Below are positions 1-64,000 of a DNA stretch of 64,000 nucleotides, in pieces. A program made the translations under genes and the position numbers. Source of the stretch: Auanema rhodensis (taxonomy: Eukaryota; Animalia; Nematoda); contig OZ059897.1 of the NCBI GenBank assembly GCA_964057225.1, positions 12,338,001-12,402,000 of the forward strand. Reading direction: 5' to 3'. Within the stretch, counting starts at the first letter, position 1. Each line of letters starts with the position of its first letter. The notes under the pieces were generated by a model. The model made no database searches. It had not been told where the DNA came from and saw only the letters and a program-made list of their open reading frames with translations.

Positions 1-652
1 GTGAATAGATGACTTCCTTACTCTGTCGTATAGTAGAATAGGATGTATAAAGATTTTTATTCAAAACGTTCTTTTCCCTTCAAAGCACATTCTCAATAGA
101 CTTGCTCTCAAGGTCCCTACACACAACACACGAAATGATCGTTTTCTATATACACACGTCTATATGCCGTAACATATTCTCACGCGTTTTGCCTTTCTCC
201 ATTTAAACGTTTTTTATCGAAGAATCATATCAAGTTTTTGAAAAACTAACGAGAAACAAACATGTTGTCAACTTGTTAACATGAATAGATCTTACTAGAC
301 ACCTTTTGAATTCCATTCTCTCTCTCTATATTTCAATACATTAGCTTTGCCTCCTCAATTTCTTCGTTTCCACCTCTTTGCTCCAATGTCTTTATATCTT
401 TATCTGATACTCTCTTGCTTCTTTTATCTTTAACTTCATTTCATCTTTCTTTCTCTGACTTTCTCATATCTTTCTACACTTTTTCTTTTTTTTTTCGTTT
501 TTCTCTCCTCAAGAGTAAAAGCATCAAAGCCACGCCCTTGCTCGCTGAAGGGAGAGGAAGGACTTGCTCGCTCCTATTTCGTCTTGCCTCCAGTTCTCCT
601 CTCGAGGTCTTATTGAAAAAAAACTTTTTTCGTCTGGTCTTCTTGTGCAATT

Positions 653-2269
653 ATGGCGGACACCCAACCGAATGCTACCAACAAATCAGCTAACCAGGTA
701 ATTCAACTTTGCTTTGAAAAGTTAAACATGAATGTTCTTTCTATACTAAAAGCATATCTGAACTTGTGGGAATTGATCGAAAACTTGAGTGAAAATGAGA
801 AGAAATGATTGAATTTTCGAAAAAAATTATGGGAACTTCATCTATTTTTCATCGTACTATACTAAGTTTCCTATTTGACCCTATTGGTATTGCTGTTCGG
901 AAATGAAAATACTAAGAAAATGTATGAATAGATTCCTAGCTTTTTGAATTTTTTTTTCTTTGTTATAAATCAAAAAATAAAAATAACGGAAATGTGAAAG
1001 TGTACAAATTAAAGCGAGTTCTATAACTGTTTTTTACTTATTTTTATGAAAAAAAATTCAAATAATAAGAAAATTAGAAAAGCCGGTTTTTATTTTTTTT
1101 TTTTTTTGAATAAAGAAACATCTTGATGTCTTATAGGTTATCATCTTCGTGACACCTAATGATAAAGTAGTTAAGTAGCAATTAAGCTTTTAAGAATAGA
1201 AAATTATCATTTTACTTTTATTCAATATGAAGTATAAAGATTAAAAATGATGTGCATATGCAACATTACTTCAATTTATATATGAAGCTTGAGTTGGAGC
1301 TTGAGTTACTTCAAACTTCTTGGTCACAAGCTACTTATATAATATTTCTCGTCCCCTTTCTATATTAACAAAAAAAAAGTTTTTTCTTACAATTATTCGA
1401 AACAAACTTCTGTTAAAAAAAAACTTTAACTTTAAACAACTTTAATACAGCAATAAAATATTTATAAACTTAAACTTAAAGAAAAAGAACTAAAAAAGAT
1501 GATAATATAAGACAAAAAGCTGAAAAAAACCAAATAACGAGGATTCGACTCATCTCAGCATGATATTATTTTTTTTTTGCGGAAAGCGAACAACAAAACA
1601 ACATTTAACCAATGTTTTGCCTATATTAGCTATTTGTCTAACTTAACTAGCCTGAAGGGGAATATAATTCCCAAAAGATTTTTTAGTATTTCTTCAATTT
1701 GTACTTTCCAATAAAAATATGTTAAGCATAACAAATGTCTGAAATATTTAAAAATGTGTTTGAAATCTAATACATTTAACGTATGTTACTCTATAAAAAT
1801 TCTTTTTTTCAATTCTTCTCATCTTCTTTTGTCTTCTTCTTTTTCAATTTATATTTCTACCTCTTTCTCATTTTTTCATTTCATTTTCTGCTAGTTTTCA
1901 TATGATATCACAGAAGCTATTCATGTAATTGAATATTCTGTATGGACTTTATTGAAAAAAAAAGCAAAATTAACTGAAGAAAGAACAGGAGTGAAAAATC
2001 TTTTCACTTTCATTCAGACAGAATTACGTATTATTTGAATATATTAATATTATTTTACAGGATATTGATATTGATTTGAATGATCCAGAAGTCAGCGCTG
2101 CAGCAAAAAAGATTCAATGTGCCTTCAGGTAGAAAAGTTTCTTTTTCGCTTTGTCTCGTCTTTTCAAAACTTTTTGTTATGCAACAAGTATCATATCTTT
2201 AGATTCAAGCAACGCACAGAGAAAAAACCTGAACCAAAGGTTGTAGCCGGAGCGGAAGCTACAGCTTAA
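653..2269 (+). CDS. Small (59 aa) IQ-motif calmodulin-binding protein, calpacitin-like (PEP-19/PCP4, neurogranin, igloo type); exons 653-697, 2061-2128, 2203-2269
   Basis: Hand splicing with GT-AG sites in compatible phases gives MADTQPNATNKSANQ|DIDIDLNDPEVSAAAKKIQCAFR|FKQRTEKKPEPKVVAGAEATA*. The acidic DIDLNDP segment followed by AAAKKIQxxFR resembles neurogranin ([21 protein letters not shown]) and PEP-19 ([21 protein letters not shown]). Not in the ORF track. Confidence 0.8.
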
Positions 2270-3347
2270 TACCTAACAAGTCTTCATATATCGTCAATTT
2301 TGAATATTTTTAAGGAAGGTCAAATTAACTTTATAAATATATTAAAAAGCAAATAATATAAAACTGTCCTTTAAATGTTAAATAATCATCAATAAATATT
2401 TTTTAAAATTTCTTATTTTAATATTATAATTATAATATTTATATGTAAAGAATATTATATAGATTCATATTCATTTCTGATAATAAACAGAAAAATCTAT
2501 ATACATACATACATAGATGAATATTAGTATATTTAATATATTTTCTTAAAGTTTTATTTTTTTTAAAAAATATATTGATTCCTGTATTTTTCTTTTTTAA
2601 CGAAAATATATTAAAATTTCTTAATGTTTCTTCTAGAAACAAAAAGTAATAGAGCAATTACTTTATAATGCCTAACAAACAAGTGAAAATAGAATAATTA
2701 CATAACAATGGAAGGCAAAAAATATAATTTTTACTATTCAAAGAACATTTGATATACTAAACAGAATTCTAGGAATATAAAGAAAACAACATAATTAGAT
2801 AAATTGGAAGAAATGTCACATTCAATCAGATTTTTATTTAGATATGAATGCTTAGTAAACTGGAGAAAAAAAAAAGTATGAACACTGACATATAGTATAT
2901 AATGAATAAATTTTCCATCTATTTTAACTAATTTAACATCTAGTTTTCTTGTTTTCTTTGGCTATATATGAGAGAAAAACTAAAACGACTTTTCTTCCTC
3001 AAAAGTACGATGTTTATGTATGGAATTTCTTTTAAGTAATATCACTCTACTTGGTAGATTGAAGTGTTGAATTCAAAGAATATGCTTTAAGTTGAATGAT
3101 GTCAGAAAAATGCTTTGCAGCATAAGAATTTGGCAAAAATTATCGAAAGTATTGCAGTATTAACTAATTCTCAAAAGACTATACATATATTTGTATAAAA
3201 TATTTATAATTTATTTGAATAAATTATTATTCATAAAGGTATGTTCAAATATATGTATGTATTTTTCAATATAATTTTTATTGAAAAAATTGTGATTAAT
3301 TTTGATAAAAAGAACCTTTACAATGTATATTTCTTTTATTATTTTAT

Positions 3348-3349
<2 letters not shown>

Positions 3350-3407
<58 letters not shown>
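3350..3407. repeat. (TA)n microsatellite
   Basis: Uninterrupted TA dinucleotide run. Confidence 0.95.
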
Positions 3408-3410
<3 letters not shown>

Positions 3411-4008
3411 ATATAAATATTATTTGTATTATAATATATATATATAAACATTTAAACTATAAATAATCTTCAAGTATTTAAATAAAAGAGATTATAATTT
3501 ACTTAATATTTATATTAATACTCCAAGTACGTACTTTTGAATGTGTTATAAATCTTTTGTAATTAAATATTTTAATATTTAAATTATTTGAAAACAAAAA
3601 AAAAGATTTTAAATGAAAAATTTATTCTAAAAAATACTGAAAAAGAAAATAATACATAAGGGAAAGAAAGTAGTGGGCATTAAGGTATATAACATTTAAA
3701 ATCTGAAATAGCAAATACTATATGTATATAATCATATATATATATATATATATATATGTTACATACATTTCTTATGTAAAAGAAAAAAAAAGCTAAAAAA
3801 GTAGAAGCAATCTAGTTTAGTTTAGTTTTTTTTTCCAACAAAGCTATGCTATGTAGATTTTGGATTAAATATTTTCATATACGTTATGTAACTTTTTCAA
3901 GATTTCAGAAGAGTAAAAGACCTTTTGCCATGAGCTTAAACTATTATTCTAATGAAATCATTTATATTTTTTGAATTTTTTTTTCTGATTATTGAAAATG
4001 GGAAGTTT

Positions 4009-5859
4009 TTAGTGGATCTGGATTCCAGTGATCTCAACATCTCCTCCGATTTGGAGTCCATTCAACTCATGAGGCTCCAAGCGGTGAGCGAAAGAAGCGA
4101 AGCGCTCTCCATTGACCATAATCTGAAAAGAAGGAATATTAAAAACTCAACAATTGAATGTAATGATGAGATATGAATGAGATAACGGAGAGAAAGAGGT
4201 AATCACAAACCTGGAAAGCATATTCCTCGTTTTTGATTTCCAAGTCGAATCCGACAGCCTTTTCGAATGGAATCTTTCCTTCTCTCTCTTCATTTCCCCA
4301 TTCATTAGCAATGAGTGAGTTTCTGATAACAGCCTAAACAAGATTAAAGAATTAATTTTTTCAAAAGAAAACCAATCAATACCTTCTCATCAAAACGTGG
4401 ATTGAAGTGAAGGACAATATCTCCATTCTTCTTTAAAAGGTTCAAGTGGAAACGCTTTCCCTTCTTTTCTGGGATTCCGTAAACCATGAGAGATTTTCCT
4501 GGAGCCAAACCGTCTCCGGCAAGTCCGCTCTCGTATGGGACTGGCTATAAATCATATAAATTAAACTTTTATTAGTTTTTAAAATTTCTCTTACGTAGTA
4601 TTTTCCTCCCCAGTGGATGTGGTTGATGAGAACATCTCCATCAATAGAGAAGTGAGTGATGGATGAGAGGGGAACACGGTGCTCGTATTCCTTCAATTCT
4701 TTCTGAAATAAATAAAAAAATATTACTTAGTTAGAGTCTAGTACTAGCCTGGTCACAGAAGATTTGGAACTTGCTGTCATGAGCGCGAATTCTGATGTCG
4801 ATGTCATCTCCCTTCTTGAATGGGTTGCTCTTACGCTCTTCCTTTCCCCACTCTCCCTTGGCGAAAGTGTTGCAGACGATCTGAATAATAAGATTAGAAG
4901 AGTGAATATATCAGAATATGTGGTTACCTTTCCTTCATCGAAACGAACGCTGATATGAAGGGGAACATCGTTTCCAGAGAAATCAGCAGCGTTGTTATGA
5001 AGGTTGATGGTGAATCTGTAAGAAAGAAATTATCAATCGTCTTATTCCATTGAGTTGGTCCCTCTATGTTCTCTTTCTGGCAAATTCTAATAAGATACAT
5101 TTTCAGTGTGAGAGAGGAAACAGCGAAATTTCTGGTCGAACCCCCAGGTAAACATACATGAGAAATTCATTTATTTTTCCTATTTCTTCTTTCTCCAACT
5201 TCTGTTTTTTTCTCTTTTAGTCTCTTCCAATCCCTCGGATCACCTTTCTCTTCAATTGTTTTTGATTGAATTGATATTACGCGTTGTCGATATGGCTTGT
5301 TGATATTGTACGAAAACCACGAAACGATTTAACAACCAGTTTATCGCTTCCATACTATTTCACTCTTCATTTGTCTTCTTTCTCTCTCACAACCTTTTTA
5401 ACTTGATAAAAGAAAAGCGAAAAAACAGAAAGAGTATTTGTGAGAGAAAGAGAGAGCGAGAGAAAATTAAAAAGAGAAAAAACAGAAGAGAGAGAGAGAA
5501 AGAGAGAGAGAAAGATGACGAAGTGATCAAAAGTGAAAGAGAACGACAGAAGGTAAGCAATTTAACAGGTACACATTATTTTTCTTTCAACTCAAGGACA
5601 CGCATTTAAATTTGAAGAAAAATAAATATCTCTTCTTTAAATAATTTAAACAGCACTTGAGAAAAGTAGAAACAACAATAATTCAATTACTTTGACTCAT
5701 TTTTTGTTATTTGTTTCTGTTGAAATTCTTACCTAACGGAGTCCTCTCCAGTTTTTCCCTTGACGATGAGAGTCTGTCCAGGCTCAAAAGGCTCCGTCAG
5801 CTTGCTGCGGTATGGAACAGGCTGTAATATTCATATAAAACATATATATAATATATAAA

Positions 5860-5900
<41 letters not shown>

Positions 5901-6379
5901 TATTGGTAAAGAATAAAACACAATCTATGGACATCATGCAAAATCGAAAAGTTAAGATGAGTGAAGCCATAAATTGGAAAAAGATTTTGAGTCTTCAAAA
6001 GGAGATTAATACTTCTGAGTACTTTTTCAATACTTAATCCTGTTTTATAGATTTTAGATTATCCTCTATTATTACTTTTCATCTTATCATAATAATAATT
6101 GTGGCTGATCAAAATTATAAAATAGTAATCTAATGAAAAAAATAGTAATAATATCTAAATATTTGATAATGGTGTTCAATTACATTAGTTTCTAGTTTCC
6201 ATGGCAACAAATCTCATCTCTCACTACCATAAGCGATTCGTTTATCTGACTTTGTTAATACAAAAAAATTTTTATCTTTTTTTTGTTGATGTTGTTGATA
6301 TTGCTTGTTTAGCAATTAGTTTTTGTATTGAACAGGTGTGACAAAAAGCAAAACTTACGAAGTTGGTCTCGAAAGCCAT
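4009..6379 (-). CDS. lec-2: Tandem-repeat (32 kDa type) galectin, lec-2 ortholog
   Basis: Spliced product MAFETNF|PVPYRSKLTEPFEPGQTLIVKGKTGEDSVR|FTINLHNNAADFSGNDVPLHISVRFDEGK|IVCNTFAKGEWGKEER...HIHWGGKYY|PVPYESG...LHFNPRFDEK|AVIRNSLIANEWGNEEREGK...FAHRLEPHELNGLQIGGDVEITGIQIH*. It has two galectin CRDs (HxxxRF, WGxEER) and is near-identical to C. elegans LEC-2 as recalled. Confidence 0.93.
6195..6208 (+). promoter_or_regulatory. RFX/DAF-19 X-box match in the first coding intron of lec-2
   Basis: GTTTCCATGGCAAC fits the X-box consensus GTHNYY-AT-RRNAAC at every position. Confidence 0.5.
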
Positions 6380-6611
6380 TGTTGATTGAAAGGGTGGGAA
6401 CTACCTATAAAATAAATATATTAATATTAAAAGTAAATATAATATTATATAAATATAAAGAAAAATGTAAAATATAATAAAAATAAATATATAATTATTA
6501 AAACAAATATCAGATATCTTAAATATACTCTCAAGATCATCTTGTCATATTTTCCTCTTATATCTATGACTGATTTGTATTACTTCATTATCACTTAATT
6601 TCTTTCATCTA

Positions 6612-6612
<1 letters not shown>

Positions 6613-6690
<78 letters not shown>
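6613..6690. repeat. (CT)n microsatellite upstream of lec-2
   Basis: Nearly pure CT run. Confidence 0.95.
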
Positions 6691-6692
<2 letters not shown>

Positions 6693-9600
6693 TCAATCAA
6701 TCTCTCGCTTAATTAACACATCGGAAACTACTAACTATTTTCTTTCATCTTCAGTTATTTTCCCTTAAACTCTTCCTCTCTCTCTCTTATGCTACATCAA
6801 TATCTCATTAAACGTTTTTGTTTCAACTAAAGAACTATCGAAGGTCAGTTATTTACCATCAGACTTATCACGTTAAAGATTAGTTTATGAACAAATCGGA
6901 TGTAAACTTGTCAAAAGACTGACGACGATTTCGAGTTGTCAACGACAAATGCGAACCGGTGAGACTGTGCGCCAGAACGACTGATGGGCGTGGTGCCATT
7001 GATGCCGTTGTCGTTTTTGAAATGTCGTCATCATCGATGCCAGTTAGTCATTTCTAGACTAAGACTACTTGTGTTATATTGATTTATATTGAGGAAGTTA
7101 AGTTGATAATAGTATAGAATTCGAATTAATGATTGTACTATGCTTGTATTTCATAACAAACAAACAAACAAAATAAAATCAAAACAGAAGAATGGAAAGA
7201 ACTTCAACTCTGACAGTAGTTGGGTTTTTAAAAAAAATAAAGCAATTTATGAATGAATAGGTTGCACCTTTAGCCTATAAAACACGAGAAGATAGAAAAC
7301 ATTAAGCTGAACAACTAAACGTTGGTGTGATGGCATTTAAATTGGTTTGAAAGAAGAAATAGTAGCAGATGGGTACAAGAGAACGATGATGACCTTCACG
7401 CTAGCTTTTGGCTGCCCTGGTAGCAAACGAAATTTCAAGAAGAGGATGAAGGAAAACCTGGCTGGAAAGAGAGAAAGATTGAAAGGAGGAAATGTCGGCT
7501 TCGATACATATAACTTGATCGTTTAACGCAAACTACGCTTTGAAAATATTTTTCATTGATTATTAAAAACGACAAAAGAAGAAATATCATGAGATTGCTT
7601 AAGAAACATATACATGCGTATACATATAGTGAGTTCAACTATGCAAACTTTCACAGCAAAGGAGTTTTCCGGAGAAATTTTCTATGAAAATGGCTACGTT
7701 TCCGGAATCAGAATGCAGGAAATCAAATGTCTCTTAAGACTAGTCAACACCATGGTGAGGAGGTTGGAAGGATAACGAGCCTGCTAGAGGAAATGAGAAC
7801 GAGGTGAAGAAGCAGAAACGAAAGTAATCGGTGCTCGAAAAAGCACCACCTCTCATGCAGCAGCAGCCGTCGAGACTGCAGAAGCAGCAAGTTGTTTCTG
7901 ATGGATGTAGCAATGATTCATACGAAAAGATAATCAAAGAAATTTGAAGCAAAGAAAAAGAAATAGTTCAGAAGAGAAAGTTTTTATTAACTGTCACATG
8001 ACTCTACTTCTGTCAGTCTTCTTTGCTCTAGTGAAAGTCTGATCAGAAACATCCAGAGAGCCGACAGACGAAAAGACAAACTTGATCAGCGTGCTGATGC
8101 TGGCAAATAAGTTGGTTCGATGAAATTTTCGGCAACGCAAAAAGTTGGTAAAAGAACTGAACCAGATTAACACGTTTGGGTAATATCTCTCATAGATGGA
8201 TGTAATTATGGCTATCTTGTAAAAAAAAAAAAAAAGGTTTTATACTCAGAAGAAAAAGTTTTTTATACTTCAGCAGCCTTTCTAAATTCTAAAATATCTA
8301 CTTGCTTTGTAAAAAAAAAGCTTTAAAGAATACTAACTGAAGAAATGAGAATTGAAATTAGAGAAGCAAAATTCATTAAATTTATTTGAAATGAAGAAAT
8401 AATGCAGAGAATTATCTATTTATCAGTGGAAAATAGGCAACATAAAACTACAACGCTAAAAAGGTCATACGTTTTGCCAAAATACCTGAAATTCCGATCA
8501 GTAAATGAACTAGATGAAATCTTTAATATAGAAAAATAGACAAATAATAAGAAATATTATTCTAAATTAATAAAATAATTGTATTATTTGTATATTTTGA
8601 ATAAACTTGTAGTAATGCTAAAATTACTTTTTTTTCCATTTGTTTTAATAGAATAAAACTTTTGTTTCGTAATGAAAACGAATTACTAACAAAATAGAAT
8701 GTGATTTGATTTTCTCAAAAGACAGTTTTGATGCCAATCGAATACATTTCCCCGACATTTGTCGGCAAAATGAAAAAAAAACTTCAAAAGATAGAATTAT
8801 TAAAGTGAGCAACGATGAAATTGGCAAAAAAAAGTATTGAGATTGTTTCAAAACGCAGCTGTTTTCTCAACTAAATGACCGAACATGACAAACGAGCCTT
8901 TTATAATGAAATCCTGTGTTGTAGGAAAAGTCATAAAAGCAAAATTGTAATCTGGGACTTGTTGGTACACCGTTGTATCATTACATTACAAGTGGTGTTG
9001 AGGAATGTTGAGGCAGTATTACTATACGTTTACTCTTTTGAAATCATTTCATCTTCTCTTTTGCTTTCTCTTTCTCTTTTTCTCTTAAAATATACCACTC
9101 TCTATCTTTCTTTGCCTCCCTCAATCTCTCATTCTCTCTTAAACTAGTTAGCATTTGCCATTTTTAACAACTTTCATGTTTTCTTTCACTGCTTCAATAT
9201 GTTCGTTCTAACACTCGTCTCTTTCAATTTACCTATTTCTATCAAAATCACCCCTCCCAAACTCCAACATGATACAAAAGTTGTATGCAAGTAAACATGG
9301 GACGATACGTCCTATGCAACTACTGACTGATCTCTCTTTCCTCTCTTACACCTGAATATTTCGCTTATTATTTCTCTCTCTCCTTCTCTCTCTCTCTCTC
9401 TACCTCTCTCTTACACACACACACCTTCTTATTCTCTTGTTCAATTATTTCTCTCAATTATTTACTTTTTATAGTTCATCATCATCATCATCATAATCAT
9501 CACCATTTCAAAGTGTTTATGATACAATTTGAACTATAACTAAACGCATAACTTGTACAATCAAACAGGTCGTTTAAACTTGTTGATATGCGCTTAAGAG

Positions 9601-12600
9601 GAACAAACAATACAATTCTGTGACCATTTAAGAAAACGCTCTCGATTTGCCATTTTGATTTGATTATACTATTCTCTCTTCAATTTCTACGCTTTATGTT
9701 TATGGATCAACAAACTGTTAGTAAAGATTATGAACAAAAAAAGCAGAGAGAGAGAGAGAGATAGATAGATAGAGAAAGAGGGAAAGACAGTTGTATTCAA
9801 ATAGAAAAAAAGCCGCTTGAAAGTCAAGAAGGCTTACACCGTTAAGCTGCAACTTCATATAATACTGGTAACAAATAGCTTTTCTGAGAATATGTGAGAA
9901 ATAAACAAGAGCCAATCAATTTCTAATATAGAAGTAAAGTTAAAAGAGTTCAATATTTCAACAATTGTAGAAATGGCTTAATGATAAATATGGAAATTGT
10001 GAATATATGATGTATGAACAAGATATTTCGAGTTTTCAGAGATAGATAAGGTGATAACAGATAGGAATGTTCAATCTCCTTATAATTAAGGAAAACAGGA
10101 GGAGAATATGACGCGCTAACAGATCATATATTCAGTCAGCCTGTTGTCTTCAATATTTCTCAAGTCATATTCATTTTATAGGATAACGAACCATAGCTCT
10201 CTTACAAATAGTTGTTCTCTCTTTTCTTTCTTCAAAATATTCTTTCAGTTTTATATCCTCCATTGGAAATACCTAATATCATTAAACCGGTCTTTTTCTG
10301 GCAAGAAATCTACAAACGATTGTCTTACCATGAAAGATTAATATTCTAGAATGTGGGTTTTAAGCACCTTCTTTTCATCCAAAATATTTGTTCATCTTTC
10401 ATCCAATTATTTTATCCAAATTTTTAAGAAATATACTATTCATAATATCAAATAAAATGAAATAACATATGGAATACTACGTTAATTATCTCTTTAAATC
10501 ACAAAAAAAATAAAGAAAAAAATTTAAAGCAAACATAAGATATACAACTTGCCCTTCAGCGATTGGCTGATCGCCAATGCAACAAGGTTTCAGATTTTAC
10601 AATGTTAGAACCGATGAGATTTGTGGTGTGGAGAGAGTGAGAGGATGCGGCCACAGAAAATGGAAGGAAAAAGGGAAAGGAAACCGATGAGGATAAGATA
10701 AAGAAGACAACAGAACGACGAGAAACTAACAAAATAGCCACAGCGGAAGGGAAGGGTGACTCGTTTATCTCAATTTCATGACAATCAGAGCAGATAGAGG
10801 ACGAAAAATCGGCACGCGAGCACAGAAAAAATTACGAAAAGCTGAATCCTTGTTTCAACAAACTAACACATCATTCGATTTAGGTTTTGGCTTGTAAAAA
10901 TCAAAAATAGCAGTGACAGATGGAGTGTTGAAATGTTTTAATTCAGCCACATGTCAAATTTCATAATGAAAAAGGTTTTTACGATAACTATAGTGGTGAT
11001 TTTCGATGAGTCAACATCAAAAACTTGAATAAGAATAAAAATATATTTGAAGAATATAATTGTATAAAAATAGAAAATTGTAGTTAAATGGAGAATGAAA
11101 CCAAAAAATATTTAATGCTCGATAGTCTGATTCAAAACTATGAATGCTAAACTAAGAAAATTGTGAGAAGCATAGTCGAAGAGTATTGGATTTCAAAGTC
11201 ATTAAAACGACAGTAAACTGTTTTTGAGGATAGCGAAATTAAAATTAAAAGAAATAAAGACAGATAAACCAATTGTTTAGATGTGAAAAACAAAAGTTTC
11301 AGACTTGTTAATAATGGGGAGCATTAGCATTAATTTGTAAAAAATCTTAAATGAAATATATAAAATAATTATCATAAGCTAATCATTTATTTTAATTTTT
11401 AATCAAAAAGAATAGAAAAAAGAAAAAAAGATGAAGAAGAGTTACAACTTAAAGTTTCAAGAAATTATATTCATTGTCGTAAAAAACCACTAAAGTTCTT
11501 TATTAGAATTAAATGAGAGAGAAAGCTTTTCTCTAAAACTTCATTCGGGTAAAGCAAAAACAAATGGCAGAGATTGAATAAAGGAAATGAAGACTTTTAG
11601 ATTTAGAACATAGTAGCAGTTGGTGTGCCTGCTGAGCTTCACCTCTTCTACTTTGTACGTGTATCCATTTCTCCTTCTTCCACCTACTCTCTGTTAAATC
11701 TATTGTCTTTGAGCTGTTGTGTATTACAGCTGGACACTTGTCTTTTCTGCCAATAAGCGAGTCAACTATGCCGATGAGACATTTATCCTTCTTCCAATCA
11801 CCATAAGGATTGGATTGCTAAACTTTTAGTAGGAAATAGAGAGAAAAGGACGAAACAGAAACATATTTCCCTACTCCTTTCCAAGATATCGGAGCAACGG
11901 AGAGAACAACGCATAAAAAAAGAAATCGAGAGGAAGATAGAAGCTAATCAGGTTTTCGAGTTACCACGTAGCTCACTTAGACTTCTAGATAGAAAGCTGT
12001 TGTAAAAGACTTGATGAAAAGAAAGCACTTCATATATGACGCACACAACAATATGGTATAATTCAAAAAATTTTGTAATAATAGCATATTTCACACAGCT
12101 TTAAAAAATTATTTGTTCAATATCACATTTATACTTTGATTTTAATAGTTAGCAATGGATGATCTATGATCAAAATACTTATGTTTCCTATTAAACGCCA
12201 ATGAGCAAAACAAAAAAAAGATTTCCAGATGAAAATTATGTCATGTCAGGCTACATTCCATCTTTTTTTCAGAAAGAGAGATACAGAGATCTCGTAGTTG
12301 AATGCATTAGTTAGCTAGAAGAAGTAGAGCAACGAATTTTTAAATTCTTTGACCAACAAATAGGCAGATGACGTGAAAATCCATTGCTAATTAAACTCTT
12401 TCTCAACATAGCTGAGACATTTTAACAGTCATAAATTAAATTAAGATGTAGGTTCTCTGCTGATGTCACATATATAATACTTATATTAAACTATTTCTTA
12501 TGCCCTAGGGTTACAATCTTACTAAAGTTCAAAAGAAGAAAATAGTGATTAGAATAAGTATTAAAGCAGGAAATGATTGATTAATCACAATGAATAAACA

Positions 12601-13798
12601 ATAAGATATTTATATAATAATAAATCACTTTTTCATCACAATATTTATAACAATATGTGAAAACCACATTAAAAGACAGGGAGGGATACTTCGAATAATT
12701 TCAAAACGTCCTGTATAACATCTAAGTAAATCAATAATATTGATAAATGCTAAATACAGTTTTTAAAAAACATAAAACTACTAACATCCATATGTTTTCC
12801 TGCTTTTTCTGATTCTGAACATATGAACAACCGCTCCGCATCGTATCTCAGGGATAAAATAAGCTAATCAATAGGTAAACATTACAATTTCGTTTCAAAT
12901 TAGCATGTTGGATACACACATATGGTGTTAATGACAAAAAAAAAAGAAGTATAGTTTTTTTGTGTATTTACATGATTTTTTTAAATGAAGAATAACATAA
13001 AACAGGTGTTTTTCTTTGTTATTGTATTGTTTATTGATAATTCCTTAGGCATTTCCAAATAGTCAAAATGAAGTAAACATGTCTTGAGTGTTTCTCTACT
13101 ATTCGTTCATATGTGCGTGACTGCAGTCGATAAATGATCTTGCGTTTAATTGTTAGAACGAGGAACATTAGTAAAACCTTATTGCTTTAGATTTTAATAT
13201 AATTTCCATTTTCTTCATTTTTAAATAGTTATTTGAATGTGCTAACTTAATATTCCTCAAATTACTCTTAATTGAATGCCATATTAATGTATTTCAACTG
13301 TTGAATCCGAAATGTTCTAACAACAAACTTTTTTCCTGTTATATTAATTAATTCTTATAATAATTAGACGCAACAGCCTGATTTTGTATTAAGTACAAGA
13401 AAAGCTATCAGGTGATGTCTGTGATATGTTAGATTTTTTCATTTCCCGCATATACAGACATTTAAAGGCAGAAGAGTTTGTTCCAAGTCATTTAGACTCG
13501 AAAAATGATAATGTAGTAGGTCATTGCTATTTCCTGGTGGCTTTACTTGTACTTAATACATAATTTATCTTATATCTTTGTTTTTATAATTGGTTAAGAA
13601 TATACCTTTAATTCTTTATGATTATAGTTATTTCGTTTTCTTTCTTTATACTTAAAATTTCGAATTTTAAATAAACTTAATTATTTAAATTTGAAATAAC
13701 TATTATGTCAAATATTCATCATAATATATTAGTATGATAAATGATAATATTATATTCCAATTCAAATTAAAGATTTTGTTTCTTTTTATAGTTTTCGT

Positions 13799-15278
13799 AT
13801 GACTTCATTCATCGACAACAATGATTGTGACAGCTCTATTCATAGTGATTTTGAATTAGTTTCAAGTGATAGTCAGTTGTTTGAAGAAATTTGCCAAATT
13901 AGCACATGTATGTCATGTTTTTCTTTGTTTCAAGTTATTTATTATTTAATAGATGATACATTACATGGATATCCTTCTCAACCCTCACCATTTTGTCCAT
14001 CAATACTGGCCAAAAATCTTTGGAGTGAAAAGTCTGTGTAAGTTTGTTCCAAGTTGAATTTGTTAAAAATTTGTTGGTTTGTAGAGAGGAAGAAAGTACA
14101 GAACCAGTTATTGTAAACAGAGAAAGCTGTAAAACTATACCAAAGCAAAGTATGCCTCTTAACTTAATAGACTTTTTTAAAAAGTATTTTTCTTTAAGTT
14201 GAAGATATCCATTTGAAACAATTGGCTATTTTGAAACAAACTTTAGAAAAAACAGGAGAACAGGTTTTGGAGTTGCTTGAACAGAGAAAAAACGTTTGTT
14301 ATTTGAATCTCTTGATGATTTTGTTATTTTTAATTTGTATATTTTAGAATTTTCAAGCCATCAATGAGTTACAAGAAAAAGTTCTAAGGTTGGAAACAAA
14401 AAATTCAAATCTTAAAAAAGTTTGGTTTAATTTACTAATTCAATATTATCGTTATATTCAGGCATCTGAGCAGAAAGACAGAAGAAAGACTTCAAAACAT
14501 GAAGGTCCTTTAATAAAAGCATCGGAAAAAGATTTAAGTTCAAATGATTCATCAGTAGCGATTTCTAAACGAAGCAGTGTATCAAGTGAAGAAACGAAAC
14601 AATTGAATTTAGAAGCGATTGATGATGTATTAAGGTTATTTCTCAATTTGATTCAATATAGTCTATTTCAGACATATGAAGCTAAAAACTCTTTTTTCAA
14701 TTTTTTCTTATTTATTTTCTTTTTAATTTTAATTGCAGTAAATATTGGTTTACAACTTCATGTGAGTTATAAGTTCATATATATTGAAGTATATTTTTTG
14801 AGTTTAGGCTAATCAAATAGAAACACAAAATGAAAAATTAAGAGCAGATTTGAGTAGAATAACAAATAGAGTATCTAAATTTGAGGCTAATCAAAAAGAA
14901 GTAGGTTAATTATTATAATAAACAACAGAATATTATTTATATTAGGATCTTATTGTTTCGGATTCCCGACGGTCAGCATCTGTTCATAAAAATTTTGATC
15001 GTGATATCCACGAGTGTCAGACATTATCAGAACAAAATGAAAGAATATCATTAGAAAATATACAATTGCATAATCAAGTTAAGTAATTTTTATTTGAACT
15101 TTAATAATCTTCATGTTTCTAAGGTTACCGTACTAGCCACGTTCCTACTCGTGGCCATTCTTTCATATACAGCAAAATTTTTGATTTCATTCATATGCAA
15201 AACCTTGAAATCAATTCAAAATTTGTGATAACTTTTGAATTTATTAGAAGATTCTATACAAACAACGTATTTTCCTAA
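13799..15278 (+). CDS. Hypothetical membrane protein: N-terminal LIR-like motif, coiled coils and two hydrophobic segments (about 10 exons)
   Basis: Exons join in frame through short GT-AG introns: MTSFIDNNDCDSSIHSDFELVSSDSQLFEEICQIST...IEDIHLKQLAILKQTLEKTGEQVLELLEQRKN|NFQAINELQEKVLRLETKNSNLKK...NSFFNFFLFIFFLILIAVNIGLQLH|ANQIETQNEKLRADLSRITNRVSKFEANQKE...ENIQLHNQ|VTVLATFLLVAILSYTAKFFDF...NNVFS*. No family recognised. Confidence 0.75.
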
Positions 15279-15498
15279 CTTTGTTAAACAAAGGGAAAAG
15301 CTGTTAACTGTTTCAGAATTTTCTATATCAGTTATAAATAGTACTTACTATTTTATAATTTATTGTATTTATATTTTTATAATAAATGGAATAATATTTT
15401 TTTTCTTATTAATTCTTTATTTTTCTACAAGGTACAATTCATCTAATATGATATGTATAATTATGTATAAGCAAGATTACTACTTTCTTTTTATTATA

Positions 15499-16454
15499 TC
15501 AGTTCTTGCGTCTGTTTTGGAGTTCAGCTACAACTCCATCCCATAGGGTAATTCTGGCTTGAAGAGATTTGACAGCAGTCTCGATAGCTTCTTCCCATCT
15601 TGGATCACCGTCTGGTCCACATACCTAAAATCAAATATTAGTTTCCGTATTTTCATCAGTATATTACTTCTTCGATAAGTCTAAGAGACATAGGTCCGTG
15701 ATCTTCCCCATCAACTTCAATGTGTCTTTCCAAGTAGAGGATGAATGTATCAAGAGCTCCATCCATTCCCTTATTCATGTCACGGAGAATTCCAGTGAAC
15801 ATAAGAGGAATAAGATCTTCTCTTCCAAAGGTGAAAGCAGAAGCAACAATATGAAGTTTGTTTGTGCGAATGAATTCAAATGTGGCACGAACAAAGTGTT
15901 CAGCGGGCACTGGAGCGTTGGCAGCACGGAAAGCCTACAATTTAGATGACAGTGAGCTTAGTGAAAAAATCTCTTTCATACCTTGCTGATGGCACTGTCG
16001 GAGAAATCTTTGCTCTTGTTAATAGTATTCATAACTTCAAGGAAGCATTTAGTGTTGGATCCAGCTCCTTCCATAGATTCAAGATAGAGCTCCAAGTGAG
16101 AGATGTTACGTCCTCCTACAAAGTCAGATTCTTCTCCTTCAACGATTTCATTGATGAGGCGGCGAGAATCACGATGTCCCTGAGGTACCCATGGAAGGTC
16201 AATGCAAGTGAGCTCACGTTGAAGGTACTGTAAAAAAATTGTTTAAAAGCTCTTGATCATCAGTATAACACTGAAAGCCTTACCTTGAGAAGAGACATGA
16301 AGTCCCAAACAGCGAAGACGTGATTTTGCATGAAATAGCGAAGATCGTCGAGACTTTGGATGGCTTCATAGAGAGCATGCTTGTCAAGTTTCTCTTGGAG
16401 TGGAGCAAGCTTGGCTTGAAGGCGTTCAATTGGCTTGATTTGTTGACCAACCAT
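15499..16454 (-). CDS. DUF3050-family heme-oxygenase-like (candidate di-iron) protein, 269 aa, bacterial-type; exons 16284-16454, 15982-16227, 15668-15934, 15499-15624
   Basis: Three phase-0 GT-AG introns (56, 47, 43 nt). The product carries the DUF3050 signatures [81 protein letters not shown] and ARITLWDG. Confidence 0.92.
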
Positions 16455-16513
16455 TTTGAATAAGTTGAATGAGTAAAGTTAGTGAAGGATTGAAGGTGTT
16501 GTAATTGTCTTAC

Positions 16514-16553
16514 GACTGAATATGTTGGTTAGCCTTCTGAATCTTCTTATATA
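16514..16553 (-). promoter_or_regulatory. Putative TATA box (TATATAAG, 16553-16546) and Inr-like TCAGT (~16517) of the DUF3050 gene
   Basis: Both motifs lie on the gene strand 60-100 nt upstream of the ATG, and there is no TTTCAG trans-splice acceptor between them and the ATG. Confidence 0.5.
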
Positions 16554-16684
16554 GCCATCTTACCTTCATGAAGGTTGAGCCCGTTTCTCCTTTTTGGGCG
16601 GTTCGTTAATATTTTTAATCACGCGTTTCCGGTAGGTAGGAGAATTCTGGGAAGTTCATTAGATACAGTAACGTTTTATCGTAT

Positions 16685-16690
16685 TCTCTC

Positions 16691-16734
<44 letters not shown>
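16685..16734. repeat. (CT)n microsatellite upstream of the DUF3050 gene
   Basis: CT dinucleotide run. Confidence 0.9.
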
Positions 16735-16736
<2 letters not shown>

Positions 16737-18473
16737 TGATGCTCTCAATTCACTCATGATATCTAAGTCTTTTGAAGTTTCAGAGTTTAATATTATTTGA
16801 AGGAAATGACAATTTCAGTGTATAGATAAGATAGCTTAACTATAGGTTTTTTTGTCCGAAAAAAGAAAAAAGAACAGGAAAAATATGAAGAGATTGTTCT
16901 AACATCATCTAAAACCAGCTAATTATTCCAAAAATAGAATCATATCAAATATAATTGTCACCTTTATCATTATGTTATTGTTTTGAATATCTCTTCCCAA
17001 TATAGTGTATCTTACTAAGACCTACATTGATAGAAACATTATCAGAAAAAAAGAATCATGTTCAACTTCCGGTAGTTAACGTCATCAGTTCATCGTTTAA
17101 AGTTCAACGATAATTAGCGCAATGTGATGCTATATTTAGTAGTTCCGATCGAAAAAAGAACAATCTATATCTTACATCTTATATATTTGGATGTTTTCAG
17201 TCTTTTTTTATGTAAATTGACATGATAAATAGAACAATTCAATTTGTTTTTTTTTTAAATTATAAAACAAATAATCATAAAATAAAAATCTAAATATATA
17301 ATATATAATATATAAAATAATTATTTTGTTGTTTATAATACTTTATTTATATTCTTTGTTCAATGATGACGACTATGATGATGATGAACTTTCTTGAAAA
17401 TATCGGAATATAATTAGTTTTATGGAGAAAAAAAAAGAAAGAAAAAACAATAGATTAAACATTGAAATATAATATTATATTCAATTCCTCTTAATATTCT
17501 TTTCCTATTATTGTTTTAATTTCAGTCCTATTTTCTTTGTTTTAATACCCTTTTATATTATTAACTGAAAAATAGTATAAGATTACAAATTATTTGAAAA
17601 TATTGAATACAGTATAATATTATTAAAAATAATTTTAAACCATATTACTTTTCAAGTTCATACTTGTTTTCAACAATATTTCATATATATATATATATAT
17701 GTAATATTTATTATAGAAAGTACTTTATACAAATTAATATTTTAACTGAAATTTATTTGAAAATTTAAAAAAAGCAATTATCTCTGATCAAAATAGAAAA
17801 GACAATAGTGTAATGATTGATCTATAATTCTTGTCTTGTCTTCTTTCTATTAATCATTCTCTTTTTTTTCCTTGTCGATCAAGTTTTAATATTTCATATA
17901 TGCACTTATCGATGAACTTTCATTAACTAATATTGATATTATAACATAGATATATAGATATATAGATATATATTTACAAACTTTATATTTTATACTAAAA
18001 TATACTTAATATACTTATATTATATGAATGCATCTACTTAGTATATGTATTTGTTTATACTCATCGTCACGTACAACCTCATGTTTCTTCTATCAGATTA
18101 AAAATAAATTTTATAAAGGTTTCTTGCTTTATGTCTAATTCAATTAGCTATATACCAGCATAGTAAACCGTCAAGCTTGCTTATGCATCGCCTTATCCAT
18201 GTTCCACTTCCGTTGATATGCGAACGTTCGGTGCACTAAGTACACACATCGAAGTGATTGATCGTTCAAAAAGACTAATGTGCAAAATTAGTTTAAAGTT
18301 TCCAGTTTTAGTAGCATATCATCCTAATTATTGTTCTTTCGTTTCTTTTTTTTGGAAGATTATTCATTTGTTTCTATTGTTTAAATAAATATTAAATTAT
18401 TTTTATTATATTGAGAACAAATCATATTTATATGTTTTCAAGTGAGCAATAATATGATGACAGAAGACAAACG

Positions 18474-21400
18474 TTATTCGTCTTGATTAACCAAGACTGG
18501 AGTAGATGGGAATCTGAAAAATTATAATCTATACTCAGAACATTCATTACAATACCGTACTTATGTCTGATTCCACCCATAGCAACTGATAGTACGATCT
18601 TATCTAATCCAGTTCCAACACTTCTTACACGAGCTTCGCCTTTTCGAGTCGTCTGCAAAATATATAATAACTAATATTTTAACTCAAATAATAGGGAAAT
18701 GTGATTACAACATCTAGAATAAAAAATAGATAATTTCGTGCTATTTACAGAAAGAGAAGAAAGACAATAAAAACATTTTGAAAAAACATGTGTATATTAA
18801 AACTTCATAATCAGGGTTACAATATATTGCTCACCAATAACTTTCGTTCTTGCTGTTCTTCTGTCTAAAGATATTAGAAATATCATAACTTTATGATTAG
18901 AATATACTATTATTCTTTTCAATTATTATATATATTTTCTTTAAAAATTGTTTTGTTATAATGTTGTTGCTTACCTCGTATATCATGAAGCCATTTCCGG
19001 TATCACAATATCGAATTGTGGTCATTGGCCTTAGTCGCTTAGCCTTAGTGGGTGTTGAAGACTAAGAAACGATCCAATTAAATATTTATTGAACATTTTT
19101 TGAATTTGAAAATTTACCTTCGATCCTATCAATTTGAAACGAATATGCCTCAAAGATTCTAGCGTGTCCAACACTTCACATCTAATTCTCGAGTTACAAG
19201 CTATGTAGATTGGCAATCGAGTGCAGCTTTAAAGTAAAAATAGTATTTTTTATTATATATTAATATAAATTTTTATTATTTACCTCGCTAATACAGTAAA
19301 TAATGACACCAAATCTGATGATAAAGTATAAAAGGGACGTAGTTGTTCTGACATCAATGATGGCTTAAATTATAATTATATTCGTCATTTAGAATTATTA
19401 ATGAAAAAAATGAATAAATTATTCATTTGATTTATGAATTACCAACCTTGTCAATTAATTCCCATGTATATACAACTACATTTAATAAATTTGAAGCCAA
19501 ATATGTACAAGTTACAAATACGAGCATTAATGTTGCTGAACGTATGTTCTGCTGAAAAAAGTTTAATCATTATCTTCTATCACTTACAGTAATAGACACA
19601 TGCATATGTTCATCAGAACAACTATTTTTCGATTAATCTTTCAAGGTCATTTGATCATTTTACAAGTAAATTTGATTATTTTCGTTTTTTTAAACTTTTT
19701 TTCAATAAATCCTTTGATAGTCAATGAACATAACATGTCTATTTGCATTATTGAGAATAAATTTTCCACAAAAAATAATTTTTATCTTCAATCTTGAAAA
19801 ATGGAAAAAGCAAAAAAGGTGAAATACAGAACAACATGTTAAGATTTCAAATTTCCATTGCCGCTAAACACAGAGAAAGCAAATGTACTTACCCGATGTT
19901 CTGATGTAGCAAAACGGAATAATTTTGCTCCGTGATGTTGCTCACGTAGACGGCGAATGATTTCAAAATTTAAGTAAAAACACAAAGCAAATGGAATAAA
20001 TATTGTGAATATATTCCGGAACCAATACTGTAAATAGATTTCTTTTAATGAGAGAATAAAATAATATTATTGTTTACCTTATAGAATGTTTTATATGGTT
20101 CCATCTCACTAAATTCTCCTACAGTTGCTGTCCATGTTGTAACTCCTGTACAATTTCCATTTTCAATAACCTTTAGAAAGAAAAAGAAATTTTATTGTTT
20201 AAACAGTTTTAAATTATTTTTTACCTGTACTTCAAAATACATTGGTAGTTTAGCAACTGCCGCAAATAATACAGCAGCAACAGATATGAAACATCGATGT
20301 CGTCGAGCAAACTGATGTCGGATTTTTGCTATTGTTACATACCTGCATAACAACAATTTTCTATTATACTTACTTAAAAAAACGAAAAATAAAAGTTTTA
20401 ACAAAAACTTTTTTTCATGTTTTCCTAATGAAGTGAAGTTTTTTAAGAGTTTCGTTATACATAGAACGATAATGAGAAGACTTTGAACAATTCATAATTT
20501 CCTTGAAAAATAACTCAAAGGGCAAATAGCCATAAATGAGTTCGTAGATCATTTCAAACTGTACTTTAAAATTTAAGAAACATAGTGATGTTTCATGTAT
20601 GTATGTTGTTAATAATTTAAGCTTCCAAAAAAAAATGAGGAGGCATAAGTTCAGCTTGGAAAACAAAACTTCCTCATTTCTTTTGTTAAATTTGGACACT
20701 TGTATGGATTTTTAATAATTCTTTTGATATTTGCTTTATACATTAATAATTCTTTCTGTTGTATATACCTTTCAAAAGCAGCTGCTACAATCAAAAATGC
20801 AGATGTACTGATAAATACATGAGATATCGTAATGGTTGTTCTCATGTATGTCCACCAATTATCAGCAAGAAATTCCGATTCAAAATAATCCATATATAGA
20901 TTAATAGGAAATAAAAGAATATATGATGCTGAAATATCAAGAATCAAGAATTTATGGTTAAATTGATGTAAAAGTAACAAGAGTTTCCTGATTAATTAGA
21001 GACAAACCTGACAAAAAGACATCGGCTATTGAAAGAAAAATTAAGTAGAGAACATGAGATGAACGATGACGCTTGTTCCGAAAAAGAACATAAAATAGAA
21101 AAGAGTTGAAGCAAACTGATGTAAATGCTATCACAGCTCCAATAACGCCGACTAAGATCAATCTGAAAGATATGCTCCATCGTATCGAGTTTGTTTGTTA
21201 TGAAAGTAGAATTGCCACTTCAAGAGAAAAAATAATGAAAAAAAAAATTTTTTTCCTTCAAACGAATTCCTCATTTTCATTCTTGTGGAACGTCAAGATT
21301 CGTTAAGGCTACTTGAAGGTTGAACACAAGTTCAAAAATAATTTGCGGGTCAAGTTTAATCTTTCATCTTCTATACATCGAAGAAATTTAGTAAAAAGAG

Positions 21401-21560
21401 CAAAAGAGCAAAAGAAAAATCGGTAATAGTGAGAATTTCATAAAATATTAAAGAAACTTTAAAGAAAGACTTACCGACTAAGTTCCGGATGTATTATAGA
21501 ACAATTGGCATCCCACCAGTCATATTCTTCATCTTCCATAACGGTCTGAGCCTCATCCAT
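18474..21560 (-). CDS. Class A (rhodopsin-like) GPCR, nematode FMRFamide/neuropeptide-receptor-like
   Basis: MDEAQTVMEDEEYDWWDANCSIIHPELSR|LILVGVIGAVIAFTSVCFNSFLFYVL...LSIADVFLS...AAAFERY|VTIAK...KLPMYFEV...WFRNIFTIFIPFALCFYLN...SATLMLVFVTCTYLASNLLN...TRLPIYIACNSRIR...STPVLVNQDE*. Seven hydrophobic segments with TM2 LxxxD and an ERY motif. Confidence 0.88.
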
Positions 21561-23261
21561 CCTTCAAACAAAAGTTGAATGAAAAGTAAAGTGAAGTAAA
21601 GATATTAGAGATAATATATAATAAGCGTTTGCTTTATTATAAAGAACTAAAACTGATATGAAAAACATTCATATAATAATAAAAGGAAATCTGAATTTGA
21701 TTACAATGTATTATATTTCACAAAACATCTGAATAACAGAAGTTCCCAATAAGAAGAGGAACAAGGTTTCTTTTTCATCTTCGTTATTTGGTAGAGAGCA
21801 TTCTGAATGTACTATTCACAAAAAAAACATTTAAATAGTTTTTTTTTTCTTGAAAAATGCAGAATATCTCGTAAATTTATTCTGACATTCTGACAGATTT
21901 TCTGTAGAGTTCAAGTAATTTTATTTTTGCCACAAACTAAGATCCAACATACGTTATCTCGGAACATTTAGCAACAGGAATTGTTGTGAATATTTACAAC
22001 TTTGAACGTTAAGGAAAGCTCAAACTACATAATATGCTAGCAAGATTATAATTTATGTTTTTTTTAACTGTGAAGACAAAGAAAAAGAATAAACAAAAAT
22101 AATTTTTTTATGAACAGAGCTCGATTTCATTGGAGGAAAAAAAGGATCAAATATTGCTCAAGATATGGTAACGGGGAGGAACTAGCAGTGACGCTGCTTT
22201 TCTGAATTTGCACTTGCTTTATAAGGAAGGCGGGACTCTAAACACATTTAAGCCGTTGACCAAATGAGAACATTAAATAAAGTCTTATAATTTTGTAATA
22301 TTAATGAAAAAACGTAAAAAACACATATTTTTGTGTTTAGATTGAAAATAACCGTAACATTATTGAATTTCAAATGAATTTGCCTAATGAATAACATAAA
22401 ATCTCAATCTAAATAATCTTAATGTATGAACATTAATGAGCATTTGCAGTCATTGAAATTGTTTGCAAGGTTAATACAAATATAAAACTATTATTTAAAA
22501 AATATTTAGCAATGATGAAGTATCGATGTGGATTTAAATGATGGCTTTAAGAACTGAAATGTGAAGAAAATCAAATACGAGTTGCAGAAAACTCTCATTC
22601 ACTCTATAAAAGACTGAAGTTGTTTTGATTGAAAGAGGATTTTCTTTGTTTCAAAAAAAGATGAGAAAATTATTAATAAAAATCTGAAAGAAAAAGACGA
22701 GATTTCATGATATAACTCTGCTAGTCTTACTAACGATCACGAAATTTCAAATTAATTACGTAAGATGGAAAAAGATATTTAAAATTCAACTATGATCATG
22801 ATGAATTTTGCCCCCACGAGGTTGCAAGTGTTTAATCATTTTCCAGTAAATAAAGAAAAGAGAATTCGAAAAACTAAGTGTTTTAAATATTTTTTGCTTT
22901 GTGAGCTTATTCCGATTATCTCTGGAGATTGAATAAAGCATTGGATAATGTGGATGTATCTCAACATGATCTCAGTTAATTTATTGTTTTTTTTTTTTCA
23001 AAATATTTTTTATACAAATTATTACAAAATATAGAAAGGATTATATTTTTAATATTTGAAAAAAAATATAGAATATAATAAAATAAACAAAATTACTTTT
23101 TTTTTATGTAAACTGGTTCTATGACTACACAAGGGGAGACATTTCAAAATATAAAAATATAGATTTCTTGTTACTGGAAATAAAAAAAATCTGAAGCAAA
23201 GACTCGAAACAAGCGAGGTAGAAATGAAATTTCAAAGAAGGGCAAGACTTGATGAATGTCA

Positions 23262-23319
23262 GAGAGAAGAGAGAAAGAGAGAGAAAGAGGGAGAAAGAGG
23301 GAGGGAGAGAGAGAAAGAG

Positions 23320-23356
<37 letters not shown>

Positions 23357-23367
23357 AGAGAGAGGGG
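23262..23367. repeat. (GA)n-rich low-complexity tract
   Basis: GA/AG repeats. These generate several spurious ORFs in the track. Confidence 0.9.
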
Positions 23368-24172
23368 GAGGTGGTGGCAAGAGAGAAAGAAAATATTCTT
23401 ATGAATTGACATACGTCTTGCTTATTGTTGTGTTTTGAGGGTCATGTATCAATATGATTAGCAATGCACTCAAAACGTCAATCTTCGTTAAAACTTTACC
23501 AGCATCAATTGAATTACAAATCTTGAACATGAAAGGAAATGATGTGTGCTATAATCTTATATTTTTTAGAAAATACAGATTTCGCCTTAGGTGTGGTAAC
23601 TGAAGAGCACTTCCACAACTTGGGCTAACTTAGCTAGGCGTAAAACAAACTTTTTATGTCCAACTTTTGCTTTGTCTGATGCTCTGACTATGCCCATGAA
23701 CGGAGAGATTTATCTGGAGCTTCTATTCGACTTGCCACACACTAACTATCCTTATTCACGCTCGAATCAACTGCTTGTGTTAGTGAGTGATGTAATCTCT
23801 CTAGCATCGTATTCCTACATAGTTTCACATCAATATACTTTTCCATAACTTTTCTCATTAGTTATCTATAGTATGTTGGACTATAACATCGTTATTTCAA
23901 ATATATCTCTATATGATCCCGATTTTCATCATCATTTCGGTTTGAATCTCAATATTCACAGCATGAGTTCAAAAGAGAGCAATCAAAGCTGGGATCCAAG
24001 TTCAATACCATAATATAATTCACACGCTGTGCTTGTTAAGTCAGGAAATATCCCCCCGGATCCCTAGAGATTCTTGACCTACGTATAGAAATCGTTCACA
24101 TTTTAGAACAAGAGACCAAACGTATATATTCTTTATTATCTTGTTAAATACAACAAGAAAATAAAAAAAGAA

Positions 24173-26169
24173 TTACAACTCAGTATGAATAGGTTCTTCC
24201 TTATCAGGATCATTACATGCCATTGGTGTTCTGAATTTGAACAGATATTCGCATTTGGCTGGCTCACTAGCTTCGTAAAGCTCATTTTCTTCTCCACATT
24301 CGATTTCAACCTGAGGAATAAATCATTATCGACTGTCAAAAAATCAGAAACACCTGTGTTGAGCGTTTAGGTCCATTCCAGCATTGAACACCATCCTCGT
24401 ATTTCTGAGCACTGTACTTTCTTGGTACCTTTCCACTCCAATCTTTCCAGTATCTGAAAACAAATAAATGTTATTAGTACTAAAAAAATAAAATTACCCA
24501 AGATTTGTTTCTCCGTGACCATTTTTGTCCTTTTGAACAGTTTTGTCAAATGGACAAACTTTATATATATATTGAAGATCATTAAGCTCGAAACAATGTC
24601 CCTTCAAGGATACCCAAGCTAAATCCTCTCCATAATCAAGATTTAAGAAAGATTCTGCCTCTCTGGAAGATTTAAAAGGTACAATCCAATTAGTTTAATT
24701 AAGTGTACCTTATTTGACTGTCAATAGTGCTAATTTTAATCTCTAGATCAGTGAGGGCTCTGCGAGCAGCATCAGCAGCTAAATAATTTTAAATATTTTT
24801 TAGGAATTGAAACACAATAACTTACCTTCAATAGCTAATCTGGTTTCTTCGTTATGTGGAGGCATGGCATCATCTGATTCATCTTCATCATCATGATGAC
24901 CATCATCGGCCTTATCTTCATCTATAACAATATCAATAAACATTGAAGTAAAATATCTGAAAACCTGCAACCATATCATCAACTGCTCTATCTCGTTTAT
25001 CAGCTTCATAATTTCTCTTGGACTGTTTCAGAATATCGTATACACTACTTGTGAATACATTAAAATCAATTGAATCAACCTCACTAATTTGATGCTAAAA
25101 TTCGAAAGTATCAATATCATTCTACAGAACAGATATTACCTTCACTTCTTCTTCAGTTACCTTGCCATCAAAATCGCTATCAAGGTATGGTAAAGCTTGC
25201 AATTCAGGCATAGAGATTCTAAAAAATACATATAGAGAGAATAATGCTGATTATTGGTATACTTGTTATCGTTATCAACATCGATCTCTTTGAATAAACC
25301 AACTGAAACCAATTTTTTCTTTTCTAATTTTTCAGCTGAAAAAATAAATGAAAAACAGAAAAAATAAGCAAATTACCAAGCCATTGATCACGGTGAGCAT
25401 CAACGAGAACTTTCTCTCTGTCTTCTGCCTCCTTTTTCTCAAGTTCCAGCTGTTGCTTTTGAGGCTCATAAGCATCCTTTTCAGCACGAAGAGGAATGAT
25501 ACTTTCTTCTTTTTGTTTCTAAATATAATAATTAGAATTAAATTTATGAACAGAAAAAACCTTCATTTCTTGCGCAGCAGTTGCTTTAGATTGACGAATT
25601 TGATAGCCGCTTCTGGCTATCTTAGCCTTTCTCTCTTTCTCTTCGCGGGCGCTTTTGCCAAGTTCGTCGCAAATATTTTGGCATGATTGACTCAAATATT
25701 CATCACTTCCATCACAGCAATCTTAATTTATCAAATAACTATAAGTGAACAAATAACTTCATAAAACAGCATACCACAAATTCCATCATTGACTCGAGAA
25801 CTTGGAATATAATAAGAAGTATGACCAACATTGGTACAGAAAAATACTGCTTGAGGGCAAGCAGAGGTGCCTGAGTGAATAAAAACTTTATAATTTTATA
25901 ATTTTCAATTCTCACCTGGTTCGTCACTTCCATCTGGACAGTCACAGTAATCGTCATTAATCTGGCTACCAGGAATCACAATAGATCCATCCAAACATTG
26001 GAATTCTTTCTTATCAGTGTAGAGAGGAATACCTTCAAATTATGAAAAAAATAATTTACGAATATCTAATTGTCTACAAACGTTTATAGTCTACTCCTTG
26101 AGTCGGACTAACTCTCTTGGCGTAAGCTAATGAGCATACTATTGTTGAAAGAACCGCAATAAAGCGCAT
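24173..26169 (-). CDS. PRKCSH: Glucosidase II beta subunit (PRKCSH family)
   Basis: Signal peptide, then [45 protein letters not shown]-hand-like [16 protein letters not shown] segments, an acidic stretch, the MRH domain ([12 protein letters not shown]...CWNGPKRST...EPAKCEY) and a C-terminal ER-retention signal HTEL*. Confidence 0.95.
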
Positions 26170-26316
26170 TCTGAATAATTAATAATTTTCAAAATGTTAA
26201 AATAAAATGTATAAATAGCAGATGTGAAAATATTCAAACGATAAACTGTTATCATATTAAAAAGGTCGTTATACAACAACGGCATATAATCTATAGAATG
26301 TCACATATACTGTATG

Positions 26317-26325
26317 CGACGTGGC
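26317..26325. promoter_or_regulatory. XBP-1/UPRE-like element (GACGTGGC) in the bidirectional promoter
   Basis: CGACGTGGC (reverse GCCACGTCG) lies near the middle of the 338-nt gap between two divergent ER-lumen folding genes. Confidence 0.55.
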
Positions 26326-26507
26326 TAAACGCTTTTGCTGGAAATGTTGCTCTATTGCTAATCGTTTTGGAGCGTAATTTGAGAAAGCAGCATATACCTA
26401 TGTGGCTTTATGAAACGTGTGCTATTCCCATCCCTGCTTTTACTCTTTTTCCATTTCTTTTTTTCTTTTTTTCAATCGATTTTATTAATTTAATTTTTTT
26501 TCAGGAA

Positions 26508-27882
26508 ATGAGAATATTACACTTTTCTTCGTTACTAGTGTTATTAGCCTTATTAGAATATGTAATATGTGGAAGAGATTTTTACAAAATTCTTGGTGTA
26601 GCTCGGAATGCGAATGCACACCAGATTAAAAAAGCTTATCGTAAATTAGCTAAAGAATTGCATCCTGATAAAAATCCAGACGATCCTGAAGCAAACGAAA
26701 GGTTTCAAGATTTATCGGCTGCTTATGAGGTACTTTTTTTCGACATTTTCAAACTGATGCGTTTTCTGTAGGTTTTGTCGGATAAGGAAAAAAGAGCTAC
26801 ATATGATAGGCATGGAGAAGAAGGTGTTAATAAAATGGGAGGAGGTGGTGGTGGACACGATCCCTTCTCCTCTTTCTTCGGAGACTTCTTCGGAGGCGGA
26901 GGCGAAAGAGATGATCAAATTCCCAAGGTAATTTCGAAATATATTTTTTAATAATTATTTTATCCAGGGAGCTGATGTTGTTGTTGATCTTTTTGTCTCA
27001 TTAGAAGAAGTTTATGTTGGCCACTTTGTCGAAGTTAAACGTAAAAAAGCTGTTTATAAGCAAACTTCTGGAACACGCCAATGTAACTGCAGGTATATTT
27101 TTCTATATATCTTACCAATATTTCTATTTTTATTTTTTAGAACCGAGATGCGAACAGAACAAATGGGTATGGGTCGATTCCAGATGTATCAAGTAAGAAA
27201 ATAGAACAAACATAACAAACTAGTTATTTCTAGGTTAAAGTATGCGATGAATGTCCCAATGTTAAACTTGTGCAAGAAACTAAAGCTCTTGAGGTTTTGT
27301 GTTGTTCAATATGTGTGTGATTTAATGTATTTTTCTCAGGTTGAAGTTGAAGTTGGTGCTGATGATGGCCACGAACAAGTGTTTGTAGGAGAAGGTGAAC
27401 CTCATATCGAAGGTGAACCAGGAGATCTCAAGTTCAAAATTCAAATACAGAAACATCCAAGGTATTTTTTCTTTAAAATTATTTTGCATTGATTTTGATT
27501 TTTTTTAAGATTCGAACGTCGTGGAGACGATTTATACACTAATGTAACAATCTCATTGCAAGATGCTTTGAATGGTTTCACCATGGAAATAGAGCACCTG
27601 GATGGTCATAAGGTTTCACTTGAAAGAGATAAAGTAGGTTAAATTATGAGATTTTGTTTCTAATCGTTTGGTTAGGTCACTTGGCCAGGTGCTCGCCTGA
27701 GAAAGAAGGATGAGGGAATGCCTTCACTTAGTGATAATAACAAGAGAGGAATTTTATATATCACATTTGATGTAGCTTTCCCTCGTACTGAATTAACAAC
27801 AGAACAGAAGAAGATAATAGAAGAATTATTGCAACAAGGTGATGTGAAACCTAAAGTATATAATGGTCTTCAAGGGTATTAG
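26508..27882 (+). CDS. dnj-20: ER DnaJ co-chaperone DNAJB11/ERdj3
   Basis: TTTCAG acceptor just before the ATG; signal peptide; J domain [10 protein letters not shown]...[10 protein letters not shown]; G/F region; RQCNCR...[12 protein letters not shown]; [13 protein letters not shown]; ends KVYNGLQGY*. Confidence 0.95.
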
Positions 27883-28665
27883 ATAAGCATTTTACTTCAA
27901 TATCTAATAAGTGCCCTATCTTGTAGTTTTTATCTTTGCTTGTCATTTCTCTTTGATAACAGGTTCTTTCATTTAATGATCATTTATTAGTATTTATTTT
28001 TAAAAACCTCTGCACAGGTTAGGATCCCTAATTTGATTCGGACAGCCTTTTTCTTAAAGTCCGTATCATTATGTGATATTCGGGTTCGCTTATGCAATCG
28101 GATTAGTTAATTGTTTCCTATTATATATTTTTGGTCTGTGATAAATTTTAACATCAGTTCAATAACTTACCGAGTATCCGATGCTATTGCCTTGCCCTTT
28201 AATAAATGTTATCATATATAAACAGTTTGTATGGATTGTCTTGAATTTTGCGAAAGTTTTGCTTGAGCAGAGCTCAGATGAATAGATAAATCGAATTTTT
28301 AAATGTAATGAATTGGTTCGTTAATTCCGTTGTCTAGAGTGATAAATCTAATTATTATGTGTTGCTTAACAGGTGTAACTGTTCTTTGCCCTAGAAAAAC
28401 GAGTAATATTTTATTCACGATGTCAAGGAAGTTTGGTCTATTGTCTGAAACATCTTGTTCATAAAATGATTGTTCCTATTATCCGTCATATCAATCTCCA
28501 TAATTTTATAAATTAATTTCATAGTGATTTTAAAAAAATTCTAAGTGGCTGGTAATTTTCTATAAAAAATTGCATTCGATTGTTCAAAAGATTAAACGCA
28601 TTTCTCAGAGTTTTCAAAAATTTTATTTAATTAATTTCTAAATTAGGATATACTTCGATATCACA

Positions 28666-30290
28666 CTATTTTGTAACAACTATTCTGGTGTTCCATTGAT
28701 TTTCCAATTCAGAAAAATATATTGTACGAGATTTATGATTATCTGATGTTCGTTGTGCATCTGCTTTGAGACGTTCCTTTTTCTGTTTATAAATTACAGT
28801 AAGTAAATATATATTTTGTAAGACCACATAGTATGGAATCACCTTCAATATCGAGAATTATTAAAGAAAAGTAAATGATATAAACAACTCACATAAACAC
28901 TGCAACAAAGTAAACGAAATTTAACCATACTCATCGTGTTTATATAAGTTCTCAGTATTATTGTACCTAAACAGAAAGATATCAATATTTTGTATATTGA
29001 AATTAAGCTTTTTCAAATTTTATTTCAACTTTATCGTTGTTATTTAACTAAAATTTTAGTTTCTTGAAGTATATGAAAATTACTTGTAATGTAGAATGCC
29101 ATTAAAAAGAAATGTATAAGAGTGAGAGGCAGTGCAAATTTTATTGCCGACATATTTTCTAATATTTGGAATTTGGCTCCCAATGTATTTTCCCTGTAAA
29201 GAATATATTAAAATTTCAATAGGAAGATAATTATATGTTGAGTCAATCTCAATAGCATACTAATAATATGAAAGCATTGAAAAGTAAGTGATGAAAGAAG
29301 GTTGCCATGCAGCGAATGTCTTCTTTTGCTTTTTTTTTTCAATATTACTACCTTATTCTTGATTGTATCTTGTTATATCTCCAGTCATATGAAAATAATA
29401 TAATAGATATCAGTTCCATTGCTATAAGTGTCATGAACAAATGATTTGTTGTACGAGCTGCTGTTACTGGCATAGCTATACAAATAGTTTGTCCTTCAGT
29501 AGTATCAGTATCACTTAAACCATAAAAGGATAATACCGACGTCAATAAAATCTAAAAACAAAATATCAATTGGAATAATGGTTTAGTTAGAATTATACAT
29601 TTGTTATTGCTAATACATATCCAAAGCGTTTTCCAGTACTTTCATATTTCTCGGCATAGACAGTAGAAACATGCCTTTCTAAACTCATACAACCCTACAA
29701 CATGAATTAATTATTTTTTTATTTTTTATTTCTGTAATTCTGATATGTACCTGAGTAACACACATGCCTGTTAATGACCACGTAACTGGAGCGAAGCCCC
29801 AAAAGCAATGTTTCACTTGAAATACTATTTCACATTCTGTTTTATATGTAAAAAAATAAAAAAACGCATGAATCTGGAAGAAATAGTAAACACAAACAAA
29901 TTTCACAGGAAAATTTTTTAGAAGCTAACGTCAAGCTTAAAATAAACTTACAAGCGCACTCAGCATCACACATGAGAATAAGCTTGTATAGAATATATTA
30001 AAATATATTAAAAACTAAAGTAAATATAAATTAATATAAATTAATAAAATATTAGATATATACTTTTAGATTTGGATGAAATATTGACATTCTAGAAAAG
30101 TTTCTTACAATAGGTAATAATAATACTAAGGCAGCTAATGAACAGAAGAAATAAGCCCATAATAATCCCTAAAAATTATAATTTATATATATGTTTATTA
30201 TGTTGTTTAAAAAGAAAATTATAATACCTGATATAATGGAAGAGTTATTAAACTAAATAGCTGATCACATAGTATATCAGAAATGGACAT
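28666..30290 (-). CDS. Nematode serpentine chemoreceptor, Sra superfamily (srab/sra/srb-like); one splice acceptor appears non-canonical
   Basis: FHPNLK after TM1, ERHVSTVYAEKYE, TLGAKFQILEN and a C-terminal YFSELENQW, all typical of Sra-superfamily receptors. Multiple hydrophobic exons. Confidence 0.75.
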
Positions 30291-30968
30291 CCCACGACTG
30301 CTAGATATACTTCAAATGAATAGTTTTAGAAAACGGGTGGAACCAAAGAAAATAATTGACTTCGAGGTCTTTGAGCATGAAGCCTTCATCTTCATTATTG
30401 CGAATTGACGACGATTGAAACGAAAAGAAGATAAAAAATAGAATATTTTGAGATTTAAAAAAATTAAATTTAAGTATATAGGTATTTTTAAATATATGTA
30501 TTAATAATATAATACATAATAAATGAACATCTACATGTCTATCTATATGAATATTTATTTTATAAAGTTAAAAAGATTTTCTCGCTATCAACTAATTCAT
30601 AATTGAATAAATCTTTGAGTTTTGAAGAAAAATTCAATTCGTTATTAGACATATAAAAATGCATTAGAAATTTAAAATAATTAATTCAAACGTTTATTAA
30701 ATGACGAGCGAATTGAATAACTTTGATAAAAAAAAAGATATTTATAAAGAATAAAAAAAAGTCAAATAGTTAAATATACTCATATATAGACTATATATAC
30801 TATATAAGTTGAAAGATAATTTAATAGTAAAGATTTTTGATTTATCTTACGACTTGTTGACAACGTTTTAAGAATTGTTCATTGCAATAGTTTACTAAGT
30901 ATGTACAAAAAGCTTCGTAGCGAAATATATTATACAGCTTTCTTGTTAAAGAAAAATGAACTTTTTAA

Positions 30969-33900
30969 TTAAAGTTGAGGAAGTAGATTTTTCTGGCAAG
31001 GTTCAATGAAGAAGAGGTCTGTAGATCTATGAAGTCGAACATTATCTAAGCCGCAAATGCCGTCAGTTGTACCATAATTTTCACAAATGAATACTATCTG
31101 AAAATAAAATTAATCGTGGGTATATCGTCAATTTCACAGAAACAAAACAAGCGCTTTTTTACCTTTTCTGTTCTGGCAGGGCATTCAAATTTACCAACTT
31201 GCCACAGAACAGCTCCGGCTTCTGATGGAGTTGCAAAAGGACACTCCAGACTATTTCCGACGAAGCAACATCCGACTAAGCGAGTACCCAATTTCCATTC
31301 TAAGACATCAAATAAGACCTACAATTAAATTAATTTAACAAAGAAAAAGAGTTTAACATACCATATGAGCTTCTTGCATTATAGTGTCTGTTTCTAATAT
31401 CGATAATTCACCAGATGGTACTATGGCTTGAATAAACTTTGACAACCCAACTAAATATAGATACTTCCTTGTTTAAAATACATTTGTGATTTTATAACCA
31501 GAGTTCAGATGAAAACGAGCTTGTTGAGGAACTTCACCGGGAGCTGTCCAGCTGCAAAAGCCATTTTCAAATAAACATCCACCAGGTGTTGTGCATTGAG
31601 CTGGGATTCCTACGTGTAAAGGTCTGTAACATATTTCCGTTTTTTCCTAACATCAATGCAATATGCTTGCAGGAATTCCTTGAACGTGCCTATGAAACTC
31701 TGCTAATGGTACCGTCGGCTTGATCACAAGCGGTTTTCTAGGAATCACGAGAGTTGATTTCGTCACAGATGATGTTTCTGTCACGATGGTATGCTTTGTA
31801 TCTGGGGTTGTTCCAATTATTTGGGCATTTCCCTGTGAAATTAACATAAACAAAGTAGGAAAAATTGAAATATTTGACAAACCATGTTCAATGCCTTTCG
31901 ATTTTTTTTAATTTTTTCAGGAACAAGCACATCAACAATATCCTAAAAAGAAAAGAATTAGATCAAATAATATATGAATATTATGCATAATAATTGAAAA
32001 TTGGTTTGTTAACCAATATTTATGAAAAGGTAATGTTTTACTTCATCTTCATCATCCTCATCATCACCATCATTATCATCTGTTACATAATTTGGGTCTA
32101 GAAAATTGGCAAGATCTTTTCCTAATAAATCATTCAAGGCTGAAATTATAAAGTTGTTAAAGTATAGCTAAATCTTGAACATACGGTTGAAGTCTTTCGA
32201 GCTTGGGCTTGGCACAGTTGCTCCCAGAACTGCAGCTAATCCTCCACTGAAATAACCATTTTTTTCTTAAATATGTCATTTACAAACCTTGATTGAAGTT
32301 TGGGATCAACAGGATTGGCAGGAATTGCCTAAATAACTTAATTATAATAATATATTTTAATAACGAAACCTGTTTCGATGTCTCATTGACTTTATCGCGA
32401 GAGAGTAATTTTTCTCTAACTCTTTTATCTGTTTGAGCCAGTTCTTTGAGAGATATCTAAATCATATAACATGAATTATGACACATATAATTATTTCTTG
32501 TCGATATGATAGGCTAGTAAAAACATTGATAGTAACCGCATTGTTACACAACGACTAGTACGGTGTTAAAAACAAGGGAGCCAGTGCCTCTATAGCTCAG
32601 TGGTAGAGCGTTGGTCTTGTAAACCAAAGGTCGGTGGTTCGATCCCGCCTGGAGGCAGCTTCCCTTTTTGTTTTTGTAATTAAGAAACTCAGTTTTTTGT
32701 TTCCTTTTATGGAAGGACATGCTCAAATTTACCTTTTTAACATTTTTAGTTTTTATTACTTCTGCGGAGAAGAATTCTTCTTGTTTCTTCTTCGATGGTT
32801 CTACTATAACCAGTTTTGGCTTATGTTCACTAATAATTATATTATAAATCAACAAATTGAAATAATTAAAGTCTTACACCGATTGTTCTGATGATGAACA
32901 TTGTTTATAATAAACATTTATCTTATCAATCATAACTACTGATTCAATACGTTCATCAGTGTTTTCCGACACAAATTGAAGCTATAAATTATCAGAAAAA
33001 GTTAAAAGCTTAAGAGAAAGAAACTCACAATTATTTCAACATCAGAAGGTACTTCAAAGCTCTGAGATATGATTTGACTTTGTCTTGAAGCTAAAGCTGG
33101 ATGACAGTCATTCAATACTGTCGTATCATTGGCTAGTGACCAACATACACTTAAACGAGATGTCGGACTCTGCCAGTTTCTGAAAAAAAGTGTTCATACG
33201 GTTTTATTATTCATATAAATAAATTAATTTCTTTCATACTTTATGAAACTATTATAAACAAGATTTTAATTTCTATTATACTTCGTCGAAATAGGACAAG
33301 ATTTCAAGTGTCATTTCAATAGAAATGATATCGGATCAATAAAAATTATATTTGCATCCAGATTATATTCAATCGTCATTAAACCTGTAACTTTTCAGTT
33401 TCAAAATATATGTTTAAAGATAAAACTAATCAAAATAAAATAAAATAGAAAAAGATACAATTGAACCAAAAATCATTTACATGTCACTTAACAGTTCATC
33501 AAAGAAACTGGAAAAGAATACCGAAATATGAAAGTGATTTCCGTAAAAATTAGTTGTCGCGTTGTTTCTCAACTTTTGCTTTCGTTTTTTTTCCAAAAAT
33601 TGAAATTAACAACGAGAGTAATATAACTCACCTATAATCAACTGCAACTCTACCATTTGAAGAGCAAAAAGCACATGAACTGAAAATTCCTTGATCTTTT
33701 GTACTTATTCTTCTGATGTAACGTCCAGCTAAATAACAAAAAATAATATATCTATTCAAAAAACATCTGACAACAGATTTAATGAAATTTCTGCCATTTT
33801 AAACCAGTTTTGTCTACTTTTTTGTTGAAAGCTTTTATAGATACTTGATTAATCTTTGAAAAAGGAGGAAGAAACTAGAACCGGGTGGCGGCTTGCTCCT

Positions 33901-34155
33901 TCCAACTAGGAATGTCCTTCTGAACTCATTAATGTTGATACTATGACCATTCTGAACTTCCCATCCATAATCACCTGACCAACAACATTGTGATTCAAAA
34001 TCACAATTCAAACTATCAGGATCAGAATCAGCAACTTAAGAAAGAATAAAAATAAATAAAGTACAAGTATAATTCTTGTTAAACAAACCTGTAGCCTGAA
34101 GAAGTACGAGTACTCCTGCTAAAATTTGTAAATGACGTCTGCAGCGTATCAGCAT
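30969..34155 (-). CDS. Secreted protein with two MAM-like domains separated by a low-complexity linker
   Basis: Signal peptide MLIRCRRHLQILAGVLVLLQAT; domain 1 begins SLNCDFESQCCW; domain 2 runs GCLFENGFCSW...GTRLVGCC...ECPF...FECP...IVFICENYGTTDGICGLDNVRL...EPCQKNLLPQL*; the linker is acidic and Pro/Thr-rich. Middle exons were not fully verified. Confidence 0.75.
32586..32657 (+). tRNA. tRNA-Thr(TGT), antisense inside an intron of the MAM-domain gene
   Basis: GCCTCTA/TGGAGGC acceptor stem, A-box TAGCTCAGTGG, anticodon arm TTGGT-CT-TGT-AA-ACCAA, B-box GGTTCGATCCC and a T-run terminator just downstream. Confidence 0.97.
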
Positions 34156-34992
34156 GATGACAGGCTAAAGAAAATTTCGCTTGAAATCTTTCTCCTGTTC
34201 ACCTAGGAAGAACCATTCTAGGCTAGAAGCTCCTCCCATTCAATATCCTATCCGTTCTTTCCTTTTCTTTGCAACGCTTTCGTACAATACCATTTAAATG
34301 GTCTTTCTTCATCTTCTTCAACAATCTTCTTCTTCTTCTTCTTCTTCTTCATCTCCTTCAATGAAGAAGAAAGCCAGCCCCCCATGGGTTGTCCAGAAAC
34401 AGAATCCAATACCTTTCACCTTCACCTTTCGTCACACATTATAAATTTTTACCTCTGCTAAAGGATTTACAGAGTCATTGAAGTGAATCACATACATAAA
34501 TCTATCTAAATTCACATCTCTCTATGTATATTTAGAAAATAAGATGAATAATAAACAATCACATGTTCATATAAGTTTGTATAAAATAAAATATTTTCTA
34601 CATAATATGTATATAAGTAAACATTATTTATAACTATTTATATCACAAATTCAAAAAAACAATAACCTATAGATTGATTGAAATGAAAGAAATGAAATGA
34701 AGAACTGGTCAAATGATTACCATATTTTTAGCAAATTCATGTCAAATAAAAAAGAAACACCCAAAATTTCAAGTTTTTTTAAAGGTAATTGACCTCTTGT
34801 TTAACTCCTGATACACTTCATCATCTACATACATATGTATATTCCTCGTCAAAAAAATAATAAATATACTAAGATAAATTATAATATATATATATATACT
34901 ATATATATATATATATATAATTCTAAAAACTATATAAAACCCGCATTTTCATAATGAGAATCAACGCTTCAGATATGAACTATGGTTATCCT

Positions 34993-37616
34993 TTATAATA
35001 TTGAACATGTCTTACTTCTATGCATTGCTTTTACTGTATTTTTTGTTATTTTTCGATTTGTTTGTTGTTGACTAAATTCTTGAACTGCTGACGAAGTTGA
35101 TGTAATATTCTTCTGTAAAATTAAAATTTTTAAAATATTTAAATTCTGTTCCTTTAACATACTTTATTCTTTTCTTCTGATTGTAACTGATATTGAATAA
35201 TTCGAAATGTTCCTGTAATAGCATTTCGTGGTCCCGTATCTTCTTCAAACATATCTTCATTTATTCCATAGCTATTCATTATTCTCCAAACCTTAATGAG
35301 AAAAGTTTTTTGAATTTAAACAATTTTCTTATTACCTTTTCCATAATTTTTTTCTTTTCATTATCATTCTTTTCAATATTCAACGAGAATTCAATGTATG
35401 ACTTCTCAAATCTGCAGTCTTGAAGCCAAAAATTTTTCTGAAATTTTGCTCGATAATGAATTTATACGATATAAGTCAGTAAACTCTACCTTGATTTCGT
35501 CTATTCCTGGTCTCATATTTGCTTCCATGTTGAGCATACTTCTAATAAGATTTTGAGCACTTTGAGATACATATTCTGGTATTGAATAAGCACCTGCCAT
35601 TATAGTCTAAGTCAAGTTCAATATATTTGTTATTTCATCAAAAAAATTATAACCGTTTTCAAATCTTGAACTGTTTCTCCTCGAAACGGAGTTACTCCTA
35701 CAAGCATAAAGTATAGCAAAACAGCTAAAGCCCAAACATCAACAGCAGTACCAGCATAACTTTTATCTCTAAATAATATATTTCTTTATTATATATTATT
35801 CCTAATTTGTTTATTATATTATATTATATATTTTATGTTTTTAACTTACCTAAACAACTCTGGAGCTGCATATGGGGGACTGCCACAAAATGTTGAAAGT
35901 GGTTCTGTGGCTGTTGGTAATAGGCAAGAAAATCCGAAATCAACTAGCTAAATTAGAAAACTTGTTGAAGATTACAATATAAGAAGTAAATATTGCATTT
36001 CATTATCGTTAACATTGTAAAAGTATTCAGAAAAAAATGGTCAATTACCTTAACAACCCCCGGAGCAGAAAACATCACATTTTCAGCTTTAATATCCCGA
36101 TGAACCAAATTTCTGTTGTGCTGAAAATTTTGTTTTATACAATTTTTATTATATATAGACGTTTGAGGAACCATGTGAGATACAGCGGATACAATTTGAG
36201 CATATAGAGGCTTTGCTTCCGTTTCTGATAGCTTTCCACGTTCATGAACATAGACATACAACTCTCCACCGCCAGCATATTCGAGAATTAAATGAACTCG
36301 AGTTAATGTATCTACACACTATAAATAAATTTTATTAATATATAATTATATAAATAAATAAAATATGAATAACTATTAAAATAACCTCAAATAAACGAAT
36401 AATATTTGGATGATTCATTTGTTCCATTGACTGTATTTCACGAGCTAATAATCGTTGAGCTTTTTGATCCATTTTGCCTTTTTCCATAATTTTTACAGCA
36501 ACTTTTTCTAAGAAAATAAAAGTAATAATTTGTTTATATGTAAAATTTAACCTTTTGTAAGCACATGAACACCTAATTTTACTTTTGAAAAGTTTCCGGA
36601 TCCAAGTTCTTTGCCCAGACGATAGAAACCTATTCGTTTACCTAGAGCAACCTGACACAAATATATAGTTTGATGTTTAATAATTAACAAACATACTTCT
36701 TTCTGATACATGGTATCATTAGCTAACATATGTATTGTTCTTTCATATGAGCTCATATCATTGGTATTGGATATTGTACTCACAGGTAGAGAAACAGCTG
36801 ATTTTGTTCGAGAAAAAGCATCTTCTCGAGCCTGAAACATAATTCAAATCATGTTGGTAAAAAAAACATAAATAATCTCATCATTATGTATGATAATTAC
36901 CGGTTTAGTTGATGATGTTGGCTCACTATCGTGTCGGGAAACAGTGAAACGAGTAGGTTCTTCAGTTTCTCCAATTGAAGCATCGGATTCACCGCTGTCT
37001 TCCTTAAAAAAGATAAAACGTTAAAAGAGGATAATAGTTGTTTTGACATCAATATATAATAAATGAAATAAACCTTTATAATCAGAAGAGTTAGTTTTAG
37101 TTTGCGATACATGCATTGGTTACATAGAATGATAGAAAAACTCAGCAAAAGATGATAATAGTAACGAAGAGGTGGATGATGTGCTGTGTTGATGATGTAT
37201 GAATCCAAACGAAACGAATTCGAATGACTACGTAATAGCACTATATAATTTTTCTTTCATGAATATAAGCCTTGTTCATTTCCTGACGATAGAAACCAAT
37301 TGGAACGAGCTTTAAACTATAGATTTCTCTGTTCAAGAACAGAGTTATAGGAAGATTTCTATATTCCAAAATAGAAAAGTTGGAAAGAGTTGAATGGTGT
37401 GACTAACAAATAGGGGGGGGGGCAGAGAGAAAAAGAATTGTTAATAGAAGAGAAAAAGAAAGAGGATCAATGAAAATATATATTAATATTGAGATATATA
37501 TATATGCATCTATTTCATATTTCAATTTATATCATAATTCTAACCTGAATTGAAGCATAGGTAGGAGGTTCGCTTCTTATGACACGTTGTACAGGTCCTT
37601 TCTGTGAGCTCTTCAT
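34993..37616 (-). CDS. NIM1K: NIM1-family (AMPK-related) Ser/Thr kinase
   Basis: ALGKRIGFYRLGKELGSGNFSKVKLG, VAVKIM, HPNIIRLFE, HRDIKAEN, DFGFS, TFCGSPPYAAPELF, VDVWALAV, and a C-terminal SKTCSIL* resembling the NIM1K end. First coding exon inferred at 37545-37616 (MKSSQKGPVQRVIRSEPPTYASIQ). Confidence 0.9.
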
Positions 37617-39610
37617 TTACAATTTTATGAGTATCTGTAAAAATATCTGAGAATGAAAAAGAAAAAATAATATTTCCAAAAAGAAGATATATAAAAGAAT
37701 ATTTGGTGCTATCATATGCATGTATATAGATGCGTGTAAATGTATGATTATGATTAAGAAAATATTTTTTGAGATTCATAGTATTGAAAGAAAAAGAACA
37801 CAATCCAAGTTAGCTAGATTATCTCTAAAGCAAGAAAGATTAGAGAATTTTATCTAGATTGACATTAACAATAGTTTTTCTTGTAAGAATATTTTGTGGT
37901 ATAGCAAAAGTATTTTCTATTCTTTATATAAAACAATTCAGGTTGAAGACTTTGAAATGTTTTTTTTGTGATGTAAGAAAGTAAAATAGACTATCATAAC
38001 ACCAAAAAACTGCTGAATATGAATACGCATCCATGATAATATTTCAAATCGCATTATTACTAATGTTCAAAAATTATTTTAGTTAGTTTTCATGTGTGCA
38101 AGAAAACTAATATTCTCTCCGAATTTTTTTTTTCTATAATTCAAGTATAGATTTCATTAGTTTATGATGATATTTCAATGGAAGCATGTAAACCTTTGAA
38201 AAAAATCAGAAATTACATTGATATTAAGTATGGCTTTACCTTTTGCTGTTTTTTTTTGAGCTCATCAATTCATAAACTTCTATTCTGTCTTATACTTCTT
38301 TCTTATGTCCTAAAATTAATTGTTTTTGCATTATTTAAGAAAAATGTTTAAAAATAAATATTTTAACAATAAAGAAATTAAATATTTACATTTAAATAAT
38401 AGAAGTAATAATAATAGTAAAAGATATACTAATTTACTTTAATTATTTATATAAAAGTATGATAATTATTACATACAAACATGAATATGTATGAAATTAA
38501 TATAAAAGAGAGAAATGATTAACAGGATAAGCTAATCGCCTTCAATCTTGAGCAGCATGTAAGGTTGTTTCTTATATAGAATCTATTTCAACCAATATAC
38601 ATATACATATCTATATGAATTCTAACCTCATAAAACCTTTCATAAAATGAAAAACAAATATTCAAAGTATGACTTGTATGACTTGTATTACACTAAAACA
38701 ACAATCAATCTATTTGAACGAAAAAAATGTTCACAGATATACATTCATATACATACGTATATGTATCAATATTAACGCAAATCAATGATAATCAAAAGAA
38801 TGAAATAAGGGAAATGAAAAGAGGAAAGAAAACATACTTAATCCTCATATGTATATAAACTAGATAGAGAAATAGGGGTGTAGATGATTTTCAAGTAGTC
38901 AAGACGAAATAGATAAGGAGATAATTTGCAAATCACCATGGAGAAGCTAGTCGTCTGCTCATCTATATCATAAATTTCATTCTCTTACTATTTTGTTTAT
39001 GAGAAAGAGAGAAAAAAAGAGAAAAATATTTTAAAAAATCAAAAGAATAATAATATATTATACCATAAATGCATGTATAAATAAGCGAAAATATTCGGAC
39101 TAATATTGTTGTATGAATGTATCGTGAATGTTCTATCTGTGATAATAACAACAACAAATATTAATAAAGTCAAATAGTAATTTTACAATTAATTTATATA
39201 TTCTTATTTAGTTTTTTTTCTCTTTAATATATAAATATATGTATATTAAGATATATATATATATTTGGTCAATGTTATTATTATTAATAAAATATTAAAT
39301 CATTGTTTTCATAAAAACAAAAATCATAGGGGCTTAAGCATTTAGTATAATGAATTTCGGATCAATATATACTGCAAAGATTTATAAAATAAAATGATAA
39401 CAAGAGATTTGAAATGATTTATAAATTATTGGGGCAGAATAGATTTTAATAAATATACTATGCTTCAAACAACGATAATTAGAAGCCATTGCAAGCATTT
39501 CAAATCTTTAGAACTACACTTCATCTCTTAAACATATATGTGTTTGTTATCTTCTAATCTTTTTATCTCTGAATCTTTTATTCTATATATCATTTATATA
39601 TTACTAAAAC

Positions 39611-39641
<31 letters not shown>

Positions 39642-40184
39642 GTAATGAGGAAGAATGAATAACACTTGATTATAAACTTAGAATTGCAAATGTATTCAAA
39701 TACAATAGATTTTCTACTTTTTGTTAACAGAAACTACTTCTAATATGGGAGAAATAACGGAAAATACAACCGAACATGACACTGCAACTAACATGAATGA
39801 AATTTTGATTTCGACCACGGTGCACTTCCTGTGTCGCATGGCTAGTCTTATTTTGACCTAATGGGTTCAAGATCGGTATGCATACAATGTATTTTTGCAA
39901 CACATTGAGATTTTATTCTAAAATCTTGATTATTTCATAGATTTCAAAATCGTTTTTAATTTTTGAATAGTTTCTTGGTTATGTGACAGCATAATTTTAA
40001 ATAAATTAAAAATTTATTACAAAAAGAAATAAAACGTATGAATTATAAACAAGATGAAACTGATAATTCGACGTTCAATGCACTTATTACGACCAGAAAT
40101 TGTGTGAAATAGTATGGACATTAGTTCATAAAAACTAGATAACACTAGAACAAAGTTTAGACGACGTTTAGAGAATACTAGTGT

Positions 40185-41584
40185 TTATGCTGTGTGAGGA
40201 ACAGAAGCCTTTGGCTCATAACCGTACAAGAAAGTTGACCCAATAACGACAGCAGCACCAATGATGAAGGTACTGCAAAGTAATTTACAATTCTTTAAAC
40301 TGATGTATAAACTTACAAAGATGGGCTGAGATCACCTAAGAAGAACCATGACAAGAAAGTTGAGATGATAATAGAGAGGGAAACAGCAAATCCTTTCAAG
40401 ATATTGTCAGCATACTTAACTACTAGAGCGATGACGAGACCACCATAAGCCTAAAAAGTGCAAGTTCTTTCAAATTGTCCGAATAAAGTTACATACTTGA
40501 AGCATTACAACAACCCAAATAATGTTATTATATCCTTGGAAAAATCCATTCTTATCAATAGCTTCATAATCATAAACATAACACATAAAGAATCCACCGA
40601 AAATTGAGAAAAAGGCTAAATAAAATATGAATTTTATAAAATATTGAATTCAAAAAAACCTAGTTGAAGATTTCTCATCCATAATGAGACGTTGGAGTTT
40701 TTCAATATCTTCTCGAAGTAAACTCCAGCGAAGCCAGACAAGAAACAGGCAGCAAGAACACAAAGAAGACCTGAAACAATAATCTAAAAAACCCAAAATA
40801 AAAATAATGAAACCAATGAAATTATCGCTGGAGTTACCAGTTTTCGCATTTCCACTATCGGGTCTCATCTATTAAGATAATATAATAATTAGTATCAAGA
40901 AAAGATTCTCATACTTGTACTAAAGCAACACCTCCGGTCAACAGGATTAGAGCAAACCATTTCAATCCACTCAACGATCTTTGAAGCATAACAACAGAGA
41001 AGAAAGCCGTAGTTAAGATTTTCAATTGATATGTCACCTAAGATGCAAAGTTATTTTAAAATTACAAAGTTTCCATATTTCACTTGATATGTTGCAGCAT
41101 CAAGTTTTGAGAGAGCCAAAAAGAGCAAATTGTTCTGGATAACATACAAGACGGCAGGTACAGCAACCTAAGTCAGAATTGAGAAAATAAATTTACATAA
41201 TCTAAATTCGAACCTTCAAGGTATCCCCTGGTTTAGAGAAAACGTCACGAGACAATTCCCCGCGAAAACCTGACCATCTCCAGCCTAATCAAGCAGAAAA
41301 TATTGTCAACTAATACAAGATTTTCGGACAAACCGTGATTATACCACAAAACAATAATGCAAGTCACAAATTTGACAACTTCAGCACATAATACGGCGGT
41401 AGAAGAGAGATATCTAGGTCCATCAGTAACCTGAAAAATAAAAATAAATTCTTCTAGCTTGTATGAATTAATAAACCTGCGTCCTAGAATACCGTAAAAT
41501 CAATACCAAAGCGGTTGTTTGAAGGATTAAAACAACAAGAGATATTAGCTTTAAATTATGATTGGGTGGTTGTTGAGTTCCCAT
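40185..41584 (-). CDS. nstp-4: SLC35A-family nucleotide-sugar transporter (SLC35A3-like UDP-GlcNAc/Gal type; probable nstp-4 ortholog)
   Basis: [102 protein letters not shown]. The family call is certain; the paralog symbol is less so. Confidence 0.88.
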
Positions 41585-42158
41585 TCTATCAGTATTAACC
41601 TGTAAAAAGACCATATGAGTTATAAAAGAAGCAATTGAGATAGTTCCGAAGAGATGTGGATATATAAAACACTGGACGTTTTAATGACAAAACCAATGAA
41701 AGAGAATTTCAATAGCACATATTATAAACAAAAGGAATCATCCACGTATTTCCACCAACTTTATTACAATATTTAAGCAAATAATACGAACAAAATATAA
41801 AAATTTCTGTCAGATTTCCAATATAAGCAACTACAAGTTCTATTGATAAAGTTGCTGATTCTAAATAAGGTCATATATCGATATCAGCATTTTTTCCATT
41901 ATTCTTACTCTCTTTCTCATAGTTTCTATGACTGTTCAAAAGCAATTCAATTCGGCAAAAAAAAAGAATTGTATTGAACTAACAATCATTCTTTTCATCT
42001 CATCAGATAAGGATTACGCAAATTATGAAAAGAGAATTAGTGTTCCGCTCACACTCAGACAAAATTGGAAAATATTTGTTAAAATAAAGACTATTTAGTA
42101 GAACGTTAAGTAAAACTCAATAGCAGTTTTAAGTTTCCAGTAGAGTGGTGTTCGTTCC

Positions 42159-42277
42159 CACGTAGTTTGTCAAGGCTATACCAATATGAAATACGTGAAA
42201 GAAATACGTGACGTACGTAATTTGACGTCACTAGTTTAATACGTCAAGGTTTAAACTTTATAAAATTTAATACGTCA
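42159..42277. promoter_or_regulatory. Dense cluster of eight ACGT-core sites (HRE-like TACGTG x3, CRE TGACGTCA, TACGTCA x2)
   Basis: ACGT cores at about 42160, 42193, 42206, 42211, 42215, 42225, 42241 and 42272 in otherwise CpG-poor DNA, 0.6-0.7 kb upstream of the nucleotide-sugar transporter. Confidence 0.5.
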
Positions 42278-45200
42278 AGATATAAAATTTAAAATAGGGT
42301 GGATGGTATTAAACGGATTTGGATATAGATTAGATATTATAGAAATAGTACTTACCTATTTGTAAATATTGTTTAATTCGTAGTATTAGATTATATTTCA
42401 CATTTATAACTTCTATACATATATGTATATATATAATTTTATACTATGTTAAATTTGTTTCAGCTATTCAAAACTTGCTGGAAAGATCAATTGTAAACAT
42501 TGACAACTTACTTGACTTCCATTAGATGCCGGAAGCAGAGGAATAGGATGGTCGGTTTCATTCGATTTCATTAGATGTTTGAACTACGTTGTCTCAGAAG
42601 TGCTGAACAGTCGTAGTTCTGATAGTCTCCTCCTACTTCTTGATTCATTCCTTCTCATCCATTTATGCATTTTAAAGTAATAAATGTAGAATGAAAAATA
42701 TAAATAAATATATAAATGTATGATATATTCAATTGAAAAAGATAATTTACTCCGATTACATCTCGAAGAACCGAGATCAGTAAGACCATACCAAGCTAAA
42801 GTGTGTGCCAAATTATTGTTTTACATGAAATACAAGTATAGTTAAAGATTCTCTATATATACATTTATATATATTTATAGTGTTCTGTATTTGAACGTTC
42901 ATTCAATATTTGTTGCTAATACATGCATTTTTCATGACTCATGAATCTGAGCCTGACTCTGAATCGTCATCTTTTGATTGTACAGTTAGCCTGATATCTG
43001 TAATATCATTGAATGTCGAAGTAAAATCTTATTACCAGCCTTATCTATATTTTCTTTTATAGAAAATTTGAATTTTTTTATCAATTATGCTTATATATAT
43101 ATCAATTACAGCTTTGATCACATTCCAATTGTTTCAGTGTTCCACATTCTTTTGTCAAATATAATTCTGTTAAATAGATTATATTTAAATGTACTAGTAT
43201 ATCTGATGGATATACATACTTATATGTATTATCATTGGAATATACTCTTCAAATCTTGTTTTCTTATCTAGATATCAATCAATAAATGTTGTTTACATAT
43301 AATATCAAATTTATGTGTATATGCAAAGTTTTCTAATTATTGTGATATATATATATATATTATCAGATATTAATAATATCTATGTTTGATAGAAAGGTAA
43401 TTGTTATATTCTTAAATTCTTTTTATTTGTTTTTATTTAAATAACCCATAAAGTATTACTTGAAAGTTTGTACGTGAAATGATTTTGCATCTGCAATAAT
43501 TGAAGCCAGCTAGACCAAATAATTTCCAAATTCAATTCCTGTAAAACATTAAAGACCAAGCAACTGGCGGTTTTCTTTTGTATTCTCCAAAAATAACCCA
43601 GAGGCTTAGCAGATGTAAAATTGGTTGTTCACAAATTATATTTATGCTCTTATCAAAGCAATTTCCGCCTCTGCATTAAACTCCAAAAGGTGACTAACAC
43701 ATCTGATAAATCATTTCTTATTGACACTGTAAGCAAAAAGAAAAATGTATTCCCACTCACTCCTTTTATAGTATTAATAAATATATTTGAATATTTTTTG
43801 TATAATATATTATAAATATATGTGATTACTTCTGTTATTGATAAGAATGTTGCTATATGATTCTATTTGAACATATGATTCTTAAATCATTTGATAAGAG
43901 AATAATGTGTTCCGATAATCTTAAAATATTGGCCGTTTTTCTTCAATATTTTAATAGAAAAATTTCACCTAATATAGTCATATTGTTCAAATTGAACGAT
44001 AAGAGGAAAATTTAAGCAATTCCACTTTATTCAGAAAAAAAAAGATATTTCTTTCTCTTAAACATTGTTGGTGATTAATCTTCGTTTCCACAGTTTTATT
44101 TACAGTTTCATCACCCTATATTTTGAAATATTTCTGGTAAGAAGTTAGATCCTTTTTTGCTTTAACTTTTCGAAACAAAAGATCGACCATAAGTACGATT
44201 ATCATGTCTCTCTCTCTATCTCTCTTTGTCGTTTGATCTATTTTCATTCTCTTCTAACTATTATTGTTCATCCAGCCGACCTAACCCTTTCATATACATA
44301 TATGTAATGTCAGCTCTATATCCTTACCTCTCTCTATCCCTTTCCTCAATATTTTTCTCTCTGTTTCTCGTCTTCCTCAATGTTCTCTATGTACTCCAGG
44401 TATATAATCTGAAGGTTTGGGCCAGTTGTCTGACCTCTGCCGATCTGCCAATAAATCTATTCTATTCTCTCTCACACTCTTTAGTACCAAATATGACCAG
44501 GTCATCTTATATGGTTTTCTCTCTCTTTTCTAACCATATGACCAATCAATAGCTGATATATCTAGTTATGCGTCGTTCGTCCTCGCGATTTACCGCATAA
44601 TATGGAATGATTGTCAAAAGTTATTTAATGGAATAAAAACGCTTTTTTTCAACATTTCGCGTCACCTTTGGCGATATACCAAAGTTTTTTTGTTTTTTTT
44701 TTCGATATAAATTGGTTGTTTTCATCTTATCGCATTATCCATCTCATCTGTAGAAAGAGCAAGTTGTTGAAGAGATCGTTTTCATTTTTTACAAATTCGT
44801 TTTCGTCTTTTGGCACGAAACAGAGAATCTAGCAGTTGTTCAGTCTCTGCAAAGTTTCAATCTTTATATTTTATGCCCTTTTTCATGTTTTTTCAAATGT
44901 TTTTACTCGTATTATGTGTAAAAAAATATATTTAGTTATTGATTTTTGTTTGATATTTGATGATATGTTATCTCATTTCCCACATTTGTTGATTCCCAAA
45001 TTCATTCATTCATTCATTGATTTATTCATTTTTTTCCTATTTAATAATTTTATTATTTGATTATTCATCATCAGCTACATCATCATCATCATCAACATTA
45101 ATACTTTTCCGTAGCTTTAATTCTTTTGAGAAATACATGACGCTAGTAGCTTTTCCCCTTCTTCTTATCTAGCAATAAATCGTTGGATAACCTGCTAGCT

Positions 45201-46197
45201 AAAATGCGTTTTTCATTTCCAAATCATCTCAACTTCCATTTTCTACTTTAAATGTTCATTTTACATATTTTCTATTTATTATATGTTGAATCTTTTGTTT
45301 AATAATATTTATTTATAAAATTAAAAAAAACTATACTATATACTATGTATAGTAATATATAAAAATGTTTCTGCTGTTCCAACCTATTTGTTTATTTAGT
45401 AGTTCATTCAAGGCTAACAATTTTTTTCAACATTTTGTTTTGAATTTTCTCTCTAATGTGAGAAAAGAAGCAAATATTTTAAAATTTCATGTTCAATTTA
45501 CATTCAAAGTGCCTTTTTTGCACAAAATGTTTTATCACTAAAGATCTATTGCTCGTGTTATTCACTTGTCCTTCTCTGCTTCTAATTTCGTTTTTCATTT
45601 TTTCTCCTCGCATGACCAATGAATTCTACATATTCTTTCTTAAATATAAAAAAAATATATTTAACATGTTTAATATCTCATGTTCATCTTTGTACCCTAT
45701 ATTCTATGAATTTCTTCTCTATATAGCAATTTCCATTACATCATTTTCCTACATGCTACTACTAGTGCCGCCAATTCCCCATATGTATGTATCTCCACCC
45801 TCTTCTCTGTTCCATTTCCCACTGCTCCTTTCGTTTGTTTAGTCGGAATACACCTATTTTTCTTTTATGCAAATCTGAAAACGAAAAGAATATGTGAAAG
45901 CTGTCTCCATTTATTGGCAAATCATTTCCTCATTCATTTATTCAATTTGAATTATTAGAAAGGTAGATAATTATATATCTAACTATATATCTATCTATCT
46001 ATCTATTACTAAAACGGATCAAGCTTAAAGATTTATGATAAAAACAGTATAACTGTGTTTTTCTTTTTCTTTTTGTTTGATCGAGTCATGTGTTCCCTCT
46101 TTGATGTAGTGGTGATGCTTCTGCTGTTGCTGCACATCAGATTTCTTTTCATGTCCTGTTTTCTTGTATCTTACCAATCGTTTAAGACAAGAAAGAA

Positions 46198-46229
<32 letters not shown>

Positions 46230-48361
46230 GTCACAATCTAAGCATATTGTTCACGAGGAAGTTGAAAATCATGATGATGATGATGATCGTATGAGGAAGA
46301 AGTCAAAAACTTCTTTATAACATTGCTTGAATTGCCGTGACATTAGTGTTATAGAATGACCTCTTTCATTGTAGTCAACTAGTTGCATGGTTCGTTCACT
46401 CATAGATCATCGTCCGTCTAGAATAGCTATTAATGATGATTTTTCTTTACCTCACTGCTTTTCTTACTTTATTTTCTTTTAATCTTTGGTTAGAAACAGA
46501 CAAAAATCCTTTAATAGTTTCATCTTTTTTTCTCTTAAAAAGCGTAAAGCCCCCAATTAGCCGATCATCCACGATTAAAACTTTAGGATTATTTGAAAGC
46601 TTAATTGAATATGAAACGTGTTGAAGTTCATAGAAAAATATAAAAAGAAGAAGAATATCTTTCATCTTGAAGATAAATCGACTATGTTTTCTTAATGTGA
46701 TGAAGAGATAGAAAGAATCTTTTATGACACTCACTTGAACGATTCTGATATCTTCTTTGTCTTCATGAAATAATATAAATGTAACTTTTCTGAAACTATG
46801 CTATTTATATGACAATACTAGTCATATAGTAAAGAAAAGGCAAAAAAAGAACAACGGTGAATAGATTTATTGCAATTGAATGGAATTCTGTCTGTACCTG
46901 TTTTACTCGGTAGTGGATTGCTATACCAATAGAATAACTAAGTTATTATCATCATCTTCATCCCACCAAGGCAAAAGCAGAAGAAACTGGATAGTTGATT
47001 GTTCATGCAAACAGAACAGAAGACGATCGTATCAGTAGCAGAAGCATCCTGAGGACCTTCAAGCTGAATTTTCGCATTGCAAATAGAGTCAAATATCAAA
47101 ACACAGAACGTTTTCTCATTGGTCGCTCATCAGCGTCGCCATCGTCGTCGTCCTCGTAGTCGTCTTTTTCATCTTCGTATACTTCAACCAGTTTCTCACA
47201 TTCTATTTCATATATTATTATATATATATATATTGAAAAAAAAAGAATTCTATTAAAACATAATATTTTTTATTTTTCTTAATTATTTCTTTATTAGGCA
47301 ATTTTTTTTCATACAGTGTAAGTGTATAAGACAAATTTTGATATATTTCATTTCACATTATTTACTTTGTCTGTTCTTCTTGCTTCTTGAACGTTCTCAC
47401 AAAAACTTTTTAGCCTCATCATTTCGTTGTTCTTCAGCAATGTACCCTTTGACAATTCAAAATGTGTTATATCGTATGTGAGTTCGTAGTCTTGTCATGT
47501 TCCACTTGCCATCTCAATATTAAAGCATTGAGGAAGTTTTTTTGCAGTTTGTCCTTTGTCTACCCTTCCTTGTTGTTTGTTGCTTTCATTGATTCCACTA
47601 ATATTACCTCCATTGATATCCTCAGATGTTTTTTTTAACCATCTATCTATGACTAATTATTATGTTTTTTAATTAAATTTTGGAATACTTTATAGCTTTG
47701 TCTTTATAGCTCATGGTATAATCTGTATGTTACTTATCAATTTTTGCCTCTTCTTACCTTTTTTCTTCATTTTCTTCTGCAATTTTCTCGATGACTGATG
47801 AGAGAAAAGCTTTCGGCAGCTATGGAAATCGTATATTATGTACACAGCTGGCTATTAGCTGCTTGCTACCTTAGAGGACTGAAAAGACTTCCAATTCTTT
47901 ATATTGCTCCCTTTGGCCTTTGCCTCTCTTTTGGTTCTTTAGCTAAGCTAGAAAGGTCATTATTCCGGAAAAATTATTCAATTTCTTTAGAATATTTATT
48001 ATGTATTTTCTTATTATTTAACTATATTAAATCAATAATTTTGCAATTATTTCAAAAAAAAAATTAATTGATCAGATATAGTAAATCTTATAATTATATT
48101 AATTTTATATGTTTTTTCTCTAATTCATAACAGAGTCAAAATATAAATGATTATCACAATGACGTCCATTCGTGCTAATTTGCCATTTTCACAAATATTT
48201 TCAAATTTTTTTTCTTTTTTCCTTCTCCTTATTCTTTACTTTTCCTTTTTTTTTGTTGCTATTGGAGATTCTTTCTTTCTTTTCGTTGAAATTTCTTTTT
48301 TTAGTTTTCCTTTGTAAATTTCATAATTTTAAAGAAAACCTAAACAAATCTTTATTTCAGG

Positions 48362-49857
48362 ATGAATAGTTTAACATGCTCAGAGCCAGAGAAGAATATA
48401 CATAAGTTGATGTACGCTCAAATTTTCGCTGAATATGGTCAGAGTGTAATCATACGACGTTATGGTACATCGTCTCTTGGTCAACATTATTGTATATTTA
48501 CGAGAAAACGATTACTAGGTGGCTATGTGGTGAGAATCGATTGAAAAATGCATAAAAACTAATTATATGTTTGTTTAAAGACGGAAATGATAACAGCAAA
48601 TGCTAGAAATAGGCCTTTCATCTCATTACCATTCAAGGTATTTTAATAAATTGAAAAGATTTTAATTTGATATAAATTAAGATCTCAAGTGTACAAGTCT
48701 TAGAAGAAGCTCAATTTTTTGTTCAAAATGTCTGTCAGATTCTTAGCAATCTTCATGATTTTTCACTAGGAGCCCAGCCACAAGGCATGTGTATTCCAAT
48801 AGGAAAGGATATGATGCAGGTATGAATTGAGTACTCTATCATGTTTCCTGTTTCAAACGATTATTTTGATGCAAAAATGCTGAATTTCTTATTTTCTTAC
48901 CAATTTTTTCATGTGATATCTTGTAATAAACGATGACGATGATGTCGTCTTACATGAATAGTTCATTCAAAACATAGGCTTAGACATCAAAAACTTGAAA
49001 TTTACGTCAAAAATTGCGTGATTTCATCTGTAATTCATATTTAAGTTGTTTAATAATGCAATATTGAATATACATCTATATGTATTTGCCTACTTTCAGT
49101 TTGACTTGTTAACAGAAGATGTTCAAAAATTTCCAGCAAAATGTTTAGAAATTGGTTAGTAGAAACTAACTTTTTAAATTTTAAACAAATATAATTACAG
49201 GAGATGAACTATTTGTTGAATGTGTTTTATCTGGAATAACCTTTTATCATTCTGGAGTTTATGCTGGAGCTGGCAATGTTTATCATTTCATGAGCAATAA
49301 CCGTAAGAATTATAAAAATATTTAATTTCGTTTTAATCAAATATAACTAATTTTCTATAATTATTAGTATAATTAATATTTTTTTTCAGAAGAAGTTGAT
49401 TCAACTATTGTTTCCTGTCTTTCAACATTTGCTCGAACTCCTGCTTCAGTACTATGTGATGCTTTTTATGACTTTGTTCATGCTTTAGTTGAATCAAATA
49501 ACGGTAAACATATATTAAATTTGAAAAATAAATATTATAATATTCATTAAAGGATCAGGACCTCGTGTTTTTCGTGTAACACATCCTTTCCGTTGTAGAT
49601 CAGGAGATGAAATTATTTCTGAATGTGAACGATTAGCAGGGGTATATCAAAATCTTTTATATAATATTAATTTATTTTGTTTGTTATAGGAATGGCATTG
49701 GTATGATATTAGGAATCGAAACTGTCAACATTTTTCTTCATTTTGTTCAACTGGAGCAATGATATCATATGATATGGAAAATAATTTAAAATACTTAGCT
49801 TGTACATTACTTCGACCATCAGGTCGATTAGTTGCTCCCAAATTTCATAATTTGTAA
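48362..49857 (+). CDS. egl-26: EGL-26, LRAT/NlpC-P60 family acyltransferase-like protein
   Basis: IHKLMYAQI...RRYG...TEMIT...LPFKISS; H-box GDELFV...FYHSGVYAG; NC motif YDIRNRNCQHFSSFCSTG...SYDMENNLKYLACTLLRP. These match C. elegans EGL-26 as recalled. Confidence 0.92.
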
Positions 49858-51441
49858 ATTTGTCATGCTTTTCATCAATCTCTAAATTGTTTTTGAGATT
49901 TTGTAAAGCATCGAATGAGCTATAGTTCGAAGATCTTCATCAGCCAGAATACTTTCAATAATTTTTTAAAAGAGAATTTATGCAGAAAAAATAGTAAATT
50001 TAACTATTATGACATTTTACCTCAGTAATGTCTATGGGTTAATTAATAATGCTGATTGTAATCAACATTTCTTCAATTTACCTAACATTCGATGTATATA
50101 GTGTTTGATCTCTCTTCCATTCTTTTTTTTTTTAATTTTAAAAATATAAACCTTTATATATGATTGTGATATACAATAACTTAATTTATTACATTAAAGC
50201 TTTAAGAATAATTCTTTATATTTTATAATACTTTGTATTAAAAATCATATAAATTTCCTTTTTTTTTCTTTTTTCAAATCTTTTACTTCATTTTTTCAAA
50301 AAAAAAGTGTTATTCTATGTACGAATGCAGAAGGAAAATGAATAAGTACTCGGATATGGTCGAAAGGTGAAGTATGGGGGTATAGTCGGAAATTTCCGGA
50401 CCTCCTCCTTTATAGCAAAAATGTTATTTGAATAGACATGTCTAAACTCCAATTAGAGAGCAATTGTATTGAATGGCTAAAAACAAAAACTTTCTACTAA
50501 AAACATCAAAGTTCAAGCTTTGAATTTTGTTTTTTGATCTCGAAAAAATGAGATTCTTAGATGTTTCTTTAAGAAAAAAACGCAAATGTACATTCATTTG
50601 ATGTCAATAAGTATATTAATGAAAACATGAAAGAAGAATTATCAAAATTTGAACTAATAAATAATAGTTAAAGGACTATTTCTAAATAAATTAAAAAATT
50701 AAAAACGTAATTAAATGAGAAAGAGAGAGAGTGAGTGAATCCGGATATTGTCAAGTATTCTTTTCAAAGCTTTAATTTAAAAATATAAATCAATAACTTA
50801 TTATAACTAATAATTAAAAATTAAATAATAATATAATAAAATCTTTTCAAAAACTCATTTTGGATTATACTATGTAAAGTCAAAAAAAGTTAAAGTGATA
50901 CTTTTTATTTGTTAATCTTATTATGTTTTTTTTTTGTATAAAACCTTGTACAAAATGATAAATTTTAATTATAATTATATAATAATTAGAGTTTGATCAA
51001 TGAAATTTATAATCTAATTAATCTAAAAATATATTTATTACATAAAATGATTTCAACAAAAAATGAACAACGAACAATATCACGCTATGATTATCGCTGG
51101 CTACTTTGTTGCAAAGTATGATGAAGGATGTGAAGATTACCCAAAATAAATGAAATTTTAGAAAAAAAATAAATAATTGATATGATTAATTTAAACAAAG
51201 TTGAAAGATAATTTAAGAAAGAAAAAATAGAGATAGAGTGTCTGTAAATAAGGAAGAGAGAGAGAGAGAGAAAGATAGAAAGAGAGAGAGAGAGAGAGAG
51301 AGCAAGAAAGAGGAAGTGAAAGTAGAAATAATATATTTATGAATATTAGCAATATTATGAGTTCTGATTGAAATATGCATGGTAATGTGTGCATTTAAAC
51401 ATAATTTCCTTTATTGTTTTCATTAAATTCTTCAAAAAATT

Positions 51442-54400
51442 CTAGGGTGAATGAGATAATAGAATGCGTACGAGCATCACAGTTATAGTTATGGCAACTC
51501 CTAATGATACAGCCAAATGAGTGAAGAAAACGATTAAACGAAGAGATTGATGCTGTAATAGAATATATACATGTAAATTACAATAAAATTCTATATTTAC
51601 TGTTTTTCCTCCTGTTTGAGCTTCGCTAGATGGTCCATTCATGGTTGATAAAGCCATTCCACTTGGCCCTAGAACATAGTCAACTGGCTGAATATCTGCT
51701 GCAAAACAGCAACACTTCCCATAGTTTTTATTAATTATTACAAAAAAATAACTCAATATAAACATAATTAACTAAGGAAGTGAGGCTAAATATGATGAAT
51801 GACTCACCAGTTTTTTCAAATCTTCTATCATTATTGGATGAAATCATTTCGAGAACAACGTTACAGAATAAAAAGAAGGCAATATAACCTCCCATTATCC
51901 AATTAGGTATATGACCATAATACGAATTTAATCCTGTTTTGCCTAATGGCAATGCCAAAATGAATGTTACACCTAGATTATATGAATTTCTTTCTTATTG
52001 TTTCTTGTAATTTACTTGCTAAAGTCCAGGCAGTCATACCGATTAGCCAATGAATCCAATTGAATGCTGGTCGTCGTTCTGAATTTGGAGAAGGTCGAAG
52101 GAATGCAATGAATGGTTGAAGAATAGCTAAAACAGTTGCTCCAAATCCAGTAATGGCATGCATTTTCTTGGACCAACTCTATTAACCAAAGGATTATAGA
52201 AATTTTAATTAGATATATCACTTACATCACTTTCACATCGATATGTGCATTCATACCATTTCCAACTAGCTTGATAATAAATGAAAATTACAGCTAATAT
52301 TTGAAGAATGACAGATATAATAAAAAGATTTCTATGTAACTATAAATATAATAAAATATAATTTTCAATTTTTAAACGAATAATACCTGATACCATACAG
52401 CAGTTCCTAAAATTTTGGTACGTGGAAAGAGTGGTTTGAAGTATCTAGCTATAAGAATAGCTGATGATCCTAGAACCCACCAAGCAAGAAGTAATGCGAC
52501 ACCTTTAATATATTATATTTTATTATTTATTTCATAATATTACCATGTAATACAGCAATACGATAACGCCAATAACGTGTAACTCTTGTTTGAAACATCT
52601 CTGTGATTTGAATCAGCTCACTGTTTTCGTTCGTACAATTATTACGACAGAAAGAGACCTTTAATAGATTTTATTTATAAACTTCAAAGTATTTCATTGA
52701 ATTACCGTATTTTCCGAAATCCAGGGGAATTTATCATCATCATTAACAGAATGTATGTTCTTTTCAAGTGCTAAAATAAGTATTTTCCATGAAATTGATG
52801 GAAAAATGATTAAATCTTACTGTATGGATCAGCCATTCCTCTGGCAAAAAGGAGATAGTGTGGCTCAGATTCAATATCATGAATCTAAAATTATAAGATT
52901 CATTGTTAAAATACTGTTTTGTCGATTATAAATATTTCAATCTTTGGTTTTTCCAAAATAAATGCTCAAACTTCAATATTTCTACATTAATTCAACTTTT
53001 ATTTTAATATTTTCTTTTTAATATTTATAAAATTGATTATTTTATTACTTACCATATACCGAGATGTATTATCAACTTTATCAACGTTGTCAAGTAAAAT
53101 TTTCCCAGAACATGATAGAATGCCATCAACAACAGAAGAAGCTGTCTCTGATAAGAGTACCGAAGAAGGCTAAAATTTTATTTTTTTTTTCAAGTTTTGA
53201 ATTATTCACGAAAGAGTTGATAAAGATAGAATGATAAGACTTACACACATTATTCTTGTTTGATTTGGATTCATTTACCCACTTTATTATAAACTTTCAA
53301 CCACTTTTATTTTCAAGAAATATTTAAATCTTATTTTTTCTTTTCAATCCATTTTTTTCAAAAAAAAATTATATTTAATAACCTGATGAAGAACTTCATT
53401 TGATGTTCCATCGTTGAATGATAAACGAATTACAGTGGATCCTTTAACAGGCTGAACACATTCAAATACCATATCATCGTCCTAAATTAATTTTTTTATT
53501 TTTGCATTTACAAGAATATTTACCATTTTTTGGTTATAACTGAAGCCTAGAGCTACATAATATGCTCCTAATTCAGAAATATCACTGATAACGGATTCTA
53601 ACTAAAAATTTTTTTTCAATTTCTTTTTAATTTAAAAAAAATCTCACAGATATTTGAATACCATCAGGTGTCATCTGCCACCTAACGGCTGATAAGCACT
53701 TCTGTTGAGCATTTTCTTGGCATTCAGGTGGATGATGCCAACAAGATTCGGTAACTTTACAAGTTTTGAAAGAAAAAACGGCTAGACATGGCACCTATAA
53801 TGTTTTAAGCTTAATTTTGCGTTTTCTTAAAGTTTTTTGTTTCTTGTTAGTATTGATATATTGATATTTTTAAAATCATATATTATACATATAACATTTA
53901 GTAATATAGTAATGCATATTATGAAAATTAATGCTTTGATTATGATATTTTATGTTTTTGTGCTATCTAATCAACAAAAAAACTTTTCTTTATAACTATT
54001 TGATTGTCTATTTCTCTCTAATTTCCTCATTCTTTTATATCAATTTGGTAGTAAGCCTATAGCATTTTATTAGGTTCACATGATGATGTTATCAAGGAAC
54101 ATAACAACTTTTTTTTTTCGATAAATAAAGAATCTTATCATTCAGATGATATGATAAACATCATAGAAAGTTATATAAAAGGACATCAAGTAGGCTGAAT
54201 ATATAATCAAGCACTTATTTCTTTATATGTTCTTGTTAACTATATATCTATTCTATATATGCAGAACGTTCCACTATTCATACCGAAAACATGATCAGTT
54301 AACATCAAGTATCTTCCACATAATACCAGATTTTCTCTCTTTCTATCTCTCTCTATCAATCTCTCTCTCTCTATCTTCCTATGCGTTTAACTATGTCCAT

Positions 54401-55050
54401 TTCACACACAAACTTCAATTCTATGCAAATTTCAGTTATAATCCCATCCTGTCACTCTTTTTCCTTGGCTTGACTTCTAGCCATGTTCAATATATGATTC
54501 AGAACATTGCGAGTGGGTTGAGCCGAGGAAATTGAAAGAAGATGAATAACTTACCTGTCTTTTCCTGTTGTATATTTTAATATTTGTTTTTTTTTTTGGA
54601 ATATTTTTCTGATTCATAAAAACATTTTATGACATTTGCAAAATGACATTTAAGTTTACGTCAAACTGATAATCGGATTAACTATTTGTTATAATGAGAA
54701 AAAAAAACTTTTTTCCCAAATCACAATGATATATTATTCATTTCGAGTTTAATTTCAGAAGAATTTCTTTTTTTTTTTGGGAAAGTTTCAACATTAATAC
54801 ATAATTAATCGAAAATTATTGGTACTAACTAATTTAGAAATACAGAAAAAGTTTTTTTTTATAGATTATAACGCATAAGATATCAGAAAAAAACTTATAA
54901 CATAGTCTGTTTTCTAAGCAAAAACTGAAATTAATAGATATCGTAATTGGTATGATATGAAATACTTCAAAGCAATTCATTATTTCACTAGATATTTGAA
55001 AATGATACCTGAAATGACAGGAATATGGAAAGGATGAGCAGCAGATTCAT
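51442..55050 (-). CDS. Ferric-chelate reductase FRRS1-like (DOMON + cytochrome b561 + extra TMs)
   Basis: Signal exon MNLLLILSIFLSFQ; DOMON (YVALGFSYNQKM|DDDMVFEC, GILSC, YLLFARG); b561 (IAVLHG|VALLLAWWVLGSSAILIARYFKP, WYQ|LHR, KMHAITG, LQPFIAFLRPSPNSERRPAFNWIHWLIG); ends RILLSHSP*. Confidence 0.9.
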
Positions 55051-55852
55051 GTCTTCGGGAAACGTTTTCCCGATGATGAAGTCTTTGTAGCACTAATGTT
55101 AGTCTAGAATCTCTTAAGATGATGTGATATCTCACAGATAAGCGAGAGACAAGTCCCTTAAAAGTTGTTACGAGGACAGGCCGTCTTGTCTGACTGAAAA
55201 AACCGGAACTTATTTAGACCAAAAGAGAGATAGTCAAGATTGACAATGTTTATTCGAATTTATTTATCATTAAACTGTTGATTGTTTGAAAAATAGTATT
55301 TTTTATAGTTAATTTATAGTTCAATATATTAAATATTTCATTTCAAGTTGGATATACTAGTCATAAACTATATCATGTAAGTTTTATAATAATTTTAAAA
55401 ATACAGAAAATACAGTTATGATAAGAAGAAAAAGTTCAAGAAAATAAGAGAAAGAAAGAATATGGTGAGAAGAACGAATAAGATTTAAATGATTCAGAAA
55501 AAAAATATTAAAAGATATCATAATTAGTGAAATATATAGAATATCTTTAATATATTTTACTTAATAATAATAATAATAATAATAATAATATATTTATAAA
55601 AATAAATAAAATATAAAGAATAAAATATGAAAATATTAAAATTTAAAACTATATGAATATAATAATATAATGAAAATAATAATGATTATATTTCTCATAT
55701 GATCTCTGTTCAAATGATAAATATATATATTCTCTCTGAACTTATTCATATTATAGGATGTAGATATGATAGATATGAGAAACAATTTGAGAAATTAATT
55801 TTAAAAAATTGAAAAAAAGTTGAAAAGAGAGATGAATATGATATGAAGTAAT

Positions 55853-55854
<2 letters not shown>

Positions 55855-55906
<52 letters not shown>
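55855..55906. repeat. (TA)n microsatellite
   Basis: Uninterrupted TA run. Confidence 0.95.
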
Positions 55907-55912
<6 letters not shown>

Positions 55913-57014
55913 TTTAATAAATATATATATATATAATTGATATTTAGTAAATATAAACATTACAGAATGAAGTAATGTTAATGATGGTGTTGTAGAAATA
56001 GGGGAGAGAGAGGGGGGGTGTGAGAAGAGAAACCAAAAGATAAAAAAATGAATTTGTTTCCTACAAAATCAATGAAATCGAGATTTTAAACAAGATAGAG
56101 AATTAAGAATAACTTTTACTATACAGATATATATAGATATATACTATATACTATATAGTAAATAGAGATAAATATATATAGTAGATATAGATATATGGAT
56201 AAATGGATGGTATAGGTGATGTTGAAGTGTAAAAGGTTTAATAACATATGTGTATATATATGACAACTAGGGGCAAGTGTTTGATACAAATTGAAAAATC
56301 TCACTACAGACTGACGATGTACTAGTTCATATTGAAATTTACATTATTCCAAGCGAATACTTAAACATTGAGAATCAAAAATACAGTTCATTCTCATAAT
56401 TTAATCGTATTTATATGATAATACTGTATACATATTTACATATTTCTGTCATCAATTTTGGATATAGTAGTAATGATGAAATAGTAAATTATATAAATTA
56501 ATATTTTTTATATTTTAATAAATTATTATTTTTAAATATATTTAATTATATATTATATCTTTTACTATATATACATATGTTATTATATATAGTATAGTAT
56601 ATATACAAATGTATATATAAGCTCATGTAAGTATGAGTTTAGATAAACAAGTATGTATATGTATGTGTGTTTACTTGTTAATATTATATATTTTCTTTAT
56701 TTCATTTTAATCTCAATTCCTATATAGTTAAGTTTTTTTTAAAATATAAATGTTTCATATTTTATTGTTTTATATAACTATTTTTACTTTTTTAATATAA
56801 AATATTATAAATACATATATGTATATATACATATTCAAATTATATCATTTATTTATTAATTAATTTATAATATTGATTGATTAGTTATAGTTAATTAAAG
56901 ATTATTCTTTATATATGTTTTTCTTTTTACGTACTATTATCTTAACTATATATACATATATATATATATACTAAATATTAGAAAGCTTTATGGTTATTCA
57001 TAAGATCAGATGCT

Positions 57015-57028
57015 GTTACCATAGTTAC
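57015..57028 (-). promoter_or_regulatory. X-box-like element upstream of the rootletin gene
   Basis: Minus strand GTAACTATGGTAAC fits GTHNYY-AT-RRNAAC and sits in a small GC-richer island ~2.5 kb before the inferred ATG. Confidence 0.4.
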
Positions 57029-58403
57029 CATTCGTCTATCCGGTGTATACAATGATGACATGACGTGTTTGTGGTGCAATATGTAGATTTTAATGATTTT
57101 AATTAAATAATATTATATAAAGATGTATATTAATATATTTTAATTTTAAAAAAATATAAGAAATTTTAAAACATATGCTATTAATAACATTTTAAAATAT
57201 TATTTTAATAATTTTATATTATTTTTACTATAATATTGTACTATATTTTTCTTAAATATATAAATTATTAATATTAAATATATTATTATATTTTTCTTTT
57301 TCTTTTAATGAAAAAAACTTTCAATAATTTTAATTTTAAAAATATTAAAACGAAAATCAATTTATTGCTGTTCTAATCGTTACTGGGTTTCATATCAACT
57401 CTAAAAAGCCATCTGCTTAAACTAAAAACACAAAATGATTTTCATACTCTTTGAGATATTGCTCATCTCATCTATTTCTCTCATATTTGTGTGTATTTCC
57501 TGTAATCTCTAGATACCATTGACCTATACCATATAAGACTCTGACGTTGCGTTGAGCAGATTCTCTTCAGTAGTCTCGACTACGACAGCACAATATGACC
57601 ATCTGTCCTTATTTGGTATAAACTGTGTTGTGAGTATATGCATGTATTGTAGAGAGACAACGACATGAATGAGAGAAAGATAGAGAGAATTGAATGAGAG
57701 ATATACTATTTCAAATGAATATACGGAAGAGATAGATATAGAGAGAGGGTGAGAAATTGGAAGATAGACATATTCTGAGGACATGGTTGTTCTAACGATA
57801 GGACAGACAGAAAATTGTATACCGCCTGAATAACATGACCAAGCCTTCTATAGAAGACCAGTCACAACCAGGACCACATTTTGAGTCGATAATTGTCAAC
57901 TCGGCACCTATTCTTTCATCTTCATCCTCAACCTCATTTAATTATTTAAATTTCCTTTTAATATTCATATAGTTCAAATATTTTTTTTATATAAATTTAA
58001 TAAAAAAAAAGCAAATCTTTATGTTCTTTTGTATATTAACTTCTTTCATTATGAAGTCATAACAACGAACTTCAAAGTTCATCCTCCTACTACTACTAGA
58101 GAATTGAGTTATAAACAAGTTTCTATTGCACATACCCCTCTTCTCATCTATATATTCTCAAATTGGAAATTGAAGATTCGACGACGTTTTGCGTAGTTTT
58201 CTCCAGAATATTTGCTTTTCTTGGTAATGGCACAAAACAAAAAAGTTCTTAAATGGCACGGGCGATGTGTAAATTATATTTTTCCGCTTTTTAGCATACA
58301 AATTGAAGCATGATTCTATAAAATTTATATGAACCATATACATTATTTGCCTATTATTTTAGAATTGCTCTATAAACTAAACCATTATATATATCTATCT
58401 ACA

Positions 58404-58434
<31 letters not shown>

Positions 58435-59567
58435 GTATGCTTATTTTACTTTTTTTCAGTATTAGAAGTTAGTTCATTTTCTTCTTTTTTTAAATTTTTC
58501 ATATTTTTTTCATTTACTTGCCAAATAAATCATTTTTTTTGTGTTCTCAAGCCTATATTTTCATGTCAAAAATGAATAAAAGGAAGCATCTAAACGATTT
58601 AATATACCGTATTTGATAGATTGCTTTATGAAATTCTTATAAACTCTATAAAATACATAAAATATATTTATAATCATTATTATTATTATATTTTTGAATA
58701 AAAAAACGAAGTTAAAAGCATTTAAAAGGACAGCTTGTCTACCTATGCTCAAACTTTTGATTTTCATTTACTTAATGGCTGACAGGTGGTTGGTAGGTAT
58801 TTAATATGTTCTTTTCTCTATACAATACTCTATAAACAAGTATTTACATAGTTCGAAGCCTTTTGAAAGCGTATCTCGTTGTTTGGCAGGTATTCTCCTT
58901 TTATTTTATAATTTTACTTTTAACTTTCATAACGTTATAGTTAAATTTCTCCATAACTATACATATAGTTATATAATTTAATTGATTATTTTATTATAAA
59001 TATAGAAATAAGTATATTTTATATATAAAATAATCTTTTAATTAATATTAATAGATTACTTGTTACTATGTTAATTTACTACATAACTTAAGTCAGCTAC
59101 TTCTATTAAAAGTGTTCGAACCTTCTGTATAGTACAACTTAACTTCTTTGAATATAAACTTTGAGCAATTATCTATTGTGTATTTGAAGCTTTATTTGAG
59201 TTTCCGTTAAAACTTGTCCACTATGTTATATTCAAAGCTTAAAGTTTCTAAAATTCATACAACGTAAAGCTCAATACAATTTTCTGATTATATGTACTTC
59301 AGAATGTCCCTTTGCTTGAGTTTTCTTTCAACTTCTAACATATGTAAGTATCCGTCTGATATATTCCGTTGAAATGCATTCTTGTTTACTTGAACACATA
59401 CTCTCTATGTATCAAACCAGTTTATTGTTGTGAACTTTCCTCTTTTCTTCAGCCTTACCCACTTTTTTTCGTTTTTTTTCTTCTTTTCATCTCTCTGTTA
59501 TACAACTTTGAATCATAAAAATTCTATTATTTTTATTCAGATGCGTATTAATTTGTAAGAAAACATT

Positions 59568-62500
59568 ATGCTACGAGAAGCTTCTAGTGATGGTTTGCTA
59601 GATATATGCATATATTGAGAAAAAACATTTTTTTACGTTTAGAAGTGCTTCGTGTTCCAAATGACCTACATAACTACCGTGATCGGATTGAAGCAGGTCT
59701 TGAAATTGGTAAACGAAATCGAGAAACAGTCCAAGATTTAACAGATCAGGTTGCATATTGTTGAAAGGCTGTTGAAAATTAATTCAAAGCCTTTAGGTTC
59801 AACGAATAAGAAAAAGAGCTGCTGATGAAGCATCATATGCTGGATCATTACCTCAAATCAATATCCCATCATCGGGTTTTTTAACAACTGACACATATAT
59901 TATTCGGTAATTATATTAAAAAATTACAAGTTAATGGAATGATTATAGAGATGGACATACAGTTTCTACAGATTCTGCAAGACGACATAAGCCTCGTCAT
60001 AAAAGCTTAAATCGATTGGATAAAAGTGAAAGTGTTTCACCGTAAATATTTTTATTTTAAACTATTTTACATAAAATATTATATTTTAAGCTGGTCACTT
60101 GATTATGTTCCTGCTCATCATCGTTCATCTCCAAGATTAAATAGCTCATCTGATGAGGATTATGAACAAGTGGAAAATCTTTATATAAAGCTTAAAGCTG
60201 AATTATTTAAGTAAATATAAAGATAATTATTTTAATATTATTATCTTTATTTCTTGTAGAAATTCAACCTTAGAGGAAATGAATGAGATGTTACGAGAAG
60301 AAAACGATGCAGCTTTACAGGCTAATGAAGGTAAAATATAAAATTTTGGAGAGAAAGTATCAGTTTCATGGAATCATTCAGGACTTAGATCTGATGTTCA
60401 AAGCTTAACCAAAGCAATTGAATCATTAGAATCTCAACATCAACAAGATCAACTTCGTTATCAATCGGAAAATAAAGTAAATTTTTCAAAAATTTCTTGT
60501 TTCAAATCAAAACTATATGAAGTAATGTTTGGTAAAAATGTACACATACAATAGATTTTCGAAGCATAACTTCATTACGTCCTGTTTAGCTGTGCTCAGA
60601 ATACCGAACTTCCTCTAACGCTAAAGCATTATGCTCCCCCCCCCCCCCCCCCCCAAATACTTACAGCATTTCTAATTCAAATGACAATGTTCACAAATTG
60701 AAAATCCTTATTTCTCACTTTTATTATTTTTATTTATAATATTACAGAGATATCGTAGTCATCTAGATAATCAACATCGTCAACTAATTGCTCTTTGGAA
60801 AGCATTTACATCAGTTAAACGTCAGGTAAATGCTGTTTATTCAATAATATTTGAAAGATTTTCATTTCATTTTAGGTACATGATTTACAAATATCAGCAA
60901 CAAACGATATTGACAAACAAAAAACTGAGTTTGCCCGTTGTGCTTCAGCCATGCAAAGAGCAATTCGTCAAGTTGAAATGAAGGTAAGAGCTTCTTCATT
61001 CAATACAAACTCAATTTCTAAACTTTTTTAGAATAGAACTCGTGAAGAACAGGAGCGTCAAGATAAAGAAGAACAGTTTGATGAAATTCTCAACAAGTAT
61101 AATTATACTAATAATCAAGTTCGTAAGGTTGGTAACAAGGTTATAAGTAGGTTATAAAAATAATAACCTTATATTAATGTTTTAACCTTCAATAGGTACA
61201 AAGATTAAACTTTAGCTTTTGAATTTCAGTTTGAGAAGGAACTTCAAGAAAAGAATGCTCAACTATCGAGAAAGGATGTAGAACTTCGTAAAGTCAAAGA
61301 TGAAAATGAGGAAATCTTAAATATGATTGAAAAGATTGAAAGAATGCCTGAGTTGAGTTCATCAAATGGAATAAAGAAACGAACACGAAGTGCTAGTCCA
61401 GGTTTTAATAGTTTTTCATTCAAATAACAATAATTTCAAACTTTTAAAGGACATCAAGAATCATCAGATCTTATAAGAAAAATACGTTCAAGCATTTCAA
61501 ATAAAACAAAAGAGTTACGAGAAATACAAGAACGTTTAGAGCAAACTGATAATGAAAATAGAAAATTACAAAAAGAATTAGAAAATAAAGATCGAGAACA
61601 GAGAGAGAAACGTGAAACTGACCGTCAACTTCGAGATAAAAGTCAAGAAAGGTAAAAATTTATTTAAAATAATTAAATTTTAAATTTTAAATTTATTAAA
61701 GAGATATGAAGATTAAGCATCTTGATGCTGAATTGAATAGATTGAACGGTAAGATTAGATCAATGGAAGAAGAAAAAGAAGCCCGGGAAAAGCTTATTCA
61801 AACACTTCAAGATAATATGGCAGAAATTCATAGGTATATTTAAATAAAAAATAATAAATATAAAAATAAATAATATTTTAAGATCTCAAAAACAATATAT
61901 TGCTGAGTTATCAGAGAGACATAAAGAAGAATTGGAAGCTCGTGAAAGCATATTCAATACTGAAATGACATCAAAAACAGAAGAATATGATATGAAAAAT
62001 CAAAAAGTAAATTATAACAAATATAAATAGAATAGATAATAACAAAGTTTAAGTTGAAACAAGAAAGTGATCGTTTACGTCAAGAAATGGAAGAACTTCG
62101 ACAAGAATTGCGAGAAACACGAGCGGAACTGATGACATCAAAGAAATCAGTTGATGAAAAAGGTTTTGAAATTAAAAAAAAAATTTAATTAATTAAAATT
62201 CTTTTAGATTTTAATATTTTATCATTAGAAGAAGATATAAATAGTTTAAGAAGCAAATTATCATCGGAAACAACAAGACTTGATGATAAAGAAACAGAAA
62301 TTTTAAATTTAAATGGAAGAATTGAAGAATATAAGATTAGAGAAGCAGATTTAAGAAATGAATTAACTGAGGTAAAAATATAAATTATTTTATATATTTT
62401 ATATAAATTAATTAAGATTCAAACTACTAATGCTGCTCTTAATATGGAAAGTAAACAATCTAATGATATAATGACATCTATAAGACATGAAATGTCTGAA

Positions 62501-64000
62501 ATTATGGAAAAGTTAGAATCATCAAATCATAAAGAAGGACGTAAGTTTTAAAAATAAAAATTTTATTATAATAAAAAATTATTTTTAGAATTGAGTTCTC
62601 AATTAGAATCTCAACAACATACTATGTCAGAATTAAATGAATTAATCAAATCATTGAAGGATACTGTACAAGATTTGGAAGTTAAACTAGAAACCGTAAG
62701 ATTTGAATATTTGGTTTTAAAAATATTTTCTCATATTTCAGACAATGGATGATGTTAGAATAGCAAGAGATGATTCAGAAAGTCAGCGAATTTTACTAAA
62801 AGAAAAAGTTAAAGAATTAACAGAAACAGTTAAAATACTCGAAGAAGTTCGAAGGTTTTTCCAATATTTTTCGAATTTTAATTTTTTTTTTAATTTTTAG
62901 AGAAAAAGATATGTTAATTGATGATGTTACATCTTATAAAACAGAAAAAGAACAGAATTTAGCTAAACTTGGAAATTTGGAAGAAGATTTGAAACAAAAA
63001 AATGAAAATGTAAGCTATTTTGAAGAATTTCATTAATATTTTCTATTTTTTAGATTGATGAATTCAGAAGAATAATGGAAGATCTTAGAGAAAGTCTTGA
63101 AAAAACTAAAGAACATGCTCAAGAAAAACAAATTTTAGTTGAAAATCTAGAAGGTATCATTGAAATATTTGAAGATATATGTATATACAATATTTAATAT
63201 TTAGCTCGAGTTGAAACAATAACTGCCAGTATGACGAGTTTGGAAGAAAATCATAAAGCAGAGCTTTTACGAAGAGATGAAACAGAGAAAATCCGAGATT
63301 TGGAACAAGAACAAATTGTTCAAAATCATACGGATAATACACAAAAAGAAATTGTAAATTTATTATTTTATTTTAATTTTAAAATAATTTTTAATAGAAA
63401 CGATTGGAAAAAGAATTGAAGAATTGTGAAGAACGGTTACAAAACATGACAACGACTTATGAGAAATTAGTAGAAGACGAATCAGAATTACGGATGAAAC
63501 ATGAAGAAATGAAGTAAAAATCCATAAAATATATCAAAATTAAATAATTTTTGAATTTCAGAGATAATTTGGAGCAATCTTTGATGAAATGTAGAAAGGA
63601 AGTTGAGCATTTAAAAGATCAAAATCATCAAGAAAGAGAAGAATGGGAAGATGAACGAAAACATGTATTTCCTTTAGTATTAACTTGAATTTAAAAAACT
63701 TTTTTCAGCTTGAAAAGTCGAAAGCTAATGCTTTAGCAAATATGAAAGAAGAAATGAATACATTAGAAGAAAATATAAGAAAAGGACTTGATCGAGAAGA
63801 AATTCTTCAGAATTCTATCAGTGATCTCAATGAGCAAATTGCAGAATTACAAAGAAAAATGTTTGAATCTAATAGAACAATGGAAGAGAAAAGGTTTTTT
63901 AATTTTTAAATTTTGTTAATTTTTATAAATTTTAGTGATGATATCCAATTAAAAGAGAAAGAACTTGAAGATGAAAAGAGGAGCATAGCAGTACAAATGG
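59568..64000 (+). CDS. che-10: Rootletin-family long coiled-coil protein (probable che-10 ortholog), 3' end beyond the window
   Basis: Rootletin-domain signature ELFK|NSTLEEMNEMLREENDAALQANE|GLRSDV...QHRQLIALWKAFTSVKRQ|VHDLQISATNDIDKQKTEFARCA, followed by many in-frame heptad-rich E/K exons. The start codon is inferred (MLREASSD). Confidence 0.8.
60636..60654 (+). repeat. C19 homopolymer (G19 on the minus strand) in an intron
   Basis: 19 consecutive C bases in AT-rich intronic DNA. Confidence 0.9.

Follow-up and report, generated by a model that had tools for sequence, protein, structure and literature searches.

The window, that is, the whole 64,000-nt stretch of Auanema rhodensis DNA that was analysed, carries a four-exon gene on its minus strand (15499–16454), which we reconstructed by reading that strand and splicing it by script. 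Joining the four exons gave a CDS of 810 nt and a product of 269 aa, in agreement with the model of an earlier note on this DNA, and the introns had the phase (0 in each case) and the lengths (56, 47 and 43 nt) given there; each runs from GT to AG. All five motifs quoted in that note were found in the product, one of them as residues 45–57 and another at residues 100–105. The features of the locus are collected in Table 1.

Table 1. Features of the gene and its borders in the window; the promoter and polyadenylation elements are inferred from sequence
Feature	Position	Strand	Remarks
TATA-like box TATATAAG	16546..16553	-	~99 nt upstream of ATG; putative core promoter
Exon 1, residues 1-57	16284..16454	-	first in-frame ATG; carries H45 (= HamA H40)
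Intron 1, 56 nt, GT..AG, phase 0	16228..16283	-	scripted splicing
Exon 2, residues 58-139	15982..16227	-	E89/E90 (GEESD), H101 (SHLELY), nematode-specific loop insertion
Intron 2, 47 nt, GT..AG, phase 0	15935..15981	-	scripted splicing
Exon 3, residues 140-228	15668..15934	-	R177/E178 (GRED), H210, D214, H218
Intron 3, 43 nt, GT..AG, phase 0	15625..15667	-	scripted splicing
Exon 4, residues 229-269 and TGA stop	15499..15624	-	R252 (= HamA R240)
AATAAA, putative polyadenylation signal	15490..15495	-	begins 4 nt past the stop codon

Pfam and NCBIfam searches were run exon by exon, while the structural work used a Diploscapter orthologue that is 69% identical to the window protein. Searched alone, each exon matched Pfam family PF11251 (DUF3050, which currently bears the name HamA_HO-like): exon 1 aligned to profile positions 1–35 (E 1.5e-14), exon 2 to 36–113 (E 4.4e-21), exon 3 to 115–203 (E 8.2e-30) and exon 4 to 205–233 (E ∼3e-4; 3.1e-4), and three of the four scored 54.7–104.6 bits against a family cut-off of 22.2 bits. 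Because the exons match the profile in order, and far beyond chance, these results confirm the splice model. No other Pfam family was matched by any exon at E values up to 1, nor did any exon match an NCBIfam model. The Diploscapter orthologue aligned with the bacterial enzyme HamA (PDB 9VWB) at E 1.3e-54. Its AlphaFold model (pLDDT 94.8) was compared with known structures by Foldseek, which returned 9VWB with TM 0.82/0.90, followed by CADD, UndA and PolF; the orthologue is thus predicted to have the heme-oxygenase-like helical-bundle fold of HamA. The exon matches and the similarity of the orthologue to HamA confirm the DUF3050 assignment made in the earlier note, and the fold it had named is that of the orthologue model. 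The kinship with MgoB/PvfA and HamA, which it also cited, is documented both in the literature and in the new Pfam name.

Alignments placed H45, E89/E90, H101, R177, E178, H210, D214, H218 and R252 of the window protein at family-invariant positions of HamA (H40, E84/E85, H96, R167/E168, H199, D203, H207 and R240), all of which are kept; in the numbering of the Diploscapter protein, E97, R184, E185, H217, D221, H225 and R259 were invariant in 71 sequences. As judged by sequence, the window protein has the six-residue E/H/E/H/D/H ligand set of the heme-oxygenase-like di-iron oxidases (HDO), as had been proposed; the same ligand correspondence to CADD was reported in PMC4520260. The term 'di-iron', used at the time, is unproven for this family: HamA, its only solved member, held one Fe, although all six canonical positions are conserved. 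In the HamA crystal structure, side chains coordinate a single Fe directly and there is no heme; ICP-MS gave 1.5 Fe per protein, a 360-nm band was absent, and the enzyme was reported to be 2-oxoglutarate-dependent (PMC12522199). Other work found hamA/pvfA to be dispensable for some pathway intermediates.

The DUF3050 gene is single-copy in the 181-Mb, 112-contig assembly and lies 12.3 Mb inside contig C5. Its flanks are AT-rich, with 16–30% GC in a composition profile, and an exon of the DNAJB11 type (J-domain), whose best named matches are from clade V nematodes, lies 10 kb off. The earlier note placed the end of a convergent host gene 220 nt away; the plus-strand ORFs there had no Pfam match. 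Nor did the ORFs at 13799–14812 or those at 20651–21161, which look receptor-like. DNA runs from three studies contain the locus.

The nematode gene is under purifying selection (pN 0.15–0.27 vs. pS 0.62–0.93; dN/dS ∼0.14 where calculable), and its base composition is host-like, with a GC3 of 0.39 compared with 0.76–0.80 in Acidobacteriaceae. Judged by GC3, by a pN far below pS, and by the retention of the HamA metal- and carboxylate-binding residues, the gene looks functional. Word counts in sequencing runs are consistent with a spliced transcript. In four runs guessed to be RNA, 0.56–0.59 of the words of 15400–16600 were present, where ∼0.59 is expected for the CDS alone; across exon 2, intron 2 and exon 3, the runs guessed to be RNA held 0.76–0.82 of the words, with 0.855 expected if spliced and 1.00 found in DNA runs. 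For relatives of this species, transcript-like contigs without introns exist.

Orthologues occur in Diploscapter, Mesorhabditis, Pristionchus fissidentatus, Bursaphelenchus and Aphelenchoides, and the gene is shared by at least nine nematode species from two suborders. Examples in public databases are WR25_11218 of Diploscapter pachys and M3Y95_00555300 of Aphelenchoides besseyi, together with proteins of Bursaphelenchus okinawaensis, B. xylophilus, Mesorhabditis belari, M. spiculigera and P. fissidentatus; the Diploscapter and Mesorhabditis proteins carry the automatic UniProt name 'Heme oxygenase'. We found no paper that characterizes these orthologues or describes their transfer. They are 55–69% identical to the window protein, form one clade with it, and share its loop insertion and some of its intron sites, while differing in intron number (from one to five) and in copy number, with two genes found in P. 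fissidentatus and three or more in M. belari. The site and phase of intron 1 recur in three Mesorhabditis genes, in two Bursaphelenchus species and in a further relative (L097), and the site of intron 2 is common to the three Mesorhabditis genes; the intron 3 site was not found in the other nematode genes mapped. In other nematodes, intron-bearing orthologues lie in chromosome-scale contigs beside INCENP, EF-hand and AdoHcyase genes.

A profile search of 5.8 billion proteins recovered nine nematode proteins and two transcript-like contigs at 398–506 bits; all other matches, where named, were bacterial and scored ≤ 375 bits, and among the best 120 matches no non-nematode eukaryote reached the scores of the nematode clade. 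In an unrooted IQ-TREE phylogeny, the nematode proteins formed a clade with 100/99 support, whose sister was the Acidobacteriaceae (88/85). Because the tree is unrooted, the statement that the clade is nested in bacteria rests on taxon distribution. An alternative tree that joins the nematodes to a Bacteroidota-rich clade was not rejected (AU p 0.234), so that a donor related to Bacteroidota is compatible with the data. Within the nematode clade, the free gene tree set Mesorhabditis outside Aphelenchoididae and the other Rhabditina, unlike the species tree; a species-tree-like arrangement was likewise not rejected (AU p 0.296). The loop insertion is common to the nematode clade and missing in the three bacterial sequences aligned (Granulicella, Silvibacterium and Terriglobus). 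As the position of intron 1 is shared by both suborders, the transfer would predate their split; the intron lies in a protosplice-like site (AAG/G), so that parallel gain is possible. Both the tree and the score gap in the profile search bear out the bacterial origin by horizontal transfer that had been proposed. What did not stand is the attribution to this worm in particular, given the wider range of nematodes that carry the gene; the data support a transfer that is old and not special to A. rhodensis. The top-scoring representative match, P0001, had the appearance of a two-domain eukaryotic relative; it proved to be an assembly artefact with an exact 831-nt repeat, and in the tree it branches away from the nematodes, among bacterial sequences.

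In bacteria, the gene is sporadic within the Acidobacteriaceae (4 of 81 sampled genomes). When the ORFs on either side of the gene were clustered for 80 bacterial loci, no widely conserved neighbour emerged. By Pfam, the Acidobacteriaceae neighbours are housekeeping or unrelated genes (ABC ATPase, DUF971, LOG, GatB, GlyQ, a DUF882 peptidase and GGDEF-EAL); an AMP-binding enzyme adjoins the gene in Actinomycetota only, and a SnoaL-like cyclase in Bryocella only. Since the neighbours in the branch nearest the worm are of this unrelated or housekeeping kind, the neighbourhood yields no clue to the substrate. In the worm, screening all six frames of the complete genome with PF11583 revealed no AurF/HamC-type partner, and no NRPS-like loading enzyme (HamD/PvfC) adjoins the gene on C5; NRPS condensation domains occur on contigs C7 and C4 only. 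The proposed link to the ham/pvf clusters therefore holds for family kinship, but the cluster context does not extend to the worm, as there is no AurF/HamC and the nearest bacterial genes stand alone. For the same two reasons, the substrate would most likely be a free metabolite rather than NRPS-tethered valine.

Several other accounts of the locus have to be weighed. The 50–54% identity to Acidobacteriaceae proteins, in a family that is otherwise almost wholly bacterial, might suggest that a bacterial fragment entered the assembly by contamination or mis-assembly. However, three spliceosomal introns break the frame, GC3 is 0.39 rather than the ∼0.77 of the bacteria, the flanks are AT-rich, and the site is deep in a contig of > 12 Mb. 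Add to this the TATA-like box and AATAAA signal, the recovery of the locus in runs from several studies and the intron-bearing orthologues beside animal genes in the chromosome-scale contigs of other nematodes, and the probability becomes negligible; in practice, contamination is refuted. An ancient eukaryotic gene that was inherited vertically and lost almost universally would need no transfer at all, and such a history could draw on the unrooted tree, on the age of the gene within nematodes and on at least one marine eukaryote-like transcript with the family (P0001). We regard it as very improbable: it would require very many independent eukaryotic losses, P0001 sits in a bacterial region of the tree away from the nematodes, among the best 120 matches from the 5.8 billion proteins, non-nematode eukaryotes are absent from the score range of the nematode clade, and the distance of this clade from one bacterial family (50–56% identity; sister at 88/85) is smaller than that between bacterial phyla. 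Separate transfers from bacteria into several nematode lineages would account for the patchy distribution in nematodes and the departure of the gene tree from the species tree inside the clade, and the gene is an accessory one in bacteria (4 of 81 genomes of one family). Yet the nematode copies form one clade (100/99) with a common loop insertion that the aligned Granulicella, Silvibacterium and Terriglobus sequences lack, the site and phase of intron 1 are identical in Rhabditina and Aphelenchoididae, and a species-tree-like arrangement is compatible with the data (AU p 0.296), so that more than one transfer is improbable.

As to function, the automatic names in UniProt, the heme-oxygenase-like fold and the presence of HmuO structures among the weak Foldseek matches could be taken to indicate a true heme-degrading heme oxygenase, filling the apparent lack of the canonical enzyme in nematodes. 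This is highly improbable, given that PF11251 is the sole Pfam match, that the conserved residues are a non-heme-iron ligand set, that Fe in the HamA crystal is bound by side chains and no heme is present (PMC12522199), and that the HmuO matches of the Diploscapter orthologue model have 8–9% identity at E > 0.02. We likewise give little credence to a decaying or silent relic devoid of present function. The evidence of expression in this species is indirect, coming from word shares, and the gene has disappeared from many nematode lineages; against this, the splice sites are canonical and the 269 codons form an intact frame, all catalytic residues are kept, pN is far below pS, the word shares of RNA-like runs are compatible with a spliced transcript, and lineage-specific duplicates have been kept in Pristionchus fissidentatus and Mesorhabditis.

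Collectively, we consider it likely that the nematode gene at this locus is functional and goes back to a single ancient transfer, in which a stand-alone bacterial gene of the HamA family (PF11251/DUF3050) was acquired. The recipient would have been an ancestor of rhabditid nematodes, before the split of Rhabditina and the aphelenchoid Tylenchina, with vertical inheritance thereafter, loss in many lineages and duplication in a few. The product would be a soluble cytosolic non-heme-iron enzyme with one or two Fe, for which E89/E90, H101, E178, H210, D214 and H218 are the predicted ligands, whereas H45, R177 and R252 may bind a carboxylate co-substrate or substrate, as reported for 2-oxoglutarate in HamA. 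Such an enzyme would use O2 to hydroxylate or otherwise oxidize a small, probably amine-bearing metabolite; this putative oxygenase chemistry is extrapolated from a single in vitro report on HamA.

Nematodes are well known as recipients of transferred genes, and the present locus adds a well-supported case to the ancient bacterial genes in these animals. To our knowledge, heme-oxygenase-like non-heme-iron oxidases have been studied only as bacterial natural-product enzymes, whose roles include N–N bond formation, alkene synthesis and pABA synthesis. An intact, selected copy, retained over a very long period in several free-living, fungus-feeding and plant-associated nematode lineages, would mean that this O2-activating scaffold has been adopted by an animal. 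A more far-reaching idea is that free-living nematodes use a HamA-type oxygenase of bacterial descent for a kind of N–O chemistry that animals are not otherwise known to perform: they would either synthesize their own N-hydroxylated or diazeniumdiolate-like metabolite, or oxidize and so inactivate bacterial valdiazen- or PVF-type signals met in feeding. We consider this unlikely; if true, a defined role would for the first time be assigned to an animal member of the heme-oxygenase-like oxidase superfamily. Sequences of the orthologues have already been deposited, and there is so far no sign of new chemistry. Because both the worm gene and its nearest bacterial relatives stand alone, the worm substrate could also account for the large orphan branch among the bacterial members of the family, and Pristionchus, Bursaphelenchus or Mesorhabditis relatives offer tractable carriers for work on the substrate.

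Of the systems nearest to the worm gene, HamA of Burkholderia cenocepacia H111, encoded in the fragin/valdiazen cluster, belongs to the same Pfam family as the worm protein. It differs in that its operon also encodes HamC, an N-oxygenase, and the NRPS-like HamD, and that it acts on carrier-tethered valine, whereas the worm gene stands alone, is interrupted by introns and encodes the nematode-specific loop insertion. MgoB/PvfA, the counterpart of HamA in the mgo/pvf signalling cluster of Pseudomonas, is a DUF3050 protein that roughly equals the worm protein in length, and disruption of mgoB only reduced mangotoxin output (PMC3298696); the likeness to the worm protein is drawn from its description, and MgoB/PvfA is embedded in a cluster and tied to a bacterial signalling molecule. 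CADD, UndA, SznF and PolF have the same helical-bundle fold and an E/H/E/H/D/H-type ligand arrangement, but they belong to a different Pfam family (11–14% identity and TM 0.55–0.6 to the Diploscapter model in Foldseek), and occupancy by two Fe is documented for enzymes of their type, not for the HamA family. DtpC of Acinetobacter, an HDO-like desiccation factor (PMC13232832), was considered as a possible analogue, and we draw no link to it. Outside nematodes, the nearest sequences are the stand-alone DUF3050 proteins of the Acidobacteriaceae (Granulicella, Terriglobus, Bryocella, Silvibacterium and Acidicapsa), which are 50–56% identical to the worm protein, of equal length and with equal conserved residues; in Acidicapsa, a different and longer loop occupies the nematode insertion site. 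Their genes are intron-free with a GC3 of ∼0.77, in contrast to the intron-bearing worm gene (0.39), and, like the worm gene, they lie outside ham/pvf clusters.

The window gene runs on the minus strand from an ATG at 16454 to a TGA at 15501-15499, and its four exons, spliced by script, give a CDS of 810 nt and a product of 269 aa that contains all the motifs quoted in an earlier note on this DNA. The introns (56, 47 and 43 nt) are all GT..AG and all in phase 0. Every exon singly matched the Pfam profile PF11251 (DUF3050, HamA_HO-like), and since the matches are separate and consecutive along the profile, they confirm both the splice model and the family to which the gene had been assigned. 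Upstream of the start codon, by ~245 nt, lies a (CT)n microsatellite of ~20 units (16697-16735), and an extremely AT-rich interval (17200-18000, 16-18% GC) separates the gene from the sequences that come next upstream.

Features of the window gene (positions in the window)
Feature	Position	Strand	Match or basis
Exon 1	16454-16284	-	PF11251 profile 1-35
Exon 2	16227-15982	-	PF11251 profile 36-113
Exon 3	15934-15668	-	PF11251 profile 115-203
Exon 4	15624-15499	-	PF11251 profile 205-233
Putative TATA-like box	~99 nt upstream of ATG	-	sequence reading
Putative AATAAA signal	4 nt past stop codon	-	sequence reading

The gene is part of the worm genome, where it is single-copy in an assembly of 181 Mb and 112 contigs. 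The earlier exclusion of bacterial contamination is borne out by the introns, by a host-like GC3 (0.39 in the CDS versus 0.76-0.80 in the closest bacterial genes), by AT-rich flanks (16-30% GC against ~41-44% in the gene) and by the location of the window 12.3 Mb inside contig C5. At a distance of 10 kb lies a DNAJB11-type J-domain exon (26298-26771, plus strand; Pfam DnaJ, E 5.5e-23), which among named sequences matched best to proteins of Caenorhabditis and strongylids. Sampled words from 15400-16600 were present at a share of 0.93-1.00 in DNA runs of three studies. As indirect evidence on expression, the share in four runs presumed to be RNA was 0.56-0.59 (~0.59 expected if only coding exons are represented), and that of the exon 2-intron 2-exon 3 stretch was 0.76-0.82 (0.855 expected without the intron). 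Two relatives, P0153 and P0002, are known solely as intron-less contigs of 1.1-1.2 kb with untranslated ends, which look like transcripts.

A set of 5.8 billion proteins was searched in two rounds, the query being first the nearest full-length relative and next a profile built from ten proteins of the nematode clade. The profile search gave a clean split between a nematode group at 398-506 bits and the remaining matches listed at ≤ 375 bits. The group comprises proteins of Diploscapter pachys, Mesorhabditis belari (two), M. spiculigera, Pristionchus fissidentatus, Aphelenchoides besseyi, Bursaphelenchus okinawaensis and B. xylophilus, and two contigs; among the matches listed, it included no Caenorhabditis, strongylid, ascarid or filarial protein and no eukaryotic protein from outside the nematodes. 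The lower-scoring matches listed were bacterial where named, the named ones being Acidobacteriaceae (Granulicella, Terriglobus, Acidicapsa). Across 185,579 prokaryote species genomes at least 596 relatives were found, in Acidobacteriota, Bacteroidota, Actinomycetota and Pseudomonadota.

In an unrooted 74-row phylogeny (IQ-TREE, LG+C20 PMSF), the nematode copies form a clade (support 100/99) among bacterial sequences, in agreement with the bacterial origin that had been proposed. Its sister is an Acidobacteriaceae clade (88/85), and the two belong to a wider grouping with Bacteroidota among its members. An alternative topology that joins the nematodes to a Bacteroidota-rich clade was not rejected (AU p 0.234), and a donor near the Acidobacteriaceae is therefore only suggested. 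The gene occurs only sporadically even in the family of Granulicella, with 4 carriers among 81 sampled genomes. P0001, an apparent 495-aa two-domain HamA_HO-like protein from JGI metatranscriptome contigs (L095, L096), resembles a marine eukaryote transcript and fell elsewhere in the tree, among bacteria; its contig carries an exact 831-nt direct repeat, so that the two-domain form is probably an assembly artefact.

A loop insertion of five to seven residues is common to all nematode-clade sequences. Of the bacteria aligned with them, Granulicella, Silvibacterium and Terriglobus lack it, and Acidicapsa carries a distinct loop of greater length at this place. Exon structures were mapped by threading annotated proteins exactly onto their loci. 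Intron 1 (after ...FMSLLK, phase 0) falls in one column in the window gene, three Mesorhabditis genes and B. okinawaensis, and in the genomic contig L097 of a relative an intron ending TTTGTAG directly precedes the ALQ codons of this site. The B. xylophilus model P0277 (L092:3001-3975) omits nine conserved residues, VWDFMSLLK, because the real donor at the conserved site belongs to a GC-AG intron (AAG/GCAAGT) and the model used an internal GT instead. Intron 2 is common to the window gene and Mesorhabditis; the introns of P. fissidentatus and A. besseyi lie at other sites. The free topology inside the nematode clade departs from the species tree, and constraining the Rhabditina together was not rejected (AU p 0.296). 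In both Bursaphelenchus species the same two neighbours, INCENP and EF-hand genes, flank the gene, and pN was far lower than pS in every pair (0.15-0.27 versus 0.62-0.93). Lineage-specific duplications account for extra copies: P. fissidentatus carries an inverted pair, spaced ~10 kb, with identical protein products (L004, L005), and M. belari has three or more genes, including two neighbours (L007, L093). Most simply, this pattern would reflect one transfer, in which a bacterial gene would have entered a nematode ancestor once, before the split between Rhabditina and the aphelenchoid Tylenchina, followed by vertical descent with many losses and local duplications.

Overall, the finding of the earlier note is real and its interpretation essentially right: that the window gene belongs to the HamA family and to the ancient bacterial genes in nematodes is well supported. 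Our full-text literature search found no paper on nematode DUF3050 genes; orthologous nematode proteins are already in public databases, where the automatic name 'Heme oxygenase' borne by some of them is misleading.

The D. pachys orthologue (69% identity to the window protein) matched 9VWB, the crystal structure of Burkholderia cenocepacia HamA, over its whole length (E 1.3e-54). Its AlphaFold model (mean pLDDT 94.8, 71-sequence alignment) was likewise nearest to 9VWB (TM 0.82/0.90), followed by CADD, a TenA homologue, UndA and PolF (TM 0.55-0.6), as expected of the heme-oxygenase-like fold claimed previously. Seven HamA positions (E85, R167, E168, H199, D203, H207 and R240) are invariant in the alignment, corresponding to E90, R177, E178, H210, D214, H218 and R252 of the window protein; H40, E84 and H96 (H45, E89 and H101) are kept in ≥ 90% of the 71 sequences. 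The proposed ligand set (E89/E90, H101, E178, H210, D214, H218) is thus preserved. Ligands and selective constraint of the worm protein are established, as is the fold by way of the orthologue's predicted structure.

A whole-genome search of the worm found no N-oxygenase of the AurF/HamC type, and its NRPS condensation domains lie on contigs other than that of the window gene (C7:7280001-7281233 and C4:17038780-17045047). These NRPS loci, one within a stop-free open frame of 3646 aa, have no linkage to the HamA-like gene and possibly correspond to the genes for nemamide synthetase. Among 80 bacterial DUF3050 loci there was no widely conserved neighbour gene, the Acidobacteriaceae neighbours being housekeeping or unrelated genes. 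AMP-binding (adenylating) enzymes adjoin or lie near the DUF3050 gene only in Actinomycetota (L020:4300-5940, L034:4281-5981, L083:1347-5348); for that branch alone, the arrangement points tentatively to a function linked with a carrier. At the Bryocella elongata locus alone, a SnoaL-like polyketide cyclase reminiscent of HamE/PvfD lies 740 nt downstream (L012:3889-4302). With no AurF/HamC partner or linked NRPS in the worm, and no ham-type cluster around its nearest bacterial relatives, the worm protein thus descends from a stand-alone branch of the HamA family.

In a 2015 survey, CADD served as the template for modelling the family, and the six di-iron ligands were found to be conserved (PMC4520260). 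Disruption of mgoB, which encodes a DUF3050 protein of Pseudomonas syringae, merely reduced mangotoxin output (PMC3298696); reviews count HamA among putative N-N-bond enzymes (PMC11705231), and HamA/PvfA were reported to be dispensable for hydroxylamine intermediates (PMC11659414). In the 2025 structure paper, HamA was reported to bind 2-oxoglutarate (Kd ~208 uM) and to oxygenate carrier-tethered N-hydroxy-valine (PMC12522199). Published work therefore describes a family of O2-using non-heme-iron oxidases with one or two irons. For the worm protein, the best inference is a cytosolic oxidase dependent on iron and O2. Its carboxylate-binding pocket would comprise H45, R177 and R252. The inferred substrate would be a small metabolite in free form, and the inferred chemistry may be hydroxylation at N or C. 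The designation as a di-iron enzyme is putative: the six ligand positions are conserved, but HamA as solved in 2025 holds one iron (PMC12522199). According to that structure paper, E206 takes the position of the second-site histidine in HamA (PMC12522199), whereas the adjoining H207 is invariant family-wide in our 71-sequence alignment.
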